Shown one piece after another: positions 1 to 64,000 of a stretch of 64,000 nucleotides of DNA. The position numbers and the translations under genes are program-made. This stretch comes from a virus. Positions within the stretch are counted from its first letter, which is position 1. Each line of letters starts with the position of its first letter. The notes beneath the pieces are model-generated. The model was given only the letters and a program-made list of their open reading frames with translations, had not been told where the DNA came from and did not search any database. The stretch spans positions 1 to 64,000 of IMG/VR virus record IMGVR_UViG_3300031746_000002. The stretch is one strand, 5' to 3'.

Positions 1-720
1 AAAATGCAGCCGATGATACAAGGGCTGTTATTAAAACTGATGGTACAGACAATGCTTTGGTTGTTATACAAAATAATGGTGCAAAGGAAACTAGCGGAAA
101 TCTAGCTGGTTTAGCAACACATCAAACTGATGGTACTCAGAAGACAAAAATTTCTAATGGGACTATAGAAACAACAATAACAACAGTTGATTCTAAAAAT
201 GCATTAGATGTTAACATGGTAGCTGGTGATATTGAAATCGGTGCAGTAGAACTTAAAAATGCAGCCGATGATACAAGGGCTGTTATTAAAACTGATGGTA
301 CAGACAATGCTTTGGTTGTTATACAAAATAATGGTGCTAAAGAGACTAGTGGTAATTTAGCAAATTTAGCAACACATCAGACTGATGGTACACAAAAAAC
401 AAAAATTTCTAATGGGACTATAGAAGCTGTTGTTAAAACTGATGGAACCGATAATGCTTTAGTAGTTATACAAAATAACGGTGCAAAAGAAACCAGTGGT
501 AATTTAGCAAATTTAGCAACACACCAAACCGATGGCACTCAAAAAACAAAAATTTCTAATGGGACTATAGAAGCTACCATTACAACAGTTGATTCTAAAA
601 ATGCTGTTGATGTAAATATGGTAGCGGGCGACATAGAGATAGGAGCAGTAGAAATAAAGAATGCTACTGATGATACAAGGGTAGTTGTTAGAACTGATGG
701 AACAGAAAATGCATTAGTTA
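1..720 (+). repeat. Intragenic modular repeats (255-bp offset for the first pair)
   Basis: About 80 bp starting AAAATGCAGCCGATGATACAAGGGC occurs at 1 and again at ~256. GGTAATTTAGCAAATTTAGCAACACA and ACAAAAATTTCTAATGGGACTATAGAA also recur. Confidence 0.85.
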
Positions 721-1055
721 CAGTTGAAAATACTACATTTACTAAATTAGCTGGATCTGTTGATTTATCAGCTGGCGCTATGGATGTAGTTTCAACATTC
801 GCAAAGAAAAAGAAAATAGTAGGAATTTATATAAATATTAGTACAGCAAAAGCAAGAAACATTACTATATCTATAAAAGATACTACTACTACAAAATATT
901 ATACTGTAGTAACAAAAACAGCAGATTCAGTTCAGAGTGTAATAATTACTGATGAATTTATAACTCCTGCTGATATGGAAGTAAGAATAGAAATTAGTCA
1001 AGCAGTCGCTGAAAATGCAACAGTTAATTATAGAATTGATGTTGTAAACTTATAA
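1..1055 (+). CDS. Repeat-containing virion structural protein, 5'-truncated by the window edge
   Basis: Frame is open from the window start. Repeated modules NAADDTRAVIKTDGTDNALVVIQNNG, KETSGNLANLATHQTDGTQKTKISNG and DIEIGAVE(L/I)KNA. Lies in the late module. Confidence 0.6.
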   Translation, partial: NAADDTRAVIKTDGTDNALVVIQNNGAKETSGNLAGLATHQTDGTQKTKISNGTIETTITTVDSKNALDVNMVAGDIEIGAVELKNAADDTRAVIKTDGTDNALVVIQNNGAKETSGNLANLATHQTDGTQKTKISNGTIEAVVKTDGTDNALVVIQNNGAKETSGNLANLATHQTDGTQKTKISNGTIEATITTVDSKNAVDVNMVAGDIEIGAVEIKNATDDTRVVVRTDGTENALVTVENTTFTKLAGSVDLSAGAMDVVSTFAKKKKIVGIYINISTAKARNITISIKDTTTTKYYTVVTKTADSVQSVIITDEFITPADMEVRIEISQAVAENATVNYRIDVVNL

Positions 1056-1066
1056 GGAGGTAGATA

Positions 1067-3259
1067 ATGCAATACTATGATGGAAAAATTCCAATAGAAA
1101 TACATGAAGCAGATAAATTGAATCCTCATGATACTACTAAATCACAAGTAAATCTTGGGAATGTAACTGACGATGCTCAATTAAAAAGAACTGCAGCTGA
1201 TTTTACTAGTTTTGATCCGAAAGGAACACCAATAGGTGCTGATGTTTTATTAATAGAAGATAGTGAAGATACAAGTAAAAAGAAAAAAATAACAGTAAAT
1301 CAAATAGCTGTTAATTCAATTACTTATGCGCAACATGTTTATGTGGATAAAAATGGAAATGATGGAACAGGAACGGGAACGAATGTTAGTCCATTTTTAA
1401 CAATGGCAAAAGGTTATGCCATAGCAAAAACAATGAGTCCATCTGCAACGAATCCTATTATAGTTCAGATAGGAATAGGAACATTTATTGAAGCAAATAT
1501 AGCAATGGATACTAATTATATTTCAATTAATGGTGCTGGAAAATACCAAACATTTCTACAAACTAGTAGTCTTGGAGGAGCATTTATTTCTCAATCTGGT
1601 ATAGGTGATATTAAAAATTTAACAATTACTAGTGCAAGTAGTTCTGAGCAAGACATATTTAATCAATCAGCAGCTTTAACTCCGCTTAATAGTGTTATAG
1701 AAAATGTTGATATAATTGCTTCTACTCTTTATGTAGATTTTATAGCTGCTCTTTATGGAAAAGCAAAAGATTGTTATTGGACAGGCGGCGGTGATTATGC
1801 TTGTCAAACTTTAAATGCTAGTTCTATATTAGAAAATTGTGAAATTAAAGGTGCATATGATAGAGTTATAGCTCACGCATATGGAACTATTAAAGATTGT
1901 TATTTATACGGTCCTAAACAAATAGTTGAAAATGTTTATGGAACAGCTAGATTTTATAATACTAAAATACATTGTACTAATGAAGATTTTTATCTTGTAA
2001 AGACTATAGCAGATGGAGCAGAATTTTATGATTGTATTTTCCAAAGAGATGCATATGTTGATTTTACAGGAACTTATAAAATGGTTTCTGGTGATTATGG
2101 TTATTTCAGTGATTGTAAATTTATTCAGCCACAAATAACTAATCAAAGTTTACTTTATGTTGGTGTATTAATGATATTAAAAAATTGTCATTTTGAATAT
2201 GACAGTACGCTAAGTGTTGCAGTTATAGCAGGAAATACTTCAACAATAAGAATATCAGGAGTTTCATTTAAGTACGATGATCAAACTAAATGGTTTGATA
2301 CTGCCCCCACATTAACAAAAATATACATAGATAGTTTGTCATCTTTAATAACAGGCAGAATAAAGGACATGACAAATGTAATTACGGTTAGTTCTACAGG
2401 AGGCGCAACATATACAACCTTAGCAGACGCAGTTGCAGCAGTAGTAAATGACACAACATTAATAGTAGTATTTCCTGGAACTTATACAGAACCAAAGATG
2501 ACGATAAGTTCTTATAATATTCGTATCAAAGGAATGGGAGCGTTCACTGGTGGAATAGATAATTATGTAATGGGTGATGTAGTAATACAAAGAATATCGG
2601 GAGATGATTGGTTATTTGAATTAACAGGAGAAAAAGATTTAATACTTGATGACATAGACGTTTATAATAGTGTATCAAGTTTTAAGTGTATAGGAAGAAC
2701 TTCAGGCACTGGATATGTATGGTTAAGACATTGTAGAATAACAGGAGCATGTAGTGCTTATATAAACGCAATAGACACTAAATTTGCCCAGAAATATTAT
2801 ACAACACCTTTTGTTACACTTTTAGGTGGTAGATATGAGTCTTGTAAATTTAATAGAATAGACTTTCCGAGTGGCGCAACAAATTTCACATTGAATAATT
2901 GTTTCGCATATCAAATAAACGCAAATAATTTATCAGAAGATTCCATACTCTTTTTAGAAGGTACAAATTGGGTAGAGACATTTTATGATACAAGCACACA
3001 TTTAACAGTTGACGTTCAGGGAATATTGTACACTAAATATGGTGGAACAATTAAGTTGTGGAAACAGGATAGTGGAGGAACCGTCATATCAAAATTGTAT
3101 GAGAATTTAGATGCCAACAATAAAAAAATACTTAACCTAGTAGCAACTACATGGACAATAGGAACTAGACCATCGACAGGGCCACGATTTGGTTATAACA
3201 CAGATAACGACCAATTTGAATTTATACGTGCAGATGGAATATTAGGCTCACAGTTATAA
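1067..3259 (+). CDS. Tail fibre/spike-like protein with pectin-lyase-like beta-helix domains
   Basis: SD AAGGAGG. N-terminal NPH.TTKSQVNLGNV fibre motif. Two beta-helix caps (VYVDKNGND...PFLT; YTTLADAV...VFPGTYTE). Confidence 0.6.
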   Translation: MQYYDGKIPIEIHEADKLNPHDTTKSQVNLGNVTDDAQLKRTAADFTSFDPKGTPIGADVLLIEDSEDTSKKKKITVNQIAVNSITYAQHVYVDKNGNDGTGTGTNVSPFLTMAKGYAIAKTMSPSATNPIIVQIGIGTFIEANIAMDTNYISINGAGKYQTFLQTSSLGGAFISQSGIGDIKNLTITSASSSEQDIFNQSAALTPLNSVIENVDIIASTLYVDFIAALYGKAKDCYWTGGGDYACQTLNASSILENCEIKGAYDRVIAHAYGTIKDCYLYGPKQIVENVYGTARFYNTKIHCTNEDFYLVKTIADGAEFYDCIFQRDAYVDFTGTYKMVSGDYGYFSDCKFIQPQITNQSLLYVGVLMILKNCHFEYDSTLSVAVIAGNTSTIRISGVSFKYDDQTKWFDTAPTLTKIYIDSLSSLITGRIKDMTNVITVSSTGGATYTTLADAVAAVVNDTTLIVVFPGTYTEPKMTISSYNIRIKGMGAFTGGIDNYVMGDVVIQRISGDDWLFELTGEKDLILDDIDVYNSVSSFKCIGRTSGTGYVWLRHCRITGACSAYINAIDTKFAQKYYTTPFVTLLGGRYESCKFNRIDFPSGATNFTLNNCFAYQINANNLSEDSILFLEGTNWVETFYDTSTHLTVDVQGILYTKYGGTIKLWKQDSGGTVISKLYENLDANNKKILNLVATTWTIGTRPSTGPRFGYNTDNDQFEFIRADGILGSQL

Positions 3260-3269
3260 AGGAGAACAT

Positions 3270-3962
3270 ATGAAAAAAGTATTTTTATTTGGAATTATGG
3301 TAGTGGTATTATTATTATCGGCTACAAAAAGTCAAGCATTTATGAACTGGAAAAATGACCCGTATGGAAATATTACCAGTACAAATACAGTTAAAACACC
3401 TTGGAAGTTTGATAATAAGATAACGTCATTTACTGCGATAAGCGCAACTACTTATTATGGTATGGTTGCTTCTATGATAGGCGCAGGAAGTTTAGGAGCA
3501 AATGTTATTGTATCATCTATGTCAGCAACATTAATGAATACTTTTGCATTAAGAAATTCAACCGGAACATACCACGATAGTTTCAGATCAACATTTTTAA
3601 CTAATACTTATGTTGTAAATATGATGGACCAATGGATTAGTCCAAAAAACACTATATTTTTAACAAGTGGAACATTAACATATTGTTCTGATGGCACTGC
3701 AGCGCATGGAAATGAGAACTACGACATTAAATGTAACAGTGGCGGCCCAACAGGAATATATTATACTATATTTAATTCAACAACACCTATGCAAATAACC
3801 AATGGTGGTAGGTCTGTTTCGTGGGGCCCTGCAAACTACATTCAAACATCCTATCCTTCCGAAGTGTGTTTTAAGTGGGAGTGCACTAAAGCCACTTCAA
3901 CCATAACAGGTGGTAATCCTATAATGATTAGACAAGATTATAAATATAGAAAGAATTGGTAA
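3270..3962 (+). CDS. Hypothetical protein with Sec signal peptide
   Basis: MKK + hydrophobic core + SQA cleavage-like site; SD AAGGAG. Confidence 0.6.
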   Translation: MKKVFLFGIMVVVLLLSATKSQAFMNWKNDPYGNITSTNTVKTPWKFDNKITSFTAISATTYYGMVASMIGAGSLGANVIVSSMSATLMNTFALRNSTGTYHDSFRSTFLTNTYVVNMMDQWISPKNTIFLTSGTLTYCSDGTAAHGNENYDIKCNSGGPTGIYYTIFNSTTPMQITNGGRSVSWGPANYIQTSYPSEVCFKWECTKATSTITGGNPIMIRQDYKYRKNW

Positions 3963-3972
3963 AGGATATTAA

Positions 3973-6645
3973 ATGAAAAAATTAATTCTTATATTATTGT
4001 TGCTTTTAAGCACTAATGTTATGGCAGGTAACTGGCCAGTAACTTTAAGTAACGCCGGGGGTGGTGGCTGGCAATATAGAGTGCCTATAGTAATATTAAA
4101 TTCTGCTACTACTATTAATGATTATCAGATATTTATTACAACTACATCGCTGGGAACAACTTTTAAATCTCGTATTAAAGCACTTTCTGCTGATATTAGA
4201 TTCACGGATAAAAATAATAAAGAATTAAATTACTGGATTGATGAAAGCACTTCAATAATTATAGGTTACTGGGTAAGGATTTCAACATTAACAAATGCAA
4301 TCCCAGAAACAATTTATATGTTTTATGGTAATGCATCTGCAAGCAGCTCAAGTAATGGGAATAATACCTTTAGTTTCTTTGATGATTTTAATGATAATTC
4401 TTTAGACCCAACAAAATGGTTAAAGGTATTAGGTAGTGGAACAGTAGATGTTTATGAACAGAATAATGAACTGGAAATAAAGAACAATGGAGCTAACAGA
4501 GCATACGCAAGGAGTTATTCATCTTTTTCTGCTCCATTTATAGTTGAATTTAAAGCAAAAAAATCCGAAAATATTGAAAGCCAGATTCAATGGGACGGTA
4601 ATATTAGTGGTGGTATTAATGAGATACAGAATGGTTATATTTACAGATGGAATAGTTGGGATGCTCCGACTAAATTGGTATTGCAGAAGGAAGTAGCTGG
4701 GGTTCAAACTGCATTGGGTAACTATACTTTAGCCCTTAATACAAATTGGTATCACTATAAGACATTGGCAAAGACCAATGGTATAGAATGTTATTATAAC
4801 ATGACGCAGATTATAATAACAGCCGACACGACAAGAACAAATGGTTACATAGGATTTTCTGCAAGAGAAACTCCAAGTGCTATTAATGCATTTTATGACA
4901 ATGTTTTTGTTAGAAAATATATATCAGTTGAACCAACTTACGCAGTTAGAGTAGCACAGAGAAGTCCGTTATTGCCAGCATCAACAAATTGTCCTGCTCC
5001 ATCAACGACTAATACAGTTGCATTATGGAGAATGAATGAATCATCAGGGACTACGATAGGTAATTCGGGATTATCCATAGCAAGTTTTCCAGTATTTAGT
5101 AATGCTGGTGGTGGAACATGGAAATATAGAAAAGCATTAACTATAACGAGTTCTGTAGCAACTCAAAATGATTATCAAGTATATATAGACACAGATAAAA
5201 TAAATTCGGCAAGTCTAATAAGTCAAAGTAAATTATTAGCAAATTTTAATGATTTAAGATTTGTAGATGTTAATGAAAAAGAATTAAACTATTGGATAGA
5301 CCCGTCAACAACAAATACAAAGGGGTTCTGGGTGAAGGTGTCAACGGTAATCGCAACGGGAAACACCACGCTTTTTATGTATTATGGCAACAGTTATGCT
5401 ACCAGCACAAGTAGTGGCACTAAAACGTTTCTTTTATTTGATGATTTTTCAAGTGATACTTCTGCCTTATGGACTGTTACGCCTTCCACATGGACATGGG
5501 ACACTGGTCAAGGTATACTCACAGCATCTGTAAAAGGAATTAACAAATCGGGATGGGCAGTGAGAAATGTTGGGCAGTCCGATAACCTGATAATTGAAGC
5601 AAAAATCAAGGTTAATTCAATAGATAATAATGCCAATGTTTTTGGGGGAGTATCATTGACAGCGAAAACTACAACGGGAGTAAACGAAAGATATTTCTTT
5701 ACTGGATTTCGTGGCAATGATAAAGTAAATATATGGCAATTAGATTCACAGATTGCATGGAAAAATAGTGCTATTTTTTCATGGAACACTGGAATATGGT
5801 ATAAAACAAAACTGTTCTGTAGTGGAACAAGTCTCTATAGCAAAATATGGCTTTCAACGGATAATGAACCTGCTGGATGGGCAATTACTTCTCCAATAGC
5901 TCCACGTTCTGACACCTATGCTGGATTGGTATGTGAACCGTATGATACTACTTCATATTCCATAAATTGTTCTTTTGACGACGTAAGAGTACGTAAAGGC
6001 GTTTCTACTGAGCCAACTGTAGCTGTTTCTATTACCGAAGAATCACCAAGAATAATGAATTTATTTGGAATGAATGGTAGTTATTTAGCTTCTGGTAAAT
6101 TTGGAAATCGTTTAAGTTTAAATGGAGCAACACAACGAGGAACAGTCCCAGATTTTTATATTAGTACATTTACAATTACAGGATGGGTATATCTATCAAC
6201 TCATAATGCATTTGGTAAAATATTGAGTAAACCTTATAATGCGACAGAATGGACTTCGCCCTATACAGAATGGCATTTCGGTTTCTGGAATGTGACAGAC
6301 CAACTTTATTATGGAATGGCAAACAATGGTGGTAGTACTGTTTCATATCTTACAACACAGGATAGTATACCACGAAGTGTTTGGACATTTGTTGCAGTGA
6401 GGCATAGAACTGCTGATACGGATATATTTATTAATGGTGAAAAATGTTCATATAGCCCTATTTACCCCAGTATAGTTGGTTCTGTAATTAATAGAGCGAC
6501 TTCTTTAGTTTTTGGAAGAAATCATTATAGTGTAGCGGTTACAACAGGATGCGTTGGTGGTTTGTTTGACGATTGGAGAATTTGTAATGAGTATATACCA
6601 GATGAAAAAATTAAAGGGTTGTATATATTGAAGCCAAAGGAATAA
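3973..6645 (+). CDS. Signal-peptide protein with two DUF2341-like domains and a LamG/ConA-like C-terminus
   Basis: W(Q/K)YR...D(I/L)RF.D...ELNYWID...MFYGN/MYYGN occurs twice. ALWRMNE, FTITGWV, WTFVAV and GLFDDWRI are LamG-type motifs. Confidence 0.75.
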   Translation: MKKLILILLLLLSTNVMAGNWPVTLSNAGGGGWQYRVPIVILNSATTINDYQIFITTTSLGTTFKSRIKALSADIRFTDKNNKELNYWIDESTSIIIGYWVRISTLTNAIPETIYMFYGNASASSSSNGNNTFSFFDDFNDNSLDPTKWLKVLGSGTVDVYEQNNELEIKNNGANRAYARSYSSFSAPFIVEFKAKKSENIESQIQWDGNISGGINEIQNGYIYRWNSWDAPTKLVLQKEVAGVQTALGNYTLALNTNWYHYKTLAKTNGIECYYNMTQIIITADTTRTNGYIGFSARETPSAINAFYDNVFVRKYISVEPTYAVRVAQRSPLLPASTNCPAPSTTNTVALWRMNESSGTTIGNSGLSIASFPVFSNAGGGTWKYRKALTITSSVATQNDYQVYIDTDKINSASLISQSKLLANFNDLRFVDVNEKELNYWIDPSTTNTKGFWVKVSTVIATGNTTLFMYYGNSYATSTSSGTKTFLLFDDFSSDTSALWTVTPSTWTWDTGQGILTASVKGINKSGWAVRNVGQSDNLIIEAKIKVNSIDNNANVFGGVSLTAKTTTGVNERYFFTGFRGNDKVNIWQLDSQIAWKNSAIFSWNTGIWYKTKLFCSGTSLYSKIWLSTDNEPAGWAITSPIAPRSDTYAGLVCEPYDTTSYSINCSFDDVRVRKGVSTEPTVAVSITEESPRIMNLFGMNGSYLASGKFGNRLSLNGATQRGTVPDFYISTFTITGWVYLSTHNAFGKILSKPYNATEWTSPYTEWHFGFWNVTDQLYYGMANNGGSTVSYLTTQDSIPRSVWTFVAVRHRTADTDIFINGEKCSYSPIYPSIVGSVINRATSLVFGRNHYSVAVTTGCVGGLFDDWRICNEYIPDEKIKGLYILKPKE

Positions 6646-6647
6646 AG

Positions 6648-7202
6648 ATGAAAAAAATAATAATATTTTTGATGTTATCATTTATGACTTTAAGTGTGTT
6701 TGCAGATTATCCGGAGGTAGAAGTCCTTACTCCCGAGCAAATAGAACAGGATAGGTTGGCCATATTACAAGCTGCTGAAGAAGTACAAATACAAATAGAT
6801 GAAGCTCGTATTAAATACAATGAATTATACCAGGAGGCAATTAGTAATTTAAGCAATCAAGATTTAGGAAATAGTTATGCCGTAACTGAATCAATGATTT
6901 TTGCAGAAATGACGAGGTTATCAGAAATACCAGAAGTTATAATAGATACTACACCTATAAATAATAACGACGATAATGTTCCAGTTTCATCGGGAGTAAT
7001 AACAAGTACAGGAAATCCTTCCAACGAAGGAGGATTTGCTTTGCCAGGATTACTAGCTATTATAGTTGCAATTCCAAGTTTATTTTTATTGTTTAATAAA
7101 TTATTTGGATTATCAACAATTTTGTCTATAATATTAACAATAGTAATTATTGTTGTAGTTGTAATAATTATTTTAGTTATAAAGAAGAGGATTAAAAAAT
7201 GA
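6648..7202 (+). CDS. Signal-peptide protein with acidic ectodomain and C-terminal membrane anchor
   Basis: MKKIII...VFA leader, two hydrophobic C-terminal segments and a KKRIKK tail. Confidence 0.65.
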   Translation: MKKIIIFLMLSFMTLSVFADYPEVEVLTPEQIEQDRLAILQAAEEVQIQIDEARIKYNELYQEAISNLSNQDLGNSYAVTESMIFAEMTRLSEIPEVIIDTTPINNNDDNVPVSSGVITSTGNPSNEGGFALPGLLAIIVAIPSLFLLFNKLFGLSTILSIILTIVIIVVVVIIILVIKKRIKK

Positions 7203-7498
7203 AAGGCGGAATAGTCATGGCGCTTAAAACTCCAATCAATGGAACAACAGGTTTATTAATTAAAATAACAGGAATATTTTTAACTATAGGAGCAATAATT
7301 TTAGGAGCAGGAAGAGTTTTAAATCAAGCATCTATTAATACACAAGATATAGCAAGTTTTAAATTAAAAATACCAGATATAGAAAAAAGAGTTATTATAA
7401 TGGAAACATTGATACCAGAAATTAAGAATCAAAATGAACGTATAGAATATAAAGTAGACTTATTGTTAATGAAAAATCAAATAATATTTAAGAGGTAA
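7199..7498 (+). CDS. Small membrane + coiled-coil protein (holin-like)
   Basis: One TM segment followed by a heptad region; this architecture is common in phage holin-like genes. Confidence 0.4.
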   Translation: MKGGIVMALKTPINGTTGLLIKITGIFLTIGAIILGAGRVLNQASINTQDIASFKLKIPDIEKRVIIMETLIPEIKNQNERIEYKVDLLLMKNQIIFKR

Positions 7499-7499
7499 T

Positions 7500-8435
7500 A
7501 TGAGAGTAGAGAATATCATTGTTTCAGTATTATTAGATGATCCACAAAAGAAAATGCGAATTACATGGAATGCATTTTCTGGTGCTACTTCATATAAAAT
7601 TTACGCATCATTGGCTCCTTATAATAATACAAATATGATTGCTCAAAATATTCTTACTACTTATTATGAAACAACGCCTCCATTGATTGATGGAGTTTAT
7701 TTTTATTTTTGGGTAACAGCAATGTATGGAATTATTCCAGCAGAAACAGATAAGAATTTTTTGGGAGTAACTAATTTTCCATATGATGCATTTGAAGCAA
7801 GCGGTACTACTCTTTCTTCAGTAGGACAGGACTATACACAAGACTCTACATTAAAAGAATATTTTGATGAAATCTTAGAAAGAGAATTAGCAGAGTTAGA
7901 AACATTTGCAGAAAAAGCATATTTATATAAAAGACGATGGGTTGGAATTCCTTGTCAACATAAAGCAGCTTCTGGTGGAGAAACAACAACTCCTGGTGGT
8001 GGAATGTTTGATCCAGACCCAACAGCAGACCCACCACTTCAGCCAATAAACAGATGTCTTGATTGTTTTGGAACTAGCGTTTATGGAGGGTATTATCCCA
8101 AAGCAGAAATGCTTGTAAGACGAAAAGGAATACCATCACGAAGATATAAATTTGATGAAAGAGGAATTGTAGCAGATCATGATTTTGATGGTTGGACAAT
8201 TTATCATCCAATATTAACTGAAGGTGATATTATTGTAACAAGAGCTTTGGGAGAACGATACAGAATTACAGACCCCAAAACTTCAACTTGGAGAGGTTTA
8301 CCGCTTCATCAAGAATTTAAACTAATAAGGCTTACTCAAAGAGATATAGAATATTATATTAGTGATGCTAAAATAGCAGATGGTATAGCACATTCGATAG
8401 GTAAGCCAACGTTGAACTGGATGCTCTGGACGTAA
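7500..8435 (+). CDS. Putative neck/head-tail adaptor with FN3-like N-terminus and Zn-binding motif
   Basis: ITWNAFSGATSYKIY...YFWVTA (FN3-like); C-x-H and CLDCFGT...GGY; position upstream of the sheath. Confidence 0.5.
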   Translation: MRVENIIVSVLLDDPQKKMRITWNAFSGATSYKIYASLAPYNNTNMIAQNILTTYYETTPPLIDGVYFYFWVTAMYGIIPAETDKNFLGVTNFPYDAFEASGTTLSSVGQDYTQDSTLKEYFDEILERELAELETFAEKAYLYKRRWVGIPCQHKAASGGETTTPGGGMFDPDPTADPPLQPINRCLDCFGTSVYGGYYPKAEMLVRRKGIPSRRYKFDERGIVADHDFDGWTIYHPILTEGDIIVTRALGERYRITDPKTSTWRGLPLHQEFKLIRLTQRDIEYYISDAKIADGIAHSIGKPTLNWMLWT

Positions 8436-8484
8436 TATATTAAGTGGGTTAACTAATAATATTATTATATAATAGGAAGGTCAA

Positions 8485-9282
8485 ATGGCAGACATATTAA
8501 ACACTTCATTTACTAATGATACAAAGATAGCATTCGTTGCTACTTTACGAGCAATTTTTGGATCTGCATATTTACCAGAATACAAATATGATACTGATCC
8601 AAGAGTAGCAAAAATTTTAATTCAAAAAGAATATCCACAAGTTATAGAAGAGAAACCAGCTATTTTAGTTTCATCTTCTAGCAGTGAATCAAATATAGAA
8701 TTTCATAATGAAGAAGAAATAGAAGATATAGAAACATTATCAAACACAAAAGTAGCAACAAACAATCCTGAAAGAGGAGCTGCTGTAGTAATTAATTTAG
8801 CAGTCACTACAGGATTTGTAGTAGGAGATGCAGTAATAATAGAAACATTAGATACAAAAGAACAAGCATTGATTACTGAAATTGTGCCTAATACTTCTAT
8901 TACAGTTGATTTGTTACAAAACAATTATACAACACCAAGTGTTTCAAAACTAGTTTATGTTATAAAGCATGAAGGTGGGCAAACAATAGATATCGCTATT
9001 AAAGTTTTAGGATTATCAGATATTGATAGAGATAGGATATCAGATTTTGTAGCATTTTCATTAAGGTTTTTATTTCGTTATAGCAATGCACTTGTTACAA
9101 AAGGCATTGCTTATAATAAAATCAGACTAAGTGCTGATAGTGCAGAGGACATAAACGGAAAATTATTTTATTCAAAAATTATCACAATTCCTTGTTATTC
9201 AGAATATACAGCAGACACAGAAGTACCAAGCGCATTAATAAATTTAATTAGTAAGATTACTGTTGAAAAGACTATAATCTAA
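8485..9282 (+). CDS. Putative tail completion/terminator protein
   Basis: Position between neck and sheath; ORF with SD. Confidence 0.4.
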   Translation: MADILNTSFTNDTKIAFVATLRAIFGSAYLPEYKYDTDPRVAKILIQKEYPQVIEEKPAILVSSSSSESNIEFHNEEEIEDIETLSNTKVATNNPERGAAVVINLAVTTGFVVGDAVIIETLDTKEQALITEIVPNTSITVDLLQNNYTTPSVSKLVYVIKHEGGQTIDIAIKVLGLSDIDRDRISDFVAFSLRFLFRYSNALVTKGIAYNKIRLSADSAEDINGKLFYSKIITIPCYSEYTADTEVPSALINLISKITVEKTII

Positions 9283-9294
9283 AGGAGGATAACA

Positions 9295-11010
9295 ATGCCA
9301 ACTTTTTCACCTAATTATCAAAAACCAGGAACATATGTCAAGATCAAAAGGCCGCAGCTACCAATAATACCCGCAAGTATATTTATACCCGCAGTAATTG
9401 GAATTGGAAGGCTTGATAAAGATTTAACGAGCGATGCTATTGTTAAAGGTTCAGCAAATGACAAAGCATTGATAATGGCAGGCATTGATGATATTACTTC
9501 AATAACTCAAGTCATAGATGAAAGCGGAAATATATACCGTGAAACTACCGATTATTTGCTTATCGACGACACACTTGTGCCAGATGCAAAAAAAGAAACT
9601 ATTGATTGGAGTCCAGTTATTGCAGCTACTAAAACTGGAATAAAAGTAGAAACTTTTGATGTCAGTGGGTTGACATTCAAAATGGCTATTGATGGTGGAA
9701 TTATGAAAACTCATACATTTGCTACACCATTTATTACTAAGACAGCTGCACAAATTGCTACAGACTTATTAAATACATTTACTACAGGTTGCACCATTGT
9801 TGAAGCTAGCGGTGGTGATGCTGGTAAAGTTAAAATCTCAACTATTTTAACAAATGGAGGAATAATTGAAATCGGTGATGGTACTGCAAATGCAATACTT
9901 GGTTTCAGTGTAGAAAAAATATATGGTTCAACAGAACCTGTAACTGGACAGAAATATTATGTAACTTTTGTAGCGCCAAAAAATGCTGATGATTATGAAC
10001 CAGCACTTTTTGCAGACCAGAATTTAATAGAAGATATTTATGGTGATAGCAATACTCTTTCTGGTGGTAATCCAACACATACTCTATCACTTGGTTCTAA
10101 AATCATGAAAGAGAACGGATCTGGTTTTGTATGGTGTTGTCAGGCAGATGTAAGTAATGGCGTTATAAGTGGGTTTGAAGCTGCTCTTGATAGGTTACGA
10201 ATAGTAACACCTTGGGTAATAGTTCCAATGTTACCAATATCTGACAGTTCATATCTTGAATTGATAGCATATTCAAAGGCTCACATTGTTGCAACAAGTA
10301 ATGAAATTGAAAATAAATATAGAACAATAATACTTGGAGGACAAAAGGATCTAGATGATAAAACTGATAAGAGTAGCAGTATCAGTTCATATTTAGATAT
10401 TTTTGCTGCATTAACTAGTGCAAGGATTCCATATATTGTTTCTTCTAAATGTCAAAGATTAGTTGGTGATACATTGATAGACCTTGATGGTTGCTATCTA
10501 GCAGCAGCAGTTGCTGGAGTTGCAACAAATCCTAACTATGATGCTGGTGAACCATTATCAGGTAAATCGATAGTTGGTTTTACAGATGTAAGTAGCAGCA
10601 TTTATTTAAATTCAGAATTAAATTATCTTGCTCAATATGGTGGAATGATAATTGAAAAAGATGGAATCAGTTTTACCATTCGACATGCACTAACTACAGA
10701 TACAACAAATGCTGGTACGCAAGAATTTAAGGTTACAAAAATTCAAGACTATGTAGCTGATACAGTTAGGACTGCATTAAATAAAGCATTTGTTAATACA
10801 AGAAATACTGGCGGTCCAACATATGCATCGATGAAAACTATGATAGAAATGTTGTTAGGTTCTATGATGCCTCATATCATTGTTGATAAACAAAACATCG
10901 ATGCGAAACAAAATTCAATAGAACCTAGACAAATTGATGTAAGATTTGGGATTAAACCTACATGGGACACAAATTGGATATATGTAGAGTTTGGAGTAAT
11001 TATGGGGTAA
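9295..11010 (+). CDS. Tail sheath protein
   Basis: N-terminal Y.KPGTYV; YLAAAVAG; IRHALTTD; C-terminal IDVRFGIKP...NWIYVEF. Confidence 0.9.
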   Translation: MPTFSPNYQKPGTYVKIKRPQLPIIPASIFIPAVIGIGRLDKDLTSDAIVKGSANDKALIMAGIDDITSITQVIDESGNIYRETTDYLLIDDTLVPDAKKETIDWSPVIAATKTGIKVETFDVSGLTFKMAIDGGIMKTHTFATPFITKTAAQIATDLLNTFTTGCTIVEASGGDAGKVKISTILTNGGIIEIGDGTANAILGFSVEKIYGSTEPVTGQKYYVTFVAPKNADDYEPALFADQNLIEDIYGDSNTLSGGNPTHTLSLGSKIMKENGSGFVWCCQADVSNGVISGFEAALDRLRIVTPWVIVPMLPISDSSYLELIAYSKAHIVATSNEIENKYRTIILGGQKDLDDKTDKSSSISSYLDIFAALTSARIPYIVSSKCQRLVGDTLIDLDGCYLAAAVAGVATNPNYDAGEPLSGKSIVGFTDVSSSIYLNSELNYLAQYGGMIIEKDGISFTIRHALTTDTTNAGTQEFKVTKIQDYVADTVRTALNKAFVNTRNTGGPTYASMKTMIEMLLGSMMPHIIVDKQNIDAKQNSIEPRQIDVRFGIKPTWDTNWIYVEFGVIMG

Positions 11011-11093
11011 GGTATATTCTTATAATAAAATAAATATAATCAAACTAGAGCATTCTAGAGTATTACAGAATACATCTTAAAGGAGGAATTACA

Positions 11094-11609
11094 ATGGCAC
11101 TTCCAAAAACTAAAGCTAGATTACAAAGTAGTATAACAATTCACGCACTTTCTGGAGATAATATAGATTATGATCATCCAGAAAATTGGGGTAAGATGAC
11201 AAAAATTGGTGCAATAAAAAGTGTAAAAGTAAACCAGACAAGAACTATTAGTGTTTGGAGAGAATTAGATAATGAGGTTGATAATCCAGGCAGGATAGTT
11301 GAAGCATATCCATCTCTTCCAACATATGAATTAACTCTTGAAAAAACTGTTCTTTACAAAGAAAATTTATTGCAAGCATTTGGTTATGGTGAAGGAATGG
11401 ATTTGCTCGAACAAACTGCACCATTATTAATAGCAGTTACATTAAGAAATCCTGATGAGGCAAATATTCCAGTTAAGGTAGTATATTATACACATGTTTG
11501 GTTTGAATCGAACCCAATGGATTTTGATGTAGAAGCAACTGATTTAAGAATTACACAAACAGTAAAAGCAACAGTAGGAAGAGTAATAGTTCATAAATTG
11601 ACTGCGTAA
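11094..11609 (+). CDS. Tail tube protein
   Basis: Follows the sheath, 171 aa, strong SD; IGAIKS...RTI...REL pattern of myovirus tubes. Confidence 0.75.
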   Translation: MALPKTKARLQSSITIHALSGDNIDYDHPENWGKMTKIGAIKSVKVNQTRTISVWRELDNEVDNPGRIVEAYPSLPTYELTLEKTVLYKENLLQAFGYGEGMDLLEQTAPLLIAVTLRNPDEANIPVKVVYYTHVWFESNPMDFDVEATDLRITQTVKATVGRVIVHKLTA

Positions 11610-11623
11610 GGAGCAACTTCATT

Positions 11624-12163
11624 ATGGCCCTACCTTCAACTTCTGGACGACTATCTACATCTATAAAAATACGTACAATACAATATGATTCTGCAGGAAA
11701 AGAAATGCCCGGGGAAATCTTGGGTGCTGTGCGTAAATTAACAAAAAATGAAAATCGTGAAATATTTAAACTAAGAAGTTTGGGCACATATGCTTTTAGA
11801 CCTGCGGTAATAGTACCAGGGCCAATCACAACTACGGTTACTCTCAATAGAGTTGTATTATACAGAGGTGATGCATTAGAAGCAATATTTAGTGAAAACA
11901 TTGAAAGCTTATATTATCAAATGAAACCCTTTGTGATTGAAATTAGAAAAGGTTCACCAATGGGTAGAATCGATGTTATAAAACTTTATGATTGTTGGTT
12001 CACAAAAAATCCAATGGAATTTAATCTTGAATCTGCAGATTTATTAGTTGTTCAATCAATGGATGTTGACGTAGGTAGAATAGAACCTGAAGCAGGATTA
12101 CAAACAATAGCACAAAGTTTAATAGAAGGTACTGTATTACCAGCATTAGGTATAAAACTTTAA
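11624..12163 (+). CDS. Second tail tube paralogue / tube initiator
   Basis: Alignable with the preceding ORF (MALP..., VLY, WF..NPM(D/E)F, VGR). Confidence 0.7.
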   Translation: MALPSTSGRLSTSIKIRTIQYDSAGKEMPGEILGAVRKLTKNENREIFKLRSLGTYAFRPAVIVPGPITTTVTLNRVVLYRGDALEAIFSENIESLYYQMKPFVIEIRKGSPMGRIDVIKLYDCWFTKNPMEFNLESADLLVVQSMDVDVGRIEPEAGLQTIAQSLIEGTVLPALGIKL

Positions 12164-12177
12164 GGAGGAAACGAACA

Positions 12178-12609
12178 ATGAGTGAAGACAAAGTACCATC
12201 AGTTAATGTAGAAACATTAAAATCAAAAGTAGCAGAAACTGAGCAAGAAAGTATTAGTGCATTAGAACGATTAATTAAAATAGGTAATGTTGAAATTGAA
12301 GATGATATTTGTGGCATTCATATCAAAATGCATACATTAAAAGAATCTGAAAAGATTCAAGCACTAAGTTTAATTAAAACAACCGAAGGAACTGCTGTTA
12401 GTAATATAGAATTATCAAAAATTGCTTTACTCACATATTCTATTACAGCAATGGATTCACAAGAATTTATTACACCAGAGCAAAAGTTAAATTTATTTAC
12501 AAAGTTGCATGTACAATCTCAAGCAAGTATTATAGACATGCTTTATGATAAATATAATGATTTAGTTATTAAACAATTTGATATTATTAGTGATTTTAAA
12601 AAAAAATAG
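12178..12609 (+). CDS. Tail assembly chaperone
   Basis: Lies between tube and tape measure; ends in slippery TTT AAA AAA AAA TAG. Confidence 0.75.
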   Translation: MSEDKVPSVNVETLKSKVAETEQESISALERLIKIGNVEIEDDICGIHIKMHTLKESEKIQALSLIKTTEGTAVSNIELSKIALLTYSITAMDSQEFITPEQKLNLFTKLHVQSQASIIDMLYDKYNDLVIKQFDIISDFKKK

Positions 12610-12893
12610 TAAATGATGAAAATTATAAACAAATAAACGATTTGTATTGGACAATTTGTAAAACCTTCCAAATATTGCCTACTAGTAAGGAGTTTAAAAA
12701 TCTTTCTCTTGCTCAAATGATCTGGATCAAAGCTAATATTAATATGGACAATGAAAAAATGTTTGGGCCTATTGTTGAAAAAGATGGTAAAACTGTTACA
12801 CAGATAGATGAAAATACTAAAATTGAAAAAACAACAGAAACATATGAAGCAGATGATGAAGCATTTGAAAATCAAATAAAGAATAAGGAATAA
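12600..12893 (+). CDS. -1 frameshift extension of the tail chaperone (G-T-like product)
   Basis: The -1 frame is open from A AAA AAA (12600-12606) through KIVNDENYKQINDLYWTICK to the stop at 12893. Confidence 0.75.
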   Translation, partial: KKIVNDENYKQINDLYWTICKTFQILPTSKEFKNLSLAQMIWIKANINMDNEKMFGPIVEKDGKTVTQIDENTKIEKTTETYEADDEAFENQIKNKE

Positions 12894-12895
12894 TA

Positions 12896-14800
12896 ATGCC
12901 TGATGATATTGGTTTAAAACAATTAGCAGATTGGCAAGAGGGTTTTAAAAAGCTTGGCGGTACTATACTGTCAAATCAAAGTATCGTCAAAGATTTAGCA
13001 TCTGATCTGCTTTCAGTTGCTGAAAAAGCTAAAAATGGTACTGCTACATTTGCTGAGATGTCATCAGGATTAAAATTAATGCAGTTAGCAAGTAAAAGCG
13101 GAAATAAAGATATAGAACAACTTATAAAATCTAGAACAATTGAAAATGGTTTATTAACTAGAACAGTTAATCTTAAATTATTATCAAATACAGCATTACA
13201 ACGAGCAATTCCATTATTAGAACAAGAAATGGAAGGATCAAATTTTATAACAAAAGAAAAGATAAAAAATTTAGAATTAGAAACTAAAAAATATAATACT
13301 ATAGCAGCTGCAATGAAAGCAGCAAACAATACTGGAGAGTTATATATACATACAACTTTAAGAGCAAAAGAAGCTGCAGAGGCTGAAACTACAGCTAAAA
13401 ATAAGCAAGCATTGCAATCAGGTCATGTTGGTACATATATGGCTCTTCAGTGGAAAGAAAAACTTGCATCAATTGGTGAAAGTACTAAAGGTGCTGCTGA
13501 TGCTATGATTCCAGGGCTTGGGGGAATAATAGGTAAATTTGCAGGAGCAGCTACAGGCATTGGAGTTATTAGTGCTGCACTTGGTATATTTAATGAATTA
13601 ATTAAAGGTGTAGGAAAAACATTTGAAGCAATACCATTTTTGAGATATGTAGGTTTAGGTTCAGATCCGAATACTGCAGTTCGTATGAGAACAGAATTTT
13701 CAAATCAAGCAATGTATTCATTTTTCAGTCAAAAGGAAGCAATAGAATTAATGGAAATGGCATATCAAGATTATGCAGTCAGTACTATACCTCTTACAAC
13801 TAAATTAACAATGGGTGCAGATGAATATACTTCAGCATTACAAAATGTTAATAAAGAATCTGCTAAAAATATAATTAATATGGTGAATATTGGAAAGACT
13901 GCAGGATTAAGTACTGCTCAATCAGTTAAAGTTGCATCAGTTATGATGAACAGTCTTGGAGTTAGTGGAAAAGATACAGGAGCAGTTTTTCAAGAATTAT
14001 TAGGCAGAAGCAGATTATTAGGAATGAATGTAGAAGACTTAACTGGTTTTTATGCAGAGCAAACTGATACATTAAGATATGCTAATATTGGTTATAATGA
14101 AATAGATAACGATATGATAAAATTAATTGGTTCAATTGCTACATTAGAAAAAACAGACAAAGCTGGGGGTTTTTGGGCAAGACTGAGTGAACAACCACAA
14201 CTGGCAATAAAAACAGTTAAGGATTTTCTTAGTGTTGCAGAAAAAGTTCCAGCAATGACATATATGGCATTTGCTCCAATGCAAAATAGATTAGCACCTG
14301 GTAAAATGTTATTAGAAGCAATGGAAGCTACACCATTCAAAAAAGCTATGATGGTTTACGGTGGCTTTATGGATACGCAAACAAAACAAGGAAGAGATAT
14401 TAAAGAAGCAATGGGTGATACTATTGGTGCATTTAGCGATTTACAATCATTAGGCCCAGAAGCTGTTAGGCTTTTAGAAATTATAGATATAGCGAGGAAA
14501 AGATTTAGTCCAGAAGAGATGGAAGGAATGAAAGATGCAGATATAATTAATGCAGCAGCTAAATTAGGTGGTCCTGCTTTAGCTGCTTCAGATTTTGGAA
14601 AAACTTTAAGAGTAATGGAAAAAGGACCCATGGCTGGAATTGAAATGATATTAGAAAGAATTATGAATATATTATTATCTTACTTAGCAACAATAGCGGG
14701 TGGCTCTATGAGTTTAAGAAAAATTGAAATGTTGCAAGGAGTAAGAGGAAATATGCAAATTTCAACAATGCAATCAATATCTACTCCACGCTATGAATAA
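12896..14800 (+). CDS. Tape measure protein
   Basis: Ala/Gly/Met-rich helical protein directly after the chaperone pair. Confidence 0.75.
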   Translation: MPDDIGLKQLADWQEGFKKLGGTILSNQSIVKDLASDLLSVAEKAKNGTATFAEMSSGLKLMQLASKSGNKDIEQLIKSRTIENGLLTRTVNLKLLSNTALQRAIPLLEQEMEGSNFITKEKIKNLELETKKYNTIAAAMKAANNTGELYIHTTLRAKEAAEAETTAKNKQALQSGHVGTYMALQWKEKLASIGESTKGAADAMIPGLGGIIGKFAGAATGIGVISAALGIFNELIKGVGKTFEAIPFLRYVGLGSDPNTAVRMRTEFSNQAMYSFFSQKEAIELMEMAYQDYAVSTIPLTTKLTMGADEYTSALQNVNKESAKNIINMVNIGKTAGLSTAQSVKVASVMMNSLGVSGKDTGAVFQELLGRSRLLGMNVEDLTGFYAEQTDTLRYANIGYNEIDNDMIKLIGSIATLEKTDKAGGFWARLSEQPQLAIKTVKDFLSVAEKVPAMTYMAFAPMQNRLAPGKMLLEAMEATPFKKAMMVYGGFMDTQTKQGRDIKEAMGDTIGAFSDLQSLGPEAVRLLEIIDIARKRFSPEEMEGMKDADIINAAAKLGGPALAASDFGKTLRVMEKGPMAGIEMILERIMNILLSYLATIAGGSMSLRKIEMLQGVRGNMQISTMQSISTPRYE

Positions 14801-14812
14801 TGGAGAAATTAA

Positions 14813-15439
14813 ATGAATAATATTTTAACTAAGCGCGATGTTGCTATTGTTTTTCCAGCAGCTTTTAGTGGTGGTAATAGATTGGAATTACCTATAGTTG
14901 ACAGTATTAAAATAAAACATGCAGTTGCAATTGGTAAGATTTTTGGCTTAACAAGAAATGTCATGCAACCGTGGCATGCAGAATTAGTTGAAATCACAAT
15001 TACAGGCTCTTCATACATTGGTGCGTTTCAAAATATTATTAATAAAAAAACTAATAAAGAAGAAAATTTATATGCACATCAAAATTATGGAGAAGAAGGT
15101 CCAGTATTTAATACATGGAATGATATAACGAACTATTTTTTACAATATCAAAATGATTTAGCTGATATTAACTATCTATACACAAATTATCCCTTAACAC
15201 TTTATATTGCTAATGAACCGGGACAACCCTATAGTGGATTTATAGAAAATATTGATGGTGGTGAAAATATTAGCAAGCCATTTATTATAGATTATACAAT
15301 TAATTTTATTGGAATATCTTCTTCAAGCTATAATAAAACTTCAGCACAAAAAACAGCAGAGCAAGATTCAGCAAAACAATTACAAATAAGGCAGACACAA
15401 CTTTCATCTGTTCAAGTATTAGTAGTACCTCAATCTTAA
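14813..15439 (+). CDS. Putative baseplate/distal tail protein
   Basis: Position after the tape measure; YSGFIE...PFIIDYTINF pattern. Confidence 0.5.
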   Translation: MNNILTKRDVAIVFPAAFSGGNRLELPIVDSIKIKHAVAIGKIFGLTRNVMQPWHAELVEITITGSSYIGAFQNIINKKTNKEENLYAHQNYGEEGPVFNTWNDITNYFLQYQNDLADINYLYTNYPLTLYIANEPGQPYSGFIENIDGGENISKPFIIDYTINFIGISSSSYNKTSAQKTAEQDSAKQLQIRQTQLSSVQVLVVPQS

Positions 15440-15448
15440 GGATAAATT

Positions 15449-18436
15449 ATGAGTATTGACTTTCAAGGATCATCACAAACAACTAAAATTAAAATATTAT
15501 TATGGAGACAGGATTATTCTCTTACAGAAGCTATTTCTGCAGGAAAAAGTAGTTCTAGTGGTTCTAGCATTAATGATATTTTAATACGTGACATTGAAGA
15601 TTTTAATGAACTATTTCCAGATCTATCATGGTCTAAATTAATAGATCCTGGTGCATATAAAACCTATAATGAAAATTGGAAAGCACAAACACAAAAATAT
15701 CTTGATCAACTATGGAATGTATTAATTAATCATATTAGAACTGTAATTGGTCCTTTTGATATTTCATCTGCTATTATAGCACTAGATCCAATTACTTCAT
15801 CTATGGGATTTGAAAATTCATTTTCATTTTCTGTGGATAATTCATTAGCTAATATAGACGCGATAGTCGAAAATGATATTATAGCAGTACTTATTAAAAG
15901 AGATAATGATACAAAGTTTAAAGTTGAATACATTGGTTTTGTGACTGCTATAACAAATACTGAAATACCTAAGCAAGTCAATAGTTATGATATAACAACA
16001 TTTGGATTACACAAATATTTAGGTCTTTCAAGAATGATTCAACTTGCTGGTGTCTGGGACCAAACAGAAGGAACCAATGAAGTTACAAGTGCAAATCTAC
16101 AAATGTTCAGCACACGATGGGAAAATAAAACTGTTAAAGAAATTGTAGCTATGATTCTTGAAGAAATTTATAATATTTCAAGCCCTACTACGGTTCCAAC
16201 TAATATAACAGATGCTAGAGCAGATATTTATAAATATGAGTATTCATGGGAAAATAGTACATTAGGCGGATCTTTATTAATTCAAGATTTGAAAAAACAA
16301 GGTGATGAAAATTTCAAAAAAATAGATGCATTAAGGATGCAACTTTCGGGATTAATAGGTGCACCAGAATCTGTTATAGCTCCCTATCAAGATGAATTAA
16401 ATTCTTTGCAACTTGAAAATGATAGGCTAGCAAAACAAATAGAAGATCAAAGTAATGAAGAAAACAGAAAAAAATATTTAAGACTGGGATTTTTATTTTT
16501 ATATGCTTATTATTTAGTAAGAGAAGATTTAAACAGTAGTATTATTATTCCAGCAGTGCTTAAAATACCTTATGAACCATTACCAAAAACAATTGCTATA
16601 ATTGAGAGAGCAGATATTAATCCATATAATAGTATGATAGCATCTAATTTACAAAAATTTTATTCACAGCTTGTAAAACCAATAGACATTTTAAACAATA
16701 TTAAAGCAGTAACATTTTATGATATTTTTGAAAGCCGTGATGGATATTTAATTTGTAGACCACCAATGTATAATAAATTCGGTAATGATATAACCGACGA
16801 AAGAGGCATTATCGATTTAACTGTTAATATTGCAGATAAAAATAAATATATTATTGAAAAGAAATCTATTCAAAGATTTTCAAAATCAAGAAATGATGTA
16901 GATATAGAAACTAGACGTGATTATAAATGGACACAACGCTATTATGGATCAATGGACACTATTGGCGGATCATACAGTGATTTTCTTTTAACTGCAAAAT
17001 ATGGCGGCAGACTTGATGGCCCAAAAGATAATGTACTATGTCAAACAATTGAATTAGCTGCATTATTTTCAGCTATTGATTTAGTAAGAGCAAATACTTC
17101 TACAAGACAAATTAATATAACAGTTGACAATGATAGAAAATATGAATTAGCAAGATTATATTATTTACCTGAATATAAAAGAGTTGGATATTTAGTTAAT
17201 ATAGTTGAAAATTTTAATTTACAACAAGGTGTTACACAAAATACATTAACATTTACTTATATAAGAAAGGTTGAACCGATTCAAGGCGAAAATAATAAAT
17301 ATCAATTTAAAATAATTCCAAGCATCGATGATTTGGGAGTTTTAACTAGCGAACTAATGCAAATAGCACAACGAAGCTCAAGCATACAAAAAAGATTACA
17401 AACACAAGTAAGTAAAAATAGAGATAAAAAAATAAGTGGTGCAGCTTATACAGAATTAGTAAGTAATGGTTATTATTATTATTTTGCTAAAAAAACCACA
17501 ACTACAATTTATCAAAGAGTTTTAGATACAAGTGGACAATTGATGCCACAACAAGTTGGAACTTTTCTTGAAGCAGGTACAAATATAGAATTTATACAAA
17601 CACCATTTGTAAAAGGCACATTTGTTTCTGGTGGCGAAATACCAGAAACTTTTATGAATCAAGAATTTATAAATAAATTAAACAATGCTGATATGCAGAT
17701 GCTAAGGGAATTTAGTGGTATTAATATAGCCTATACATATTATGATTTGAATACATCAGATGATCCAGCATTCGATGATACTATTATAACAGAAAAAGAT
17801 TTTTATAGAGCACAAGGAACTGATCCAGGTAGTACAGTAATAAAAGATGATTCTCCTAAAATTATTTATATGCAGCCTACAGATCCTTTTAATATAAATA
17901 CGCAAGCAAAAAAAGCTGCAGATCCTAGTCTACCAATACCCGATTTATCAGCAGGTACAGCAAAAGTAACTAATTTATTAATTAAGAATGGTGGCATAAT
18001 TCATCTAGAAATTTTTAATAATAAGGATTTATTAGAAGTAATTACAACGGCATTTAATTTAATACCAATAAGTGCATATATCTATATTCAAGAAACAAAA
18101 GTTCCTTCAATATCTAATATAATGGGATGCGGTGGATTAGTATATGGTTTTAAAACACCGGGTGACAGCACAATGGGTATTACTGATGATGCAACTTCAA
18201 ATCCTACTGCTTATGATCCACATACATTAGGATTAGCAATTGATATAGCACCTTATTATACTGCATGGTTAACTCAAGATGGGAAAAATAAGTTTGATAA
18301 AATATTAAGTGATAATGGATTATATTCAATTAGAAAAACATTAAGTGCTAAACAAGAATATCCATTTAGAAATAAAAATTATGCTAGCATTCCATATATT
18401 CATATTAATTTACAAAATTGGGCAAAGGGAGTATAA
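15449..18436 (+). CDS. Baseplate hub protein with C-terminal peptidase M15-like domain
   Basis: DGYLICRPP hub motif; C-terminal DPHTLGLAIDI...YIHI matches the H-x6-D...H Zn ligands of M15 peptidases. Confidence 0.65.
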   Translation: MSIDFQGSSQTTKIKILLWRQDYSLTEAISAGKSSSSGSSINDILIRDIEDFNELFPDLSWSKLIDPGAYKTYNENWKAQTQKYLDQLWNVLINHIRTVIGPFDISSAIIALDPITSSMGFENSFSFSVDNSLANIDAIVENDIIAVLIKRDNDTKFKVEYIGFVTAITNTEIPKQVNSYDITTFGLHKYLGLSRMIQLAGVWDQTEGTNEVTSANLQMFSTRWENKTVKEIVAMILEEIYNISSPTTVPTNITDARADIYKYEYSWENSTLGGSLLIQDLKKQGDENFKKIDALRMQLSGLIGAPESVIAPYQDELNSLQLENDRLAKQIEDQSNEENRKKYLRLGFLFLYAYYLVREDLNSSIIIPAVLKIPYEPLPKTIAIIERADINPYNSMIASNLQKFYSQLVKPIDILNNIKAVTFYDIFESRDGYLICRPPMYNKFGNDITDERGIIDLTVNIADKNKYIIEKKSIQRFSKSRNDVDIETRRDYKWTQRYYGSMDTIGGSYSDFLLTAKYGGRLDGPKDNVLCQTIELAALFSAIDLVRANTSTRQINITVDNDRKYELARLYYLPEYKRVGYLVNIVENFNLQQGVTQNTLTFTYIRKVEPIQGENNKYQFKIIPSIDDLGVLTSELMQIAQRSSSIQKRLQTQVSKNRDKKISGAAYTELVSNGYYYYFAKKTTTTIYQRVLDTSGQLMPQQVGTFLEAGTNIEFIQTPFVKGTFVSGGEIPETFMNQEFINKLNNADMQMLREFSGINIAYTYYDLNTSDDPAFDDTIITEKDFYRAQGTDPGSTVIKDDSPKIIYMQPTDPFNINTQAKKAADPSLPIPDLSAGTAKVTNLLIKNGGIIHLEIFNNKDLLEVITTAFNLIPISAYIYIQETKVPSISNIMGCGGLVYGFKTPGDSTMGITDDATSNPTAYDPHTLGLAIDIAPYYTAWLTQDGKNKFDKILSDNGLYSIRKTLSAKQEYPFRNKNYASIPYIHINLQNWAKGV

Positions 18437-19198
18437 ATGGTAGACATTCAATTGGGCAAAATAGTCAGGACTAATATAGAAAATCAAACTGTTACCATAC
18501 AATCAACATTTGATTTTAGCCAATTTTTTGACATACCTTTAGGAAATACTTGTAATTTTCAAACTTTTCCTAAAATTGGTTCGCCTGTTTTATTTTATAA
18601 TGATACAAACGGATCTACAACACGAATTATAAAAGTTTGGGATATGGATATACAAAATAATAGAAAGTTAGTTCCAGGCGAGGTTCAAATACAATCTTCC
18701 AAAAGAGCATTAGTTTATTTAGATGATTATGGTAATGTTCAAATAACAGATGGTAGTATGCAAGATTCTATTAATATTAATAACGATGATAGTTTAATAG
18801 AAACAATTTCTAAAAAGATTTCATTAACTACAATAAGAAAAGTTAAAATAGAAATTGATGAACTTGGAGCAATTAATATTGTAAAATACGATCCAGCAGG
18901 AATAACAGAATTAGCTAAAATATCAATTGGTGCTGATACATCAATTAGTATAGAATCAAAATCAACTATCAACGTTAAAGGACTTAATGTCAATGTTGAA
19001 GCAACATCTATTAATTTGGGAGGTAGTATAGGAGCAAGAAAATTAATTGATGATAGAATATGTACTGTTTTTAATAGCCATGTGCATATGTCTGGAACAG
19101 GACCAACAACACCACCAATAATTCCATACCAGATTACATCATTACCAATTTCACCTTTACAAATATCAGTAGCAACACAAATAGTAAAAGGAAAATAA
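18437..19198 (+). CDS. Baseplate central spike (gpV/gp45-like)
   Basis: OB-like N-terminus (FPKIGSPV), beta-repeats, FNSHVH metal-binding tip motif. Confidence 0.75.
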   Translation: MVDIQLGKIVRTNIENQTVTIQSTFDFSQFFDIPLGNTCNFQTFPKIGSPVLFYNDTNGSTTRIIKVWDMDIQNNRKLVPGEVQIQSSKRALVYLDDYGNVQITDGSMQDSININNDDSLIETISKKISLTTIRKVKIEIDELGAINIVKYDPAGITELAKISIGADTSISIESKSTINVKGLNVNVEATSINLGGSIGARKLIDDRICTVFNSHVHMSGTGPTTPPIIPYQITSLPISPLQISVATQIVKGK

Positions 19199-19199
19199 T

Positions 19200-19742
19200 A
19201 TGCCAACGTCAGCTAATAGCATAGCAGGAAACTCTAATGGTTCTACAACACCATCACAAATAGAAATACAAACAAAATCTCTATTTGATGTACCTTGTAT
19301 TGGTGATGCTTTAAGTCTTTTAAGTATAGGACTTTTACAGATACTTCAAGCAACATTTAATTTGTTAAAACCATCACTTGAAATTTATGTTCAACAACTT
19401 AACTTACAAAGCGCAAACTTATCAATTATTAAAATAGGATTTAGTGCTGAATTACAACTTTTAGATTATACAATACAATCAGCAGAAAAAGTAATAAGTA
19501 GTTTACCTACAGGAGTATTTAAAAAATGTCCAGCATTGAATGGTATATATGAAAAAACATTAGGATTTGTAAGACATACAAATATCTCTGCAAGAGCAAA
19601 TGATTTGAAGTATAAATTACAGCAAATTAATAGTATACAAACAGAAGTTGAATTGCTTAAATCAGAAACTCTATTATTAGTAAGACAAGTTGATGTTTTG
19701 CTTGATAAAATTAATCAACGCTTAGAAGGATTATCAGTATGA
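19200..19742 (+). CDS. Hypothetical helical protein in the baseplate cluster
   Basis: ORF translationally coupled to its neighbours. Confidence 0.5.
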   Translation: MPTSANSIAGNSNGSTTPSQIEIQTKSLFDVPCIGDALSLLSIGLLQILQATFNLLKPSLEIYVQQLNLQSANLSIIKIGFSAELQLLDYTIQSAEKVISSLPTGVFKKCPALNGIYEKTLGFVRHTNISARANDLKYKLQQINSIQTEVELLKSETLLLVRQVDVLLDKINQRLEGLSV

Positions 19743-20173
19743 AAGATGTTAAACTTTTAGGAACTGCTACTAATAAATATTATGGTGACAGAAATGATAT
19801 TAGTATAAATACAGATAAAGATTTTGATATTTTGCAATTTAAAGACAAAGTGAGGCAATGCGCTGTTAAAATATTGTTAACACATTTAGGCTCACATAGT
19901 ATATTTATAGGATATGGTTCTGATTTAATTAATTTGATTAGATCAAGATTAGATCAATATTTACCACCAGCAATACGCGATGCAATTATTTATTCATTGA
20001 CATATTTAAAATATACAGAAGAAAGTGTATTACCTATAGAGCGATTAGATTCAGTTTTAAATATTATAATACAACAAGCAGAAGATGATCCGAGAGTTAT
20101 AAATGTACTTATAACTTTAAAACTAGTCAACGGTGATATACTTGATGTATCAATCAAAGGAGTGGGAATATGA
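19739..20173 (+). CDS. Baseplate wedge protein (gp25/GpW-like)
   Basis: KILLT.LGS...YGS.L and DPRVINV motifs; precedes baseplate J. Confidence 0.75.
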   Translation: MKDVKLLGTATNKYYGDRNDISINTDKDFDILQFKDKVRQCAVKILLTHLGSHSIFIGYGSDLINLIRSRLDQYLPPAIRDAIIYSLTYLKYTEESVLPIERLDSVLNIIIQQAEDDPRVINVLITLKLVNGDILDVSIKGVGI

Positions 20174-21615
20174 TAAATATTTCAGCCATTTATTCATCAA
20201 TACAAACATTGATAAAAGCTAATAATCTTGATCTTACTACACAAATTGGAAGTGTAGTAAGTGATGTATTTATCACACCATTAGCTCAAAAAGTATTGGA
20301 AGAACTAATACAAGAAGGATATACAAAAGCTGGTTCTTCTTTGGATAGATTAATTGCTTTAAAAACAGATCCGGATTTTTTAGCACAAATAAATGAGATT
20401 AATTTAACCAGCCAACAATTGAATGCAGAAATATATGCTATCCTTAATAAAATAGCATCTAATTATAAACTTGTAAGAATTGCAGCAGTTAATACAACAG
20501 GATTAGTTTATTTTTGTACAGCTTCTATTCCTAGTGTAGATATTATAATTCCAACAAATAGTAGAATAAGTACAGTACTTGGCAAAGATTATGTTACAAC
20601 AGAAACAAAAACAATTGTAATAACTAATATAAATGATTATTATGATCCCGATTTGAATGCTTATGTTATTGCAGTATTAATTCAAGCAGTTACTGCTGGG
20701 AGTATTGGAAATACCGGAATTGAAACTATTACTGTAATGGATGATGTTGTTGCTAATGTAGAATTTATAATAAATAAATCTTCATTAGTAAATGGTGATG
20801 ATGAAGAAACTGATGAAGAATTTGTAGCAAGAATTAAAACTAAATTAGCTGGGAACAATCTTGGTACTCCAAGTGGTTATCAATCAACAGCACTTAATGA
20901 AGATTATGTACAAGATTGTATAGTTGTAAAACCTAATGATCCTGAAATGAAAAGAAATTCATATGGTGGAAGCATTGATATTATGATAGTTGGAGAACAT
21001 TATGATACACAGACAGATGTATTGATTTATCAAGCAGCATTACATAGTGTAAAAATAACTCTTGCAAATAGACCAGCAGAAGATATAGACTCAGTTGTTA
21101 GTAATGCTCCTCATACATTTATTAAAGGTACTGATTATAATTTTACTAAAGATACTAACTTACTTGCAGGTAGTATACAATCTTCAGACTGCTTAACTTG
21201 GCTTGGAGCAACAATGCCAGCTGAAGGAGAAACACTTACAATTATATATCAACGAAATAAACTAGTTCAAGATTTACAAGATATAATTAACCTTGATGAA
21301 AATAAAATTATAGCAGCAGATATACTTGTAAGAGAGGCAACTAAAGTTCTAATTGATATTATATTTGATTTACACATTTATAGTGGATATGATTTCACTA
21401 CTATTTCAGCTACAATAACTACCAACTTAACAACTTATATTAATGCTTTTAAATTAGATGAAGATGTACAAATTTCTGATTTAATCGCTGAAATTTATAA
21501 AGTTGCCGGAGTGGATAATGTAACGAACATGACCATAAATACTGTTGTTGGAGATTTGAATATTGATAGAACACAATATGCGCGTTCTAACTCAATAACT
21601 ATCAACCAGGTATAG
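20170..21615 (+). CDS. Baseplate J-like protein
   Basis: AGSIGN, NGDDEETDEEFVARI and VAGVDNV motifs. Confidence 0.9.
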   Translation: MINISAIYSSIQTLIKANNLDLTTQIGSVVSDVFITPLAQKVLEELIQEGYTKAGSSLDRLIALKTDPDFLAQINEINLTSQQLNAEIYAILNKIASNYKLVRIAAVNTTGLVYFCTASIPSVDIIIPTNSRISTVLGKDYVTTETKTIVITNINDYYDPDLNAYVIAVLIQAVTAGSIGNTGIETITVMDDVVANVEFIINKSSLVNGDDEETDEEFVARIKTKLAGNNLGTPSGYQSTALNEDYVQDCIVVKPNDPEMKRNSYGGSIDIMIVGEHYDTQTDVLIYQAALHSVKITLANRPAEDIDSVVSNAPHTFIKGTDYNFTKDTNLLAGSIQSSDCLTWLGATMPAEGETLTIIYQRNKLVQDLQDIINLDENKIIAADILVREATKVLIDIIFDLHIYSGYDFTTISATITTNLTTYINAFKLDEDVQISDLIAEIYKVAGVDNVTNMTINTVVGDLNIDRTQYARSNSITINQV

Positions 21616-21690
21616 TTTTTTAAGACTGCATATAAATAATCAAGCAGACAAAGCCTGGCGACTAAGAGAAATGATATAAGGAGGACTTTA

Positions 21691-24600
21691 ATGAGTTATT
21701 TTTGGACAAAGATTGATAAGCGTTCAGCACCCATAATAATTACTAATGCAGCGCATACTATCTCGCATTCAGGGATAGGAACAATATGTCAAGTACGATT
21801 ACATGAAGTACCATCTCATGATGACCCATCGACTGTTATTATAACATCAGATCCACCTGGTGGGCAAGTTTATGTAGAGACTACAAATATATTTCCTCCC
21901 AATGGACGGTTTTACGTAAATTATTATAGTGGATTATTAACATTTAATGCTGCTCAACAAGATTTAGCGATACTAGTATCATATCAAGGTACTGGTTCAT
22001 TTTTATTTGCTGAAGATATTAATATAATACAAACATTATTAGAAGCACACAAAGACAGACATGATCCAAATGATGGAGCTGATCCGCTAGATACAGCAAC
22101 TGCAGCTTCTATTCTTGCACAAACTACAGCAGCGGGAATAGGCACTTCACATAGTTTATCAAGAGCTGATCATATTCATGGAATAACAACAGGAACTCCA
22201 ACACAAATTAAACCAGATGATACAGCTACTGAAGGAGATGCAACATCATTTACAAGAAGTAATCATAAACATAGTGTAGCATTAGGTACGCCGGGTTCAA
22301 TTCAACCAAATGATAGTGCAGCAGAAGGAAATGCAAACTCTCTTACAAGAAGTAATCATAAACATTCAATAGTAACAGCAGTTCCAGGTTCTATCCAGCC
22401 AGATGATACAGCTGCTGAAGGTTCAGCAACATCATTTTCAAGAAGTGACCATAAACATGCAATAGTAGCAGCAGTTCCAAATACAATTTATGCAGGTGAT
22501 ACTGCAGCATTAGGTAGTGCAACATCATTTCCAAAAAGTGACCATAAGCATGGAATTTCAACGGGTACTCCTGGCTCAATACAACCCGATGATGCTGCAG
22601 CAGAAGGTAATGCAACATCATTTGCAAGGAGCAACCATAAACATTCAATAGTAACAGTCGCTCCGATTACAATTTATGCAGGTGATACTGCAACAGAAGG
22701 AACAGCAACTTCATTTCCAAGAAGTGATCATAAGCATGGGATTACAACAGCTATTGTAGGTTCAATTCAACCTAATGATGCTGCTGCAGAAGGAACAGCT
22801 ACTTCATTTACAAGAAGCGATCATAAGCATGGGATTGCAACAGCAACACCAGGCTCAATCCAGCCAGACGATAGTGCAGCTGAAGGAACAGCAACTTCAT
22901 TTACAAGGAGTGATCATAAACACGCAATAGTAACAGCTATCCCAACTCAAATTTTACCAGACGATACTGCAACTGAAGGAGTAGCAACTTCATTTACAAG
23001 AAGTGATCACAAACATAGCGTAGCATTGGGTACTCCGGGTTCAATTCAGCCAGATGATGCTGCATCCGCAGGAACAGCAAACTCTCTTGTAAGGAGTGAC
23101 CATAAGCATTCAATAGTTGCTGCAGCTCCAACTCAAATTTTACCGGATGATAGTGCAACAGAAGGTTCAGCAACATCGTTTACAAGGAGTGACCATAAAC
23201 ATAATGTAGCGATAGGAACTCCAGGTTCAATTCAACCTGATGATACAGCAGCAACAGGATCAGCAAATTCTCTTGCAAGAAGTGACCATAAGCATGGAAT
23301 CATAGCAGCTGTTCCAGGTTCAATACAACCAGGTGACAGTGCAGCCGAAGGTTCAGCAACATCATTTACAAGAAGTGATCATAAACATTCAATAACAGCG
23401 GCAACAGTAGCAAGTATAGGAACGGGAAATACTGAAGGAACTTCAACATCATTTGCAAGAGCAGATCATGTTCATAATCATCCTGCAATTGCTGGTGATT
23501 TACATACTGATTATTCTTTAGCTGCTGGAACTAGAGCATATACTGCAATTGTAAGTTATAATAATGCTAAATCATTTACTACCCCTCTTCAAATTATATC
23601 AAAAGATTATGCTGATGCTTTGACTCATGATGGACGTAGTGATACTGCTAATAGCATTGCACATACAAAATATTTAAGAAGTGATCAAGCTAATAATACT
23701 ATGAATGGCAATAAAATTACAGGATTAAATGTAGCAAATCCAACAGATAATAGTGATGCAATATGCAAAAAAAATCTAGATGATAGGTTTGGTGCACCCT
23801 ATGGAACAATACTAACATTAACAGTACCTGGTGGTGGTGGTAAATATACAGATCTTATGACTGCTGTTACTGCAGCAGTGTCAGGTGATACAATTTTAAT
23901 ATATCCTGGGACACATTCAACAGGTGGTGTTGCAATCAATTTGGATAAAATTATTAATTTTGTTGGTGTAGGTTATCGAAATCAAATAATTATCCGTAGA
24001 GGTAATACTGGTACTTTTATAAATCCTACAGTAACTGGACAATATTATTTTTCTAATTTAACAATTGGTAGTGCTGCTGATGGTGCTACAACAAGCATAA
24101 TTTTAAAAAATATAAGTGCTACTGGAATACATGTTAATAATTGTTATATTCCAATAACATTTCAAGTTGCATCAGGATCTATAAATTGTTATAATAGTAC
24201 AGTATATAATTCAGTTTCAGATGTTAATGCTGGTTCAACTTATTATAATTGTAATATTACTTATGCTTCTGTTTTAAGCAATGCTTCATTGACATTACAA
24301 GATACTAGTATTACTACCAATTTAACAATTGGTGATAATTCATCAACACCAAAATGTTATATTAATGGTGCTTCATATGTAGGAAATATTATAAAAACAC
24401 TTACAAATGCAGCATTATATGTTAATGGAATATTTCATACAGCAACAGCATTACCTGCAGGGCTTACTCTTTATCAACCTGCAGGAATAATTTTAAGTGG
24501 ATTATTAGCAAATATAGATGCGGGTGGTAAAACAATAACAAATCTTGCAGATCCAACAGGTGGTGCTGATCAACAAGCAGCAACTAAAAAATATGTAGAT

Positions 24601-25023
24601 GATGCAGGATTAGGAACATTAAATAATGTACTATATGTATTTAGATGGTCTATACCAGGAACATTAGCAGTAGCTAATAATCAAGGACCGTGGCATATAG
24701 TACCACATGCTATGGAAATTACAGGTTGTTCAGTAGTTGTAAAAACTCCATCAACTGTGACTGTTGTTACTATTGATTTAGAAAAAGATACTGTTGCTAA
24801 AGGTGGTGGGGGTGGACCAGTATGGAATACAGTATTTGATACATTGTCAACAATTGATGCTAATGAATATACTTCAGAAAGTGCTATTACTCCTTGTGTT
24901 ATTAAAGCTGCAACAAAAAATTTAGTTAAGGGAGATTTATTAAAACTTAATATAGATACAGTTGGAACTACAGCAGCAGCTGATCTAACTGTTGAATTAA
25001 TTTGTAAAGTGGCATTATTTTAA
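21691..25023 (+). CDS. Long tail fibre protein with His-x-His repeats and a beta-helix domain
   Basis: Fifteen R(S/A)(D/N)H(K/I/V)H-type repeats, ANPT..DA..K and ADPT..AATKKYVD fibre motifs, GDTILIYPG cap. Confidence 0.75.
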   Translation: MSYFWTKIDKRSAPIIITNAAHTISHSGIGTICQVRLHEVPSHDDPSTVIITSDPPGGQVYVETTNIFPPNGRFYVNYYSGLLTFNAAQQDLAILVSYQGTGSFLFAEDINIIQTLLEAHKDRHDPNDGADPLDTATAASILAQTTAAGIGTSHSLSRADHIHGITTGTPTQIKPDDTATEGDATSFTRSNHKHSVALGTPGSIQPNDSAAEGNANSLTRSNHKHSIVTAVPGSIQPDDTAAEGSATSFSRSDHKHAIVAAVPNTIYAGDTAALGSATSFPKSDHKHGISTGTPGSIQPDDAAAEGNATSFARSNHKHSIVTVAPITIYAGDTATEGTATSFPRSDHKHGITTAIVGSIQPNDAAAEGTATSFTRSDHKHGIATATPGSIQPDDSAAEGTATSFTRSDHKHAIVTAIPTQILPDDTATEGVATSFTRSDHKHSVALGTPGSIQPDDAASAGTANSLVRSDHKHSIVAAAPTQILPDDSATEGSATSFTRSDHKHNVAIGTPGSIQPDDTAATGSANSLARSDHKHGIIAAVPGSIQPGDSAAEGSATSFTRSDHKHSITAATVASIGTGNTEGTSTSFARADHVHNHPAIAGDLHTDYSLAAGTRAYTAIVSYNNAKSFTTPLQIISKDYADALTHDGRSDTANSIAHTKYLRSDQANNTMNGNKITGLNVANPTDNSDAICKKNLDDRFGAPYGTILTLTVPGGGGKYTDLMTAVTAAVSGDTILIYPGTHSTGGVAINLDKIINFVGVGYRNQIIIRRGNTGTFINPTVTGQYYFSNLTIGSAADGATTSIILKNISATGIHVNNCYIPITFQVASGSINCYNSTVYNSVSDVNAGSTYYNCNITYASVLSNASLTLQDTSITTNLTIGDNSSTPKCYINGASYVGNIIKTLTNAALYVNGIFHTATALPAGLTLYQPAGIILSGLLANIDAGGKTITNLADPTGGADQQAATKKYVDDAGLGTLNNVLYVFRWSIPGTLAVANNQGPWHIVPHAMEITGCSVVVKTPSTVTVVTIDLEKDTVAKGGGGGPVWNTVFDTLSTIDANEYTSESAITPCVIKAATKNLVKGDLLKLNIDTVGTTAAADLTVELICKVALF
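22140..23480 (+). repeat. 93-bp (31-aa) degenerate tandem repeat, about 15 units
   Basis: For example ACAAGAAGTAATCATAAACAT occurs at ~22252 and ~22345, 93 bp apart. Confidence 0.9.
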
Positions 25024-25032
25024 GGAGGAATT

Positions 25033-25419
25033 ATGACTGTTAAAAGAGTTAAAAAATCAAAAATTAAAAAATTAAAAACTGAAGAATCAAAAATTGAAGA
25101 ACCAGAAGTTGAAGAACTAGAAGCTAAAGAATCACAACCTGAAACACCATTACGTGCAGATGCAGTAGAATGTGCACTTGCTGATTTTGATACAGTATTA
25201 TCTGAAATACAATTATCACCAGATGCTACGTCAGAAACAATTTTTAATACAATGCATGGTATAAGATTATTAATGGAAACTAGAATAAAAAGTAATATTT
25301 TAAATAAGCAAGTACATTTTGAAAGAATATGGGATTTAAATAATCCAATACAAGATGCTAGTGGAAAAGTTATAGGATATAATTTAATAGAAATTAGAAA
25401 AATTATAATACAGGGATAA
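25033..25419 (+). CDS. Hypothetical protein (possible fibre chaperone)
   Basis: SD AAGGAGG; lies between two fibre genes. Confidence 0.5.
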   Translation: MTVKRVKKSKIKKLKTEESKIEEPEVEELEAKESQPETPLRADAVECALADFDTVLSEIQLSPDATSETIFNTMHGIRLLMETRIKSNILNKQVHFERIWDLNNPIQDASGKVIGYNLIEIRKIIIQG

Positions 25420-25423
25420 TGAT

Positions 25424-27694
25424 ATGGCAGCTAAAATATTTTATGTAGACCCTATTAATGGACAAGATGGTACTGGAGGACATGATGGTACTACACCTGC
25501 TTTGGCATGGCAGACTATTCAGTGGGCTGTTGACCATCATGGTGCTATTGATGCTGGCACAATTACTGTTAATTTTAGACAAGGTACTTATAATATAACT
25601 ACTCCCATACTTATGGAGGCACAGTCTGGGACATCTTCATATAGAATAATATATAAAGGAGATTATCAAGGTCTCATTCCTGGTTGGGAAGCAGGTGCTG
25701 TAACTATAAAACATCTTAGTAGTTCATTTTATTCTTTTAAAGTATTAGTTAATTATATAACATTTAATGGATTTACGTTTATAGGCCCTAATATTACTCA
25801 ATGTTTTAGTCTCGGACAATATTCACCTTCAATTCCTACTAATAATAATATTATAGAATATTGTAATGTAGATGGCGCAACTCATTTTGTTTATAATATG
25901 ATTGATAATAGTACAGGTAATATCATAAGATATAATAATATAAGTAATACAACAGATACAGCAATATATCATTATCTTAAACCTGGTGGCTTGACACTCA
26001 GCATTACAAATAATGTAATTACTAATTTTGGTTCAACAACAGGAATATGGATTTATGGAGGTGCTGGATCAGGAACACTTACAATTACAAATAATGTAAT
26101 TAATTCTGGAGGTGCAGGTTCTAGTTTAGTAAGAATATGGCAAGGTACTTCCGGATATATATTTACTTCAGATTATAATACATTAATAAAAGGTACAGCA
26201 TCTTATGTGTATAGAACACAATTGGGTGATTTTACTACTTTACAAACATGGCAAACTGCATCTGGTCAAGATGCACATAGTGCTGATAGTTTTATTCCAC
26301 CAATAGCTCCTACAGGATTTGTTGGTACTGTATTAAGTGATACTTCAATAAGATGGGATTGGATAGATGCAAGCAGTGATGAAATAGGTTTTTATGTTCA
26401 AGATAATTCTATTCCGCCAATTAATAAATCTCCTTTATTACCTCCAGGTACTCAGACATGGACTGAAACTGGATTAACTCAAAAAACTTTATATACAAGA
26501 CATGCTAATGTTTTTAATAGTTATGGAAGCACTAATTCTAATTCAGATTCGAAAACTACTTTTGGGCAAACTTTTTATGTAGATTTTCTTGCAGGTGATG
26601 ATAATTATGATGGTTTATTTCCAGTATATACGTCTGGAATACATGGTCCTTGGGCAACGCCACAACATGCTTCTGATACAGCTAACCCTGCTAATGGTAC
26701 ACCAATTGTTGTATGGATGAAACCAGGTACTCCGTTGATCTGTGCGGGAGGTGTTTGGAATATTAATAAATATTCTGGAATAGATTGGAGTAATAAAATT
26801 ATATTTAAAGGAGATCGTAATGGTGCTATATGGGGAGTTAGCGGATATCCAATTTTGTTGCATTCTGGAATTCGTAATAGTGGAATGGGTTATATAAGTA
26901 TTCAAGGTTTTGAAATTACAGGAGTTACACTTTATGGAATTATATTTGTAAACACAAGAGCTGGAGCAATAGATGGAAATTATATACATGATTTATCAGC
27001 TGCTGATAAAGTAACAGGAATTATAGTTGGAAAAAATATAACAGTAACTGTAGATGTTACTATACGTAATAATATTATTAAAAATTTAGTTCCAACTGGT
27101 AGTACAAGAACTGCAATAGGAATGGATCTTGGATTTTCATATACTAATGTATTTAACAATACAATTTATAATATACAAGGATCAGCAACTGATCTTGATC
27201 TTTTTCTTTGGGGTGGGTTTGGTATTAAAATAGCTCATTCAGATGGTGATCCTAATTCTTATTCATATACAGATATGCAAAATAATATTATTCAAAATGT
27301 ATCTGGTGTCAGAATTGTAATGAGTGCACCAAATACAACTATAAATAATGCAGTTCTTATAAGTGATTACAATAATTTATATGAAGATGGTGTAAGTTAT
27401 TGTGGAGGAATAAGATATTCAACAACTACATATCTATATTTGTATGGTTCAAATTGGAGAGCAGAACCTCATTTTTTACCTGATCAGCATAGTTGGGGCG
27501 GTGATTCAAAATTTACAAATCCCAGCAGCAGTAATAGTAGTGGTATGAAAATAACGCATACAAGTACTTGTATTGGTGTTGCTAGTGCACATATTGCGTA
27601 TATGCATGTTGGTGATGATCATTTTGGCAGACCAAGATTAATCGGATCAGATGATATTGGCGCACATCAATATAGTGAAATAGAAATAGTTTAG
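25424..27694 (+). CDS. Tail spike/receptor-binding protein: two right-handed beta-helix domains separated by an FN3-like domain
   Basis: FYVD..G.D...(A/P)W.T caps twice, I.NN.I repeats, APTGF...SIRWDW FN3-like segment, DIGAHQY end. Confidence 0.7.
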   Translation: MAAKIFYVDPINGQDGTGGHDGTTPALAWQTIQWAVDHHGAIDAGTITVNFRQGTYNITTPILMEAQSGTSSYRIIYKGDYQGLIPGWEAGAVTIKHLSSSFYSFKVLVNYITFNGFTFIGPNITQCFSLGQYSPSIPTNNNIIEYCNVDGATHFVYNMIDNSTGNIIRYNNISNTTDTAIYHYLKPGGLTLSITNNVITNFGSTTGIWIYGGAGSGTLTITNNVINSGGAGSSLVRIWQGTSGYIFTSDYNTLIKGTASYVYRTQLGDFTTLQTWQTASGQDAHSADSFIPPIAPTGFVGTVLSDTSIRWDWIDASSDEIGFYVQDNSIPPINKSPLLPPGTQTWTETGLTQKTLYTRHANVFNSYGSTNSNSDSKTTFGQTFYVDFLAGDDNYDGLFPVYTSGIHGPWATPQHASDTANPANGTPIVVWMKPGTPLICAGGVWNINKYSGIDWSNKIIFKGDRNGAIWGVSGYPILLHSGIRNSGMGYISIQGFEITGVTLYGIIFVNTRAGAIDGNYIHDLSAADKVTGIIVGKNITVTVDVTIRNNIIKNLVPTGSTRTAIGMDLGFSYTNVFNNTIYNIQGSATDLDLFLWGGFGIKIAHSDGDPNSYSYTDMQNNIIQNVSGVRIVMSAPNTTINNAVLISDYNNLYEDGVSYCGGIRYSTTTYLYLYGSNWRAEPHFLPDQHSWGGDSKFTNPSSSNSSGMKITHTSTCIGVASAHIAYMHVGDDHFGRPRLIGSDDIGAHQYSEIEIV

Positions 27695-27702
27695 GAGATC
27701 AT

Positions 27703-28827
27703 ATGTATTTCATGGATTGTTATTATGGAGATGCTGCTTATTTCTACGGATACGGATATGGATATTTTGCATTTCCGATTTTATTAAATATAAATTCATA
27801 TCCAAGCGAAGATCAAAATATTTATGTGTTTCAATGGACAGTACCATTTGTTCCAGAATGTCCTGATCCAAAATTACTTGAATTTGAATTACAGTTAGAC
27901 ACAGTTAATACATTTGATAGTTCTGGTTTAATTGTTGTTACTAATATTGGAGACCCACAACTTTATTATATGCAGCAAGGTGATGTTACAATGGCATATG
28001 AAATTGAATTACCTGAACGATTAGAAAATGAAGAAAAAATTTGGTATTGGAAAGTTCGAATTAAACCAGATGGTCCCTGGACAACAATTCAAGAGATGCT
28101 TCGCCCAATGAAATTCAAAAATCTTTTTGCAGAAGATAGATTAACAGAACTTCCAAGCAGTGATGTATATAATAAAGAAATTCTTAAAATAGATTTTATT
28201 GACAGATTAAAAGAAGAGAATTTAGTTTATTGGACTAATGTATTTAGAATTCTTAATGTCTTCGGTGAAGATTACGACAAGCGACAATTAGAATTAGTGC
28301 TTCAAATGAATGATAATTGTTTATTACAATGCAGGGATTCTTCATTATATAATAATTTTGGTTCTATTTTAAATTTTGAAAAACCAGCTGGAATGCAAAA
28401 TGCAGAATACAAAGCTATTTTGATGAAAGCATTTGAAGCTGCTATGATAGGCAGTACTTATGCTGCAATTAAAAAAATAGTAAAGATATTTACAGCAGTA
28501 GATCCAGATTTCTTTTTAATAAGAGATGATCCAGAATTTGTAATTGGTGACTCAAGTATTATTATAGACAACATAACACCACCACCAGCAAAAATGTTAG
28601 ATGATACAAACCCATTATACCCATATATAAATAATATTTATGATAGTGGGTATCCAATGATGATTCAAAACAGAGCAGTAATTTGGAGTAAGCATGAATA
28701 TGCATTTGGTGTTATTATAGGGATTTATAATCCATATAATCTAACACTAAATACAACAGTAATAGAATATTTTATCAGAATTTTCATGCCGAGCCACGTT
28801 CGGTATTATATAGAGTACATCATTTGA
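27703..28827 (+). CDS. Putative baseplate wedge protein (P2 gpI-like C-terminus)
   Basis: LYNNFG...EY...GST..AI and terminal MPSHV motif. Confidence 0.55.
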   Translation: MYFMDCYYGDAAYFYGYGYGYFAFPILLNINSYPSEDQNIYVFQWTVPFVPECPDPKLLEFELQLDTVNTFDSSGLIVVTNIGDPQLYYMQQGDVTMAYEIELPERLENEEKIWYWKVRIKPDGPWTTIQEMLRPMKFKNLFAEDRLTELPSSDVYNKEILKIDFIDRLKEENLVYWTNVFRILNVFGEDYDKRQLELVLQMNDNCLLQCRDSSLYNNFGSILNFEKPAGMQNAEYKAILMKAFEAAMIGSTYAAIKKIVKIFTAVDPDFFLIRDDPEFVIGDSSIIIDNITPPPAKMLDDTNPLYPYINNIYDSGYPMMIQNRAVIWSKHEYAFGVIIGIYNPYNLTLNTTVIEYFIRIFMPSHVRYYIEYII

Positions 28828-28843
28828 AAATAGGATAAAATTT

Positions 28844-29722
28844 ATGTCTAATTATCAATCTCCCTGGAACAAAGGATTAACAAAAGAAACTGATGAAAGA
28901 GTTAAAATAAATGGAATTAATAGTGGTAAAGCTAACAAAGGAAAATTAAAAGGAATAAAGCTTACTAAGAAGCATTGTTTAAAAATAGGTAAAGGGGTAC
29001 ATAAAGCTTGTAAAGAAGGAAGACGAATTCAATGGAATAAAGGAAAAACAAAAGAAACTGATAAACGATTAGCAACAGCTGGAAAAAATATAAGTAAAAC
29101 AAAAACAGGAAAAAAATGTAAACCATTTACTAAAAAGCATTGTAAACATTTAAGTGAAAGAATTTTTACTAAAGAATGGCGAGAAAATTTAGGTAAAGCT
29201 CATAAAGGAATAGGAAAAGGAATTAAATTTTCTAAAAAACGTTGTTTAAATTTAAGTAAAGCAAATAAAGGTGTAAGTCGTGGTAAAGGAAGAATATTTA
29301 GCAAAAAACATTGTGAAAAGTTAAGTATAAATGCAGCTAAACAAATGATAAAAAATAAACAAAATCATAATTGGGGTTATGGTAAAAATAGTTGGTTTTA
29401 TTCTAAAAAAAATCATAAACGAATTCATTGTTTAGCTAGTGGAGAAAAACAATGTATGCAATTTTTAGAAAATAATAAAAATGTTATAAGTTATAAAAAA
29501 GATGCTATAAGAATTCTTTATTGGTTTGAAGAAAAATGGCATAATTATATACCTGATTTTGTAGTGAGATATAAAAATAAAAAACAAACAGTAATAGAAG
29601 TAAAAACAAATAATCATTTAAAAGATCTGCAAGTTAAAGCAAAAGCTAGAGCTGCAAGAAGATATTGTAAAAAGAACAATATGGAATATAAATTCTGGAC
29701 TGAAAATGGATTTTTAGATTAA
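28844..29722 (+). mobile_element. Free-standing putative homing endonuclease (NUMOD-like repeats + TnsA-like PD-(D/E)XK domain)
   Basis: WNKG(L/K)TKETD and F(T/S)KKHC..LS repeats; YIPDFVV...IEVK; very Lys-rich. Confidence 0.75.
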
Positions 29723-29860
29723 TTGTCTAAGCAGGTTTAACTTTTTGCTACTTATTTATATATAAGTTTACTTATATAAATAAGTAATATAATATTAATA
29801 TTATTAATTAATAAATAGCAACACATCAATCAGCGAAATAATAAATCAGGAGGAATAAAA

Positions 29861-31876
29861 ATGAAACGCACAAACATCCAATCTGGACAAATAACAATTC
29901 AAGAAACTATGAACTACACTGAAGCAACAAAAAGTGATGCAATTAAAGAACGTAAAGCTGATATATATCAAGCTGGAGTTTTAAAGAACTCTCAGCAAGT
30001 TGGGGAACTAGAATTTCAGTTTGTAATAGACACAGATACACATAAATTAAATATCAAAACTGGTGTAGCTTATAATAATTTAGGTGATCGTATTTTATTT
30101 GATGCAATAGGAATTGCAATATCTTATAATGCAGCTAATCCTAATAATCAAACTGATAATGGACTTGGAGCTTTAATAGATACACCGCAATCTACAGGAA
30201 GTAAATTAATTGATTATACTTCTTATGCAAGTTCAACTCGGCATATATGGGTAGGTTATATGGAGCAAATCAATAATACTTCTAATCCAGGAACATTTTC
30301 ATTACATAGGATTACTAATGCAAAACTATTTACACAAGTTGAAGACGGATTTATAGTTTATCCATTTCATACTAGTCCAACTAGTCAACCTACACCGCAT
30401 GCAAAGCAAACTGGGAATTCTATATATCTTGGGTATGTTACTATTAATAGTAGTGGAATAATAACAGATGTTTTCACAACAGGAAGAACATATTCAAAAT
30501 CAGTTAATGAAAGAATAGGAATTAATATAAACAGTGCAGTTTCGCCAACAACATATGCAGATGGTGATAGTAAATTTCTTGATGACCATATTAATGCTTT
30601 AGGAAGTGGAACAGTTTCTGCAACAAATCCTCATGCGATAACACCAGCAGACATCGGAGTAACAGAACCGAATAATGAAATATATCAACAAGAGACACAT
30701 GCGAACGGAATAATTACACCAAATCCAGCTACAGTTGATTATGCATTACGCCCATCTTCAAGTGGTGGAACAGTTATTACAATACGACATTTAAATATTG
30801 CTAGTAGTGGTTTATTTAGAGAGACTTTATATTTAGATGGACAACGATTTACTTCTGATAATTCACAAGATGAACTTGTTGAATTTTCTAGTCTTTCTGA
30901 TGGATCTTATTATTATATATATACAACTACAACATTAACTTCTGTAACTCCTCCAGCTATTCCAAAATTAATAATGAGTATTGCAAGTGAAACAGAATTT
31001 TTAGCTTGGACAGCAACTGAAAAAAGACAAAAATATTTAATTTGTAAAGTTTATAAAAATGGTGGACATATAGATGTTGCAGATGTTACTGATTATCGAC
31101 ATTTCTTATTTCCAGTTAGAACTTCTATAAGAACATATACAGGACATGCAGATATTAGTAACTTGATGTCTGAAAAATTATATGTTCATATAGAAGGAAT
31201 TTTACAAAGAGCAAGATTATATGTATGGGCTGAAACATTTGATAAGCATCATTATTCAGAACTACCATATCATCGACATACAGATGCACATACGCATAGT
31301 GGAACAGACGATGCTGCAGGAAGTCATCGACATGATATAATTATAGATAATAACGATGTTGCAACTAATACGCATGATGCTTTACAAGGAAGTGTAGATG
31401 TTGGTGATGCAAATGCAAGATTTTGGACAAATTTAGCTAGATCACCAGGTGCAGATCAAGTTTTCGATATAGGACCATATGCACATAGTAATAATCATTG
31501 GTATGATTTTAGTATTGATTATAGTGCTACACATCAACACACGTTTACTACTGGTAGCCAATCTACGTCTGTTACGGGTTATGCTGGTATTAATACTCCG
31601 TCAATAGCATTAAATACAATAGAAAGAACTTTAATTACTTATGCAGGTTTTCAAATATGGATTAATGGAGTAAATAAAACTAGTGATTTTACAGAAATAC
31701 CTAATCCAATAGTAGTAGGACAAATAGTTGGTGCAAGTGTTACGCCAGGAGTGGTTATAGCTGGGCAAGGACACGATATAGCATCATTATTAATATTGGG
31801 AGAAAATATAATAGAATTTCAACAAGTAGCAGCTGGAACGGGTGGACGTATAAGATATAATTTATATCTCGAATAG
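29861..31876 (+). CDS. Baseplate/tail fibre-associated structural protein
   Basis: IKTGVAY...G.RI, NPHAIT..DIG, VTDYR and His-x-His motifs. Confidence 0.55.
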   Translation: MKRTNIQSGQITIQETMNYTEATKSDAIKERKADIYQAGVLKNSQQVGELEFQFVIDTDTHKLNIKTGVAYNNLGDRILFDAIGIAISYNAANPNNQTDNGLGALIDTPQSTGSKLIDYTSYASSTRHIWVGYMEQINNTSNPGTFSLHRITNAKLFTQVEDGFIVYPFHTSPTSQPTPHAKQTGNSIYLGYVTINSSGIITDVFTTGRTYSKSVNERIGININSAVSPTTYADGDSKFLDDHINALGSGTVSATNPHAITPADIGVTEPNNEIYQQETHANGIITPNPATVDYALRPSSSGGTVITIRHLNIASSGLFRETLYLDGQRFTSDNSQDELVEFSSLSDGSYYYIYTTTTLTSVTPPAIPKLIMSIASETEFLAWTATEKRQKYLICKVYKNGGHIDVADVTDYRHFLFPVRTSIRTYTGHADISNLMSEKLYVHIEGILQRARLYVWAETFDKHHYSELPYHRHTDAHTHSGTDDAAGSHRHDIIIDNNDVATNTHDALQGSVDVGDANARFWTNLARSPGADQVFDIGPYAHSNNHWYDFSIDYSATHQHTFTTGSQSTSVTGYAGINTPSIALNTIERTLITYAGFQIWINGVNKTSDFTEIPNPIVVGQIVGASVTPGVVIAGQGHDIASLLILGENIIEFQQVAAGTGGRIRYNLYLE

Positions 31877-31919
31877 TAACCATCAATAAATTTTTACCAA
31901 GAAAGCTTATTAATATATT

Positions 31920-32048
31920 ATGGAAATGTATCAAATAGTACCTTTATTTATATTCGTAGCAATAGGCGGTTTCTTTATTAGCGTAATTGCCTATGTAATT
32001 GTTAATGATTATTTTACTCGAAAAAAGGAGAAAAAGAATGAAGTGTAA
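31920..32048 (+). CDS. Small single-TM protein (42 aa, not in ORF track)
   Basis: MEMYQIVPLFIFVAIGGFFISVIAYVIVNDYFTRKKEKKNEV; lies upstream of the endolysin. Confidence 0.5.
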   Translation: MEMYQIVPLFIFVAIGGFFISVIAYVIVNDYFTRKKEKKNEV

Positions 32049-32259
32049 TCACAAATGGTTGTATCTTATTTTCGGAAACAGACTTTGCAAGCGCTGTCCT
32101 ATGAGTTTAACATTATTCATGCCAGTACCGGATAAAGATGGAGTAAAGCAAGAAACAAAACCTGAAACAAAATGTATAGCACAATGGATGCCAATACTTC
32201 TTACAGAAACTACAGCAGCAATCAATTCACTTGTTAAAATCGCATTAGAAAAGAAATGA
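32038..32259 (+). CDS. Hypothetical Cys-containing protein
   Basis: SD AAGGAG precedes ATG 32038, a better start than 31999. Confidence 0.55.
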   Translation: MKCNHKWLYLIFGNRLCKRCPMSLTLFMPVPDKDGVKQETKPETKCIAQWMPILLTETTAAINSLVKIALEKK

Positions 32260-32272
32260 GGGGTTATTAATT

Positions 32273-32989
32273 ATGAAGAAAACAATTCTTGTAGACCCGG
32301 GACACGGTCTATATTATAGTACTGCGAAAAAAGTATATGTTTTTCAACGACAAGAAATAAATGGTGTTATTGAAGATTTGCTTACAATTGAAACAGGAAG
32401 TGTTTTAATTCAAAAGCTATTATTAGCGGGATACAATGTTTTATGTACTCGCCATTATGCATTAAAAACAGTAATGAGCAAGGAAACAAAGAAACCTGAA
32501 TATTTTGATGGAGCGTATCTTTTTCTTTCAGAAGATTTGCCAAAGAAAATACCTATTGATTTTAAATTAAATGATATGCATGATGATAATTATAAAAAGG
32601 ATGTTAACTGTAGATTTATATATGCTAATAAAATTAATAAAACGAATCCTATTAGTTTACTTCTTTCGATTCATTATAACGCAGGTGATCCATCTACTAA
32701 TGGAACAGAGGTGTGGTATCAGCACGGACATGAAAATAGAAAAAAGTTTGCAACATTACTTTCAAATATGACAGCTAGGGCATGTGGATTTAAAAATCGA
32801 GGAGCAAAAGGTGAAGATCTTGCATATGCTGCATTAAGAGTTCCCGATTGCTTATCGGTTATTTGGGAAATAGGATTTTTCACCTCTGTTTCAGATTCAT
32901 TTAAGATGAAACAAAATGGATTTTATGAAAGGGTAGCGCAAGCTGCAGTTGATTCAATTATATTTGCAGATAAAAATGGATTATTATAA
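32273..32989 (+). CDS. N-acetylmuramoyl-L-alanine amidase (Amidase_3), endolysin
   Basis: ILVDPGHG, E, LSIHYNA, NGTEVWY and IWEIGF motifs. Confidence 0.9.
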   Translation: MKKTILVDPGHGLYYSTAKKVYVFQRQEINGVIEDLLTIETGSVLIQKLLLAGYNVLCTRHYALKTVMSKETKKPEYFDGAYLFLSEDLPKKIPIDFKLNDMHDDNYKKDVNCRFIYANKINKTNPISLLLSIHYNAGDPSTNGTEVWYQHGHENRKKFATLLSNMTARACGFKNRGAKGEDLAYAALRVPDCLSVIWEIGFFTSVSDSFKMKQNGFYERVAQAAVDSIIFADKNGLL

Positions 32990-32999
32990 GGAGGAATAA

Positions 33000-33671
33000 A
33001 TGCCACCACTTCAAAAAACTGTAAATTTGATTATGCCAAACATTGAATTAAAAAAGGGTATGATACCAATGTATAAATCGAATGAGCGAACTCCGTTCTA
33101 TTATAGTATTGTTGGAAAATTAACTGCAAAACTTGATCCAAAAATTTGCGCAGATAATTTTACTGATCATAGAATTGGCTATGATCATTGTGGATTAATA
33201 GATAAAGAACCATTATATATGCTTCATGAGCATCCACCAAAAGCATCTAGAGACGAACTCAGTCAACTTTTTTGGCAACGAAATATGTTAAATCAGCACG
33301 ATATCGAAATATGGGAATATAATGATGTTTTACCAGATTCAACAATAGATAAAATAATTGCAGAATTTTGGAATCTTGCAGAATTGCGTTGGGATGATAA
33401 GCAGAAAAAATTTGTAGGTTTAAAATATAACTGGCCTGCAATATTTTTATCACCATTTGCATTGATTGGACTTGGTGTAAAAACAAATGCAATGCATTGT
33501 GCAGAGTCTGTTTTTGAATCGTGGAAACATGAAGATATTATTCTTTCAAAACAAGGTCCAAAAGATTGTTTAGTATGTCCCAATGAAATCATAAATTGTG
33601 GTTTATTTAAAAGAGTTTACACAATTAAAATGATTAGCAAAACGAACAAAATAATTATTACATATGCATAA
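33000..33671 (+). CDS. Permuted papain-like amidase (YiiX/YebB, NlpC/P60 superfamily)
   Basis: His before Cys: YDHCGL...GLKYNW...MHCAESV...VCPNEI. Confidence 0.65.
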   Translation: MPPLQKTVNLIMPNIELKKGMIPMYKSNERTPFYYSIVGKLTAKLDPKICADNFTDHRIGYDHCGLIDKEPLYMLHEHPPKASRDELSQLFWQRNMLNQHDIEIWEYNDVLPDSTIDKIIAEFWNLAELRWDDKQKKFVGLKYNWPAIFLSPFALIGLGVKTNAMHCAESVFESWKHEDIILSKQGPKDCLVCPNEIINCGLFKRVYTIKMISKTNKIIITYA

Positions 33672-33675
33672 CTTA

Positions 33676-33744
33676 GGGGTCAGTTTCTTATCTCAATGAA
33701 ATGGGGTATTACGACATAAAGTATCGTAAAAAGAAACTGACCTC
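33676..33744 (+). terminator. Stem-loop at the end of the late operon (terminator or processing structure)
   Basis: GGGGTCAGTTTCTT pairs with AAGAAACTGACCTC; inner hairpin TTACGA/TCGTAA. Confidence 0.5.
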
Positions 33745-33889
33745 GCGTGTTCTTTAAATAGTCTATTAGTTATCATAATCTATAGTTTCAGGCTTCGTTC
33801 TGCTCATTTATAATGGTTCTGTAATAGATATTCATATCTGCCTTAAAAATGACACAAATAAGCTTATCTATATAATAAAGGAAAAGCAT

Positions 33890-33991
33890 ATGGACAACGG
33901 TGATGTTGTAGCAATTATAGCATTTATAATCATTGCAATTTTAGTAATGATTGAGGATAGTATTCGCAGTAATAAAAATGATAAATTATAA
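33890..33991 (+). CDS. 33-aa membrane peptide (not in ORF track)
   Basis: SD AAGGA; MDNGDVVAIIAFIIIAILVMIEDSIRSNKNDKL. Confidence 0.5.
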   Translation: MDNGDVVAIIAFIIIAILVMIEDSIRSNKNDKL

Positions 33992-34033
33992 ATTATTATG
34001 TTTACGTTTTCACCGAAATATAGTATAATATAA
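33991..34033 (+). promoter_or_regulatory. Early sigma70-type promoter P1
   Basis: TTTACG(34001)-17 bp-TATAAT(34024), AT-rich upstream; 43 bp identical to P2. Confidence 0.85.
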
Positions 34034-34065
34034 CTAAGGAAACAGAACAAAGGAGAAAACGAAAA

Positions 34066-34410
34066 ATGATAAATGAAATCTTCTTAGAAAAAGCAAGGAA
34101 GTTAATCACTGCAAAATTAACAGAAGCAACTAAGGAATTAGGATGCCTTCCTCCTGAAATAGGTACCATTCGTTATTCCGCAGATAAGTTCAGATTTAAA
34201 GTTGAAATCTTTGAAGGCCCATCAGCTCAAAATGATACTCATGGAGCAACAGTTACTGTAATTGACCATGACCAAAAATTCAGGCTTCCAAAAATTGGAA
34301 TTTGTAGTTTGATAAAAATCAACAGAACAAAAGCAGTCATTCAATGTGATGCAACGAAGAAACGATATCTCCTTAGAATTAGCGCAATGGAAAAGTACGC
34401 TATAAAATAA
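34066..34410 (+). CDS. Hypothetical early protein
   Basis: First ORF after P1; SD AAGGAG. Confidence 0.65.
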   Translation: MINEIFLEKARKLITAKLTEATKELGCLPPEIGTIRYSADKFRFKVEIFEGPSAQNDTHGATVTVIDHDQKFRLPKIGICSLIKINRTKAVIQCDATKKRYLLRISAMEKYAIK

Positions 34411-34428
34411 AGGAAAAGGAGAACAAAC

Positions 34429-34899
34429 ATGAAAGTGGTGAACAAAACAAATCTCGACACAAACCGCCTCAGAAATCTTTTCACTGAAACAAAAGGTAAT
34501 GTCAAATCTAGCGGATTATTGGTAATCGTTTATAACTGTAATCGATTAGCGCATGGTATGGCTTGGAATGTTAGGTCTTTCAGAATGAACCATAAGCAGA
34601 ATTATATAAAATGTAATGATGCTATCGAACTATGGATTAATACTGCAAGACAATATCCTATAACGACCATTTTAAGATCAAGAGATGGTTATAAATCATT
34701 TATGTGTATTGATCCTTATAATTTGATTACTCTCATTTTTCTACATGAAATTGGGCACGTTAAGGATTATCAAAAAGGTAAATCATCAAAATATAGACAA
34801 ACACATTGTGATGAATATGCTATAAAACAAGCAGAAAAATATGGGATAGCATGGGAAACAAGTAGATTAGTTCCTGTTATAATAAAGGAAAAGGAATAA
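34429..34899 (+). CDS. HExxH zinc metallopeptidase-like early protein
   Basis: FLHEIGH motif followed by CDEYA. Confidence 0.6.
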   Translation: MKVVNKTNLDTNRLRNLFTETKGNVKSSGLLVIVYNCNRLAHGMAWNVRSFRMNHKQNYIKCNDAIELWINTARQYPITTILRSRDGYKSFMCIDPYNLITLIFLHEIGHVKDYQKGKSSKYRQTHCDEYAIKQAEKYGIAWETSRLVPVIIKEKE

Positions 34900-34988
34900 T
34901 ATGAAACTTAAAGATTTGATTTGTATTGGAATAGCAGTTATTTTAGGACAGTGGTTAGTTCAATTAATTTTAAATAAAGGAGGAAACA

Positions 34989-35900
34989 ATGGATTTAACA
35001 CAATTAAAGAATTATGCAGAAACAACAAGGGATATACCAAAAGAAATAAATGCACAGCAGATGATGGCTGAACTTGCATCAGCAGTAAATATTCCTGAAA
35101 AGCATAGCAGGAAATATAGAATTGAACACGAGATAATAAAGCAAGGAACTCCTGTTACTCTTATTAGTATGCGTAATGCTATTTTGATGGGATATAAATC
35201 ACTCAATATTATTTTTGATACTGATTTAAAAATTCATAAATTAAAATCAAAAGATGGTGGGCTTCTTATGAGTGACCATCCACAGGAAATATTCCTTGCC
35301 CATGAAGGATTAAAAGCTGCACATGGAGTAGTTCTCATGGGTGGTTTAGGATTAGGCTATGCAGCAACGAAGCTTGCACAAAGGAAAGATATTTCAAGGA
35401 TATACGTAATTGAAATTGATAAAGAAATAATCAAGCTAATTAAACCACATTTGGGACCAAAGATAACAGTAATAAATGAAAGTATCTATACATTCTTACG
35501 ATGCTATAATTACAAAGTTGATTATGTCTTTTTAGATACATGGTACCAGACTGGTGAAAGTACATATTGGGACACTGTATTTCCTTTAAGAATATTAGCA
35601 AGAAAAAGATTTGTTAAATCTGAAAAGGATATATTCTGCTGGGGAGAAGAAGAGATGTTAGGACAGGTAAAAACATCAATGTGTCATGTACTCAGCGGTG
35701 ATTTGAAACCCTGGAATAAAGCATTGTATGCAGTTCATGTTGCAATCATACGTAAATTAACTAAATCAGATGGATTAAGAGACATACCAACTGTTGTTAA
35801 TAAATTCTTCACAGATGTTGGTTCAAAGGAATGGGAGAAGGAATGGCATTTTTCTAAGTGTCTTAAAATTGCTGATAAAAACTATAAGGAGCAAAAATGA
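34989..35900 (+). CDS. Class I SAM-dependent methyltransferase / spermidine-synthase-like protein
   Basis: VLMGGLGLG, VIEID and VFLDTW motifs. Confidence 0.75.
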   Translation: MDLTQLKNYAETTRDIPKEINAQQMMAELASAVNIPEKHSRKYRIEHEIIKQGTPVTLISMRNAILMGYKSLNIIFDTDLKIHKLKSKDGGLLMSDHPQEIFLAHEGLKAAHGVVLMGGLGLGYAATKLAQRKDISRIYVIEIDKEIIKLIKPHLGPKITVINESIYTFLRCYNYKVDYVFLDTWYQTGESTYWDTVFPLRILARKRFVKSEKDIFCWGEEEMLGQVKTSMCHVLSGDLKPWNKALYAVHVAIIRKLTKSDGLRDIPTVVNKFFTDVGSKEWEKEWHFSKCLKIADKNYKEQK

Positions 35901-36163
35901 ATTTAGTAACTCGTGTAGAAAGAAATGAAAACAATAAACCTTTATCTTGTGATGTAACTTATAATGGGGTTACTATTACTTTTGCTATAGTTAAGAATGG
36001 CGAGATAAGAGATATAGGCAGAAGTTGTAGCTCAAACATACTTTATGACTATGATCAATTCAGAGTATCAAAAATAGTTTATTATAAAATGTTGAAACAA
36101 GCAATGGGAATATTAAAAGGGAAGGTTAAGCATAATGAAACAACACAAACAATTACCAAATAA
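35897..36163 (+). CDS. Hypothetical protein
   Basis: ATGA overlap with upstream gene; SD AAGGAG. Confidence 0.55.
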   Translation: MNLVTRVERNENNKPLSCDVTYNGVTITFAIVKNGEIRDIGRSCSSNILYDYDQFRVSKIVYYKMLKQAMGILKGKVKHNETTQTITK

Positions 36164-36311
36164 TCCTTATCATATTACAGATAAGAAATCAAAGAAACAT
36201 TATTGGATAAAAACTCATTGTAGTACTTGTGGTATTCATAAAGAATTAAATACTAGTTGGCAATTTGAAATATGTTATAGGTCTTGTATACAAAGGAATT
36301 ATATACCTTAA
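36135..36311 (+). CDS. 58-aa Cys-rich protein (not in ORF track)
   Basis: CSTC...CYRSC; fills the gap between neighbouring genes. Confidence 0.45.
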   Translation: MKQHKQLPNNPYHITDKKSKKHYWIKTHCSTCGIHKELNTSWQFEICYRSCIQRNYIP

Positions 36312-36321
36312 GGAGGAAACA

Positions 36322-36534
36322 GTGAAAAAAATTCTAGATGCAACTTGGTTTACTGCTGGAAGCAATTGTATTGGTATTGTTATTATCCAAGACTTAATAA
36401 CAAAAGAAAAGAAAGCATATATTGGATTAGGTAAAGGTCTTGACGAAGGCGAAGATGCAACTGAAATCACAAGTAAAGGTAATCAATTACCATTGGAAAT
36501 ATTACAAGAAATTTGTGCTAAATTAAAAGTATAA
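36322..36534 (+). CDS. Hypothetical protein
   Basis: SD AAGGAGG precedes GTG 36322, in frame with track ORF 36265..36534. Confidence 0.6.
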   Translation: MKKILDATWFTAGSNCIGIVIIQDLITKEKKAYIGLGKGLDEGEDATEITSKGNQLPLEILQEICAKLKV

Positions 36535-36539
36535 TATAT

Positions 36540-36611
36540 TTAGCCTGTGGGTTTTCAGAAGCTTAGTTCACCACTTTCCTTCTGATGAAAGTTTTCCAGC
36601 CCACAGGCTAA
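36540..36611 (+). ncRNA. Intergenic structured element (long hairpin; candidate sRNA or processing site)
   Basis: TTAGCCTGTGGG/CCCACAGGCTAA outer stem and TCAGAAG/CTTCTGA inner stem. Confidence 0.5.
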
Positions 36612-36628
36612 CCTTAAAGGATAAGACA

Positions 36629-36856
36629 ATGAATAATTTACCTGATGGATATGCAGAATTCATAGATAATGTAATGCAACATTTAATGGACCGTGATTAT
36701 AAAATTGTAAAAGTTATTACAATACCAGTTTTTGGGCAAATAATGCAAGTCAATGTTTGCGAAGTAGTTGGTGGAAAAGATGATGGATTAATTTTCGGTA
36801 AAGCTCAGGGTACTAATATTGCAATATTATTGGATAAGAAAGAATATGAAAGATAA
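36629..36856 (+). CDS. Hypothetical protein
   Basis: ORF with SD-like AAGGA. Confidence 0.5.
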   Translation: MNNLPDGYAEFIDNVMQHLMDRDYKIVKVITIPVFGQIMQVNVCEVVGGKDDGLIFGKAQGTNIAILLDKKEYER

Positions 36857-36873
36857 CAGGTGTAAAATAAATG

Positions 36874-36916
36874 AATTATTATGTTTACGTTTTCACCGAA
36901 ATATAGTATAATATAA
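36874..36916 (+). promoter_or_regulatory. Early sigma70-type promoter P2
   Basis: TTTACG(36884)-17 bp-TATAAT(36907); identical to P1 over 43 bp. Confidence 0.85.
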
Positions 36917-36961
36917 TTAAGGAAAAGGAAACAAGGATAAATCGAAACAAAGGAGGAAGGT

Positions 36962-37966
36962 ATGGAAAACCCCAAAGTGGTGAAACTCCTAACATCAGAT
37001 GAAGTTAGGAGCAGGTTAGTAAGTGATACAAAAGGAGAAGCAGTAGAAACAATTACAATGAAAGAGTTTGAATTTGTTGATGAAGCAAAGGATGACATAA
37101 CAATTCTTTCATTAAGGAAAAAAAGATTTGAAGTTGAACCAGATGCACTCGAATCAATCTTCAGGCATGTTGGAGTACCTACCAATTTCTTTTTACGCTG
37201 CAGTAAATCAACGAAGCAGAGTATCTCAAAACAATTCCTTGAAACAAATCCAAAAGAAGTACAGGTGCTTTATGGAGAAAATAGGATTAAAAATATTTTC
37301 TCAACAAAAACACCTTATGTTCCTACACTTGAAGTATTTGATGCAGCCCAAAAATCTGTAGGGAAATCGATGATTGAAACTTACACGCAGAGTAAAGGTA
37401 AGTTCATAATCAACTGGATAACTGAATATGCATCACATCCAGTGAAAGCAGTAAATGACATTTCAAAAGCTGGCATTACAATTGAAATAGGAAAACCAAA
37501 CGTACATTTCGATTTCGGGATTTGTGTAGGTGGTTTCATTTTCCGGCTGATATGTACTAATGGAATGATAACATCAAGGAACGAAATCACACAGGTCAAA
37601 GGTAGTTCAAAGGAAGAAATACTTACTAATATTAAAGGATTAGTAAGTGAGTCCTATGAAGCAGTTACAAAAAAAGAATTGCCAAGATTTGTTCATATGG
37701 CAACTGTACCAATCGACGATCCCGCTAATGCAGTTCACCAGCTGGCAAGGCAGAACCATATTCCAAGAGGTCATATAAAAACATTGCTTGACAGAGTACC
37801 ATCACTCGGGCAGAAGCCCACAATGTATGGAGTTATAAATCTGATAACTTCATATGCAAAAGAAATTCCGGATTATTACCAGAGAAGGAAAGTTCAATCA
37901 TTGGGCGGCGAAGTATTAAGAACTCAGCACAAATGCCCGACATGTCTCCATACTCTGGCATCATAA
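36962..37966 (+). CDS. DUF932-like protein with C-terminal Zn knuckle
   Basis: FRLICTNGM signature, MYGVINLIT, CPTC. Confidence 0.7.
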   Translation: MENPKVVKLLTSDEVRSRLVSDTKGEAVETITMKEFEFVDEAKDDITILSLRKKRFEVEPDALESIFRHVGVPTNFFLRCSKSTKQSISKQFLETNPKEVQVLYGENRIKNIFSTKTPYVPTLEVFDAAQKSVGKSMIETYTQSKGKFIINWITEYASHPVKAVNDISKAGITIEIGKPNVHFDFGICVGGFIFRLICTNGMITSRNEITQVKGSSKEEILTNIKGLVSESYEAVTKKELPRFVHMATVPIDDPANAVHQLARQNHIPRGHIKTLLDRVPSLGQKPTMYGVINLITSYAKEIPDYYQRRKVQSLGGEVLRTQHKCPTCLHTLAS

Positions 37967-38028
37967 TCCGAAACAGGGAGTTAATCACTCCCTGTCTACT
38001 GGGGATAATCTCCCAGTACTGATGAGGA
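37967..38028 (+). ncRNA. Type II hammerhead ribozyme
   Basis: TCC-GAAA, stem III (ACAGGGAGT/ACTCCCTGT), C37996, stem I (TACTGGG/CCCAGTA), CTGATGA-GGA. The conserved core is complete and the cleavage triplet is GUC. Confidence 0.88.
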
Positions 38029-38035
38029 AGATAAA

Positions 38036-38272
38036 ATGAAAATAGATTACATCAAAAAAGAAAATAAAATTATAACTCAGATAGACATACTTCATAAAGG
38101 TATATTATACAGCTTTATGAATAATGAAGGCAGAGCTATTGAAATTAGTAGACGAACTAAAGGTAAATGTAAATCACCGAATTATGAACCTGGAATTGCT
38201 AAAGGATATTATGTTGATATAATAGAACTTGCTAATAAAGCTATTATGAAAAGTTTAAAGAAAAAGGCTTAA
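38036..38272 (+). CDS. Hypothetical protein
   Basis: Its SD (GAGGA) lies within the ribozyme. Confidence 0.6.
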   Translation: MKIDYIKKENKIITQIDILHKGILYSFMNNEGRAIEISRRTKGKCKSPNYEPGIAKGYYVDIIELANKAIMKSLKKKA

Positions 38273-38294
38273 TAATATATAAAGGTATAAAGCA

Positions 38295-40103
38295 ATGAAT
38301 AAGAAAGCATTACAAAATCAAAAACAAAAGCAAGAAATACTTGAAGAACTTGCTAAACACAATATCAATATATCTATTGGTGATACTATATTAACTAGTG
38401 ATGGAGACCTTTATGTAATTGATAAAATAGATAAAGAAGGTATTCATTTAAAAAATCGTTTAGAAGATGACCCTGAACAAAGCCATTATGGAACTATAAA
38501 TGTAAAGGATTTTATAAGCAGAGATTATATCAAGCTGGATAAACCTATAGAAGAGTTTGAAAAAGAACTAGCTAATAATTTTTTAAATCTAGATAAATAT
38601 GAAGAAGACAAAACTGAAAGCACTTCAACTGAAATAGCTGTGAAAAGTTCAAAAGCTCAATTGGTTAATTTGAAAAATTCTTTGGAAGATAAAAAAAGAA
38701 ACATAATGATTTTAGAAAGAATACTTTATGCTAAACGAAACTATATGCAAAGTATAGTTCATGATTTAGAAGAAAAAGTTGAAAAAATATATAAAGTCTT
38801 AGACATCATTGAATTGTATCTTGGCATTTATGAAACAATTATTCAAATACAAAAAGGACCTAAAGCAAAGGATAGTGACCCAATAACATTTCGCCAAGCA
38901 GTATTATTTATGGATGAAGAAGTTGGTGACCCAGAAGATCAAGGTTTAGATTTTAAAAAGATAGAACAGTTTGATGATTGGTTATTAAAAAATTATAAGA
39001 AAATACTTACAGAAGAAAAATGTGTTGTTGTTATGAAACCACGAAGACATGATAAAGATTATGGTGGAAATTGGTATGAAAATTTTATTATGAATAGAGA
39101 AAATCATAGAACATATTTTTTGATTAGGAATGGAATGAATTTTTATAGGATAGACTCTAATATTCATGTTGATAAGTTATTTTTTCCAGGCAAAGATGAA
39201 ATGGAAGAAATATATAAAATAGCTAATGAAGATTTTGGCCATGACAAGGATGAAGCAGAAGATATAATATTAAGCTATAAACGTAATGCATTAATGATGC
39301 AAGGTTTAATTGATAGGACTGAAATATTTCACCCATTGCCTCATTACATTAATATATTCGATCAAAAGACTTATAAAAAAGCAATTCAATTTGTGAGAGA
39401 TGGGGAAACATGTTTACCTGATGGACATAAATCATTTAAAGACTGGAAAGAAGCATTAAATTCAAAAATAAAAATAGGTTCAAGGATTGTATTTTCTGGT
39501 TTTGGACATGGTGAGTTTAGTACTTATGAAAGCAGTCATTATGCTAATCAAGCAAAATATTATCATAGGTTTCCTTGTGTACCAGAAAATATGCCAGAAC
39601 GAGGAATTTATACAGTAGAATTATATTATACATCAAACAGCAGATATAGTGAAGGTAAAGAAATGTTGTTATGTAAATATGCCCAAGGTGGTGAAAGACG
39701 AATTGGTTGGGGTTATGAAGCAATTGAAAGAAAAAATAGGACATCATTTTATTTATATCGAAATGACTATTGCGTGTTTAACTATGATATGTTAGAATTA
39801 GATGATATCGAATTTTATATAAACAGCAGGATTGATAGGGAAAATTATCGTGAGAATATTCCTTTATTATGGGAAATTAAAAAACAACGGTTAAAAGAAC
39901 TTGAATGGGAAAAAGGATTTGTAGAACATTTGAAATTGGAAATTGATTACGATAATAAAAAGGAATTAGAAAAAATAATATGGGACTGTATTACTTGGTG
40001 GAAAAATAAAGTTATTTGGAAACGTCCCATAATGAAAGATGATGCGAAAGCATTGAGAATGATTAAAGGAAGAATAAATAGAATTATAAGGGAGAAAAAA
40101 TGA
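38295..40103 (+). CDS. Large hypothetical phage protein with coiled coil
   Basis: 602-aa ORF; no catalytic motif recognised. Confidence 0.65.
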   Translation: MNKKALQNQKQKQEILEELAKHNINISIGDTILTSDGDLYVIDKIDKEGIHLKNRLEDDPEQSHYGTINVKDFISRDYIKLDKPIEEFEKELANNFLNLDKYEEDKTESTSTEIAVKSSKAQLVNLKNSLEDKKRNIMILERILYAKRNYMQSIVHDLEEKVEKIYKVLDIIELYLGIYETIIQIQKGPKAKDSDPITFRQAVLFMDEEVGDPEDQGLDFKKIEQFDDWLLKNYKKILTEEKCVVVMKPRRHDKDYGGNWYENFIMNRENHRTYFLIRNGMNFYRIDSNIHVDKLFFPGKDEMEEIYKIANEDFGHDKDEAEDIILSYKRNALMMQGLIDRTEIFHPLPHYINIFDQKTYKKAIQFVRDGETCLPDGHKSFKDWKEALNSKIKIGSRIVFSGFGHGEFSTYESSHYANQAKYYHRFPCVPENMPERGIYTVELYYTSNSRYSEGKEMLLCKYAQGGERRIGWGYEAIERKNRTSFYLYRNDYCVFNYDMLELDDIEFYINSRIDRENYRENIPLLWEIKKQRLKELEWEKGFVEHLKLEIDYDNKKELEKIIWDCITWWKNKVIWKRPIMKDDAKALRMIKGRINRIIREKK

Positions 40104-40306
40104 AAAGAATAGAAAAATTAATGCTGAAATATGGAACGGTATGTATACAAAATACTGGAACAAGAACAGAGATATATATCATGCTTGGTGATATGATTGA
40201 GTCTCCAGGTTGTAAATTAATTAGTACAGGTATAACATTGAAACATGCGTTAAAAAATATAGACAATAAAGATTTGAAAGCAATGAGGAGAAAAAATGAT
40301 AAATGA
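40100..40306 (+). CDS. Hypothetical protein
   Basis: ATGA coupling; SD GGGAG. Confidence 0.5.
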   Translation: MKRIEKLMLKYGTVCIQNTGTRTEIYIMLGDMIESPGCKLISTGITLKHALKNIDNKDLKAMRRKNDK

Positions 40307-41096
40307 TAAAACAAAGCTTTTGAAATTCTGTGTAGCTGGATATCGTGGTAAAGTTGGTTCATACATACTTAATGGACTTATAAAATATCTACCAACTGCA
40401 GTGAATATTTATTGTTTTGATACTGGAGACACTGCAGAAGATATATATAAAAGGATAAAGGACTCTGATATTATTTTTAATTGTATATCATTTGAAGAAA
40501 CATTAAATTTTTTAGAATTTCATAAAGAAGATTTAAAAAATAAAATAGTCATTGATCAATCATCTTGGAAAACAGATGTGTTCAATTGGAATATGAAAAA
40601 TAAAGATATCCGCATTGAATACATGCATATATTGTTCGACCCATCAAGAACACCAAAAGAAGATAGGCACATACTTTTGTTTACATCTGTAGATTTAAAA
40701 ATGAACAGATATTATGAAATAGATGGTTTTGATTTAAATGATTTTTGTAAAAAGGGATTAGAAAGTGATTATATGTTTTTCAATGAACCAACATTCAGAG
40801 CAAATAAAGAACAAAGGGAAACTGATCACCATTGTAATCCAAATATTTGTTTGCTTCGTAGAATAATAAAAGAACATGATGAAACAATAGCATATCAACA
40901 ACCTATGTTATATGATGCACTTAATAAAGTTATAAAGGATTATGAAAAGAAATTTCATCGCGACCAGTATGATTATGAAACTAGAAATTTTAAAAAGCTA
41001 AGAGAACTTGTTGATAGGATAAATACAATGAGTCCCACACTGAAACAAGGATTATATAAAAATCCATTCTATAAAAAACTAAAGGAGACAAAATGA
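40296..41096 (+). CDS. Prephenate dehydrogenase (TyrA)-like Rossmann protein, divergent
   Basis: VAGYRGKVG (NAD), IDQSSWK (D..S.K), MHILFDP (cf. HPMFGP) and EHDETIAYQQ (cf. EHD..MA..Q), in TyrA order. Confidence 0.65.
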   Translation: MINDKTKLLKFCVAGYRGKVGSYILNGLIKYLPTAVNIYCFDTGDTAEDIYKRIKDSDIIFNCISFEETLNFLEFHKEDLKNKIVIDQSSWKTDVFNWNMKNKDIRIEYMHILFDPSRTPKEDRHILLFTSVDLKMNRYYEIDGFDLNDFCKKGLESDYMFFNEPTFRANKEQRETDHHCNPNICLLRRIIKEHDETIAYQQPMLYDALNKVIKDYEKKFHRDQYDYETRNFKKLRELVDRINTMSPTLKQGLYKNPFYKKLKETK

Positions 41097-41431
41097 AAAC
41101 ACAAATTTTAGTAGGTAAAGCAGAAGTCAATGGCAGGTTTTATAAGGTTAAAGTAAAAAAGACTATTGACGAAGAGAAGTTTACATTACGTAAGATGAGT
41201 AAAGAAAGATTTGATAAGATAGTTGCTACATATGAAAAAGGACAAGCTGCAGCTGAGAAATATTTTGCAGAGCAAAGGGCTGCAATGGAATATAGGAAGC
41301 AAAAACCAGTGACACCAGCTGAGGTTATTAAAAGTGATGCTGTAGAAAAAATTGCAGAAATAAAAACACTGAAACTGAGTATTTGGGCTAGAATAATGCA
41401 GTTCATTAAAAAGCTATTGGGGAAGAAGTAA
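41093..41431 (+). CDS. Hypothetical protein with C-terminal amphipathic helix
   Basis: SIWARIMQFIKKLLGKK end; SD AAGGAG. Confidence 0.6.
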   Translation: MKTQILVGKAEVNGRFYKVKVKKTIDEEKFTLRKMSKERFDKIVATYEKGQAAAEKYFAEQRAAMEYRKQKPVTPAEVIKSDAVEKIAEIKTLKLSIWARIMQFIKKLLGKK

Positions 41432-41453
41432 TCTGAACAATTTGTTTCAAAGG

Positions 41454-41466
41454 GCTTAATAATTAA
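41454..41466 (+). promoter_or_regulatory. Putative phage middle/late promoter motif GCTTAATAATTAA
   Basis: The exact 13-mer also occurs at 54002 and 58673, each at or next to an intergenic gap upstream of a gene. Confidence 0.6.
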
Positions 41467-41550
41467 GATAGTATGGTATAACCTATACCTTTATGGTTAT
41501 AATTGAGCCAGCGAAGCCCAGCTATCACAGATTTAGTCCAGGGAGGACAA

Positions 41551-41844
41551 ATGGCAGACAAAAAGGGAATTCAAGGGGAATTAGCAGTACTTAGCGAAAG
41601 TGAATTTAGAGGTAACCAAAACTGTAAAGTAGTCGTTGTAAAGGAATATAAAGGTAAAGCATATTGTCATATCAGAAATTTTTATAAAAATTCTGATAAA
41701 GACGAATGGGGTTTTGGTAAAGGGATTTCTCTTGATGCATTTGAACTTAACTCATTGCTTCAAAGTAAAGCATTGGAAACTGCTTTGGAAAAATTAAATA
41801 AATTTGAGAGAACTTCTAAAAAAGGAAATACTAGTTTAGATTAA
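41551..41844 (+). CDS. PC4/YdbC-family ssDNA-binding protein
   Basis: KEYKGKAYCHIRNFY...GKGISL; SD GGGAGG before ATG 41551. Confidence 0.8.
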   Translation: MADKKGIQGELAVLSESEFRGNQNCKVVVVKEYKGKAYCHIRNFYKNSDKDEWGFGKGISLDAFELNSLLQSKALETALEKLNKFERTSKKGNTSLD

Positions 41845-41856
41845 AAGGAGGAACAG

Positions 41857-42087
41857 ATGAGAGTATGGATATTAATTGATGTTGATGACAATTCACCAGA
41901 TTTTACTCCAGATGTAAAACGCAAAGGCAAGTTAACTATAATTGGGCATTTCCTGCATTCTTTCAAACCAGTAAAGATGGAACCAAAAAAAGCTGTCGTA
42001 ATTAAAAAAGATAAATCAAGAGTTAAGTACAATTTCAATGAACATGCAGAAGCTGAATTCATTGAGAAAGTAGAAGCTAAAGAATAA
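41857..42087 (+). CDS. Hypothetical protein
   Basis: SD AGGAGG. Confidence 0.55.
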   Translation: MRVWILIDVDDNSPDFTPDVKRKGKLTIIGHFLHSFKPVKMEPKKAVVIKKDKSRVKYNFNEHAEAEFIEKVEAKE

Positions 42088-42088
42088 C

Positions 42089-42310
42089 ATGTTTGATGAT
42101 ATTATAAAAACTTGTAAAGAAAAATCATGCAAAGATTGTGAATGGTGTGTTAATGACACTGAGAAAAAAGATAGATGGTGTTTTTGGAGACTTGTCCCAT
42201 GCTGCTCACTTCCTCGCTATTGGACTGAAAAAGATACAAGGCAAGTAATGATAGTTCTTAAGTTTATGAAAGAAGAAAAAATAACAAATATTTTAAAGGA
42301 GGTAACATGA
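42089..42310 (+). CDS. Small Cys-rich hypothetical protein
   Basis: CKDCEWC...C. Confidence 0.5.
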   Translation: MFDDIIKTCKEKSCKDCEWCVNDTEKKDRWCFWRLVPCCSLPRYWTEKDTRQVMIVLKFMKEEKITNILKEVT

Positions 42311-42834
42311 AAAAGGGATTAGTAATTACGCTGTTAGTTTTAATTAGTTTGGTTACAATTTTTTGCTGTACTTACATTTCTTACAGCAATAAAGAAATTC
42401 AGTTAAAGAATTTAGCAGCTGCACAAGAAGAATCGAACAAAGCAATCTTTGACAAAGTATGGAAAATCATTTGCCAAAAAACACAGATTGCAAACAAATA
42501 CAAAGATGATTTTGTAGATGTTTATGAAAAAGTAATGTCTGGAAGGTATCAAGAAAAAAACAGTGTACTTTTCAGTTGGATCCAAGAACATAATCCGCAG
42601 TTAGATGCAAAGGTTTATGTTTCATTGATGGACACAATAGAAGGGCAGAGGGAAAGTTTTACACAAGTACAAGTGAAATTACGAGATATTAAAAGGGAAC
42701 ATGACAACATCAGGACATTATTTCCGGGTTCTTTCTTTGTAGGACGCAGACCAGAACTTAAAGTAACGATAGTAACATCAGACAAAACTGAAGACACATT
42801 CAAATCAGCAAAGGAAAATGACGTAAAGTTATAA
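42307..42834 (+). CDS. Membrane-anchored LemA-like helical protein
   Basis: N-terminal TM; WIQEHNP; REHDN...FPGSFF. Confidence 0.5.
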   Translation: MKKGLVITLLVLISLVTIFCCTYISYSNKEIQLKNLAAAQEESNKAIFDKVWKIICQKTQIANKYKDDFVDVYEKVMSGRYQEKNSVLFSWIQEHNPQLDAKVYVSLMDTIEGQRESFTQVQVKLRDIKREHDNIRTLFPGSFFVGRRPELKVTIVTSDKTEDTFKSAKENDVKL

Positions 42835-42846
42835 GGAGAAATTATC

Positions 42847-43953
42847 ATGTGGATATTTCTATTTTTATTAATTCCAATAATTACTGCTGCTTACTTACTT
42901 TATAAATATCCTAAGAATACAACATGGTGGGAAGCAGCTGTCACGGTAATTATACCAATGGTTGTTGTGATATTGATTAAGTTCTTATCACAACAGTCAT
43001 TGATGTATTCTAACGAATACTGGAATTCATATGCTACTGAGGCAAGGTATTATGAAGACTGGAATGAAGAAGTAATAGAAATTCATTATACATATGATAG
43101 TGATGGAAATATTAGTGGTTCATATACAACTACCAGCATTGATTATCATCCACCATACTGGGAGCTGCATGGTAATTGCGGCGAAACAGCAAATATTCCT
43201 GAGTCAACATTTAATAACTTAAAAACTTTATGGAATAATAATGCTTTTGTAGAACTTCATAGAGGATTTTATGATAATGATGGAGATTTATATACAACGA
43301 AATGGGATAATATAATGTTGCATATAGAAACCATTACTACAATGCATAATTATAAAAACAAAGTTAAATCATCAAGCTCTGTCTTTGGTTATAAAAAGAT
43401 TGATAAAAAAATAACACCAGTTATTGAGTATAATAAAATTAATAATTATAGTTGTGATTTCATTTATAATTATAAGAACATGGGAGATCAGGACTATCTT
43501 CGCAGATGGAATGCTTATTTAGGAGCGAAGAAAAAAGTTGTAATAATGATAATACCATATTATAAAGGAAAGCTTGAAGATGCATTCAATCAAGAAGCAT
43601 ATTGGACAGGTGGAAATAAAAACGAATTCATTGCATGCATTGGTATAAGTTCAAGCACTATTAATTGGGTTCATATAATTTCTTGGACACCTTTAACAGT
43701 ATTGAAAGCGCAAATAGCAAGAGAAATTAAAGAAATGAAAACAGTTAACATGTTTAAGATAGTAGAATATTTAGGAAATACTATTGATAAGACTCCAGGT
43801 TTTGTTCGTAAAGATTTCGAAGAATTTAATTACATTAGTGTTCCTGTACCGCTTTGGGGTTATATTATAGCAGGACTTTTGTCAATCATAGTTTCTTTTG
43901 GTATGGCTATGTGGGTTATAGAGAATGAATTTAATACTGATGGGAGTTATTAA
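42847..43953 (+). CDS. Membrane protein with large extracytoplasmic domain
   Basis: Two N-terminal and one C-terminal TM segments; YWTGGNKNE. Confidence 0.65.
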   Translation: MWIFLFLLIPIITAAYLLYKYPKNTTWWEAAVTVIIPMVVVILIKFLSQQSLMYSNEYWNSYATEARYYEDWNEEVIEIHYTYDSDGNISGSYTTTSIDYHPPYWELHGNCGETANIPESTFNNLKTLWNNNAFVELHRGFYDNDGDLYTTKWDNIMLHIETITTMHNYKNKVKSSSSVFGYKKIDKKITPVIEYNKINNYSCDFIYNYKNMGDQDYLRRWNAYLGAKKKVVIMIIPYYKGKLEDAFNQEAYWTGGNKNEFIACIGISSSTINWVHIISWTPLTVLKAQIAREIKEMKTVNMFKIVEYLGNTIDKTPGFVRKDFEEFNYISVPVPLWGYIIAGLLSIIVSFGMAMWVIENEFNTDGSY

Positions 43954-44606
43954 TGAGAAGTTTAATTATCAGTGATTTACACATGGGAGATGGTACAGGT
44001 ACAGATGATTTTATAGCACAGGATGATAAAGTATTAAATTTTATAGAAAATATTAATCCTGATATATTATATTTAAACGGTGATATTTTTGAATTATGGC
44101 AATGTAGTATGCGTAAGATAAGAAAGTTTCATTATACATTTACTAATTATGTTGAAGGCAAATATTACAAACCAGTGATTTTTCCTCAGATAGTTAAACT
44201 TAAAGGTAATCATGACTATTCATTACTGGGACAAATGAAAGCAGAAATAACTACAAGATCAGGAAAAAAAGTTCTTATTACTCATGGTTTTCAAAATGAT
44301 CCTTTGATGACAAATCCTATTTCAAGATTTTTCACTTGGTGCTTAGGAAGAATAGAAAGACTTATTCCAAATATAGATAATGTTTTTAGTGCATCTAAAA
44401 GAATAAATAATAAAGCTAACGAATATGCGATGCAACAACTTAAAAAATATGATATAGTTATTTTAGGACATACTCATAAAATAGAATGTAAACAATATTT
44501 AGTATTAGGTCGATTTGTTACTTATGCAAACAGTGGCACTTGTACTAATGGAAAAATACAAGGTATTTTATTAGACACTGATACTGATGAAATTAAAATA
44601 GTATAG
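43953..44606 (+). CDS. Calcineurin-like metallophosphoesterase (LpxH-like)
   Basis: SDLH, GDIFE, GNHD, THG, GHTH and NSG motifs. Confidence 0.9.
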   Translation: MRSLIISDLHMGDGTGTDDFIAQDDKVLNFIENINPDILYLNGDIFELWQCSMRKIRKFHYTFTNYVEGKYYKPVIFPQIVKLKGNHDYSLLGQMKAEITTRSGKKVLITHGFQNDPLMTNPISRFFTWCLGRIERLIPNIDNVFSASKRINNKANEYAMQQLKKYDIVILGHTHKIECKQYLVLGRFVTYANSGTCTNGKIQGILLDTDTDEIKIV

Positions 44607-44614
44607 GAGGAACC

Positions 44615-44797
44615 ATGCCAGATGTAACTATGTGCGAATTTAAAGATGAATGTAAAAATTTTCATAGTCAATGCTATGCCCAAAACACTATTAAAAATTG
44701 TAAGATAAGACAACAGAAATTAAAAGATCATATAAGAGTTGGCAAAGTTTTTAATAAAATGCATCATCATATTAAAAACCAAGAGGCTGACGAATGA
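44615..44797 (+). CDS. Small Cys-rich hypothetical protein
   Basis: SD AGGAGG; MPDVTMC...C...C. Confidence 0.5.
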   Translation: MPDVTMCEFKDECKNFHSQCYAQNTIKNCKIRQQKLKDHIRVGKVFNKMHHHIKNQEADE

Positions 44798-45153
44798 AAA
44801 TATATTACGCTCATAGCAAAGCAATTTATGGTACGCAAAGAGAAAAAGAAGAGTTATGTTTTTTAAAACTTGTATTTGATGTTGTTGACCCTAATAATGA
44901 TATGGGTGAAAGAGGTAATATAAAATATTATCTTGAAGCTATAAATAAATGTGATTTAGTAATTTGTTCTGAATATCAAGACTTTATAGGTAAAGGTGTT
45001 TTTCAAGAAATAGATTGGGCTATAAAAAATAATAAACCAGTTCTATGTATGCGTCCACATGATAAAACATTTCTATTATCTTTAGTTAAAGATACGAAAA
45101 TTCATGATGTTACAGACTGGCATGTTAAGTATGGAAAACTTACTGTTTATTAA
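44794..45153 (+). CDS. Nucleoside 2-deoxyribosyltransferase / nucleotide N-glycosidase-like protein
   Basis: KIYYAH, AINKCDLVI and GKGVFQEIDWA...KPV motifs. Confidence 0.65.
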   Translation: MKIYYAHSKAIYGTQREKEELCFLKLVFDVVDPNNDMGERGNIKYYLEAINKCDLVICSEYQDFIGKGVFQEIDWAIKNNKPVLCMRPHDKTFLLSLVKDTKIHDVTDWHVKYGKLTVY

Positions 45154-45173
45154 TAACAAAATGAAAATAAATA

Positions 45174-45212
45174 AATTATTTTGTTTACGCAATTATTCTA
45201 ATATGGTATATT
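45174..45212 (+). promoter_or_regulatory. Early sigma70-type promoter P3
   Basis: AATTATT.TG-TTTACG(45184)-17 bp-TATATT(45207) with an extended -10 TG. Confidence 0.7.
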
Positions 45213-45426
45213 ATTATTAAGGATAAAACGAATAAGAGAAGTAGATGCTGAGCAAAGGAAAACGGAATGAGTAAAGGAAAACGGAACATAATTCAAACCT
45301 ATAAGTCAATCTTGCCAGTTCATAACTTTGCTGGTATTCCAACTGCCTATCCAATACAACTTATTATAAATATTTTTTCAACCTATGATGTTAACATCGT
45401 AGGTAATTCAAGGAGGAAAACGGAAA

Positions 45427-45759
45427 ATGAAAAACGGAAAAGCTGTCGGCAGGTTATCGCTGAAATTGAAAAGAAGATTGACCAAAGAACTTATTTTAAA
45501 AGGAGTAAACAAAGAAGTAATTGAAACCGCAATTAAATCTGCAGAAATGGCAACAGAAAAAAAGTACCCAAAACTCACCCGTCAAAACATCAAACAAGCC
45601 AATCAATTGTTAGCTGAAGAAGGTACAGTAATTCTTAAACTCAGTGCAAAAGGTAAAATCTATTTTATCAACCATACAAGAGTAAAGGTTCATGATAAAA
45701 GAATAGATTATCTTCGCTCTGATGAAATGCGTAAAAACAAAGCAAATAAACACCAATGA
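45427..45759 (+). CDS. Hypothetical basic protein
   Basis: SD AAGGAGG. Confidence 0.6.
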   Translation: MKNGKAVGRLSLKLKRRLTKELILKGVNKEVIETAIKSAEMATEKKYPKLTRQNIKQANQLLAEEGTVILKLSAKGKIYFINHTRVKVHDKRIDYLRSDEMRKNKANKHQ

Positions 45760-45817
45760 TTTTGGGAACTAAAGTGGTGAAGTACTGACGAGCACAAATT
45801 TAAGGAGGAAACAATTA

Positions 45818-46447
45818 ATGCTTAAAAGTCTTTGGGACAGGGTTAGAAACAATGAGGCTACAGAAGAAGAACGAAATGCATTTGCTAGCGAAATTAAAAT
45901 TATTGTTAAAGCGCGTAAATCAAAAATCAATAAAGAAGTCGCTAGAAGTACCATGAGAGAGTATGATGATTTATTAAATGAAGTTTGTAATCATACTTAT
46001 ATGTGCGTCATAAAGTACAAATATAACTCTAAGATTACAACAGTTGTTTATAAACTAGTAGACCAATACACTATTTATCTATACAGGAAAACAAGACGTA
46101 ACAAAGTTATTCCTCCTGAGTTAATAGATACTTTTACATCATCTCAACGTCCTGAAAATTTACGATATTTTAGAAACGATCCCAATAATGAAAATTTAAG
46201 CTTTGATGAAGTATTAGCAAATAAAAAAGATTGTGTTGAAAATGATTTAATATACGATAATTACATAGAAAAAATAAAAGGGGTTTTAATAAAAAATCAT
46301 GACACTGTTTCATTAAAAATACTTGAAGGAAAATTAAAAGGATATACTGATGCAAAGATAGCTAAGACATTAGGAGTAAGTACACCCAAAGTAAATTGTA
46401 TTAAACGGGAAAATCTTATGGAGGCTGTTTCACAAGTATTATGCTAA
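45818..46447 (+). CDS. Phage RNA polymerase sigma factor-like protein
   Basis: Region-2-like YDDLLNE...IKYKY and C-terminal HTH GYTDAKIAKTLGVS. Confidence 0.65.
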   Translation: MLKSLWDRVRNNEATEEERNAFASEIKIIVKARKSKINKEVARSTMREYDDLLNEVCNHTYMCVIKYKYNSKITTVVYKLVDQYTIYLYRKTRRNKVIPPELIDTFTSSQRPENLRYFRNDPNNENLSFDEVLANKKDCVENDLIYDNYIEKIKGVLIKNHDTVSLKILEGKLKGYTDAKIAKTLGVSTPKVNCIKRENLMEAVSQVLC

Positions 46448-47853
46448 ACCTTTATATTAATAATCTGATAAGATTTGATAGTACATCTATTTCATCGCAA
46501 CTATATGAAATATTGAAGCAGAGGTTTACCTATTCAAATCCAGAATATTATAAACAAAAAGCAATGGGATTTTATGTGGGACATACTCCACAAAAATTAT
46601 ATACACATTTCATTGACCGTAATATCATTGCTTTTTCTAGAGGTACTATTAGTGAATTACGAAAAATACTTGATGGGAATGGCGTTCAATGTAAAATATA
46701 TGATGAACGAAAAGAAGGACATAAAATATCATATAGGTTTGAACGTAACATAAACCTTTATCCTTTTCAAACACAAGCAATAAATGATTTATCAGCTAAA
46801 ACACAAGGTATATTAATAGCACCTCCAGGAGCTGGTAAAACAATAATGGCTATGGGTGTAATTAATAAACTTAAAAAATCTACTTTAATCATTGTTCATA
46901 CTTCAGAATTGTTAAGACAATGGAAAGAGCAGATACAAGAAAAAACAAATCAAAAGACAATAGGACAAATCGGTGCTGGTAAATATCAATTGGAAAATAT
47001 AACTATAGGAATGTTACAAACATTGACTAAAGTTAATAAAACAAAAATGAAAGAAATAAATAACTTTTTTGGTATAGTTATAACAGATGAATGCCATCAT
47101 ACTCCGGCAAATACACTGTTCTATTTTTTAAATTCTTCTGAAGCTAAATATCGTTATGGTTTAACAGCAACACCAAAAAGAAAAGATGGTAAAGAATTTT
47201 TGTTGAAAGATACAATAAGCCATCATAGCATTGAAATTACTAATAGTGACTTAGAGCAGCATGATCAGTATGTTGCTGGAGATGCAGAATTTATTTTTGA
47301 TAGTAATTTTATGTATGATATTGCAATGGATGATGAAGTTAAAGCAGACTGGAATATGGTCATTGATGCAATGATAAGTAATGAAGGCAGAAATCTTACA
47401 ATTGTTAATGAAATAATAAAGGATATAGATGCTGGCAGATTAATTTTAGTTCTAACTACACGTGTAGAACATTGTCAAAATCTGCAAGCAATGTTAGAGG
47501 AACGGGGATATAAATGTGAAGCAGTTTATGGTGACCCAGAAAAGCATCATAGAGAAGCTGCTCTACGAAGAATAAAAGAAGGTCAAAGCAGAGTAATGGT
47601 AGCTACAGAAAATTTAGCAGCAGAAGGACTTGATATTCCAGAATTAGATACATTACATCTTGTTATACCAACTACTAATAAATATAAATTAAAACAAATG
47701 ACTGGTAGGATTAGACGTAAGTACGATAAGAAACAATTACCTTTAGTTAAGGATTATGCTGATATAAAAATAGGTGAATTAAAAGGTGCAGCTAAGAAGC
47801 GATTAAAGATATATAAGGATTTAGGATTACACATACGAAATATTTTCTTATAA
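46441..47853 (+). CDS. SF2 DEAD/DEAH-box helicase (UvsW/Rad25-like)
   Basis: APPGAGKT, DECHH, GLTATP, EGLDIP and QMTGRIRR motifs. Confidence 0.92.
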   Translation: MLNLYINNLIRFDSTSISSQLYEILKQRFTYSNPEYYKQKAMGFYVGHTPQKLYTHFIDRNIIAFSRGTISELRKILDGNGVQCKIYDERKEGHKISYRFERNINLYPFQTQAINDLSAKTQGILIAPPGAGKTIMAMGVINKLKKSTLIIVHTSELLRQWKEQIQEKTNQKTIGQIGAGKYQLENITIGMLQTLTKVNKTKMKEINNFFGIVITDECHHTPANTLFYFLNSSEAKYRYGLTATPKRKDGKEFLLKDTISHHSIEITNSDLEQHDQYVAGDAEFIFDSNFMYDIAMDDEVKADWNMVIDAMISNEGRNLTIVNEIIKDIDAGRLILVLTTRVEHCQNLQAMLEERGYKCEAVYGDPEKHHREAALRRIKEGQSRVMVATENLAAEGLDIPELDTLHLVIPTTNKYKLKQMTGRIRRKYDKKQLPLVKDYADIKIGELKGAAKKRLKIYKDLGLHIRNIFL

Positions 47854-47898
47854 AAGGCTTATAAATATAATACAGATAAAAAACAAAAGGAGGCGTAG

Positions 47899-48207
47899 AT
47901 GAAAACAATCCGTAAAGCAATTGAAAACAAGTGGACAACAATCACACTTGAAAAAGAAGAGGAACAGAAATTAATTGCAAGAACGATAAAGAAAAATGCT
48001 AATCGTCTTGCAAAGGTTACAAGCTTTGTTAATGAAAAAGACAAAGACATTAAAGAAGTAATTGATGGTATCGAACTTGACAAGGCAAAAGTAATTGAGC
48101 TAATCTTCTTACAAATAGCTGAACCGTTAGAAGATGTTGTCAGCGATTATGTTGAGGAACAAATTGAAAATGGAAAAATCAAACCCAGTAAAAAAGACAT
48201 TGAATGA
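47899..48207 (+). CDS. Hypothetical protein
   Basis: SD AAGGAGG; preceded by the GCTTATAAATA motif. Confidence 0.6.
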   Translation: MKTIRKAIENKWTTITLEKEEEQKLIARTIKKNANRLAKVTSFVNEKDKDIKEVIDGIELDKAKVIELIFLQIAEPLEDVVSDYVEEQIENGKIKPSKKDIE

Positions 48208-48904
48208 AGCTGAAGCAGATTTAGCTAAAGACTTAGCCAGACGATTAATCCGAAAAAAGAAGTTAACAAAAATAATAACAAAATTGGATAATCGTTATCG
48301 TGGCAAAAGTAAACCTGCTGATGTTTTGGAATACTACAAAACAATTCAGAATAACAAACGTATCAATAATGCATTGATAGTTGAAAGAAGGGAGCAGTTA
48401 AATATGAAACAATCAGTTAAAGAAGAGACAAAAGTTAAAACTGCCCCTGATGAACAGCAGCCTATAAAACCAAATGGTTCTGAAGCAAAAGAATTATTAA
48501 GTTATGCATTGAAATCATTCAAAAAGAAATTTGGTGCAAATGCAATGTATACTAATAATGAATTTGCAATATCAATGAGTACTTTAAAAAACATGTTGAA
48601 ACTATACGATGCAAACCAGATTAAAGAATTCATTGAAGAATATTATAATTTAGATGATGCATTTTTACAAAGTGCTGGTTATAAGTTAAGATTTCTGCCA
48701 TCTAAAATAAATACTATCATTGCAACACGAAGTAAATTTAAAACTAAACATCAAGACTTTACAAAAAAAGATTATGGAAAAAGTTTATCTAATAGCCAGC
48801 TTCATGAATATATAGCAATGAAAAAGAGCGGTGAATGTACAGGTAAAGAACCCTGGGCTAAAGAATATGAAAAAGAAATACATGATAGGGAATTAGATGG
48901 ATAA
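48134..48904 (+). CDS. Hypothetical protein, possible replication initiator (start uncertain)
   Basis: Immediately upstream of the loader and DnaB. Confidence 0.45.
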   Translation: MLSAIMLRNKLKMEKSNPVKKTLNEAEADLAKDLARRLIRKKKLTKIITKLDNRYRGKSKPADVLEYYKTIQNNKRINNALIVERREQLNMKQSVKEETKVKTAPDEQQPIKPNGSEAKELLSYALKSFKKKFGANAMYTNNEFAISMSTLKNMLKLYDANQIKEFIEEYYNLDDAFLQSAGYKLRFLPSKINTIIATRSKFKTKHQDFTKKDYGKSLSNSQLHEYIAMKKSGECTGKEPWAKEYEKEIHDRELDG

Positions 48905-49637
48905 TCTACAAGAAAAACGATTAGGTAAAATAAAATTTAATCTTTTAAAGAACTGTACCATTTGTAAAGGTACTGGTATTACAAAAGATGAACATACATG
49001 TATATGTTTACTTAACTATGAAAAATATGTGCATTATGATTTTGCTGGTATTGAAAAAGAATACTGGGAATTAACATTGGAAAAAGATTGGATAGGAGAT
49101 AAGGTAGCAAAAAAATATACACAACTTTATATAAAGCATTTGGTTAAAGCTTATGAGAATGGTTTAGGTATTATTTATCTTGGTAAAAATGGTGTTGGTA
49201 AAACAATGTTATCTAATGTTGTATTGAAAGAAGCATCAGACAAAAATTATAGTGTTAGAAATATTACTTTGGAAGAGTTATTAAAATTAATCAAAACTTC
49301 ATTTGAGTCTTCAGATGCAAAAGATGAATATGAAAAAATAAAACAAATGGATTTTATTTGCCTTGACAATGTAGGGTTAGAATATAAACCAAAAGACTTT
49401 GGAGTTTTTACTGTAGCTGAGATGGACGTATTAATAAGGTATAGACGACGTAATCTTTTACCAATTATTATAACTTCAAATTTAACAAGTAAAGAAGAAT
49501 TCATGGAAAATTATGGTTCATCTATTTTAAGTCTATTAATTTCTGCTTCAAAATTTATTATTGTTCAAGGCGAAGATTACAGATTAAAACAAGGTGAAGA
49601 CTGGGAAAATAAATTAAAAGGAATAAGCGGTGAATGA
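48897..49637 (+). CDS. DnaC/IstB-like AAA+ helicase loader
   Basis: CTIC...CIC Zn motif, GKNGVGKT, ICLDNVG, IITSN, GEDYR. Confidence 0.85.
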   Translation: MDNLQEKRLGKIKFNLLKNCTICKGTGITKDEHTCICLLNYEKYVHYDFAGIEKEYWELTLEKDWIGDKVAKKYTQLYIKHLVKAYENGLGIIYLGKNGVGKTMLSNVVLKEASDKNYSVRNITLEELLKLIKTSFESSDAKDEYEKIKQMDFICLDNVGLEYKPKDFGVFTVAEMDVLIRYRRRNLLPIIITSNLTSKEEFMENYGSSILSLLISASKFIIVQGEDYRLKQGEDWENKLKGISGE

Positions 49638-51057
49638 AATAACTATCCAACGAAAATTACTTAAATTAATGCTTCTTAGTAAAGAAGTTACTTCAGAAGC
49701 AAGTAAACGTTTAGCTTCAAAAATGTTTACATCAGAATATGCTAAATGGTTTTATGAAAAGACAACAGAATATTTTATTAGATTTGGATCATTGCCTACA
49801 CTTAAAATTTTAATGGATATTTTAAAGAGGCATACTAACAATGAAAAAATAGTTGAAGAACATAGATTATTTTTAAAACAAATTAAAGTTGAAGAAGTAA
49901 AAGCAAAAGAAGCAAATTATTATATTGAAACTATTAATGAGACATATACTAAGTTAGAAGCTTATAATATTCTACAAAGTGCTGTAGTTGATATGGAAAA
50001 ACCTGGTTCTAATATATTTACTGGAATTGAAAACTTACAATTGAAGTTAGGACAGTTAAGTTATGCTACATCACCAACACCAGTTCAAAGAATAGAAGTA
50101 GTTAGTGGATTATTGGAAAGACTTAAACTATATGAGGATTTTAGGTATGATGCAGAAGGAGTAACAACGGGTTTAACAGAGCTTGATAATCATATAGGTG
50201 GATTTCATAAGGGAGAGCTTGTAATCATCATTGGGGGGACGGGTGAAGGTAAATCCATAATCCTATTGAATTGTGCGACTGCTGCGTATCTAGACGCACA
50301 CAGTGTTATCTATATAACAATGGAAATGAGTGAAAATGATGTACTTATACGATATCATTCAAGAATATCAGGTTTGAACCATAATAAAATAAGGAAACAT
50401 AAACTTGACCCATTTGAAGAACGGGAACTTTATTCTAAAATTATTACTAATACTTTAAAAAAACCAGACAGAGAAAAATTTAAAAAATGGTTTGCTAGTC
50501 AATCATTGAAAAAAATAACTGTAGATGAACTATATGCAGCAGTAGCCAAAAATTTTAAATTTAAAGACAGTAGGCTTTATTTCTTAGATTTAATGAAAGA
50601 TTGCACTATTGAAAAAATAGAAATTGAAATTAAACAACTTATGAGAGGTCATACTTATGATGCAATTTATTTAGACCATCTTAACACAATAGAAACATCA
50701 CATAAATCAAATAATTGGGTTAGGGATATAGGTATCATAGCACGTAGATTAAAGAACCTTGCTAAAGAACTTAATGTACCTATAATAATTCCTTGTCAAA
50801 TGGTTTCAAAAAAAGAAGGTGAAGAAATAACAGCTGAAGATACAAAGTATGCAAAAGCTGTTGCAGAAAATGCTGATTGGGTTATAGGATTTAAACAATC
50901 TGAAGAAGATAAGATGACAGGTATAATTAAACTTGAATTAGCAAAGCATAGACATGCAGAAAAGATTATAATAAAAGCTAGAGAGAATTTTAATAAGATG
51001 CGAATCAGTGATTTTGAGGATAAAAATGGCATCACTATTAAAAAAGACAACATGTGA
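49630..51057 (+). CDS. dnaB: DnaB-like replicative helicase
   Basis: TGLTELD, GGTGEGKS, TMEM, YLDHL, LKNLAKEL, ADWVI and KHRH motifs. Confidence 0.9.
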   Translation: MNEITIQRKLLKLMLLSKEVTSEASKRLASKMFTSEYAKWFYEKTTEYFIRFGSLPTLKILMDILKRHTNNEKIVEEHRLFLKQIKVEEVKAKEANYYIETINETYTKLEAYNILQSAVVDMEKPGSNIFTGIENLQLKLGQLSYATSPTPVQRIEVVSGLLERLKLYEDFRYDAEGVTTGLTELDNHIGGFHKGELVIIIGGTGEGKSIILLNCATAAYLDAHSVIYITMEMSENDVLIRYHSRISGLNHNKIRKHKLDPFEERELYSKIITNTLKKPDREKFKKWFASQSLKKITVDELYAAVAKNFKFKDSRLYFLDLMKDCTIEKIEIEIKQLMRGHTYDAIYLDHLNTIETSHKSNNWVRDIGIIARRLKNLAKELNVPIIIPCQMVSKKEGEEITAEDTKYAKAVAENADWVIGFKQSEEDKMTGIIKLELAKHRHAEKIIIKARENFNKMRISDFEDKNGITIKKDNM

Positions 51058-51265
51058 TATTGGCGAAGAAGATGAAGAAGTTTGTTTAGAACATAAAACT
51101 TCTAATCTAAGCGGATCAAAAATGCCTTGGCACAGAGATGGAAAATTATTTTGTGAAGGTTGTGGAAAAGGAGTTAGTTCAGTTTCAGTAGTTATTGAGG
51201 GGGCATTTTGCGATACTTGTATTATAGGTGTAATGAATAAAAGGATTATAAAGAATAAAAAATGA
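51026..51265 (+). CDS. Small Zn-finger protein
   Basis: CEGC...CDTC; SD GAGGA before ATG 51026. Confidence 0.5.
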   Translation: MASLLKKTTCDIGEEDEEVCLEHKTSNLSGSKMPWHRDGKLFCEGCGKGVSSVSVVIEGAFCDTCIIGVMNKRIIKNKK

Positions 51266-51627
51266 AAATACGACATTTACTTTTAGATTTTGAAGGAATA
51301 CAAAAAAATCTTAAATTACTTGATGACCCTAATAAGCTTGCTATAGTAATGATAAGAGCAGCTGAAGTGGCTTCAATGACAGCATTAAGCTGGAGCTTTC
51401 AAAAATATTTACCACAAGGTTTAACTGTTACTGTGTATTTAGCTGAAAGCCATTTATTAATATCAACAACACCAGAAAATAAAGAATGTAATATTGATGT
51501 AAGCGTTTGCAAAGAATCAAGTGATTTAGAAGCAGTAGAACAATATTTCAAAAAATTATTTAAACCAAAAAATATTATTAAGAATTGTATTGAACGTGGT
51601 TCTAAAAATATAGAAATAAAAGGATGA
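51262..51627 (+). CDS. speD: Pyruvoyl-dependent S-adenosylmethionine decarboxylase proenzyme family
   Basis: HLLLDF, PQGLT, LAESH (self-cleavage E/S), TPE and IDVSVC motifs. Confidence 0.8.
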   Translation: MKIRHLLLDFEGIQKNLKLLDDPNKLAIVMIRAAEVASMTALSWSFQKYLPQGLTVTVYLAESHLLISTTPENKECNIDVSVCKESSDLEAVEQYFKKLFKPKNIIKNCIERGSKNIEIKG

Positions 51628-51630
51628 TAT

Positions 51631-51700
51631 GGGACTGGCTTTGGTTGGGCTATTTAATTCCGTTTTCCTAGTTTAGCCGAGCCAGTCTCTCCTTTTGGAG
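51631..51700 (+). other. Long G-U-rich RNA hairpin plus SD-sequestering mini hairpin
   Basis: GGGACTGGCT/AGCCAGTCTC and TGGTTGGGCTA/TAGTTTAGCCG stems; CTCC-TTTT-GGAG. Confidence 0.55.
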
Positions 51701-51705
51701 ATGAT

Positions 51706-52227
51706 ATGAAAACAAAGAAAAAATTTATCAGACGTTTTTTAAGAAAAAATTCATTAGTTATAACTGCATTATTAATTATTTTATTAGTGGTAGTTGCAGC
51801 GTATGATGTTAGACAATATTTAATAACAAGTTATAATCAACGGTATTTTAGTAATAAACCATTGGAAGTTGTGATACCATTGAAATTTCGTTTTGATATG
51901 GCTAATGGTCTTACTACTACATTAATTCCTAGTTGCACAATTTATTCTTATAATAATGAACCATGCCAAACTGATGATACTCCAAACTGGACAGGTAGTC
52001 GTAGAATGGTTTGCGAAGGCATGGCTGCTGTTTCACAAGATCTATTTAATAAAGATGTTTATTATGGCGATATAATTTATATTACAAAAATTAGAAAATA
52101 TTTCATAGTTGAAGATACAATGAATGCTAGACATAAAAAATCATTTGATGTATTTCTATTTGATAAGACTATTTCACTTAAATTCTTTTCAAGAAGTGAT
52201 GTAGTAGTATTGAGGATAAAAAGATAA
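51706..52227 (+). CDS. Membrane-anchored 3D-domain (lytic transglycosylase-like) protein
   Basis: TM segment; QTDDTP, AAVSQD, VEDTM and FDVF motifs. Confidence 0.75.
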   Translation: MKTKKKFIRRFLRKNSLVITALLIILLVVVAAYDVRQYLITSYNQRYFSNKPLEVVIPLKFRFDMANGLTTTLIPSCTIYSYNNEPCQTDDTPNWTGSRRMVCEGMAAVSQDLFNKDVYYGDIIYITKIRKYFIVEDTMNARHKKSFDVFLFDKTISLKFFSRSDVVVLRIKR

Positions 52228-52230
52228 ATA

Positions 52231-53241
52231 ATGCAAATTGATGTTAAAGAAATTTTAGATAAGTATAGTATTGAAATAACAGGTGAAACGCGAGATGAAT
52301 ATATTTGTGGATGCCCATTTCATGAAGATAAAACACCTTCATTTTCAATAAATAAAGAAACAGGTTTATGGATATGTTTTACATGTAATTCTTTAGGCTT
52401 AGAAGAAGGTAGTGGTAACTTTGTTAAATTAGTAATGTTATTAGAAAGTTGTTCATATGAAAGTGCAAAGAAAATAATATATAAGAATGAAGATGCAGAA
52501 ACAGTAGTAGAACGATTAACAAAGAAAATAAATAATGTTATTAACAAGGAGCATGAAGTAATAATAAAGAATTTAGATATAAAGATTGAATTACCACAAG
52601 AGTTTGAACTTTTTACTGATATAAAACAATGTCCCAAATATTTATTAAATAGATTACATTGGAAAACGATAACACATTTTAAATTAGGTATTTGCAGAGA
52701 AGGATATTATAAGAACAGAATTATTATTCCAATATATCATAATGAAGAAATTGTTGGTTTCCAAGCAAGATGGATAGGTAATGCTGATGAAGCTGAAGTA
52801 AAAAGATATTTATTTGCTTCAGGGTTTGTAACAAATAATTACTTATTTAATTATGATGGGGTTAAAGATTGTAAAGCACTTATACTTGTTGAAGGTTCTA
52901 TAAACGTTATGAGTATGCGGGAAAAGAATTTTAGTGCTGTTGCAGCATTCAGTGCTAAAGACTTAAGTATAAGACAATTAAAATTATTAGTTGATCTCGG
53001 TTTAGATGAATTAATAATCTGTTTTGATAATGATAGAAATAATGTTGGTCAAACTTCTGCTAAAAGGAATATGAAAAAATTAAGAAATTATTTCGATGTT
53101 TCAATAATGTCATTACCATTAGAAAAAGATCCAAATGATTTAGATGAACAGCAATTGAAAGCAATTTATAATTCAAGATATTATGAAAAGAGAACTTTAT
53201 GGCTAAAATCGTTGATTATGGCAAACTCTTCAGAAGAGTAA
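52231..53241 (+). CDS. dnaG: DNA primase (CHC2 zinc finger + Toprim)
   Basis: CPFHEDKTPSF...CFTC, RIIIPI, LVEG, FDND and KDPND motifs. Confidence 0.92.
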   Translation: MQIDVKEILDKYSIEITGETRDEYICGCPFHEDKTPSFSINKETGLWICFTCNSLGLEEGSGNFVKLVMLLESCSYESAKKIIYKNEDAETVVERLTKKINNVINKEHEVIIKNLDIKIELPQEFELFTDIKQCPKYLLNRLHWKTITHFKLGICREGYYKNRIIIPIYHNEEIVGFQARWIGNADEAEVKRYLFASGFVTNNYLFNYDGVKDCKALILVEGSINVMSMREKNFSAVAAFSAKDLSIRQLKLLVDLGLDELIICFDNDRNNVGQTSAKRNMKKLRNYFDVSIMSLPLEKDPNDLDEQQLKAIYNSRYYEKRTLWLKSLIMANSSEE

Positions 53242-53984
53242 GACCTTCTGTTAGTACTTCATCTTTAGGTAGATACTTTGCTTGTCCAGCATCATATTAC
53301 AAACAATATGTACTTCGAGAAGAATTTGCAGAAGAGAAAGGAATACCAGCTATCAGAGGCATTGCTATACATAAATGTCTTGAAGATTTTTATAATTCAG
53401 GAAACTTCGATAGACAAAAGCTTATATCTAGTTGGAAAGAAACATTTGAATATGTGATGAAAAAGGAAAAAGTAGTTATTCCTGAAAATGAACAGAAGAA
53501 AATATTAACTGAAGGTTATCAAATGTTAAATTCATTTTATAATGAACAGGAAAGAGATGGATTACTTAAAAAGCCTTTATTCAATGAAAAATATTTAAAG
53601 ACTGTTTATAGGGGTGTAGTTATCAAGGCTAAAGTTGATATGATTATCAACTGGAAAGATGAAATGTATATCTATGATTTTAAAACAAACTGGCATAAGT
53701 TTGGTAATAAAGAGCTTAATGAAAACCTCCAAGCTCATTTAAATTTATGGTTGTATAAAGCTACATATGGAAAAGAAGCTAAATTTTGTTTTCATTTTAT
53801 TAGATTAAAACAAAGACAATTTATAGAAAAATTAAATGAAAAATTATTATTAGATGTAATTGATAAGTTATTAAATGCTCATATAGATAACAATTTTCCA
53901 ATTGAACCAACAGACTGTAAATACTGTATGTATCAAAGCAGATGCGAACGTTTTACTAAACAAAAAACTATTAAAATCTGCTGA
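53199..53984 (+). CDS. PD-(D/E)XK exonuclease, Cas4/AddB-like with Fe-S cysteines
   Basis: CP, RGIAIH, KVD...DFKT and CKYCMYQSRC motifs. Confidence 0.85.
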   Translation: MAKIVDYGKLFRRVRPSVSTSSLGRYFACPASYYKQYVLREEFAEEKGIPAIRGIAIHKCLEDFYNSGNFDRQKLISSWKETFEYVMKKEKVVIPENEQKKILTEGYQMLNSFYNEQERDGLLKKPLFNEKYLKTVYRGVVIKAKVDMIINWKDEMYIYDFKTNWHKFGNKELNENLQAHLNLWLYKATYGKEAKFCFHFIRLKQRQFIEKLNEKLLLDVIDKLLNAHIDNNFPIEPTDCKYCMYQSRCERFTKQKTIKIC

Positions 53985-54001
53985 AATTCTGCTGAAATAA
54001 A

Positions 54002-54014
54002 GCTTAATAATTAA
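54002..54014 (+). promoter_or_regulatory. Promoter motif GCTTAATAATTAA
   Basis: Exact repeat of the 41454 and 58673 copies; upstream of the histone-fold gene. Confidence 0.6.
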
Positions 54015-54045
54015 TTGAAAGGAAATAATAAAGGAGGTGAAAAAG

Positions 54046-54309
54046 ATGGCAAGGGTAAGCGGAGCAGGCAAGGGAAACAAACCAGAAAAGGTTGAGATGG
54101 TCCTTATGAAATCAAAAGTTTACAGGCTAGTTAAAGGTGAGCTTAAGATGAGGATATCTGCTGCATGTTTTGAAATAATCTCAGCAAGAGTTATAACAAT
54201 GATAAAACAAGCTGCTGAGCAAACAAAGGTAGATAAAAGGGAAACTATCAAACCAAGGGATTTTGATGCAGCTGCAAGGGCTGCAGTAGCAGGAGAAAGT
54301 AAAGAGTAA
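54046..54309 (+). CDS. Histone-fold protein (bacterial/archaeal type) with N-terminal tail
   Basis: VLMKSKV..LVK (helix 1), MRIS (L1), long helix 2 ending AAEQTK.DKRETIKPRDF (R.T..P.D L2/helix 3 signature). SD AGGAGGTG before ATG 54046. Confidence 0.82.
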   Translation: MARVSGAGKGNKPEKVEMVLMKSKVYRLVKGELKMRISAACFEIISARVITMIKQAAEQTKVDKRETIKPRDFDAAARAAVAGESKE

Positions 54310-54341
54310 ATAGAGGAACAACGAAAAGGAGGAAAGTAAGT

Positions 54342-54779
54342 ATGAGTATTCAGGCTGATTTAAAGAAGTTAAGGGAAAAGAAGAAAGAGATTGCGGCAAA
54401 AATTACAAAGTTATTTGAAGAAAGAGGAGCAAATAACAAAAAGATTGCCGAACTCAAAGCAGAAGCATCAAAGGAAAAGAAAGCAGCAGCAAAGGAAGCA
54501 AAGGAAACAAAAGCAGAAAAGAAAGAAAAGAAAGTTGAAAAGAAAGAAGCAAAGAAAGAGACAAAGAAAGAGGCAAAGAAAGAGGCAAAGAAAGAAGAAA
54601 AGAAAGAAGAAAAGAAAGAAACAAAGAAAGAGGCAAAGAAAGAAGTTAAGCCAGAAAAAACAAAAGAGAAAACAAAGCCAGTAGACCCAGATGATGAAGA
54701 TGACAAAAAAGCACCAGCGGAAAAAGAAGAAAAGAAAGACGAAAAAAAGAAAACTGCTGATGAAGGCGATGACGAATAA
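54342..54779 (+). CDS. Coiled-coil + KKE(A/T/E)-repeat protein with acidic tail
   Basis: 12-bp AAGAAAGA(G/A)NNA repeats; DPDDEDD and DEGDDE tail; SD AGGAGG. Confidence 0.7.
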   Translation: MSIQADLKKLREKKKEIAAKITKLFEERGANNKKIAELKAEASKEKKAAAKEAKETKAEKKEKKVEKKEAKKETKKEAKKEAKKEEKKEEKKETKKEAKKEVKPEKTKEKTKPVDPDDEDDKKAPAEKEEKKDEKKKTADEGDDE

Positions 54780-54807
54780 ACTTTAAATTATCCGGGTAAT
54801 TTAAATG

Positions 54808-54844
54808 GGGTGGAGTAGCTTAAACCCTACTCCACCCATTTTTT
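54808..54844 (+). terminator. Rho-independent terminator
   Basis: GGGTGGAGTAG/CTACTCCACCC 11-bp stem plus ATTTTTT; preceded by a near-palindrome at 54782-54805. Confidence 0.85.
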
Positions 54845-54859
54845 CAAAGGAAAACTAAC

Positions 54860-55351
54860 ATGAAAGATAACAGACAAAACGTTCACGAATTCTATATTGG
54901 TTTAGCAAAACAAATAGCTTCAAGGGGAACATGCTTACGCAGGCAGATAGGAGCTGTTTTAATTAAAGATGGTATTATATTAGCAACAGGATATAATGGA
55001 CCGCCATCAGGGTTAGCACACTGCGATAAATGTTTTCGCATAACTAATAATATCCAAAGCTCAACACGTTTAGAATTTTGTAGAGCAGTACATGCTGAAG
55101 AAAATGTATTAATTCAATGTGCTATAAAGCAGACAAATCCCACTGGTGGAATTTTATATTGCACACATTCTCCTTGTGTTACTTGTGCAAAAAGTATTAT
55201 TCAAGCTAAAATCAGTGCTATTATATATGATGAAATTTATCCAGATGAATTGACTCAGCAAATGATAGGAGAGTCTTCTGTATTATTTTATCAAGTTAAA
55301 ACTCCTAACTTAGATACTTTATTAAAACTTAAAGGACAAACATTAATATGA
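54860..55351 (+). CDS. dCMP deaminase (ComEB-like)
   Basis: CLRRQIGA, TGYNG, HAEEN and SPCVTC motifs. Confidence 0.93.
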   Translation: MKDNRQNVHEFYIGLAKQIASRGTCLRRQIGAVLIKDGIILATGYNGPPSGLAHCDKCFRITNNIQSSTRLEFCRAVHAEENVLIQCAIKQTNPTGGILYCTHSPCVTCAKSIIQAKISAIIYDEIYPDELTQQMIGESSVLFYQVKTPNLDTLLKLKGQTLI

Positions 55352-55884
55352 TAATCATTGTTGAAGGAATAGATGGTACTGGCAAAACTTATTTTTGTAA
55401 ATATATAGCAAAAAAATATGGCTTTAAATATATTCATGCACCAAAACCAAAGAAACCTTTCGATGAATTTGCTAAAACAGTTACTGCTAAGTACAAAAAA
55501 TTAATCAAAGATAATTTAAAAAAATATGTTATTTTTGATAGATCATTTTATAGTGAATATGCTTATAATTATAATAGGACACATAAATACATAGAGCAAT
55601 TTGAAAAATTATTAAATGTTAATTACACTGTTATATTATTTACTCTATCTCATTTAGGTATCAGGCGAACATTTAATAAATATATTGCTAATCATCAAGC
55701 TTTTGATAATCAAAATAAGTTTGCAAGAAAAGTAGCAGTACAACAGCGATATATTTATATTTTGGGAAAATCAAGACTTGCAAGTAAATACATAATAAAT
55801 ATTCCAGACACGCTTGATAAACTTGGTACAGGATATAAAAAAGCACAGAATACAGCTTTAAGAATTATTGAGCATATAATATGA
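55348..55884 (+). CDS. Thymidylate-kinase-like dNMP kinase
   Basis: IVEGIDGTGKT and FDRSFYSEYAY motifs. Confidence 0.85.
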   Translation: MIIIVEGIDGTGKTYFCKYIAKKYGFKYIHAPKPKKPFDEFAKTVTAKYKKLIKDNLKKYVIFDRSFYSEYAYNYNRTHKYIEQFEKLLNVNYTVILFTLSHLGIRRTFNKYIANHQAFDNQNKFARKVAVQQRYIYILGKSRLASKYIINIPDTLDKLGTGYKKAQNTALRIIEHII

Positions 55885-56891
55885 AATTAGATAATTACTA
55901 CAGTGAAATAACCAGAGTACGAGAAAAGATGTCACCTATCTCTATTTGCATTTATCCTACAAACCGATGTTCATGTAAATGTATAATGTGCGATGTACAT
56001 AAAATACAAGACAAAGCAGACTTACCTTTTGATAAATTATTAGATGTAATTATTATGGCGCATCTAATGAAAGTAGAAAGCATCGTTTTCATTGGTGGTG
56101 GCGAACCAACACTTTACGATCATCTTCCACATATAATAGAACATATAAATGAATTTACACAGATGTCAATGGGAATTCTTACAAATGGTAATACAAATTT
56201 TAATTTTGGTTGTGCTGCAAAAAACTATCGTATGAAATTTATAAGATTTTCAATAGATGCAGTTAGTAAAGAACTTTATAAAAAAATACGAGGAGCAGTA
56301 CTTGATAAGGTACTTAATAATTTCAGTACTGTTTTAAATGTTGCTCCAGAAAAAACTAGAATAAATGCTTTGATTATGGATGAGAATATATTTGATGTAA
56401 AGAACTTAATTGATTTTGCAGCAGATAATCATACAACTATTAATTTTACATTAGCAGTGAATTGTAATAGTTTTAAGAATAAAATAAAAATCAATGAACT
56501 TACAAGGTTACAATATTATAAAAGTTCTTGCCATAATTTAAACATACTATTTGAGAAGCATGAATTAATAAATAAACACGAATGTGTATTACCTTTAATA
56601 TACGCTGTAATTGATGCAAAGGGAGATGTGTTTCCTTGTACAATAGCAGCTCAAAGTTTGGGTATTAATATTGATAATAGAGATGTTATATTAGGTAATA
56701 TATGTCAAGATACATTTAGTAGTATCTGGCTTCGTTCTGGGACACGAAGACTGAACATGTCTAGTAATCCTGATAAATTCAATATTTGTCGCTGGTGTAA
56801 CAGGGGTGGTATATCTGCATGTAAACTAAATATGCAGTATAGAAATGAATATGAAACATTGAAAAGTCTTCACAAGGCAACATTCTTATGA
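55881..56891 (+). CDS. Radical SAM protein with SPASM/twitch domain
   Basis: CSCKCIMC (Cx3Cx2C), GGGEP, TNG, FSID, C...GDVFPC...CRWC. Confidence 0.9.
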   Translation: MKLDNYYSEITRVREKMSPISICIYPTNRCSCKCIMCDVHKIQDKADLPFDKLLDVIIMAHLMKVESIVFIGGGEPTLYDHLPHIIEHINEFTQMSMGILTNGNTNFNFGCAAKNYRMKFIRFSIDAVSKELYKKIRGAVLDKVLNNFSTVLNVAPEKTRINALIMDENIFDVKNLIDFAADNHTTINFTLAVNCNSFKNKIKINELTRLQYYKSSCHNLNILFEKHELINKHECVLPLIYAVIDAKGDVFPCTIAAQSLGINIDNRDVILGNICQDTFSSIWLRSGTRRLNMSSNPDKFNICRWCNRGGISACKLNMQYRNEYETLKSLHKATFL

Positions 56892-57502
56892 AACAACAAA
56901 TGATAGAAAACGAAAGATTAAAAACAGTTAGAAATCAACTACAAAGTTGCAAGCAATGTGAACTTTCAAAGCTTGAAATAAATAAACAAGATGAGGATTA
57001 TCCAGACAGAGGTAAAGTCTTTTCAACGGGTTATTCTGATGCAAAAATAATGTTTATAGGAGAAAGTCCATTTTTTAAAAGAGTAGTGGGAAATGATGGA
57101 ATAATACGACCATTTAATTTTGGTAATGAATATGAAGATAATGTTGGGTCTGGTAAAATACTTTTTAATATTTTATGGAAACTCAATGTAAAACGAGAAG
57201 ACATTTACATTACAAATTTAATCAAGTGTTCTTACAATGAAAAGTTACGAAAAAATATTCAAAAATATTTTGCTGAATGTTTCTTCTTAACAAAGCTTGA
57301 AATAGCTTTAGTAAAACCAAAAATAATCTTTTTATTGGGAAATGAAGTACATCAATTTTTTGAAACACATAAGCTGATGTCAATCATTCCTGAACAAATA
57401 ATAGCAATATCACATCCTGCATTTATTTATAGAAGTCCCGGCTTTAAAACTAAATATGAAGGTATTATAAAGCATCATTTAACAGAGGCGGGTTTGATAT
57501 GA
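56888..57502 (+). CDS. Uracil-DNA glycosylase family 4-like (Fe-S)
   Basis: CKQCEL, IMFIGESP, YITNLIKC, LLGN and HPAF motifs. Confidence 0.85.
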   Translation: MKQQMIENERLKTVRNQLQSCKQCELSKLEINKQDEDYPDRGKVFSTGYSDAKIMFIGESPFFKRVVGNDGIIRPFNFGNEYEDNVGSGKILFNILWKLNVKREDIYITNLIKCSYNEKLRKNIQKYFAECFFLTKLEIALVKPKIIFLLGNEVHQFFETHKLMSIIPEQIIAISHPAFIYRSPGFKTKYEGIIKHHLTEAGLI

Positions 57503-58671
57503 TTAAAGTATTATATGCACCATTTTATTCTATGAGAAGTTATAAAACAACTATGTGGTTACTTCAAAGAGATGGACATGCAACAAGATGCAGAAACATA
57601 GTTCATCTTTTATGTCAAAAATATAATGATGTAAATTTTGATATTATTATTCCGACTAATAATGATATTGATAATAGCTTCGAAAAATTCTTTGGGAAAT
57701 TTGATACTTCAGAATATGTTGATCGTGTTAGATTACTTGTAAATCCTTTTTATGCGCATAACACTGTAAGTGAACGAATGAATTTTCCATATAAATTTTT
57801 TAAAGAAGTATTAGCTAATAGCAATTATGATGTAGTAATTTATGAAAACATTGAAAATGCAAGATATATGAAAAATTTAATGTTACCTCATGCAAGACTA
57901 ATTTCTTCAATAACTCATTCACCAGCAACAGAAGACACAATTTTTTTAAAGCATAACAATTTTTTACTTCGGATCATTGATGGTCTATATGCATCTGATG
58001 CAGTGTTTTATAATACATCATATATTTTTAATAATATGGATTGTATACTATCAAAACATTTTCCTAATGATATTGCTATATTAATGGATAAATTAAAGGC
58101 ATCATATGCTTATACTAGTTCATATGAAATGGGATCAATTGATGATGTAGCAGCTGCAAAAGAAAAAGGTTCTGTTTTATTCATGAGTAGATTTTCAGAT
58201 GCAGACAGAACTAAAGTAAATGATTTTATAAATCTCGTTAAAGATTATAAATCTGATAAGTATCGTTTTTATATAACAAACCCTTCTGAAGCAATACTGA
58301 ATATGGATATGCAAAATTTATTAGACAGAGATAAATTAACTTTACTTCCACAACATAATAGAAGAGATTGGAAAGACATACTTCGACGAATGGAAATGGT
58401 AGTAATTTTATATGATGTTGAAAAATGTTATAGTACAGGATATTTTGAAGCAGCATTAAATAAATGCAAAATCATAACACAATCACATAAAAGTTGGATG
58501 TATAAATTAAATGAACATATTTATCCTTTATCTGATGACATAGAGCAAGCATTAGATAGTGCATCAACATGTCCACCAGGTAAAAACTATTTAGGATGTA
58601 AAGTAAGTTCTAATGATTTCACTGTAGAACATAGCTTAAATAAACTTGCATCAATAATTTTATGTAAATAA
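57499..58671 (+). CDS. GT-B fold glycosyltransferase (putative nucleic-acid modifying)
   Basis: ASDAVFYNT, VLFMSR...RTK and YSTGYFEAA...CKII (GT4-like donor-binding region). Confidence 0.65.
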   Translation: MIKVLYAPFYSMRSYKTTMWLLQRDGHATRCRNIVHLLCQKYNDVNFDIIIPTNNDIDNSFEKFFGKFDTSEYVDRVRLLVNPFYAHNTVSERMNFPYKFFKEVLANSNYDVVIYENIENARYMKNLMLPHARLISSITHSPATEDTIFLKHNNFLLRIIDGLYASDAVFYNTSYIFNNMDCILSKHFPNDIAILMDKLKASYAYTSSYEMGSIDDVAAAKEKGSVLFMSRFSDADRTKVNDFINLVKDYKSDKYRFYITNPSEAILNMDMQNLLDRDKLTLLPQHNRRDWKDILRRMEMVVILYDVEKCYSTGYFEAALNKCKIITQSHKSWMYKLNEHIYPLSDDIEQALDSASTCPPGKNYLGCKVSSNDFTVEHSLNKLASIILCK

Positions 58672-58672
58672 G

Positions 58673-58685
58673 GCTTAATAATTAA
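58673..58685 (+). promoter_or_regulatory. Promoter motif GCTTAATAATTAA
   Basis: Ends 7 nt before the first tRNA-like RNA. Confidence 0.6.
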
Positions 58686-58692
58686 ACTACTC

Positions 58693-58768
58693 ATAGAGGT
58701 GGAGCAATTGGTTAGCTCAATTTATCCAGCGCAGGTAAATTATATAGGTTCGAGTCCTATCCTTTATG
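58693..58768 (+). tRNA. tRNA-like RNA 1 with non-canonical anticodon arm
   Basis: Acceptor ATAGAGG/CCTTTAT; D arm GAGC/GCTC with TGG; T arm ATAGG-TTCGAGT-CCTAT; 7-bp anticodon stem, loop CAGCGCA lacking U33; no encoded CCA. Confidence 0.7.
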
Positions 58769-58770
58769 GT

Positions 58771-58892
58771 GGGCAAATGGCGCAGTGGCTTTGTACGCAG
58801 AAGTTGAATCACTCAAATTAGAGTAACAGCTTCAGTATGAATTTATGCTAGTTCACTTTCATACTTCGGGGGTTCAAATCCCTCTTTGCCCA
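58771..58892 (+). tRNA. tRNA-like RNA 2 (122 nt) with expanded anticodon and variable arms
   Basis: Acceptor GGGCAAA/TTTGCCC-A; D stem GCG/CGC; T arm GGGGG-TTCAAAT-CCCTC; 34-nt arm GAAGTTG...CAGCTTC; 32-nt arm AGTATGAA...TTCATACT. Confidence 0.7.
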
Positions 58893-58921
58893 TTTTATAA
58901 AATTTAGTGGAGGAGAATACA

Positions 58922-59971
58922 ATGATAAAATTGATGGTAGGAAACAACTGGGATTTAAATTTGTTAGACAATCTTGCTGAGCTTAATGATAAATATCAAG
59001 CAGAAAATATTCAAATCGTTGAAGTGTATGGTTCAGTAATAGATAATCCAATAGGAACAGCTAGACCAACTTTTAGATTACAAGATAAATCACGTAAAGA
59101 AGTAGAAGAATTTACTAAAGTTGCTAATGCATGTTATATTGAATTGAATTATACTTTAAATATTCCATGCTTCGGAAATCTTGATGATTTATATATTAAG
59201 TACAATTCAATTTCTAGCTTTTTAAAATGGTTAGAAAACATTGGAATAAAAAGAGTAACAGTAACACATCCATTATTAATGGATATAATAACTAAAGAAA
59301 CAAAACTTGAAATTGAGCTATCAACAATTTTTCATATTACTTCAGTTCGGCAACTTGCTTTATTAATGAAACAATATCGTATTAGAAAAGTTTGTATGAA
59401 TTTAATGAAGAATAGGGATTTTGATTTCTTATCAGCATTCCAATTTAAAGATGTAGATATTGAATTAATGGTAAATGAAATGTGTAATTATGAATGTGTA
59501 TACCGTGCATCATGTTATAATTTACATGCTCATACAGTAAGAAGTAATAGAGATAGGTTCAGTGATTATCCAATGGGATATTGTACAGGTTTAAGAGATG
59601 GGGATTTAGTTGAATGGTTAAAGGCAAGATTTATACTACCACAATGGTTGGAATATTATTCTGCAAATTTTAATATTAACCATTTTAAAGTTACTGGCAG
59701 AACAGGTACAACAAAATATATTACATGGGTTGCAGAACAGTACATGAAAAAACAATACGATGATAATTTAATTGCTCTATGGTTTCAATTAGAAAACATA
59801 GGTCAAGCAGAGAATAAACATATTGTTGCAAAAAATCAAATCCCAGCAGGTGAAATTAAATTAGATTTCCTTGAACATTTCAAACATGCAAAATGTGATA
59901 TTGAATGCAACAATACATGTGCTTTCTGTAGTATATACTTGCAAAAGATACAGGAAAATAATGGCAAATAA
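58922..59971 (+). CDS. Peptidase U32 family Fe-S protein (putative O2-independent hydroxylase)
   Basis: NYTLN, IELSTI, IELMVNEMC...C...C...C cluster and FKVTGR (cf. LKIEGR); SD GGAGG before ATG 58922. Confidence 0.8.
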   Translation: MIKLMVGNNWDLNLLDNLAELNDKYQAENIQIVEVYGSVIDNPIGTARPTFRLQDKSRKEVEEFTKVANACYIELNYTLNIPCFGNLDDLYIKYNSISSFLKWLENIGIKRVTVTHPLLMDIITKETKLEIELSTIFHITSVRQLALLMKQYRIRKVCMNLMKNRDFDFLSAFQFKDVDIELMVNEMCNYECVYRASCYNLHAHTVRSNRDRFSDYPMGYCTGLRDGDLVEWLKARFILPQWLEYYSANFNINHFKVTGRTGTTKYITWVAEQYMKKQYDDNLIALWFQLENIGQAENKHIVAKNQIPAGEIKLDFLEHFKHAKCDIECNNTCAFCSIYLQKIQENNGK

Positions 59972-62900
59972 ACAGCAACCGTTCGTTCATCTTCATACAC
60001 ATTCCACATATTCTACGCAGGACGCTATTGGGTATCCTTCTGAAATTTTAAAACATGCAGAAGATATAGGGTTTAGGTCTATAGCAATAACAGACCACGG
60101 TAATATGAATATGGTTGCTAATCTTTATTTGGCTTCTAAAGATTTAAAGATCAAACCAATTTATGGTTGTGAATTTTATATGGTACCAAACTTAGAAAAA
60201 TGGAAAGCTAGAAAACTAGAAATTGAAGAACAAGTAAAGTTAATGAAAAAAAATTCTGAGGAAAAAGTAACACGTAAAGATTTCAAAGAGCTTCAAAGCG
60301 AATTACGTAAACGATTTCATATTATACTACTTGCAAAAAATATGGAAGGAATTAAAAATTTATATGAATTATGTTATCAATCAAATTTTGGTGATAACTT
60401 TTATTATAGACCACGAATCGATGTAAACTTAATAGAAAAACATTATAAAGGATTAATATGTACATCAACATGTTTAGCAGGTTATCTTAACAACCGTTTA
60501 GAAAAAGTTAAAGTGCTTGAAAGATTTAAAGACATGTTTGGTGAAGATTTATATTTTGAAATAATGATGAATGAAATGCCAGAACAAAAAGTATTAGACA
60601 CTGAAATACTTGAAGCATCAGACAGCCATGAAATACCTATAATTTATACGGGTGATGTCCATTATATATTAAAGGAAGATGCGATAGCTAGAGACGCCTT
60701 GCGTATGTTAAGATTGAAACAAGTAGTGTCTTCTAAGCAGAAAGATGATAGTGTAAATTGTGAGCAGATGTATTTACGAACTTATGATGAAGTAATGGAA
60801 GCATACAGTGATTTTAAATATAATAAAATATTCAGCAAAGATATGCTTAAATTATTTATGAAGAACACATTAGAAATCGATGAAAAAATAGAACGACTAG
60901 ATTTTTCATATAAAACAGAACATACTATCAGATGGAAAAATGATTATGATAGATTAAAGGAATTATGTTATAATGCTTTAGACAAACGTATACCAAAAGA
61001 TAAACAGAAAGAATATGGAGCACAACTTAAAAAAGAGCTTGAAGTAATTCATGAAAAAAATATCAGCAGTTATTTTCTATTAATGAAAGTAATTGTTAAT
61101 TATGCCAAGGAAGAAATGATAGTTGGTTGTGGCAGAGGTTCAGCAGCAGGTTGTTTAGTAAGTTATCTTTTAAATATCACTGAGATTGACCCATTAAAAT
61201 TTGGATTATATTTTGAACGATTTATAAACATTGAAAGAAAAGAACTTCCAGATATCGATTTGGATTTTCAATATCCAGAAAAAGTAAAAAGTTATTTAAG
61301 CAACAGATTTGGTTATGACAATGTTGCAAGCATTGCTTCATATGGAACATTTCAAATTAAAGGATTATTAAAAGATCTCATAAGGGTTTATGAAGTACCA
61401 ATGGATATGATGCAGGTGAATAGACTCACAAAGGATATTGATAAAGAATTATCAGTACTGCTTCAAGACACAGAACAAAAAGGTATTGTAGTAACAACAT
61501 ATGATGTAGCTTATAAAACTTCTAAATCACTTAAAGAATTTTTAGATAAGCATGAGAAAATAGCAAAAGTGATGCAGATATTACATGGACAAATAAGACA
61601 TATCACAAGGCATGCTGCTGGTGTAATAGTTTGTAAGGGTTTAAAATCAAAACTTCCATTACAACGAATTAAAGATATTTTATGTACTTCATTTATGGAA
61701 GGCGGATCAAAGCACGAACTTTCTAAAATGGGATTTGTTAAACTAGATATTTTAGGATTGAATGCATTATCAATAGCAGACGACACATTAAAGTTAATAG
61801 GTAAAACATATGAATACGTACATCCTGATCATTTAAATATTGAAGATAAGAAAGTATATAATGATGTATACAACAAAAAAAATTATATAGGTATATTTCA
61901 GTTTGATGCAAAGAGCATGAGAGACGTTGCTAGCAGCGGTAAAATAACAACGTTTGAAGATTTAATAGCTCTGAATGCATTGGATAGACCTGGACCAATC
62001 AGAAGTGGAATGCATTTAGATTTCTTTAAAAATAAACAAGACTCTTCAAAGATAGAATATTTGCATGAAAGATTACGACCAATACTTGAAGGAACATACG
62101 GTATTTTATGTTACCAAGAACAAATGATGCAGATAGCACAACAATTAGCTGACTTTGATCTAGCTGAAACTAATGTACTACGAAAAGCAATTGTAAAAAC
62201 AAGTAAAGAAGATATAGACAAGAATGAAAAACTTAGAGCTGAACTTAAAATAAGATTTTTAAAAGGTTGTGCAGATAACAAAATCAATAAAGATATTGCA
62301 GAAAAGATATGGGAATTGATGGCTAAGTTTGCAGGTTATGCTTTTAATAAGGCTCACAGTGCGTCATATGCTATGGTAGGTTATCAATTAGCTTTTCTTA
62401 AAACATATCATCCAAAAGAATTTTATGCTGCTGTATTAAACAATGACCAGTTTGATAACTATAGTGCTATAATACAAGAGATAAAAAATAATGGTATAGA
62501 GATTGAGTCTGTAGATATAAGATACAGTGAAATTAATTTCTCTCTTAAGGATGGAAAAATATATTGGGCATTTTCAAAAATCAAAGGAGTGGGAGATAAA
62601 GCAGCTGAAGCCATTATAGATGTAAGAAAATCTTACGAATTTAAAGGTATTAAAACATTTTTGAAAAGTCCTATGAACTGGCGAATAGTTAATAAAAGAG
62701 TGGTAGAGTCTTTGATCAGTTGTGGTGCATTTGATTTTCAAACAAATTTTGGAGGTAATGTAAAACAACTATTAGAATTTTATAACATGTGGAACAAGGG
62801 ACAAAAAAATAAATTTAAGAAAAGTGAAAAGAATGATCCAGACTTAGTGAAAAGAAAAATGAATGAAACTATGCAAGAAGTTGAAGAGTTAAAAACTGAA

Positions 62901-63305
62901 GATTATAATATTACTGAGAAATCATTTATAGAATATAATTTATTAGGCACTAATTTAAAATATTCACCTTTTAGTTTGGGTGAAAGACCAGAAATAATAA
63001 AGCAGCTTGTTGATATTGGTATAAATGGTAGTTTTAAAGATGAGAAACAATTTTTCATTGTATCACCAATGTCGATACGAGAACAACGGGATAAAAAGAA
63101 ACGATTGATGGCTTTTGTAACATTTATGGATTTTATGGGTGAAGTTAAAAATGGTATTGTGTTTTCATCAAATTATAAATCTGGAGCATTAGAAATAGGT
63201 AATGTTTATTCTGTCTGTGGAGAGTTAAAAGAAAATAATTTCTTTGTTTCAAAAATAAAAACAGTAGAACATTTAGGAAAAAAAATGTCAGGAGAGGAGG
63301 ATTAG
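59961..63305 (+). CDS. dnaE: DNA polymerase III alpha subunit
   Basis: PHP domain HLHTHSTYS and AITDHG; GRGSAAG; PDIDLD; HAAGV; KLDILGL; YQEQ; YAFNKAHS. Likely start is ATG 59961. Confidence 0.95.
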   Translation: MANKQQPFVHLHTHSTYSTQDAIGYPSEILKHAEDIGFRSIAITDHGNMNMVANLYLASKDLKIKPIYGCEFYMVPNLEKWKARKLEIEEQVKLMKKNSEEKVTRKDFKELQSELRKRFHIILLAKNMEGIKNLYELCYQSNFGDNFYYRPRIDVNLIEKHYKGLICTSTCLAGYLNNRLEKVKVLERFKDMFGEDLYFEIMMNEMPEQKVLDTEILEASDSHEIPIIYTGDVHYILKEDAIARDALRMLRLKQVVSSKQKDDSVNCEQMYLRTYDEVMEAYSDFKYNKIFSKDMLKLFMKNTLEIDEKIERLDFSYKTEHTIRWKNDYDRLKELCYNALDKRIPKDKQKEYGAQLKKELEVIHEKNISSYFLLMKVIVNYAKEEMIVGCGRGSAAGCLVSYLLNITEIDPLKFGLYFERFINIERKELPDIDLDFQYPEKVKSYLSNRFGYDNVASIASYGTFQIKGLLKDLIRVYEVPMDMMQVNRLTKDIDKELSVLLQDTEQKGIVVTTYDVAYKTSKSLKEFLDKHEKIAKVMQILHGQIRHITRHAAGVIVCKGLKSKLPLQRIKDILCTSFMEGGSKHELSKMGFVKLDILGLNALSIADDTLKLIGKTYEYVHPDHLNIEDKKVYNDVYNKKNYIGIFQFDAKSMRDVASSGKITTFEDLIALNALDRPGPIRSGMHLDFFKNKQDSSKIEYLHERLRPILEGTYGILCYQEQMMQIAQQLADFDLAETNVLRKAIVKTSKEDIDKNEKLRAELKIRFLKGCADNKINKDIAEKIWELMAKFAGYAFNKAHSASYAMVGYQLAFLKTYHPKEFYAAVLNNDQFDNYSAIIQEIKNNGIEIESVDIRYSEINFSLKDGKIYWAFSKIKGVGDKAAEAIIDVRKSYEFKGIKTFLKSPMNWRIVNKRVVESLISCGAFDFQTNFGGNVKQLLEFYNMWNKGQKNKFKKSEKNDPDLVKRKMNETMQEVEELKTEDYNITEKSFIEYNLLGTNLKYSPFSLGERPEIIKQLVDIGINGSFKDEKQFFIVSPMSIREQRDKKKRLMAFVTFMDFMGEVKNGIVFSSNYKSGALEIGNVYSVCGELKENNFFVSKIKTVEHLGKKMSGEED

Positions 63306-63306
63306 T

Positions 63307-63582
63307 ATGTTTAAGTATGAACTTGGGCAAAAAGCAAAGGACAAGATTTCAGGATTTGCAGGTATCATAGTGGCAAGGATAGAGTTTCTTAATGGGTGTA
63401 AAAGATATTCATTAGCTCCAGAAAAACTCAAAGATGAAAAACCAATTGATAGTGAATATTTTGATGAAGAACAAATAATTGTAAAAGCATTGAATAAAGC
63501 AAAAAAAGAAAAGGAAAAAGAAGGACCAGGTGGTCCATACAAAAAACCTAATGATGGATTAAAAGTAAAAGTAAAGTTTTAA
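63307..63582 (+). CDS. Hypothetical phage protein (SH3-like)
   Basis: LGQKAKDKISGFAGI...NGC...FDE; SD GGAGG. Confidence 0.6.
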   Translation: MFKYELGQKAKDKISGFAGIIVARIEFLNGCKRYSLAPEKLKDEKPIDSEYFDEEQIIVKALNKAKKEKEKEGPGGPYKKPNDGLKVKVKF

Positions 63583-63591
63583 GGAGGAACA

Positions 63592-63990
63592 ATGGCAGAT
63601 CAGGAAAAAGCTACGGATAATACTATATTGGATAGGCTGCATATAATGTTAAATTATCAGAAACAAATTTATGCTGCTGATAATGTACTTAAGACTAAAA
63701 CTCATAATGATAGAGCACATTGGTTCTGTGGTGGTATCATTATGGAAGCTTCTGAAGTAATGGATAAAACAAAGTTTCGTCATTGGAAAGATGAAGAAGA
63801 AGCACCAATAGCTGAAGTCAAAAAAGAAATAATTGATTTGATACATTATGTTTTAGATTTATGTATTGAATTTGATATGACAGCTGAAGAAATATATGAA
63901 GTCTATGTAGCTAAAGCACAGAAAAATTTAAAGAGGTTTGAAATAGGTAAAAAAGCAGCAGATAAAATTGATGAGCAGACTAATAAATAA
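63592..63990 (+). CDS. All-alpha dimeric dUTPase / MazG-like NTP pyrophosphatase
   Basis: EASEV, HWK, EIID..HY and Y..K..KN..R motifs. Confidence 0.8.
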   Translation: MADQEKATDNTILDRLHIMLNYQKQIYAADNVLKTKTHNDRAHWFCGGIIMEASEVMDKTKFRHWKDEEEAPIAEVKKEIIDLIHYVLDLCIEFDMTAEEIYEVYVAKAQKNLKRFEIGKKAADKIDEQTNK

Positions 63991-64000
63991 TTATAAAAAA

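Follow-up and report, generated by a model that had tools for sequence, protein, structure and literature searches.

A compact two-gene unit, consisting of a gene for a histone-fold protein (gene 1) and a gene for a Lys/Glu-rich protein (gene 2), is present in a large uncultured sediment phage represented by IMG/VR record IMGVR_UViG_3300031746_000002 (138.9 kb), of which positions 1 to 64,000 constitute the window, that is, the whole 64,000-nt stretch of DNA analysed here. All features of the unit lie on the plus strand:

53978-53998, plus strand: direct repeat in tandem, in which CTGCTGAAAT occurs twice without change at an interval of 11 nt, read from the sequence
53999-54014, plus strand: phage-specific promoter-like motif AAAGCTTAATAATTAA, recognized by its recurrence in the record
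54033-54037, plus strand: Shine-Dalgarno sequence GGAGG of gene 1, 8 nt 5' of the ATG
54046-54309, plus strand: gene 1 (histone), ATG to TAA, 87 aa, beginning MARVSGAGKGNK, from the list of open reading frames
54328-54332, plus strand: Shine-Dalgarno sequence GGAGG of gene 2, 9 nt 5' of the ATG
54342-54779, plus strand: gene 2 (Lys/Glu-rich), ATG to TAA, 145 aa, from the list of open reading frames
54808-54844, plus strand: intrinsic terminator, with a hairpin at 54808-54837 (11-bp stem including 7 G-C pairs, 8-nt loop) followed by ATTTTTT

The listed start of gene 1, GTG 54037, overlaps the ribosome site of this gene, and the homologues begin with MA[RK]; hence, ATG 54046 was taken as the start. 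The gap between the two genes spans 32 nt and contains no terminator, the one after gene 2 being common to both, and the layout of the sequence indicates that the genes are co-transcribed. Within 3 kb, two terminator-like sites were found versus 0.9 expected, both corresponding to one hairpin detected on each strand. The motif at 53999, AAAGCTTAATAA, is a member of a strand-specific family of the AA[AG]GCTTA[AT]TAA type which, with at most one mismatch, occurs 13 times on the plus strand of the 138.9-kb record and 0 times on the minus strand (2-10 occurrences in 20 shuffles). Nine of the 13 motifs are intergenic and located 18-45 nt 5' of starts, including that of a tRNA gene at 58692. The original prediction of a self-contained unit with a promoter motif, two strong Shine-Dalgarno sequences and an intrinsic terminator is borne out by the strand bias of the motif, the two GGAGG sites and the hairpin with its 11-pair stem. 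A sigma-70 scan yielded no plus-strand site just upstream of gene 1, and the recurrent motif, which lacks a sigma-70 consensus match and could not be fitted to -35/-10 spacing, is here termed promoter-like. The CTGCTGAAAT repeat, which overlaps the stop of the upstream PD-(D/E)XK nuclease gene and is found in the window exclusively as this pair of exact copies, possibly represents a regulator site or an upstream promoter element.

Upstream of the histone gene lie the genes for a primase and the PD-(D/E)XK nuclease, and on the other side is a dCMP-deaminase/kinase/radical-SAM/UDG cluster, which probably encodes a DNA-modification pathway. The gene order is identical in the related phage contig L002, namely, primase, nuclease, histone, KKE protein and dCMP deaminase, and the compact unit of gene 1 and gene 2 is thereby kept in this contig. 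L002 is the sole informative related phage contig, as another one, L003, ends 6 nt past the histone gene. The signals around the unit are also found in L002: the promoter-like motif precedes its histone gene, a hairpin with a T-run occupies the equivalent position but has a different stem sequence, and a tandem pair is present at the spot equivalent to that of the CTGCTGAAAT repeat, with another sequence (TTAGTTGAAAT / TTAGTTGAAAA), so that the two copies of the repeat have changed in concert. Comparison of the orthologues from the two phages shows purifying selection on the histone gene (pN 0.22, pS 0.68) as well as on the first 56 codons of gene 2 (pN 0.20, pS 0.72). Gene 2 is a real, constrained gene.

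Gene 1 is the sole histone-fold gene in the record, which is 68% complete. Among 1.84 billion representative proteins, searched exhaustively, there were four close relatives of gene 1 and no more; some family members are 49-57% identical, and metagenome contigs carrying gene 1 relatives numbered two; no relatives were detected in the viral contig collection, in the GenBank phage collection (tblastn, E<=1) or among species-representative genomes. By this measure, gene 1 is a member of a rare histone subfamily. The DnaE polymerase of the phage is at most 32% identical to any member of the phage collection, and no host can be assigned from it.

The protein encoded by gene 1 has the histone fold and is probably of the alpha3/HBb (Bd0055) type. 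The strings from which the fold had initially been proposed (SKV..LVK, MRIS and KRETIKPRD) are all present, and the resemblance to Bd0055 suggested at that stage is supported by both profile and structure comparisons. In a phmmer search against PDB chains, gene 1 matched HBb (8cmp, 4.2e-4; 8fvx, 5.7e-4), whereas the profile of the six-member family matched, among solved chains, HTkC (9f2c, 2.2e-9) and HBb (8cmp, 6.2e-9; 8fvx, 8.4e-9) and, more weakly, HLp (9qt0, 1.1e-5) and HmvA (1.5e-3). When distant matches were included, the profile collected 2365 proteins at E<=1e-3, some of which are named 'histone H3/H4' (a JGI label) and some of which are assigned to Bacteriovoracia or Peredibacter. Curated models gave subthreshold scores: Pfam Histone (PF00125) reached 13.4 bits versus a cut-off of 26.4, NCBIfam archaea_histone (NF043032) reached 14 versus a cut-off of 50, and PF00808 (CBFD_NFYB_HMF) matched four of the six family members, with a best E of 0.016, and nothing in a scan of the whole record at E<=1. 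This is a limit of those models which leaves the assignment of the fold unaffected. The PHROG match of gene 1 is to a family of unknown function.

An AlphaFold2 model built on a 33-sequence alignment (the single-sequence prediction gave one long, uninformative helix) has a pLDDT of 78 overall, above 90 at residues 21-70 and below 50 at residues 1-12. Its helices, at residues 22-32, 39-62 and 70-84, form the helix-loop-long helix-loop-helix arrangement of the histone fold, so that the protein can be divided into a tail (residues 1 to ~15), the fold proper (16-73) and a variable C-terminal extension (74-87), the last unconserved among homologues. The comparison with Bd0055 proposed at the outset placed HBb at the top: HBb chains occupy the first four places in Foldseek, with an rmsd of 1.0-1.2 A across 57 columns and a target TM of 0.83-0.87, and all matches displayed are histone or histone-fold chains; the E value for HBb is only 6e-3 because the gene 1 protein is short. 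VIA-align returned Z scores of 8.0-8.3 for HBb, tied with CENP-A/H3 chains, and 7.6 for HLp.

The alignment of gene 1 with HBb runs without gaps through helices 1 and 2 up to the beginning of helix 3, with helix 2 of equal length, and includes the RxTxxxxD motif (R65, T67 and D72 in gene 1), of which R and T are present in all six family members and D in five (H in P0002). Seven of the 12 DNA-contact residues of HBb are retained in gene 1, S9, K10, K16, S24, A25, T53 and R57 being identical, whereas K22 and R36 stand in the places of T8 and N22, respectively, and the contacts of K12 and K52 are lost (Y26 and E66), the position of E66 being variable within the family. The RD clamp of HBb (R51/D58) corresponds to R65/D72, and D49 to D63. 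The dimer contacts V11, L31, I35, L38 and I59 correspond to V25, I45, V49, M52 and F73, so that, by alignment, the hydrophobic contacts of helix 2 are kept.

HBb (Bd0055) of Bdellovibrio bacteriovorus belongs to the alpha3-truncated 'bacterial dimer' class (PDB 8cmp, 8fvx, 9ezz and 9f0e; Hu et al. 2024, PMC11317129) and binds DNA through the minor-groove backbone with no sequence preference, bending or compacting it. [quoted passage not shown] Gene 1 resembles HBb in the gapless alignment and low rmsd, the RD clamp, the loop-2 T, the helix-1 S-K and the loop-1 S-A, and likewise lacks the FtF tetramer residues. It differs from HBb in being phage-encoded and ~30% identical, in carrying Y and E at the equivalents of K12 and K52, and in possessing a basic tail of 15 residues at the N-terminus and, at the C-terminus, an extension of 14 residues which is helical in the model. 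The modelled helix 3 is 15 residues long, extending to residue 84, as opposed to the single turn of the alpha3 truncation, with model confidence falling in this part (block means of 79, then 53). The viral Bd0055-like class of Liu et al. (hLife 2025) is similar to gene 1 in being encoded by tailed phages from IMG/VR, in its Bd0055-like fold and in a C-terminus predicted as a helix rather than a loop; unlike at the present locus, that description includes no N-terminal tail and no conserved neighbour gene. The 'phage histones' of the A0A2E7QIQ9 type (Schwab et al.), or VTTHFP, are described as having a long C-terminal tetramerization helix and no RxTxxxxD motif, whereas gene 1 has the motif and, being devoid of a long helical domain at its C-terminus, ends 14 residues past the fold. 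Of the cellular relatives that are listed with a name, the histone doublets of Bacteriovoracia are the closest (36-40% identity over ~70% of gene 1), reported in Bacteriovorax as cellular proteins of ~132 aa with two fused folds (PMC11789641); by contrast, gene 1 encodes a singlet. Doublets are at an advantage in this ranking, each of their two domains adding to the score, and the proposal of a histone-bearing host, resting on a few Bacteriovoracia doublet names in the biased ranking, is unsupported.

The presence of an N-terminal tail and a short C-terminal tail, as originally described, is borne out by the model, in which residues 1-12 are disordered and residues 74-87 form the C-terminal extension. 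Each of the six family members has a disordered, basic N-terminal tail, comprising 7-17 residues with 2-8 Lys/Arg, and the homologues have no more in common than M-A-[RK]-[VI]-[SN], lysines and a K-P. The comparison of this tail with those of eukaryotic H3 and H4 does not withstand inspection of the family: the GAGKGNK run is unique to the present phage, its equivalents being SKSSKESK, SKTCSGNK, NKSEKAT, KKAKKKNGEK and KKAN, and the H3/H4-like wording is unconserved. No genes for GNAT acetyltransferases or SET-domain proteins were found in the record. The accompanying statement that prokaryotic histones are mostly tailless is outdated for this family: according to Schwab et al. (PMC11390915), bacterial FtF histones commonly carry tails with a positive charge, and basic tails have been published for alpha3 histones of both bacteria and viruses.

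The gene 2 protein includes a conserved N-terminal helix segment (residues 1 to ~45), a region of KKEx repeats (46-108, net +13) and an acidic C-terminal region of 37 residues (109-145, net -7), and as a whole is basic (net +11, pI 9.4). Thus, the KKE(A/T/E) repeats and the acidic tail noted in the original prediction are confirmed, but the composition is not that of an acidic chaperone. The repeats are encoded by a 12-nt tandem array of 13.3 copies (54518-54677) and differ between the two phages in both sequence and length (KKE[ATE] here versus KKVE in L002). The ESM Atlas model is a long helix of low confidence (pLDDT 0.62). Searches with gene 2 yielded 0 Pfam families at E<=1, which sets it apart from the H1 and Hc1 families, and 0 PHROGs, and the proposed chaperone or linker-like role found no backing among the family models, the protein matching none for H1, Hc1 or chaperones. 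No relatives were recovered by a word-index search with residues 1-48, by a feature-based search of the ESM Atlas, where the structural matches are other long helices, or by scans of viral and genome contigs; as far as these collections go, gene 2 is lineage-specific, being found in the present phage and L002 only. 'Moraphages' have been reported to encode H1-like PF07432 proteins (PMC12619734). Gene 2 is similar to the H1, Hc1 and PF07432 proteins in being Lys-rich, of low complexity and probably extended and, as for the moraphage proteins, in being encoded by a large phage, but differs in its acidic tail and in its content of one Glu per four or five residues, which makes the net charge per residue low.

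Residues 1-48 of gene 2 weakly match helix 1 of six chorismate-mutase models (E 0.0012-0.037), with scores of 15-19 bits versus cut-offs of 69-107 for the five models specific to chorismate mutase and 13.8 versus 279 for the bifunctional one. Gene 2 was rejected as a chorismate mutase, given that the matches are confined to helix 1 of the three-helix AroQ domain, fall far under the cut-offs and are missing for the L002 orthologue. Residue 11 is R here and W in L002, and nothing in the record matches Pfam CM_2. A prediction of the complex of two histone copies with gene 2 returned no answer (score 0.00) and is neutral on binding. From its position, conservation and charge pattern, gene 2 may encode a second DNA-associated or histone-associated protein.

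Bacterial histones were recognized as functional DNA organizers only in 2023-2025, and, to our knowledge, their phage counterparts are known solely from computer surveys. Our search of the literature found no bench test or expression data for a phage alpha3 histone. The present locus offers a clean candidate for the bench: its histone gene is short, its signals for expression are clear, and the basic tail is conserved. Phage histones of the Bd0055-like kind are already catalogued computationally (hLife 2025), and the lists of Liu et al. may include the gene 1 protein itself; the conserved partner gene is potentially the sole new element, such a neighbour being unmentioned for the Bd0055-like class in the published surveys consulted. 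Should the two proteins work together, the neighbour would be the first phage histone partner described; if it is unrelated, the locus would still be a well-documented example of a rare histone subfamily.

We consider it likely that gene 1 encodes an HBb-type phage histone, probably engaged in organizing replicating phage DNA, with a co-transcribed charged neighbour whose role is suggested by its position. Two copies of the gene 1 protein would pair via antiparallel helices 2, a homodimer being expected since gene 1 is the sole histone-fold gene in the record. By analogy with HBb, the dimer would bind DNA through contacts with the minor-groove backbone, with no sequence preference, and bend or compact it, and the disordered Lys/Ser-rich tail of 12-15 residues may add an electrostatic grip. 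The replication-gene setting, the phage promoter-like motif and the strong ribosome site suggest that the histone is made in quantity and most likely coats or organizes replicating phage DNA.

As to the class of the histone, an alternative is the FtF type, which forms a torus-shaped tetramer via helix 3 and the last part of helix 2. FtF histones such as HLp of Leptospira perolatii (9qt0) and HTkC (9f2c) (Schwab et al. 2024, PMC11390915; PMC12701072) share with gene 1 the alpha3 fold, a positive N-terminal tail and similar profile scores; indeed, HTkC is the top profile match among solved chains, marginally above HBb, and HLp also matches. Furthermore, Lys-rich N-terminal tails, 5-40 aa long in the viral FtF class VFFHFP, are described as a hallmark of that class and as common in bacterial FtF histones. 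However, the tetramer contacts R48 and N52, located 6 and 2 residues before the motif R, are Q59 and D63 in gene 1, which fits the 'bacterial dimer' class; the six members have Q, Q, Q, R, K and N at position 59 and D, D, E, D, E and D at position 63, so that the FtF N is absent from all six and the R is present in one. Foldseek and VIA-align also put HBb first, by margins amounting to ties, and an FtF assignment appears quite unlikely to us. For gene 2, an existence unrelated to the histone, in which an independent charged helical protein would share no more than the transcript with it, has somewhat less than an even chance; such a protein could be a spacer, a single-alpha-helix protein, a mimic of DNA by virtue of its acidic end or a remnant of chorismate-mutase helix 1. 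Its lineage-specific distribution, the variation of its repeat between the two phages, its lack of likeness to any histone partner and the weak matches of residues 1-48 are all consistent with this explanation, whereas two points speak against it: in L002, the sole informative relative, gene 2 directly follows the histone gene amid the same signals, and the chorismate-mutase matches score poorly and are absent for the L002 orthologue.

The same adjacency, co-orientation and common terminator, kept in L002, are what might be expected of a chromatin operon with a modifiable H3/H4-type tail and gene 2 as a histone-binding chaperone or H1-like linker, in which the acidic end (-7) could mask the basic face of the histone and the repeat (+13) could bind DNA; an SNF2-related ORF lies 6 kb upstream (46441-47853). 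This possibility is very unlikely: the GAGKG wording of the tail is unconserved, the record, at 68% completeness, yielded neither a GNAT acetyltransferase nor a SET-domain gene, gene 2 is basic overall with no match to H1, Hc1, nucleoplasmin-type or other families, and SNF2-type helicases are widespread, the same search having matched 14 of 14 control genomes. A minimal phage chromatin system of a kind not yet described, in which the tailed histone coats phage DNA and the product of the co-transcribed gene 2 loads, spaces or restrains it, is likewise improbable, if slightly less so; the Lys-rich helix of gene 2 would then lie on DNA, and its acidic end would compete for the DNA-binding face of the histone, making the pair a prokaryotic-virus counterpart of a histone with a linker or chaperone. 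We also deem it unlikely that the histone is an early anti-host weapon that compacts or silences the host nucleoid or displaces host nucleoid proteins. Over-produced Hc1-type proteins do shut down transcription, and gene 1 is small and preceded by a promoter-like motif of its own, which also heads several scattered small genes of unknown function; moreover, a non-specific DNA binder alone cannot separate phage from host DNA, and, through the neighbouring apparent DNA-modification cluster, phage DNA could become either worse or better than host DNA as a substrate. Nevertheless, gene 1 resides inside a block of replication and nucleotide-metabolism genes, not in an obvious early host-takeover block. 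Returning to the histone and its neighbour acting as a minimal system on phage DNA, the pair might distinguish modified phage DNA from host DNA, as the operon adjoins the probable modification cluster.

The histone gene resides in a viral record of 138.9 kb, estimated by CheckV to be 68% complete, the first 64 kb of which form the window (G+C content of 29–35%; 59 of the 68 ORFs with ≥100 aa on the plus strand). Genes for a DnaG-type primase and a PD-(D/E)XK nuclease precede the histone unit, and those for a dCMP deaminase, a thymidylate-kinase-like P-loop protein, a radical-SAM/SPASM protein and a uracil-DNA-glycosylase-family protein follow it, placing the unit in a replication/nucleotide-metabolism region. 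The phage is large and tailed, and its DnaE is at most 32% identical to any sequence in the GenBank phage collection. The unit comprises the following features:

53978–53998, plus strand: tandem repeat, CTGCTGAAAT in two identical copies 11 nt apart, directly 5' of the motif at 53999
53999, plus strand: promoter-like motif AAAGCTTAATAA, one of 13 copies in the record
54046–54309, plus strand: gene 1, ORF of 87 aa
54342–54779, plus strand: gene 2, ORF of 145 aa
54808–54837, plus strand: terminator-type hairpin 3' of gene 2, 11-pair stem followed by a T-run

Based on sequence comparison and structural modelling, we assign the product of gene 1 to histone-fold proteins of the type represented by HBb (Bd0055 of Bdellovibrio). 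Matches in curated libraries were all sub-threshold (Pfam Histone, E = 0.096; NCBIfam archaeal histone, E = 0.053; an unnamed PHROG, E = 0.015). [quoted passage not shown] Only nine of 1.84 billion representative proteins reached E ≤ 1e-3 in an exhaustive HMMER search, namely, four close singlets (P0003–P0006; 76–85 aa, 49–63% identity), three doublets of ~130 aa, one Gly-tailed singlet and one repeat protein (P0007), which we consider spurious. A family profile built from the window protein and its five close relatives (P0002–P0006) matched the solved chains of HTkC (2.2e-9), HBb (6.2e-9 and 8.4e-9), HLp (1.1e-5) and HmvA (1.5e-3). The AlphaFold2 model, computed from a 33-sequence alignment, consists of three helices (residues 22–32, 39–62 and 70–84) joined by loops, with confidence above 90 in the core, dropping under 50 at residues 1–12. 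In a Foldseek search with this model, the top four matches were HBb chains (rmsd 1.0–1.2 Å over 57 columns, target-normalised TM 0.83–0.87), and all matches listed were histone or histone-fold chains; the E-value was modest (6e-3), as expected at ~60 residues. VIA-align gave Z of 8.0–8.3 for HBb, with H3/CENP-A chains tying, and a viral structure library yielded giant-virus histones and unnamed viral proteins with weak E-values. The original prediction of a histone fold comparable to Bd0055 is borne out. Given that gene 1 is the sole histone-fold gene in the incomplete record, its product is expected to form a homodimer.

The alignment with HBb is gapless over gene 1 residues 17–73. Among the 12 DNA contacts named for HBb (Hu et al. 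2024, PMC11317129), seven are identical in gene 1 (HBb S9, K10, K16, S24, A25, T53 and R57), two have a basic residue instead (K22 for T8, R36 for N22) and three are changed (K12 to Y26, T23 to I37, K52 to E66). Gene 1 retains the hydrophobic dimer contacts, the RD clamp (R65/D72) and the additional aspartate (D63), and carries the RxTxxxxD motif outlined by Schwab et al. (2024, PMC11390915), which is almost invariant across the family. The FtF tetramer-contact residues given there are not kept: gene 1 has Q59 and D63, and both positions vary across the family, so that these contact residues would group gene 1 with the ‘bacterial dimer’ rather than the FtF class. The same study defined the alpha3 histones and, apart from these, a class of ‘phage histones’ marked by a tetramerisation helix at the C-terminus; gene 1 does not fit the latter. 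The modelled third helix of gene 1 is long and departs from the strict definition of alpha3 truncation; the same C-terminal helix is described for the Bd0055-like viral class (Liu et al., hLife 2025).

All six family members carry a Lys/Ser-rich tail of 7–17 residues ahead of the fold, which in four of them starts with M-A-[RK]-[VI]-[SN]. The tail of gene 1 is real and probably serves as additional grip on DNA. The proposed likeness to eukaryotic tails did not hold, as the H4-recalling run GAGKGNK is found in this phage alone among the six. [quoted passage not shown] 2024, PMC11390915) and viral FtF-type proteins have Lys-rich tails of 5–40 residues (Liu et al., hLife 2025). No GNAT, SET or HU genes were found in the record, although its incompleteness makes these absences weak evidence. 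An SNF2-related ORF (46441–47853, 470 aa) precedes the histone gene by 6 kb; its helicase domain scores 24.6 bits, barely above the cut-off once in-frame neighbours are added.

Both genes are preceded by GGAGG at a distance of 8–9 nt, and a sigma-70 scan found no site on the plus strand immediately 5' of gene 1. Across the whole record, the AAAGCTTAATAA motif (consensus AA[AG]GCTTA[AT]TAA(TTAA), up to one mismatch) occurs 13 times on the plus strand and never on the minus strand, compared to 2–10 times in 20 shuffles; the window copies are at 31902, 38264, 53999, 58670 and 63998. Nine of the 13 copies are intergenic, 18–45 nt before the starts of mostly small genes. One of the nine precedes the tRNA-Leu gene at 58692, favouring a transcription rather than a translation signal, and the motif likely represents a phage promoter class. 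In L002, a metagenome contig of a related phage, the layout is the same, with a tandem pair of other sequence (1178–1199) followed by AAAGCTTATTAATTAA and a ribosome site. The pair differs between the phages, but its two copies are (near-)identical within either one, suggesting that it is a binding element with two sites, co-evolving with a regulator encoded by the phage. L002 also has a terminator hairpin with a different stem sequence. Hence, the self-contained plus-strand unit stands and its arrangement is kept in L002, although its likely promoter is a phage-specific motif rather than a consensus one.

Gene 2 is, by its pattern of divergence, a real gene. Its 132-aa orthologue in L002, at the same spacing behind the histone gene, shows 66% identity across the initial 56 residues (E = 2e-13), and synonymous differences are far in excess (pS 0.72, pN 0.20). 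The conserved helix is followed by KKE[A/T/E] repeats, encoded by a tandem array of 12-nt units (the L002 repeat is KKVE), and then by an Asp/Glu-rich end. Two ORFs overlapping the array (118 aa, 54350–54706, minus strand; 97 aa in the +2 frame, 54391–54684, plus strand) are by-products of the purine-rich repeat rather than genes. Residues 1–48 (54342–54485) weakly match helix 1 of six NCBIfam chorismate-mutase models (E = 0.0012–0.037), with scores far under the cut-off; these matches are probably due to chance because the L002 orthologue has none. Homologues beyond L002 were not found in a word index, the ESM Atlas or scans of viral and genome contigs. The suggested chaperone role is not supported. 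Gene 2 has a net charge of +11 (+5 for residues 1–45, +13 for 46–108 and −7 for 109–145), a pI of 9.4 and no Pfam or PHROG family match.

Judged by the expression signals, genes 1 and 2 would share one transcript. The pair is kept in L002, the only relative with a visible downstream region; L003, a second such contig, stops 6 nt past the histone gene. The thin case for gene 2 as a putative histone partner is positional.

A survey of IMG/VR reported 84 bacterial-like histones in Caudoviricetes and named a Bd0055-like viral class (Liu et al., preprint 2024, hLife 2025), and gene 1 joins these known phage histones as a member of a rare subfamily. A full-text literature search yielded no report of a phage alpha3 histone tested at the bench. 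A conserved partner gene is unmentioned in the accessible parts of the published accounts of viral histones searched; in the hLife paper, ‘neighbor’ does not occur and ‘adjacent’ appears once, in another sense. The conserved Lys/Glu-repeat neighbour is the single feature deserving a bench test.

Past the dCMP deaminase common to both phages, gene content diverges (L002 2442–5222 versus window 55348–57502): L002 carries ORFs of 359 aa, 305 aa (radical-SAM-like) and 264 aa (with a glycine motif resembling that of methyltransferases), whereas the window carries the kinase-like, radical-SAM/SPASM and UDG-family proteins. A putative DNA-modification cluster seems to have been swapped between the two. 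Three public runs labelled sediment metagenome, one of which may be the source sample, each contain at least half of the sampled words from 53200–55400.

Follow-up and report, generated by a model that had tools for sequence, protein, structure and literature searches.

The T4 hydroxymethylcytosine pathway builds its modified base with the gp56 dCTPase, the gp42 hydroxymethylase, the gp1 kinase and the alpha- and beta-glucosyltransferases. In the U32 family, UbiU-UbiV are Fe-S proteins that hydroxylate ubiquinone, a small-molecule substrate, independently of O2, and they stand in for O2- and flavin-dependent hydroxylases under anoxia. Two further U32 enzymes hydroxylate C5 of pyrimidines in RNA: RlhA forms ho5C2501 in 23S rRNA and TrhP forms ho5U34 in tRNA. 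Both depend on prephenate and an Fe-S cluster, and in RlhA both cysteines of the U32 motif, C169 and C176, are essential, as given in the available part of the report (PMC5727448).

Phage DNA carrying glycosylated 5-hydroxycytosine (5hoC) has already been published, and the available part of that report credits the hydroxylation to a ThyA-like, flavin-dependent homologue using O2 (PMC13326640). Table 1 there lists a U32 protein, RB69p050, in the arabinosyl-5hoC cluster under the tentative label 'sugar or heterocycle reductase' (PMC13326640). For 5hodC the ThyA homologue was sufficient by itself in RB69 and DLP3, and DLP3 has no U32 (PMC13326640); U32 is therefore dispensable there in air. Rhizobium phage RL38J1 (Pootjesviridae) makes hexosyl-5-hydroxycytosine from host-type hexose donors and likewise has a Tmk-like kinase in its cluster; it relies on a D169N ThyA homologue, and U32 is not among its genes in Table 1 (PMC13326640).

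The locus described here comes from an uncultured large phage. Its kinase, GT-B glycosyltransferase (GT) and U32 protein are homologous to genes of the Straboviridae and Acinetobacter phage DLP3 clusters (RB69 gp45-gp55, HY126 Afh), and, like the RB69-type clusters, it sits beside a DNA polymerase and has genes for a dCMP deaminase and for a pyrophosphatase of gp56 type. It differs in having DnaE rather than PolB, in an extra radical SAM/SPASM gene, and in a phage record without the D169N ThyA-like 5hodCMP synthase. We propose, at a probability of roughly one half, that the block encodes a version of the glycosyl-5-hydroxypyrimidine pathway lacking thymidylate synthase, in which U32 would serve as an O2-independent, prephenate-using C5 hydroxylase.

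Gene order and linkage across phages

The window is the whole stretch analysed, 64,000 nt, corresponding to positions 1-64,000 of IMG/VR record IMGVR_UViG_3300031746_000002. The full record is 138.9 kb long and 68% complete by CheckV. The block lies at 54860-63990 on the + strand, and ORF calls, Pfam, PHROGs and NCBIfam, with an AlphaFold2 model and Foldseek for the GT, bore out every gene that the preliminary description had named there:

54808-54837, +: terminator-like hairpin with an 11-bp stem, 7 G-C pairs and a T tail, bounding the block upstream
54860-55351, +: zinc-dependent dCMP deaminase of ComEB/T4 cd type (PF00383, 69 bits; phrog_174, E 1e-40)
55348-55884, +: P-loop Tmk-like nucleotide kinase (PF02223, 28 bits; phrog_761, E 1e-14)
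55881-56891, +: radical SAM + SPASM protein (PF04055, 54 bits; PF13186, 35 bits)
56888-57502, +: UDG superfamily protein (PF03167, 63 bits)
57499-58671, +: GT-B glycosyltransferase, 390 aa (AlphaFold2 model, Foldseek, family alignment)
58692-58769, +: tRNA-Leu (CAG) (ARAGORN; Rfam tRNA, 41.4 bits)
58771-58892, +: tRNA-like gene whose anticodon arm carries some 50 extra nt (Rfam tRNA, 31.6 bits, above the gathering score of 29; no ARAGORN call)
58907-59971, +: U32-family protein, ORF from GTG 58907, likely ATG 58922 (PF01136; phrog_5757, E 6e-66)
59871-63305, +: DnaE (DNA polymerase III alpha) ORF, likely start 59961 (PHP, DNA_pol3_alpha, finger, HHH_6)
63307-63582, +: 91-aa protein, function unassigned in PHROGs (phrog_16275, E 5e-18)
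63592-63990, +: all-alpha NTP pyrophosphatase of dUTPase_2/MazG type (PF08761, 48 bits; phrog_173)

The genes are tightly packed. In ORF coordinates there is a 4-nt overlap at each of the four junctions from deaminase through kinase, radical SAM and UDG to GT, matching the overlapping, coupled genes first described, and between the hairpin and position 64000 the + strand showed no second terminator-like site. U32 had also been said to overlap the start of dnaE, and it does: the likeliest DnaE start, ATG 59961, gives an 11-nt overlap with the U32 stop. Between GT and U32, however, two tRNA-type genes intervene. The likeliest U32 start, ATG 58922, is preceded by GGAGGAG.

A neighbourhood analysis of phage U32 genes, suggested in the preliminary description as a check, supports the linkage. 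We collected 45 U32-bearing viral loci from IMG/VR; they include near-duplicates (e.g. L003/4/5, L015/17/37, L012/45), so counts over these loci overstate independence. The kinase family, found by iterative search, lies within 10 kb of U32 in 30/45 loci and the GT family in 26/45, the latter a raw count not set against the phage background rate. A search anchored on the GT returned 17 loci, with U32 nearby in 16 and a ThyA homologue instead in the remaining one. The linkage of U32 to GT, kinase and polymerase genes holds in phages of PolA, PolB and DnaE type, and the order kinase-GT-U32-DnaE repeats in small complete phages. The window's U32 matches genes of HX01 and Pm5461 at 37-38% identity, both of them between the DNA polymerase and a ThyA homologue. 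The same gene set, reshuffled in order, occurs in L076 (U32 65% identical, deaminase 78%, pyrophosphatase 81%) and in L003/L077 (U32 49%), where deaminase and kinase are fused. When close relatives are compared, the module has diverged more quickly than the genome backbone.

This linkage bears on two readings that take U32 out of DNA modification. If U32 were a phage RNA hydroxylase, making tRNA ho5U or rRNA ho5C to tune translation, its DNA-gene and tRNA neighbours would be incidental; such a role fits the pair of tRNA-type genes directly upstream of U32 here and the fact that all characterised U32 pyrimidine hydroxylases target RNA, in the available parts of the reports (PMC5727448; PMC6599085). 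We judge it very improbable. The adjoining tRNA-Leu has C34, not U34; among the 37 loci of the 45 that were scanned, none has a tRNA within about 2.0 kb of U32 and only 7 have a tRNA or tmRNA gene within 10 kb; and the tie to GT, kinase and polymerase spans three polymerase types. The block might instead be an ordinary nucleotide-supply and replication operon with unrelated passengers and a GT acting on a non-DNA target, seeing that ordinary functions exist for the deaminase, the Tmk-like kinase, the dUTPase-like gene and the UDG alike, and that the GT acceptor is only predicted. That would leave unexplained why the kinase-GT-U32 triad is kept beside polymerases in very different phages, and the triad is homologous to cluster genes of phages with glycosyl-5hoC DNA in the available part of the report (PMC13326640). 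The faster diversification of the module is, moreover, what is expected of an anti-restriction trait, and we consider an ordinary operon very unlikely.

Glycosyltransferase, kinase and accessory enzymes

The GT resembles enzymes of known modification clusters in fold and motifs. Its 390-aa ORF has no Pfam match of its own, and only 1/15 members of its family matches Glycos_transf_1 (E 1.6e-5). An AlphaFold2 model built on a 76-sequence alignment (pLDDT 91.3) has a GT-B fold, and Foldseek matched it to MshA (3c48, E 6e-10; 3c4q, E 2e-9) and to the phage HY126 glycosyltransferase (9iqz, E 1.7e-8). It has motifs in common with the Pm5461 orthologue of RB69 gp46:47, a family profile finds 452 representatives, and an HMM of the family links 29 loci. 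These comparisons place the GT in the family at the RB69 gp46:47 position, the putative first arabinosyltransferase; the first-sugar role of this family is itself a prediction in the available text (PMC13326640). The arabinose-5-P isomerase, NTP-transferase/kinase and HAD phosphatase of RB69-type clusters were not found in the window phage: such NDP-arabinose synthesis genes gave no blastp match near U32, and Pfam identified neither NTP_transferase nor GT1 or GT2 in the record, which implies a sugar donor from the host.

The kinase and pyrophosphatase also have counterparts in T4-like phages. Iterative search with the kinase recovers the cluster kinases of HX01 and Pm5461 (E 1e-18 and 3e-34), and by this profile evidence it belongs with the kinases encoded in the 5hoC clusters of RB69 type. 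The preliminary description had a dUTPase excluding uracil. The dUTPase_2/MazG-type gene is present, and the nearest solved structures are dUTPases, but the protein matches the gp56-position pyrophosphatase of HX01 (E 2.6e-7); it resembles the NTP pyrophosphatase that T4-like phages encode at the gp56 position and may remove dCTP, not dUTP.

The UDG and radical SAM proteins are harder to place in the pathway. The family 4 assignment first given to the UDG holds at superfamily level: family 4 models are the best NCBIfam matches, below threshold (TIGR00758, 56 bits where 125 are required; NF040953, 57 where 250 are). In the relatives L003/L077 the UDG is fused to DnaE, so it is likelier a partner of the replisome than part of the modification chemistry to which it had been assigned, and it is probably replisome-associated here. 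The radical SAM/SPASM protein has generic NCBIfam and PDB matches only, with no specific subfamily reaching its cut-off, and its gene belongs to the same module in L003-L005, L076, L077 and L079. That it tailors the sugar is pure speculation.

The U32 protein and the missing ThyA homologue

The U32 protein belongs to its family by several distant matches. Against PF01136 it scores 25.4 bits (cut-off 22.4) over only profile positions 3-64 of 233; most of its 76 homologues carry a precomputed PF01136 match, and the closest ESM Atlas clusters are U32. NCBIfam models for TrhP, RlhA and UbiU/V gave no family match at E <= 0.01. With hhalign it aligned to E. coli TrhP over 243 columns (probability 44.8%, E 2.2e-4), whereas UbiU and UbiV were unsupported (6.6% and 1.4%). 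In the TrhP alignment the phage ELMVNEFC..C stretch falls on the U32 motif, and C193 and C197 align with the motif cysteines of TrhP at a spacing of C-x3-C, as against C-x6-C in RlhA. Five cysteines, C163, C193, C197, C203 and C226, are retained in 101-109 of 109 distinct U32 sequences.

These comparisons indicate a separate, distant branch relative to TrhP, RlhA, UbiU and UbiV. With RlhA (YdcP) and TrhP (YegQ) the phage protein shares the U32 family and perhaps the conserved cysteines in and after the motif; it is shorter, at about 350 aa, and very distant in sequence, and most phage members (about 81/109 sequences) have a C-terminal four-Cys cluster of their own, unlike RlhA and TrhP. Whereas those two enzymes act on RNA, the genomic context of phage U32 points to deoxynucleotides or DNA. 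The logic may be that of UbiU-UbiV, with U32 in place of a flavin ThyA-like enzyme, although the substrate differs and paired U/V subunits are not seen in the phage block. We regard phage U32 as a candidate O2-independent pyrimidine C5 hydroxylase.

The absence of a thymidylate-synthase homologue extends beyond the window, for which it was first noted. Neither ThyA (PF00303) nor ThyX (PF02511) was found in the window or the whole 138.9-kb record; since the record is only 68% complete, a ThyA homologue could sit in the missing third. The D169N type was sought there with both PF00303 and a phage ThyA profile built from the loci's own ThyA homologues, and neither matched. That second profile recovered both positive controls and found nothing in G000 nor in 24/33 ThyA-negative records. 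A ThyA-family match occurs in 12/45 U32 records and in 4/13 of those at least 90% complete.

The hydroxyl of a glycosylated hydroxypyrimidine could come from another enzyme, either a ThyA homologue encoded in the third of the genome absent from the record or an unrecognised one, with U32 an accessory in sugar or heterocycle redox or an anoxic back-up. The RB69-type U32, with its tentative 'reductase' label, coexists with a sufficient ThyA-like hydroxylase in the available part of the report (PMC13326640), and U32 and a ThyA homologue lie within 10 kb of each other in 10/45 loci. We nevertheless find this doubtful. By both profiles, with working controls, the other nine of the 13 most complete genomes have no ThyA-family match, and each has one member of the GT family. 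Where a ThyA homologue is present it is mostly within a few genes of U32, and neither this phage nor its close relative L076 has one in the neighbourhood of U32. Minimal kinase-GT-U32 operons, furthermore, contain no sugar-pathway genes for U32 to serve.

A possible oxygen-independent route

We infer a route that follows the T4 scheme, in which a canonical dNTP is removed, a monophosphate is modified, phosphorylated and polymerised, and the product is glycosylated on DNA; T4 uses a ThyA homologue and a hydroxymethyl handle, our proposal a U32 Fe-S protein and a hydroxyl handle. The pyrophosphatase and deaminase would shape the dCMP and dUMP pools. U32 would then hydroxylate C5 of a deoxypyrimidine mononucleotide, most plausibly dCMP to 5-hydroxy-dCMP, taking its oxygen from prephenate and not from O2, as thought for RlhA and TrhP. 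The Tmk-like kinase and host NDP kinase would yield the triphosphate, DnaE would put it into DNA, the GT would glycosylate the 5-hydroxyl on DNA using a host NDP-sugar, and the radical SAM/SPASM enzyme might alter the product further. The known U32 pyrimidine hydroxylases argue against the mononucleotide step, acting on RNA polymers in the available part of the report (PMC5727448).

Genes for prephenate supply accompany some phage U32 genes. Chorismate mutase occurs in 7/45 U32 records, a raw count not set against the phage background rate, and DAHP synthase in 7/46; together they mark nine records, in seven of which one or both adjoin U32. Pfam identifies DAHPS-CM fusions in L013 and L029, and the Pm5461 record has an annotated chorismate mutase adjoining U32. 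Neither enzyme was found in this phage's record (68% complete).

The same genes could act on the thymidine side. There the deaminase would supply dUMP, U32 would convert it to 5-hydroxy-dUMP, and glycosylated 5-hydroxyuracil would replace thymine. By hhalign the nearest E. coli U32 is TrhP, an enzyme whose target is uridine; translational coupling joins the dCMP deaminase to the kinase, and in L003/L077 the two are fused; the phage's own ThyA or ThyX was not found in its record; and the pyrophosphatase has dUTPases as nearest solved relatives. We think this variant unlikely. The UDG of the same operon could attack 5-hydroxyuracil, and T4-like 5hoC phages carry a dCMP deaminase too. The GT, kinase and U32 families also occur together with ThyA homologues of the D169N type. 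These homologues hydroxylate dCMP in the available part of the report (PMC13326640), and the co-occurrence indicates cytosine.

Cytosine hydroxylation by U32 stays our favoured step. Comparative genomics, through gene identities, folds, linkage and distribution among phages, gives good support to the core idea of the preliminary description, a hydroxyl from U32, incorporation by kinase and DnaE, and a sugar from the GT. Its claim of a new pathway holds for the candidate hydroxylase, which differs, but not for the class of product: glycosyl-5hoC is already published (PMC13326640), making the block a variant of a known pathway. In the literature we found no paper giving phage U32 this hydroxylase role. 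What the window adds is a U32, kinase and GT module in a ThyA-less context, and the placement of these three genes beside a polymerase without a thymidylate-synthase-like hydroxylase suggests that some phages may make sugar-coated 5-hydroxy-pyrimidines by an oxygen-free route.

The gene block and its genome

ORF calling together with Pfam, PHROG and NCBIfam scans confirmed that the gene block claimed by the preliminary description at 54860-63990 is present. Behind a strong terminator-like hairpin stand five genes, from a dCMP deaminase through a glycosyltransferase (GT), each joined to the next by a 4-nt overlap.

Features of the block in order along the window. The first four proteins were called and assigned by ORF calling and the Pfam, PHROG and NCBIfam scans.
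54808-54837, +, strong terminator-like hairpin preceding the block
54860-55351, +, dCMP deaminase
55348-55884, +, Tmk-like P-loop kinase
55881-56891, +, radical SAM/SPASM protein
56888-57502, +, UDG-superfamily protein, nearest to family 4
57499-58671, +, 390-aa ORF from ORF calling, without a Pfam match of its own (GT)
58692-58769, +, tRNA-Leu(CAG), between GT and U32
58771-58892, +, tRNA-like gene (Rfam tRNA 31.6 bits; gathering score 29)
58907-59971, +, ORF of the U32-family protein, likely start ATG 58922 after GGAGGAG
from likely start ATG 59961, +, DnaE, overlapping the U32 stop by 11 nt
between DnaE and the pyrophosphatase, +, 91-aa protein with no function assigned
63592-63990, +, dUTPase_2/MazG-type pyrophosphatase

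The tRNA-like gene begins 2 nt past tRNA-Leu(CAG), carries an insert of about 50 nt in its anticodon arm and received no ARAGORN call. Promoter-like sites in the sequence stand at chance level (62 found, 62.2 expected).

Replication genes lie upstream (SF2 helicase, DnaC-like loader, DnaB, S-adenosylmethionine decarboxylase, primase and PD-(D/E)XK nuclease), and RecA, SbcCD, RuvC and a DNA methylase lie downstream. The decarboxylase (51262-51627, +; PF02675, 78.7 bits) sits between DnaB and primase, with no aminopropyl transferase seen; no such gene was found near U32 in other loci, and a connection with the modification module is possible. Past the window, at record positions 66739-69920, an SbcC/Rad50-like ATPase is apparently split: its N-terminal half, which contains the zinc hook, and a separate C-terminal SMC_N piece flank two short ORFs of 99 and 86 aa and an SbcD-like phosphoesterase.

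The claimed absence of a thymidylate synthase from the window extends to the entire viral record. This record, of which the window is the first 64 kb, spans 138.9 kb at a CheckV completeness of 68%, and over that length we found no match to models of ThyA, ThyX, chorismate mutase, DAHP synthase, trimeric dUTPase, NrdD, GT1, GT2 or NTP_transferase. When the 9.1-kb block was queried by megablast against phage records, no match came back.

The U32-family protein and the neighbouring glycosyltransferase

Given partial support from Pfam and TrhP and none from UbiU, UbiV or NCBIfam, the phage protein forms a separate, remote branch within the U32 family. Its Pfam U32 match is above cut-off and limited to the first quarter of the model. 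Alignment by hhalign to TrhP, a U32 RNA hydroxylase of E. coli, gave a probability of 44.8% (E 2.2e-4, 243 columns) and aligned the phage ELMVNEFC..C with the U32 motif and FKVTGRT with LKIEGRT. The same method gave no support for the quinone hydroxylases UbiU and UbiV, no NCBIfam equivalog model matched, and a PDB sequence search with the U32 profile returned 5d88 as its sole match (E 0.12). The fold assignment is based on Pfam, PHROG and the published match of the RB69 homologue, RB69p050, to 5d88.

Several cysteines are conserved. C163, C193, C197, C203 and C226 are kept in 101-109 of 109 distinct phage-type sequences, and the phage U32 plausibly binds an Fe-S cluster. PMC5727448 reports four essential cysteines in the E. 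coli enzyme RlhA, two of them in the motif, along with a requirement for prephenate and Fe-S biogenesis. A C-x3-C-x3-C-x2-C cluster near the C-terminus (positions 330-341, numbered from GTG 58907) occurs in about 81 of the 109 sequences and is missing in the others; possibly a second metal site, it is optional in the family.

Relatives of the protein are widespread in T4-like phages. Tblastn matched 222 phage records at below 60% identity (37-38% in the top ones), nearly all T4-like Straboviridae. Two of these phages, HX01 and Pm5461, carry the U32 gene between DNA polymerase and a ThyA homologue, amid sugar-activation genes, and in Pm5461 an annotated chorismate mutase adjoins it. In viral and metagenome contigs, single-protein pattern scans found no U32 relatives; alignments recovered them.

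The 390-aa ORF belongs to a GT-B family that accompanies U32 in other phages. It is homologous to GT genes adjoining U32 there, including the Pm5461 gene that is the synteny counterpart of RB69 gp46:47, the putative first arabinosyltransferase. A profile of 15 family members, one of which matched Glycos_transf_1 (E 1.6e-5), hit 452 representative clusters in a library of 1.8 billion proteins. An AlphaFold2 model built on a 76-sequence alignment reached pLDDT 91.3 and pTM 0.91, superseding a single-sequence model (pLDDT 38.8). Foldseek matched it to GT-B enzymes, with MshA (3c48, 3c4q) first and the phage HY126 glycosyltransferase 9iqz 17th. MshA is likewise the top match given for RB69 gp46:47 (PMC13326640, Table 1).

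Linkage across phages

The preliminary description had proposed neighbourhood analysis of phage U32 genes as a check, and the linkage recurs widely. Our alignment-based scan of viral contigs gave 45 U32 loci, each taken with flanks of up to 10 kb. The count is redundant because of near-duplicates (L003/4/5, L015/17/37, L012/45 and L025/27). By HMM search the GT family lies near U32 in 26 of the 45 and a ThyA homologue in 10; the kinase family lies near it in 30, fused to the GT in three. Gene maps revealed three recurrent orders. Phages of about 45-49 kb show kinase-GT-U32-DnaE, large phages show GT-isomerase-NTase/kinase-x-U32, and another group shows ThyA homologue-U32-kinase-GT-UDG-DnaE-pyrophosphatase. 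U32 adjoins replication genes of PolA, PolB and DnaE types alike.

Adjacency to tRNA genes is not conserved, and a reading of U32 as a tRNA hydroxylase was therefore down-weighted. Across the 37 of 45 loci scanned, the nearest tRNA lies at least about 2.0 kb from U32, and only 7 loci hold any tRNA or tmRNA gene.

Close relatives keep the gene set in shuffled form. The metagenome contig L076, with 70-83% identity to the window in its backbone genes, encodes in order a dCMP deaminase, U32 (65%), radical SAM/SPASM (26%), a class I SAM methyltransferase, a GT of the same family, a Tmk-like kinase, UDG (33%), DnaE (73%) and the pyrophosphatase (81%), with no ThyA homologue found. Relative to the window, the module between deaminase and DnaE (L076:1996-11266) is reshuffled, has gained the methyltransferase, and is only distantly similar in radical SAM, UDG and GT. 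Whether by its own evolution or by exchange, the modification cassette changes much faster than the genes around it. Two further loci, L003 and L077 (U32 49% identical), hold a DnaE-UDG fusion, radical SAM, GT, pyrophosphatase, a kinase-deaminase fusion and U32. Fusions in relatives comprise DnaE with UDG (1055 aa), kinase with dCMP deaminase (314 aa) and GT with kinase (550-606 aa) (L003:3491-9971, L012:5252-7072 and L018:5342-6994). The set is kept across the clade despite reshuffling and includes the radical SAM gene; NCBIfam, PDB and homologue searches gave this enzyme generic matches and no subfamily name.

Many GT-carrying phages in the survey have no ThyA-type hydroxylase. PF00303 matched 12 of 45 whole U32 records, and 4 of the 13 that are at least 90% complete. 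A T4-type hydroxylase scores merely 53 bits with that model, so a second profile was made of ThyA homologues taken from these loci (eight sequences, five with N at the D169 position). Of the 33 negative records, 24 were searched with it, all but the nine shortest fragments. It matched both positive controls and found nothing in these 24 or in the window's record. All nine complete ThyA-less genomes carry the GT family in exactly one copy. A Tet_JBP search found no match in ThyA-less genomes, and its control likewise gave none. One of the nine, a genome of 48.9 kb with terminal repeats, encodes, in order, a MazG-like pyrophosphatase, Tmk-like kinase, GT, U32 and DnaE. Further along come RecA, dCMP deaminase, an OGG-like glycosylase and, separately, a trimeric dUTPase. 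In function the whole corresponds to the T4 set, U32 standing where T4 has gp42.

Anchoring the scan on the GT instead yielded 17 loci, 12 of them in records known beforehand, in a sample biased by search patterns taken from GTs adjoining U32. The five new loci comprise four with U32 and no ThyA homologue and one with a ThyA homologue and no U32. In a 230-kb phage (L007:5509-7393), a ThyA homologue with Asp retained at position D169 adjoins the GT, with U32 four genes off; judged by its sequence, the 5-hydroxy-dCMP (5hodCMP) synthase signature is missing, and it may make a methyl, hydroxymethyl or other product.

Some U32 phages also carry genes for prephenate synthesis. Among U32 records, the only ones counted, 7 of 45 have chorismate mutase, 7 of 46 have DAHP synthase, and 9 have at least one of the two. 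By coordinates such a gene directly adjoins U32 in 7 of these 9; three of the records are mutually related. Pfam-confirmed DAHP synthase-chorismate mutase fusions directly downstream of U32 (L013:11065-12084 and L029:11064-12182) would supply the phage's own prephenate. Neither gene was matched in the window's own genome (138.9 kb, 68% complete).

A candidate oxygen-independent hydroxylation route

Glycosylated 5-hydroxycytosine DNA was first described in 2025-26, and the published hydroxylase requires molecular oxygen (PMC13326640, NAR 2026). That paper reports arabinosyl-5-hydroxycytosine in the DNA of RB69 and DLP3, made through 5hodCMP by a flavin-bearing ThyA homologue whose oxygen derives from 18O2, with a D169N signature as predictor of such homologues; in air, the ThyA homologue suffices in both phages. 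There RB69p050 is named solely as a putative 'sugar or heterocycle reductase', DLP3 is without a homologue of it, and the Discussion cites two tRNA hydroxylation pathways without tying them to RB69p050. Among the papers searched in full text, we found none giving phage U32 a DNA-hydroxylation role. Unlike the RB69 and DLP3 clusters, the block described here has neither a ThyA-type hydroxylase nor sugar-activation genes, the latter absence implying a host NDP-sugar as donor.

The observations agree with a T4-like scheme whose C5 hydroxyl would come from U32, without O2, a reading we put at even odds. The interpretation in the preliminary description is supported in part: linkage and homology agree with its proposed U32 hydroxylase, whereas UDG, which it assigned to excluding uracil, is more plausibly a partner of the polymerase. 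We favour cytosine as the modified base, since the GT, kinase and U32 families travel elsewhere with D169N dCMP hydroxylases and the pyrophosphatase resembles the gene at the gp56 position of HX01 (E 2.6e-7). The base may instead be uracil: the kinase comes coupled or fused to the dCMP deaminase, the substrate of TrhP is uridine, and the pyrophosphatase has dUTPases as its nearest solved relatives.

Our boldest proposal, to which we assign a probability of roughly 0.45, is that the divergent phage U32 is an O2-independent, prephenate-using deoxypyrimidine C5 hydroxylase. It would be the sole hydroxyl source in many ThyA-less phages including this one, and a third, anaerobic route beside the ThyA-type and TET/JBP-type routes, with the radical SAM/SPASM enzyme of this clade (and the methyltransferase in the close relative) tailoring the product into a so far undescribed DNA modification. 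The window contributes the ThyA-less context and, with it, the survey of complete genomes.

Many GT-carrying phages inhabit oxygen-scarce settings. If U32 is the hydroxylase, it would explain DNA protection in such phages when oxygen is absent, and would extend U32 chemistry beyond RNA and quinones to DNA precursors. Kinase-GT-U32 next to a polymerase would then be a simple genomic marker for hypermodified phage DNA. DNA of this kind matters for sequencing, restriction, CRISPR targeting and therapeutic phage selection.
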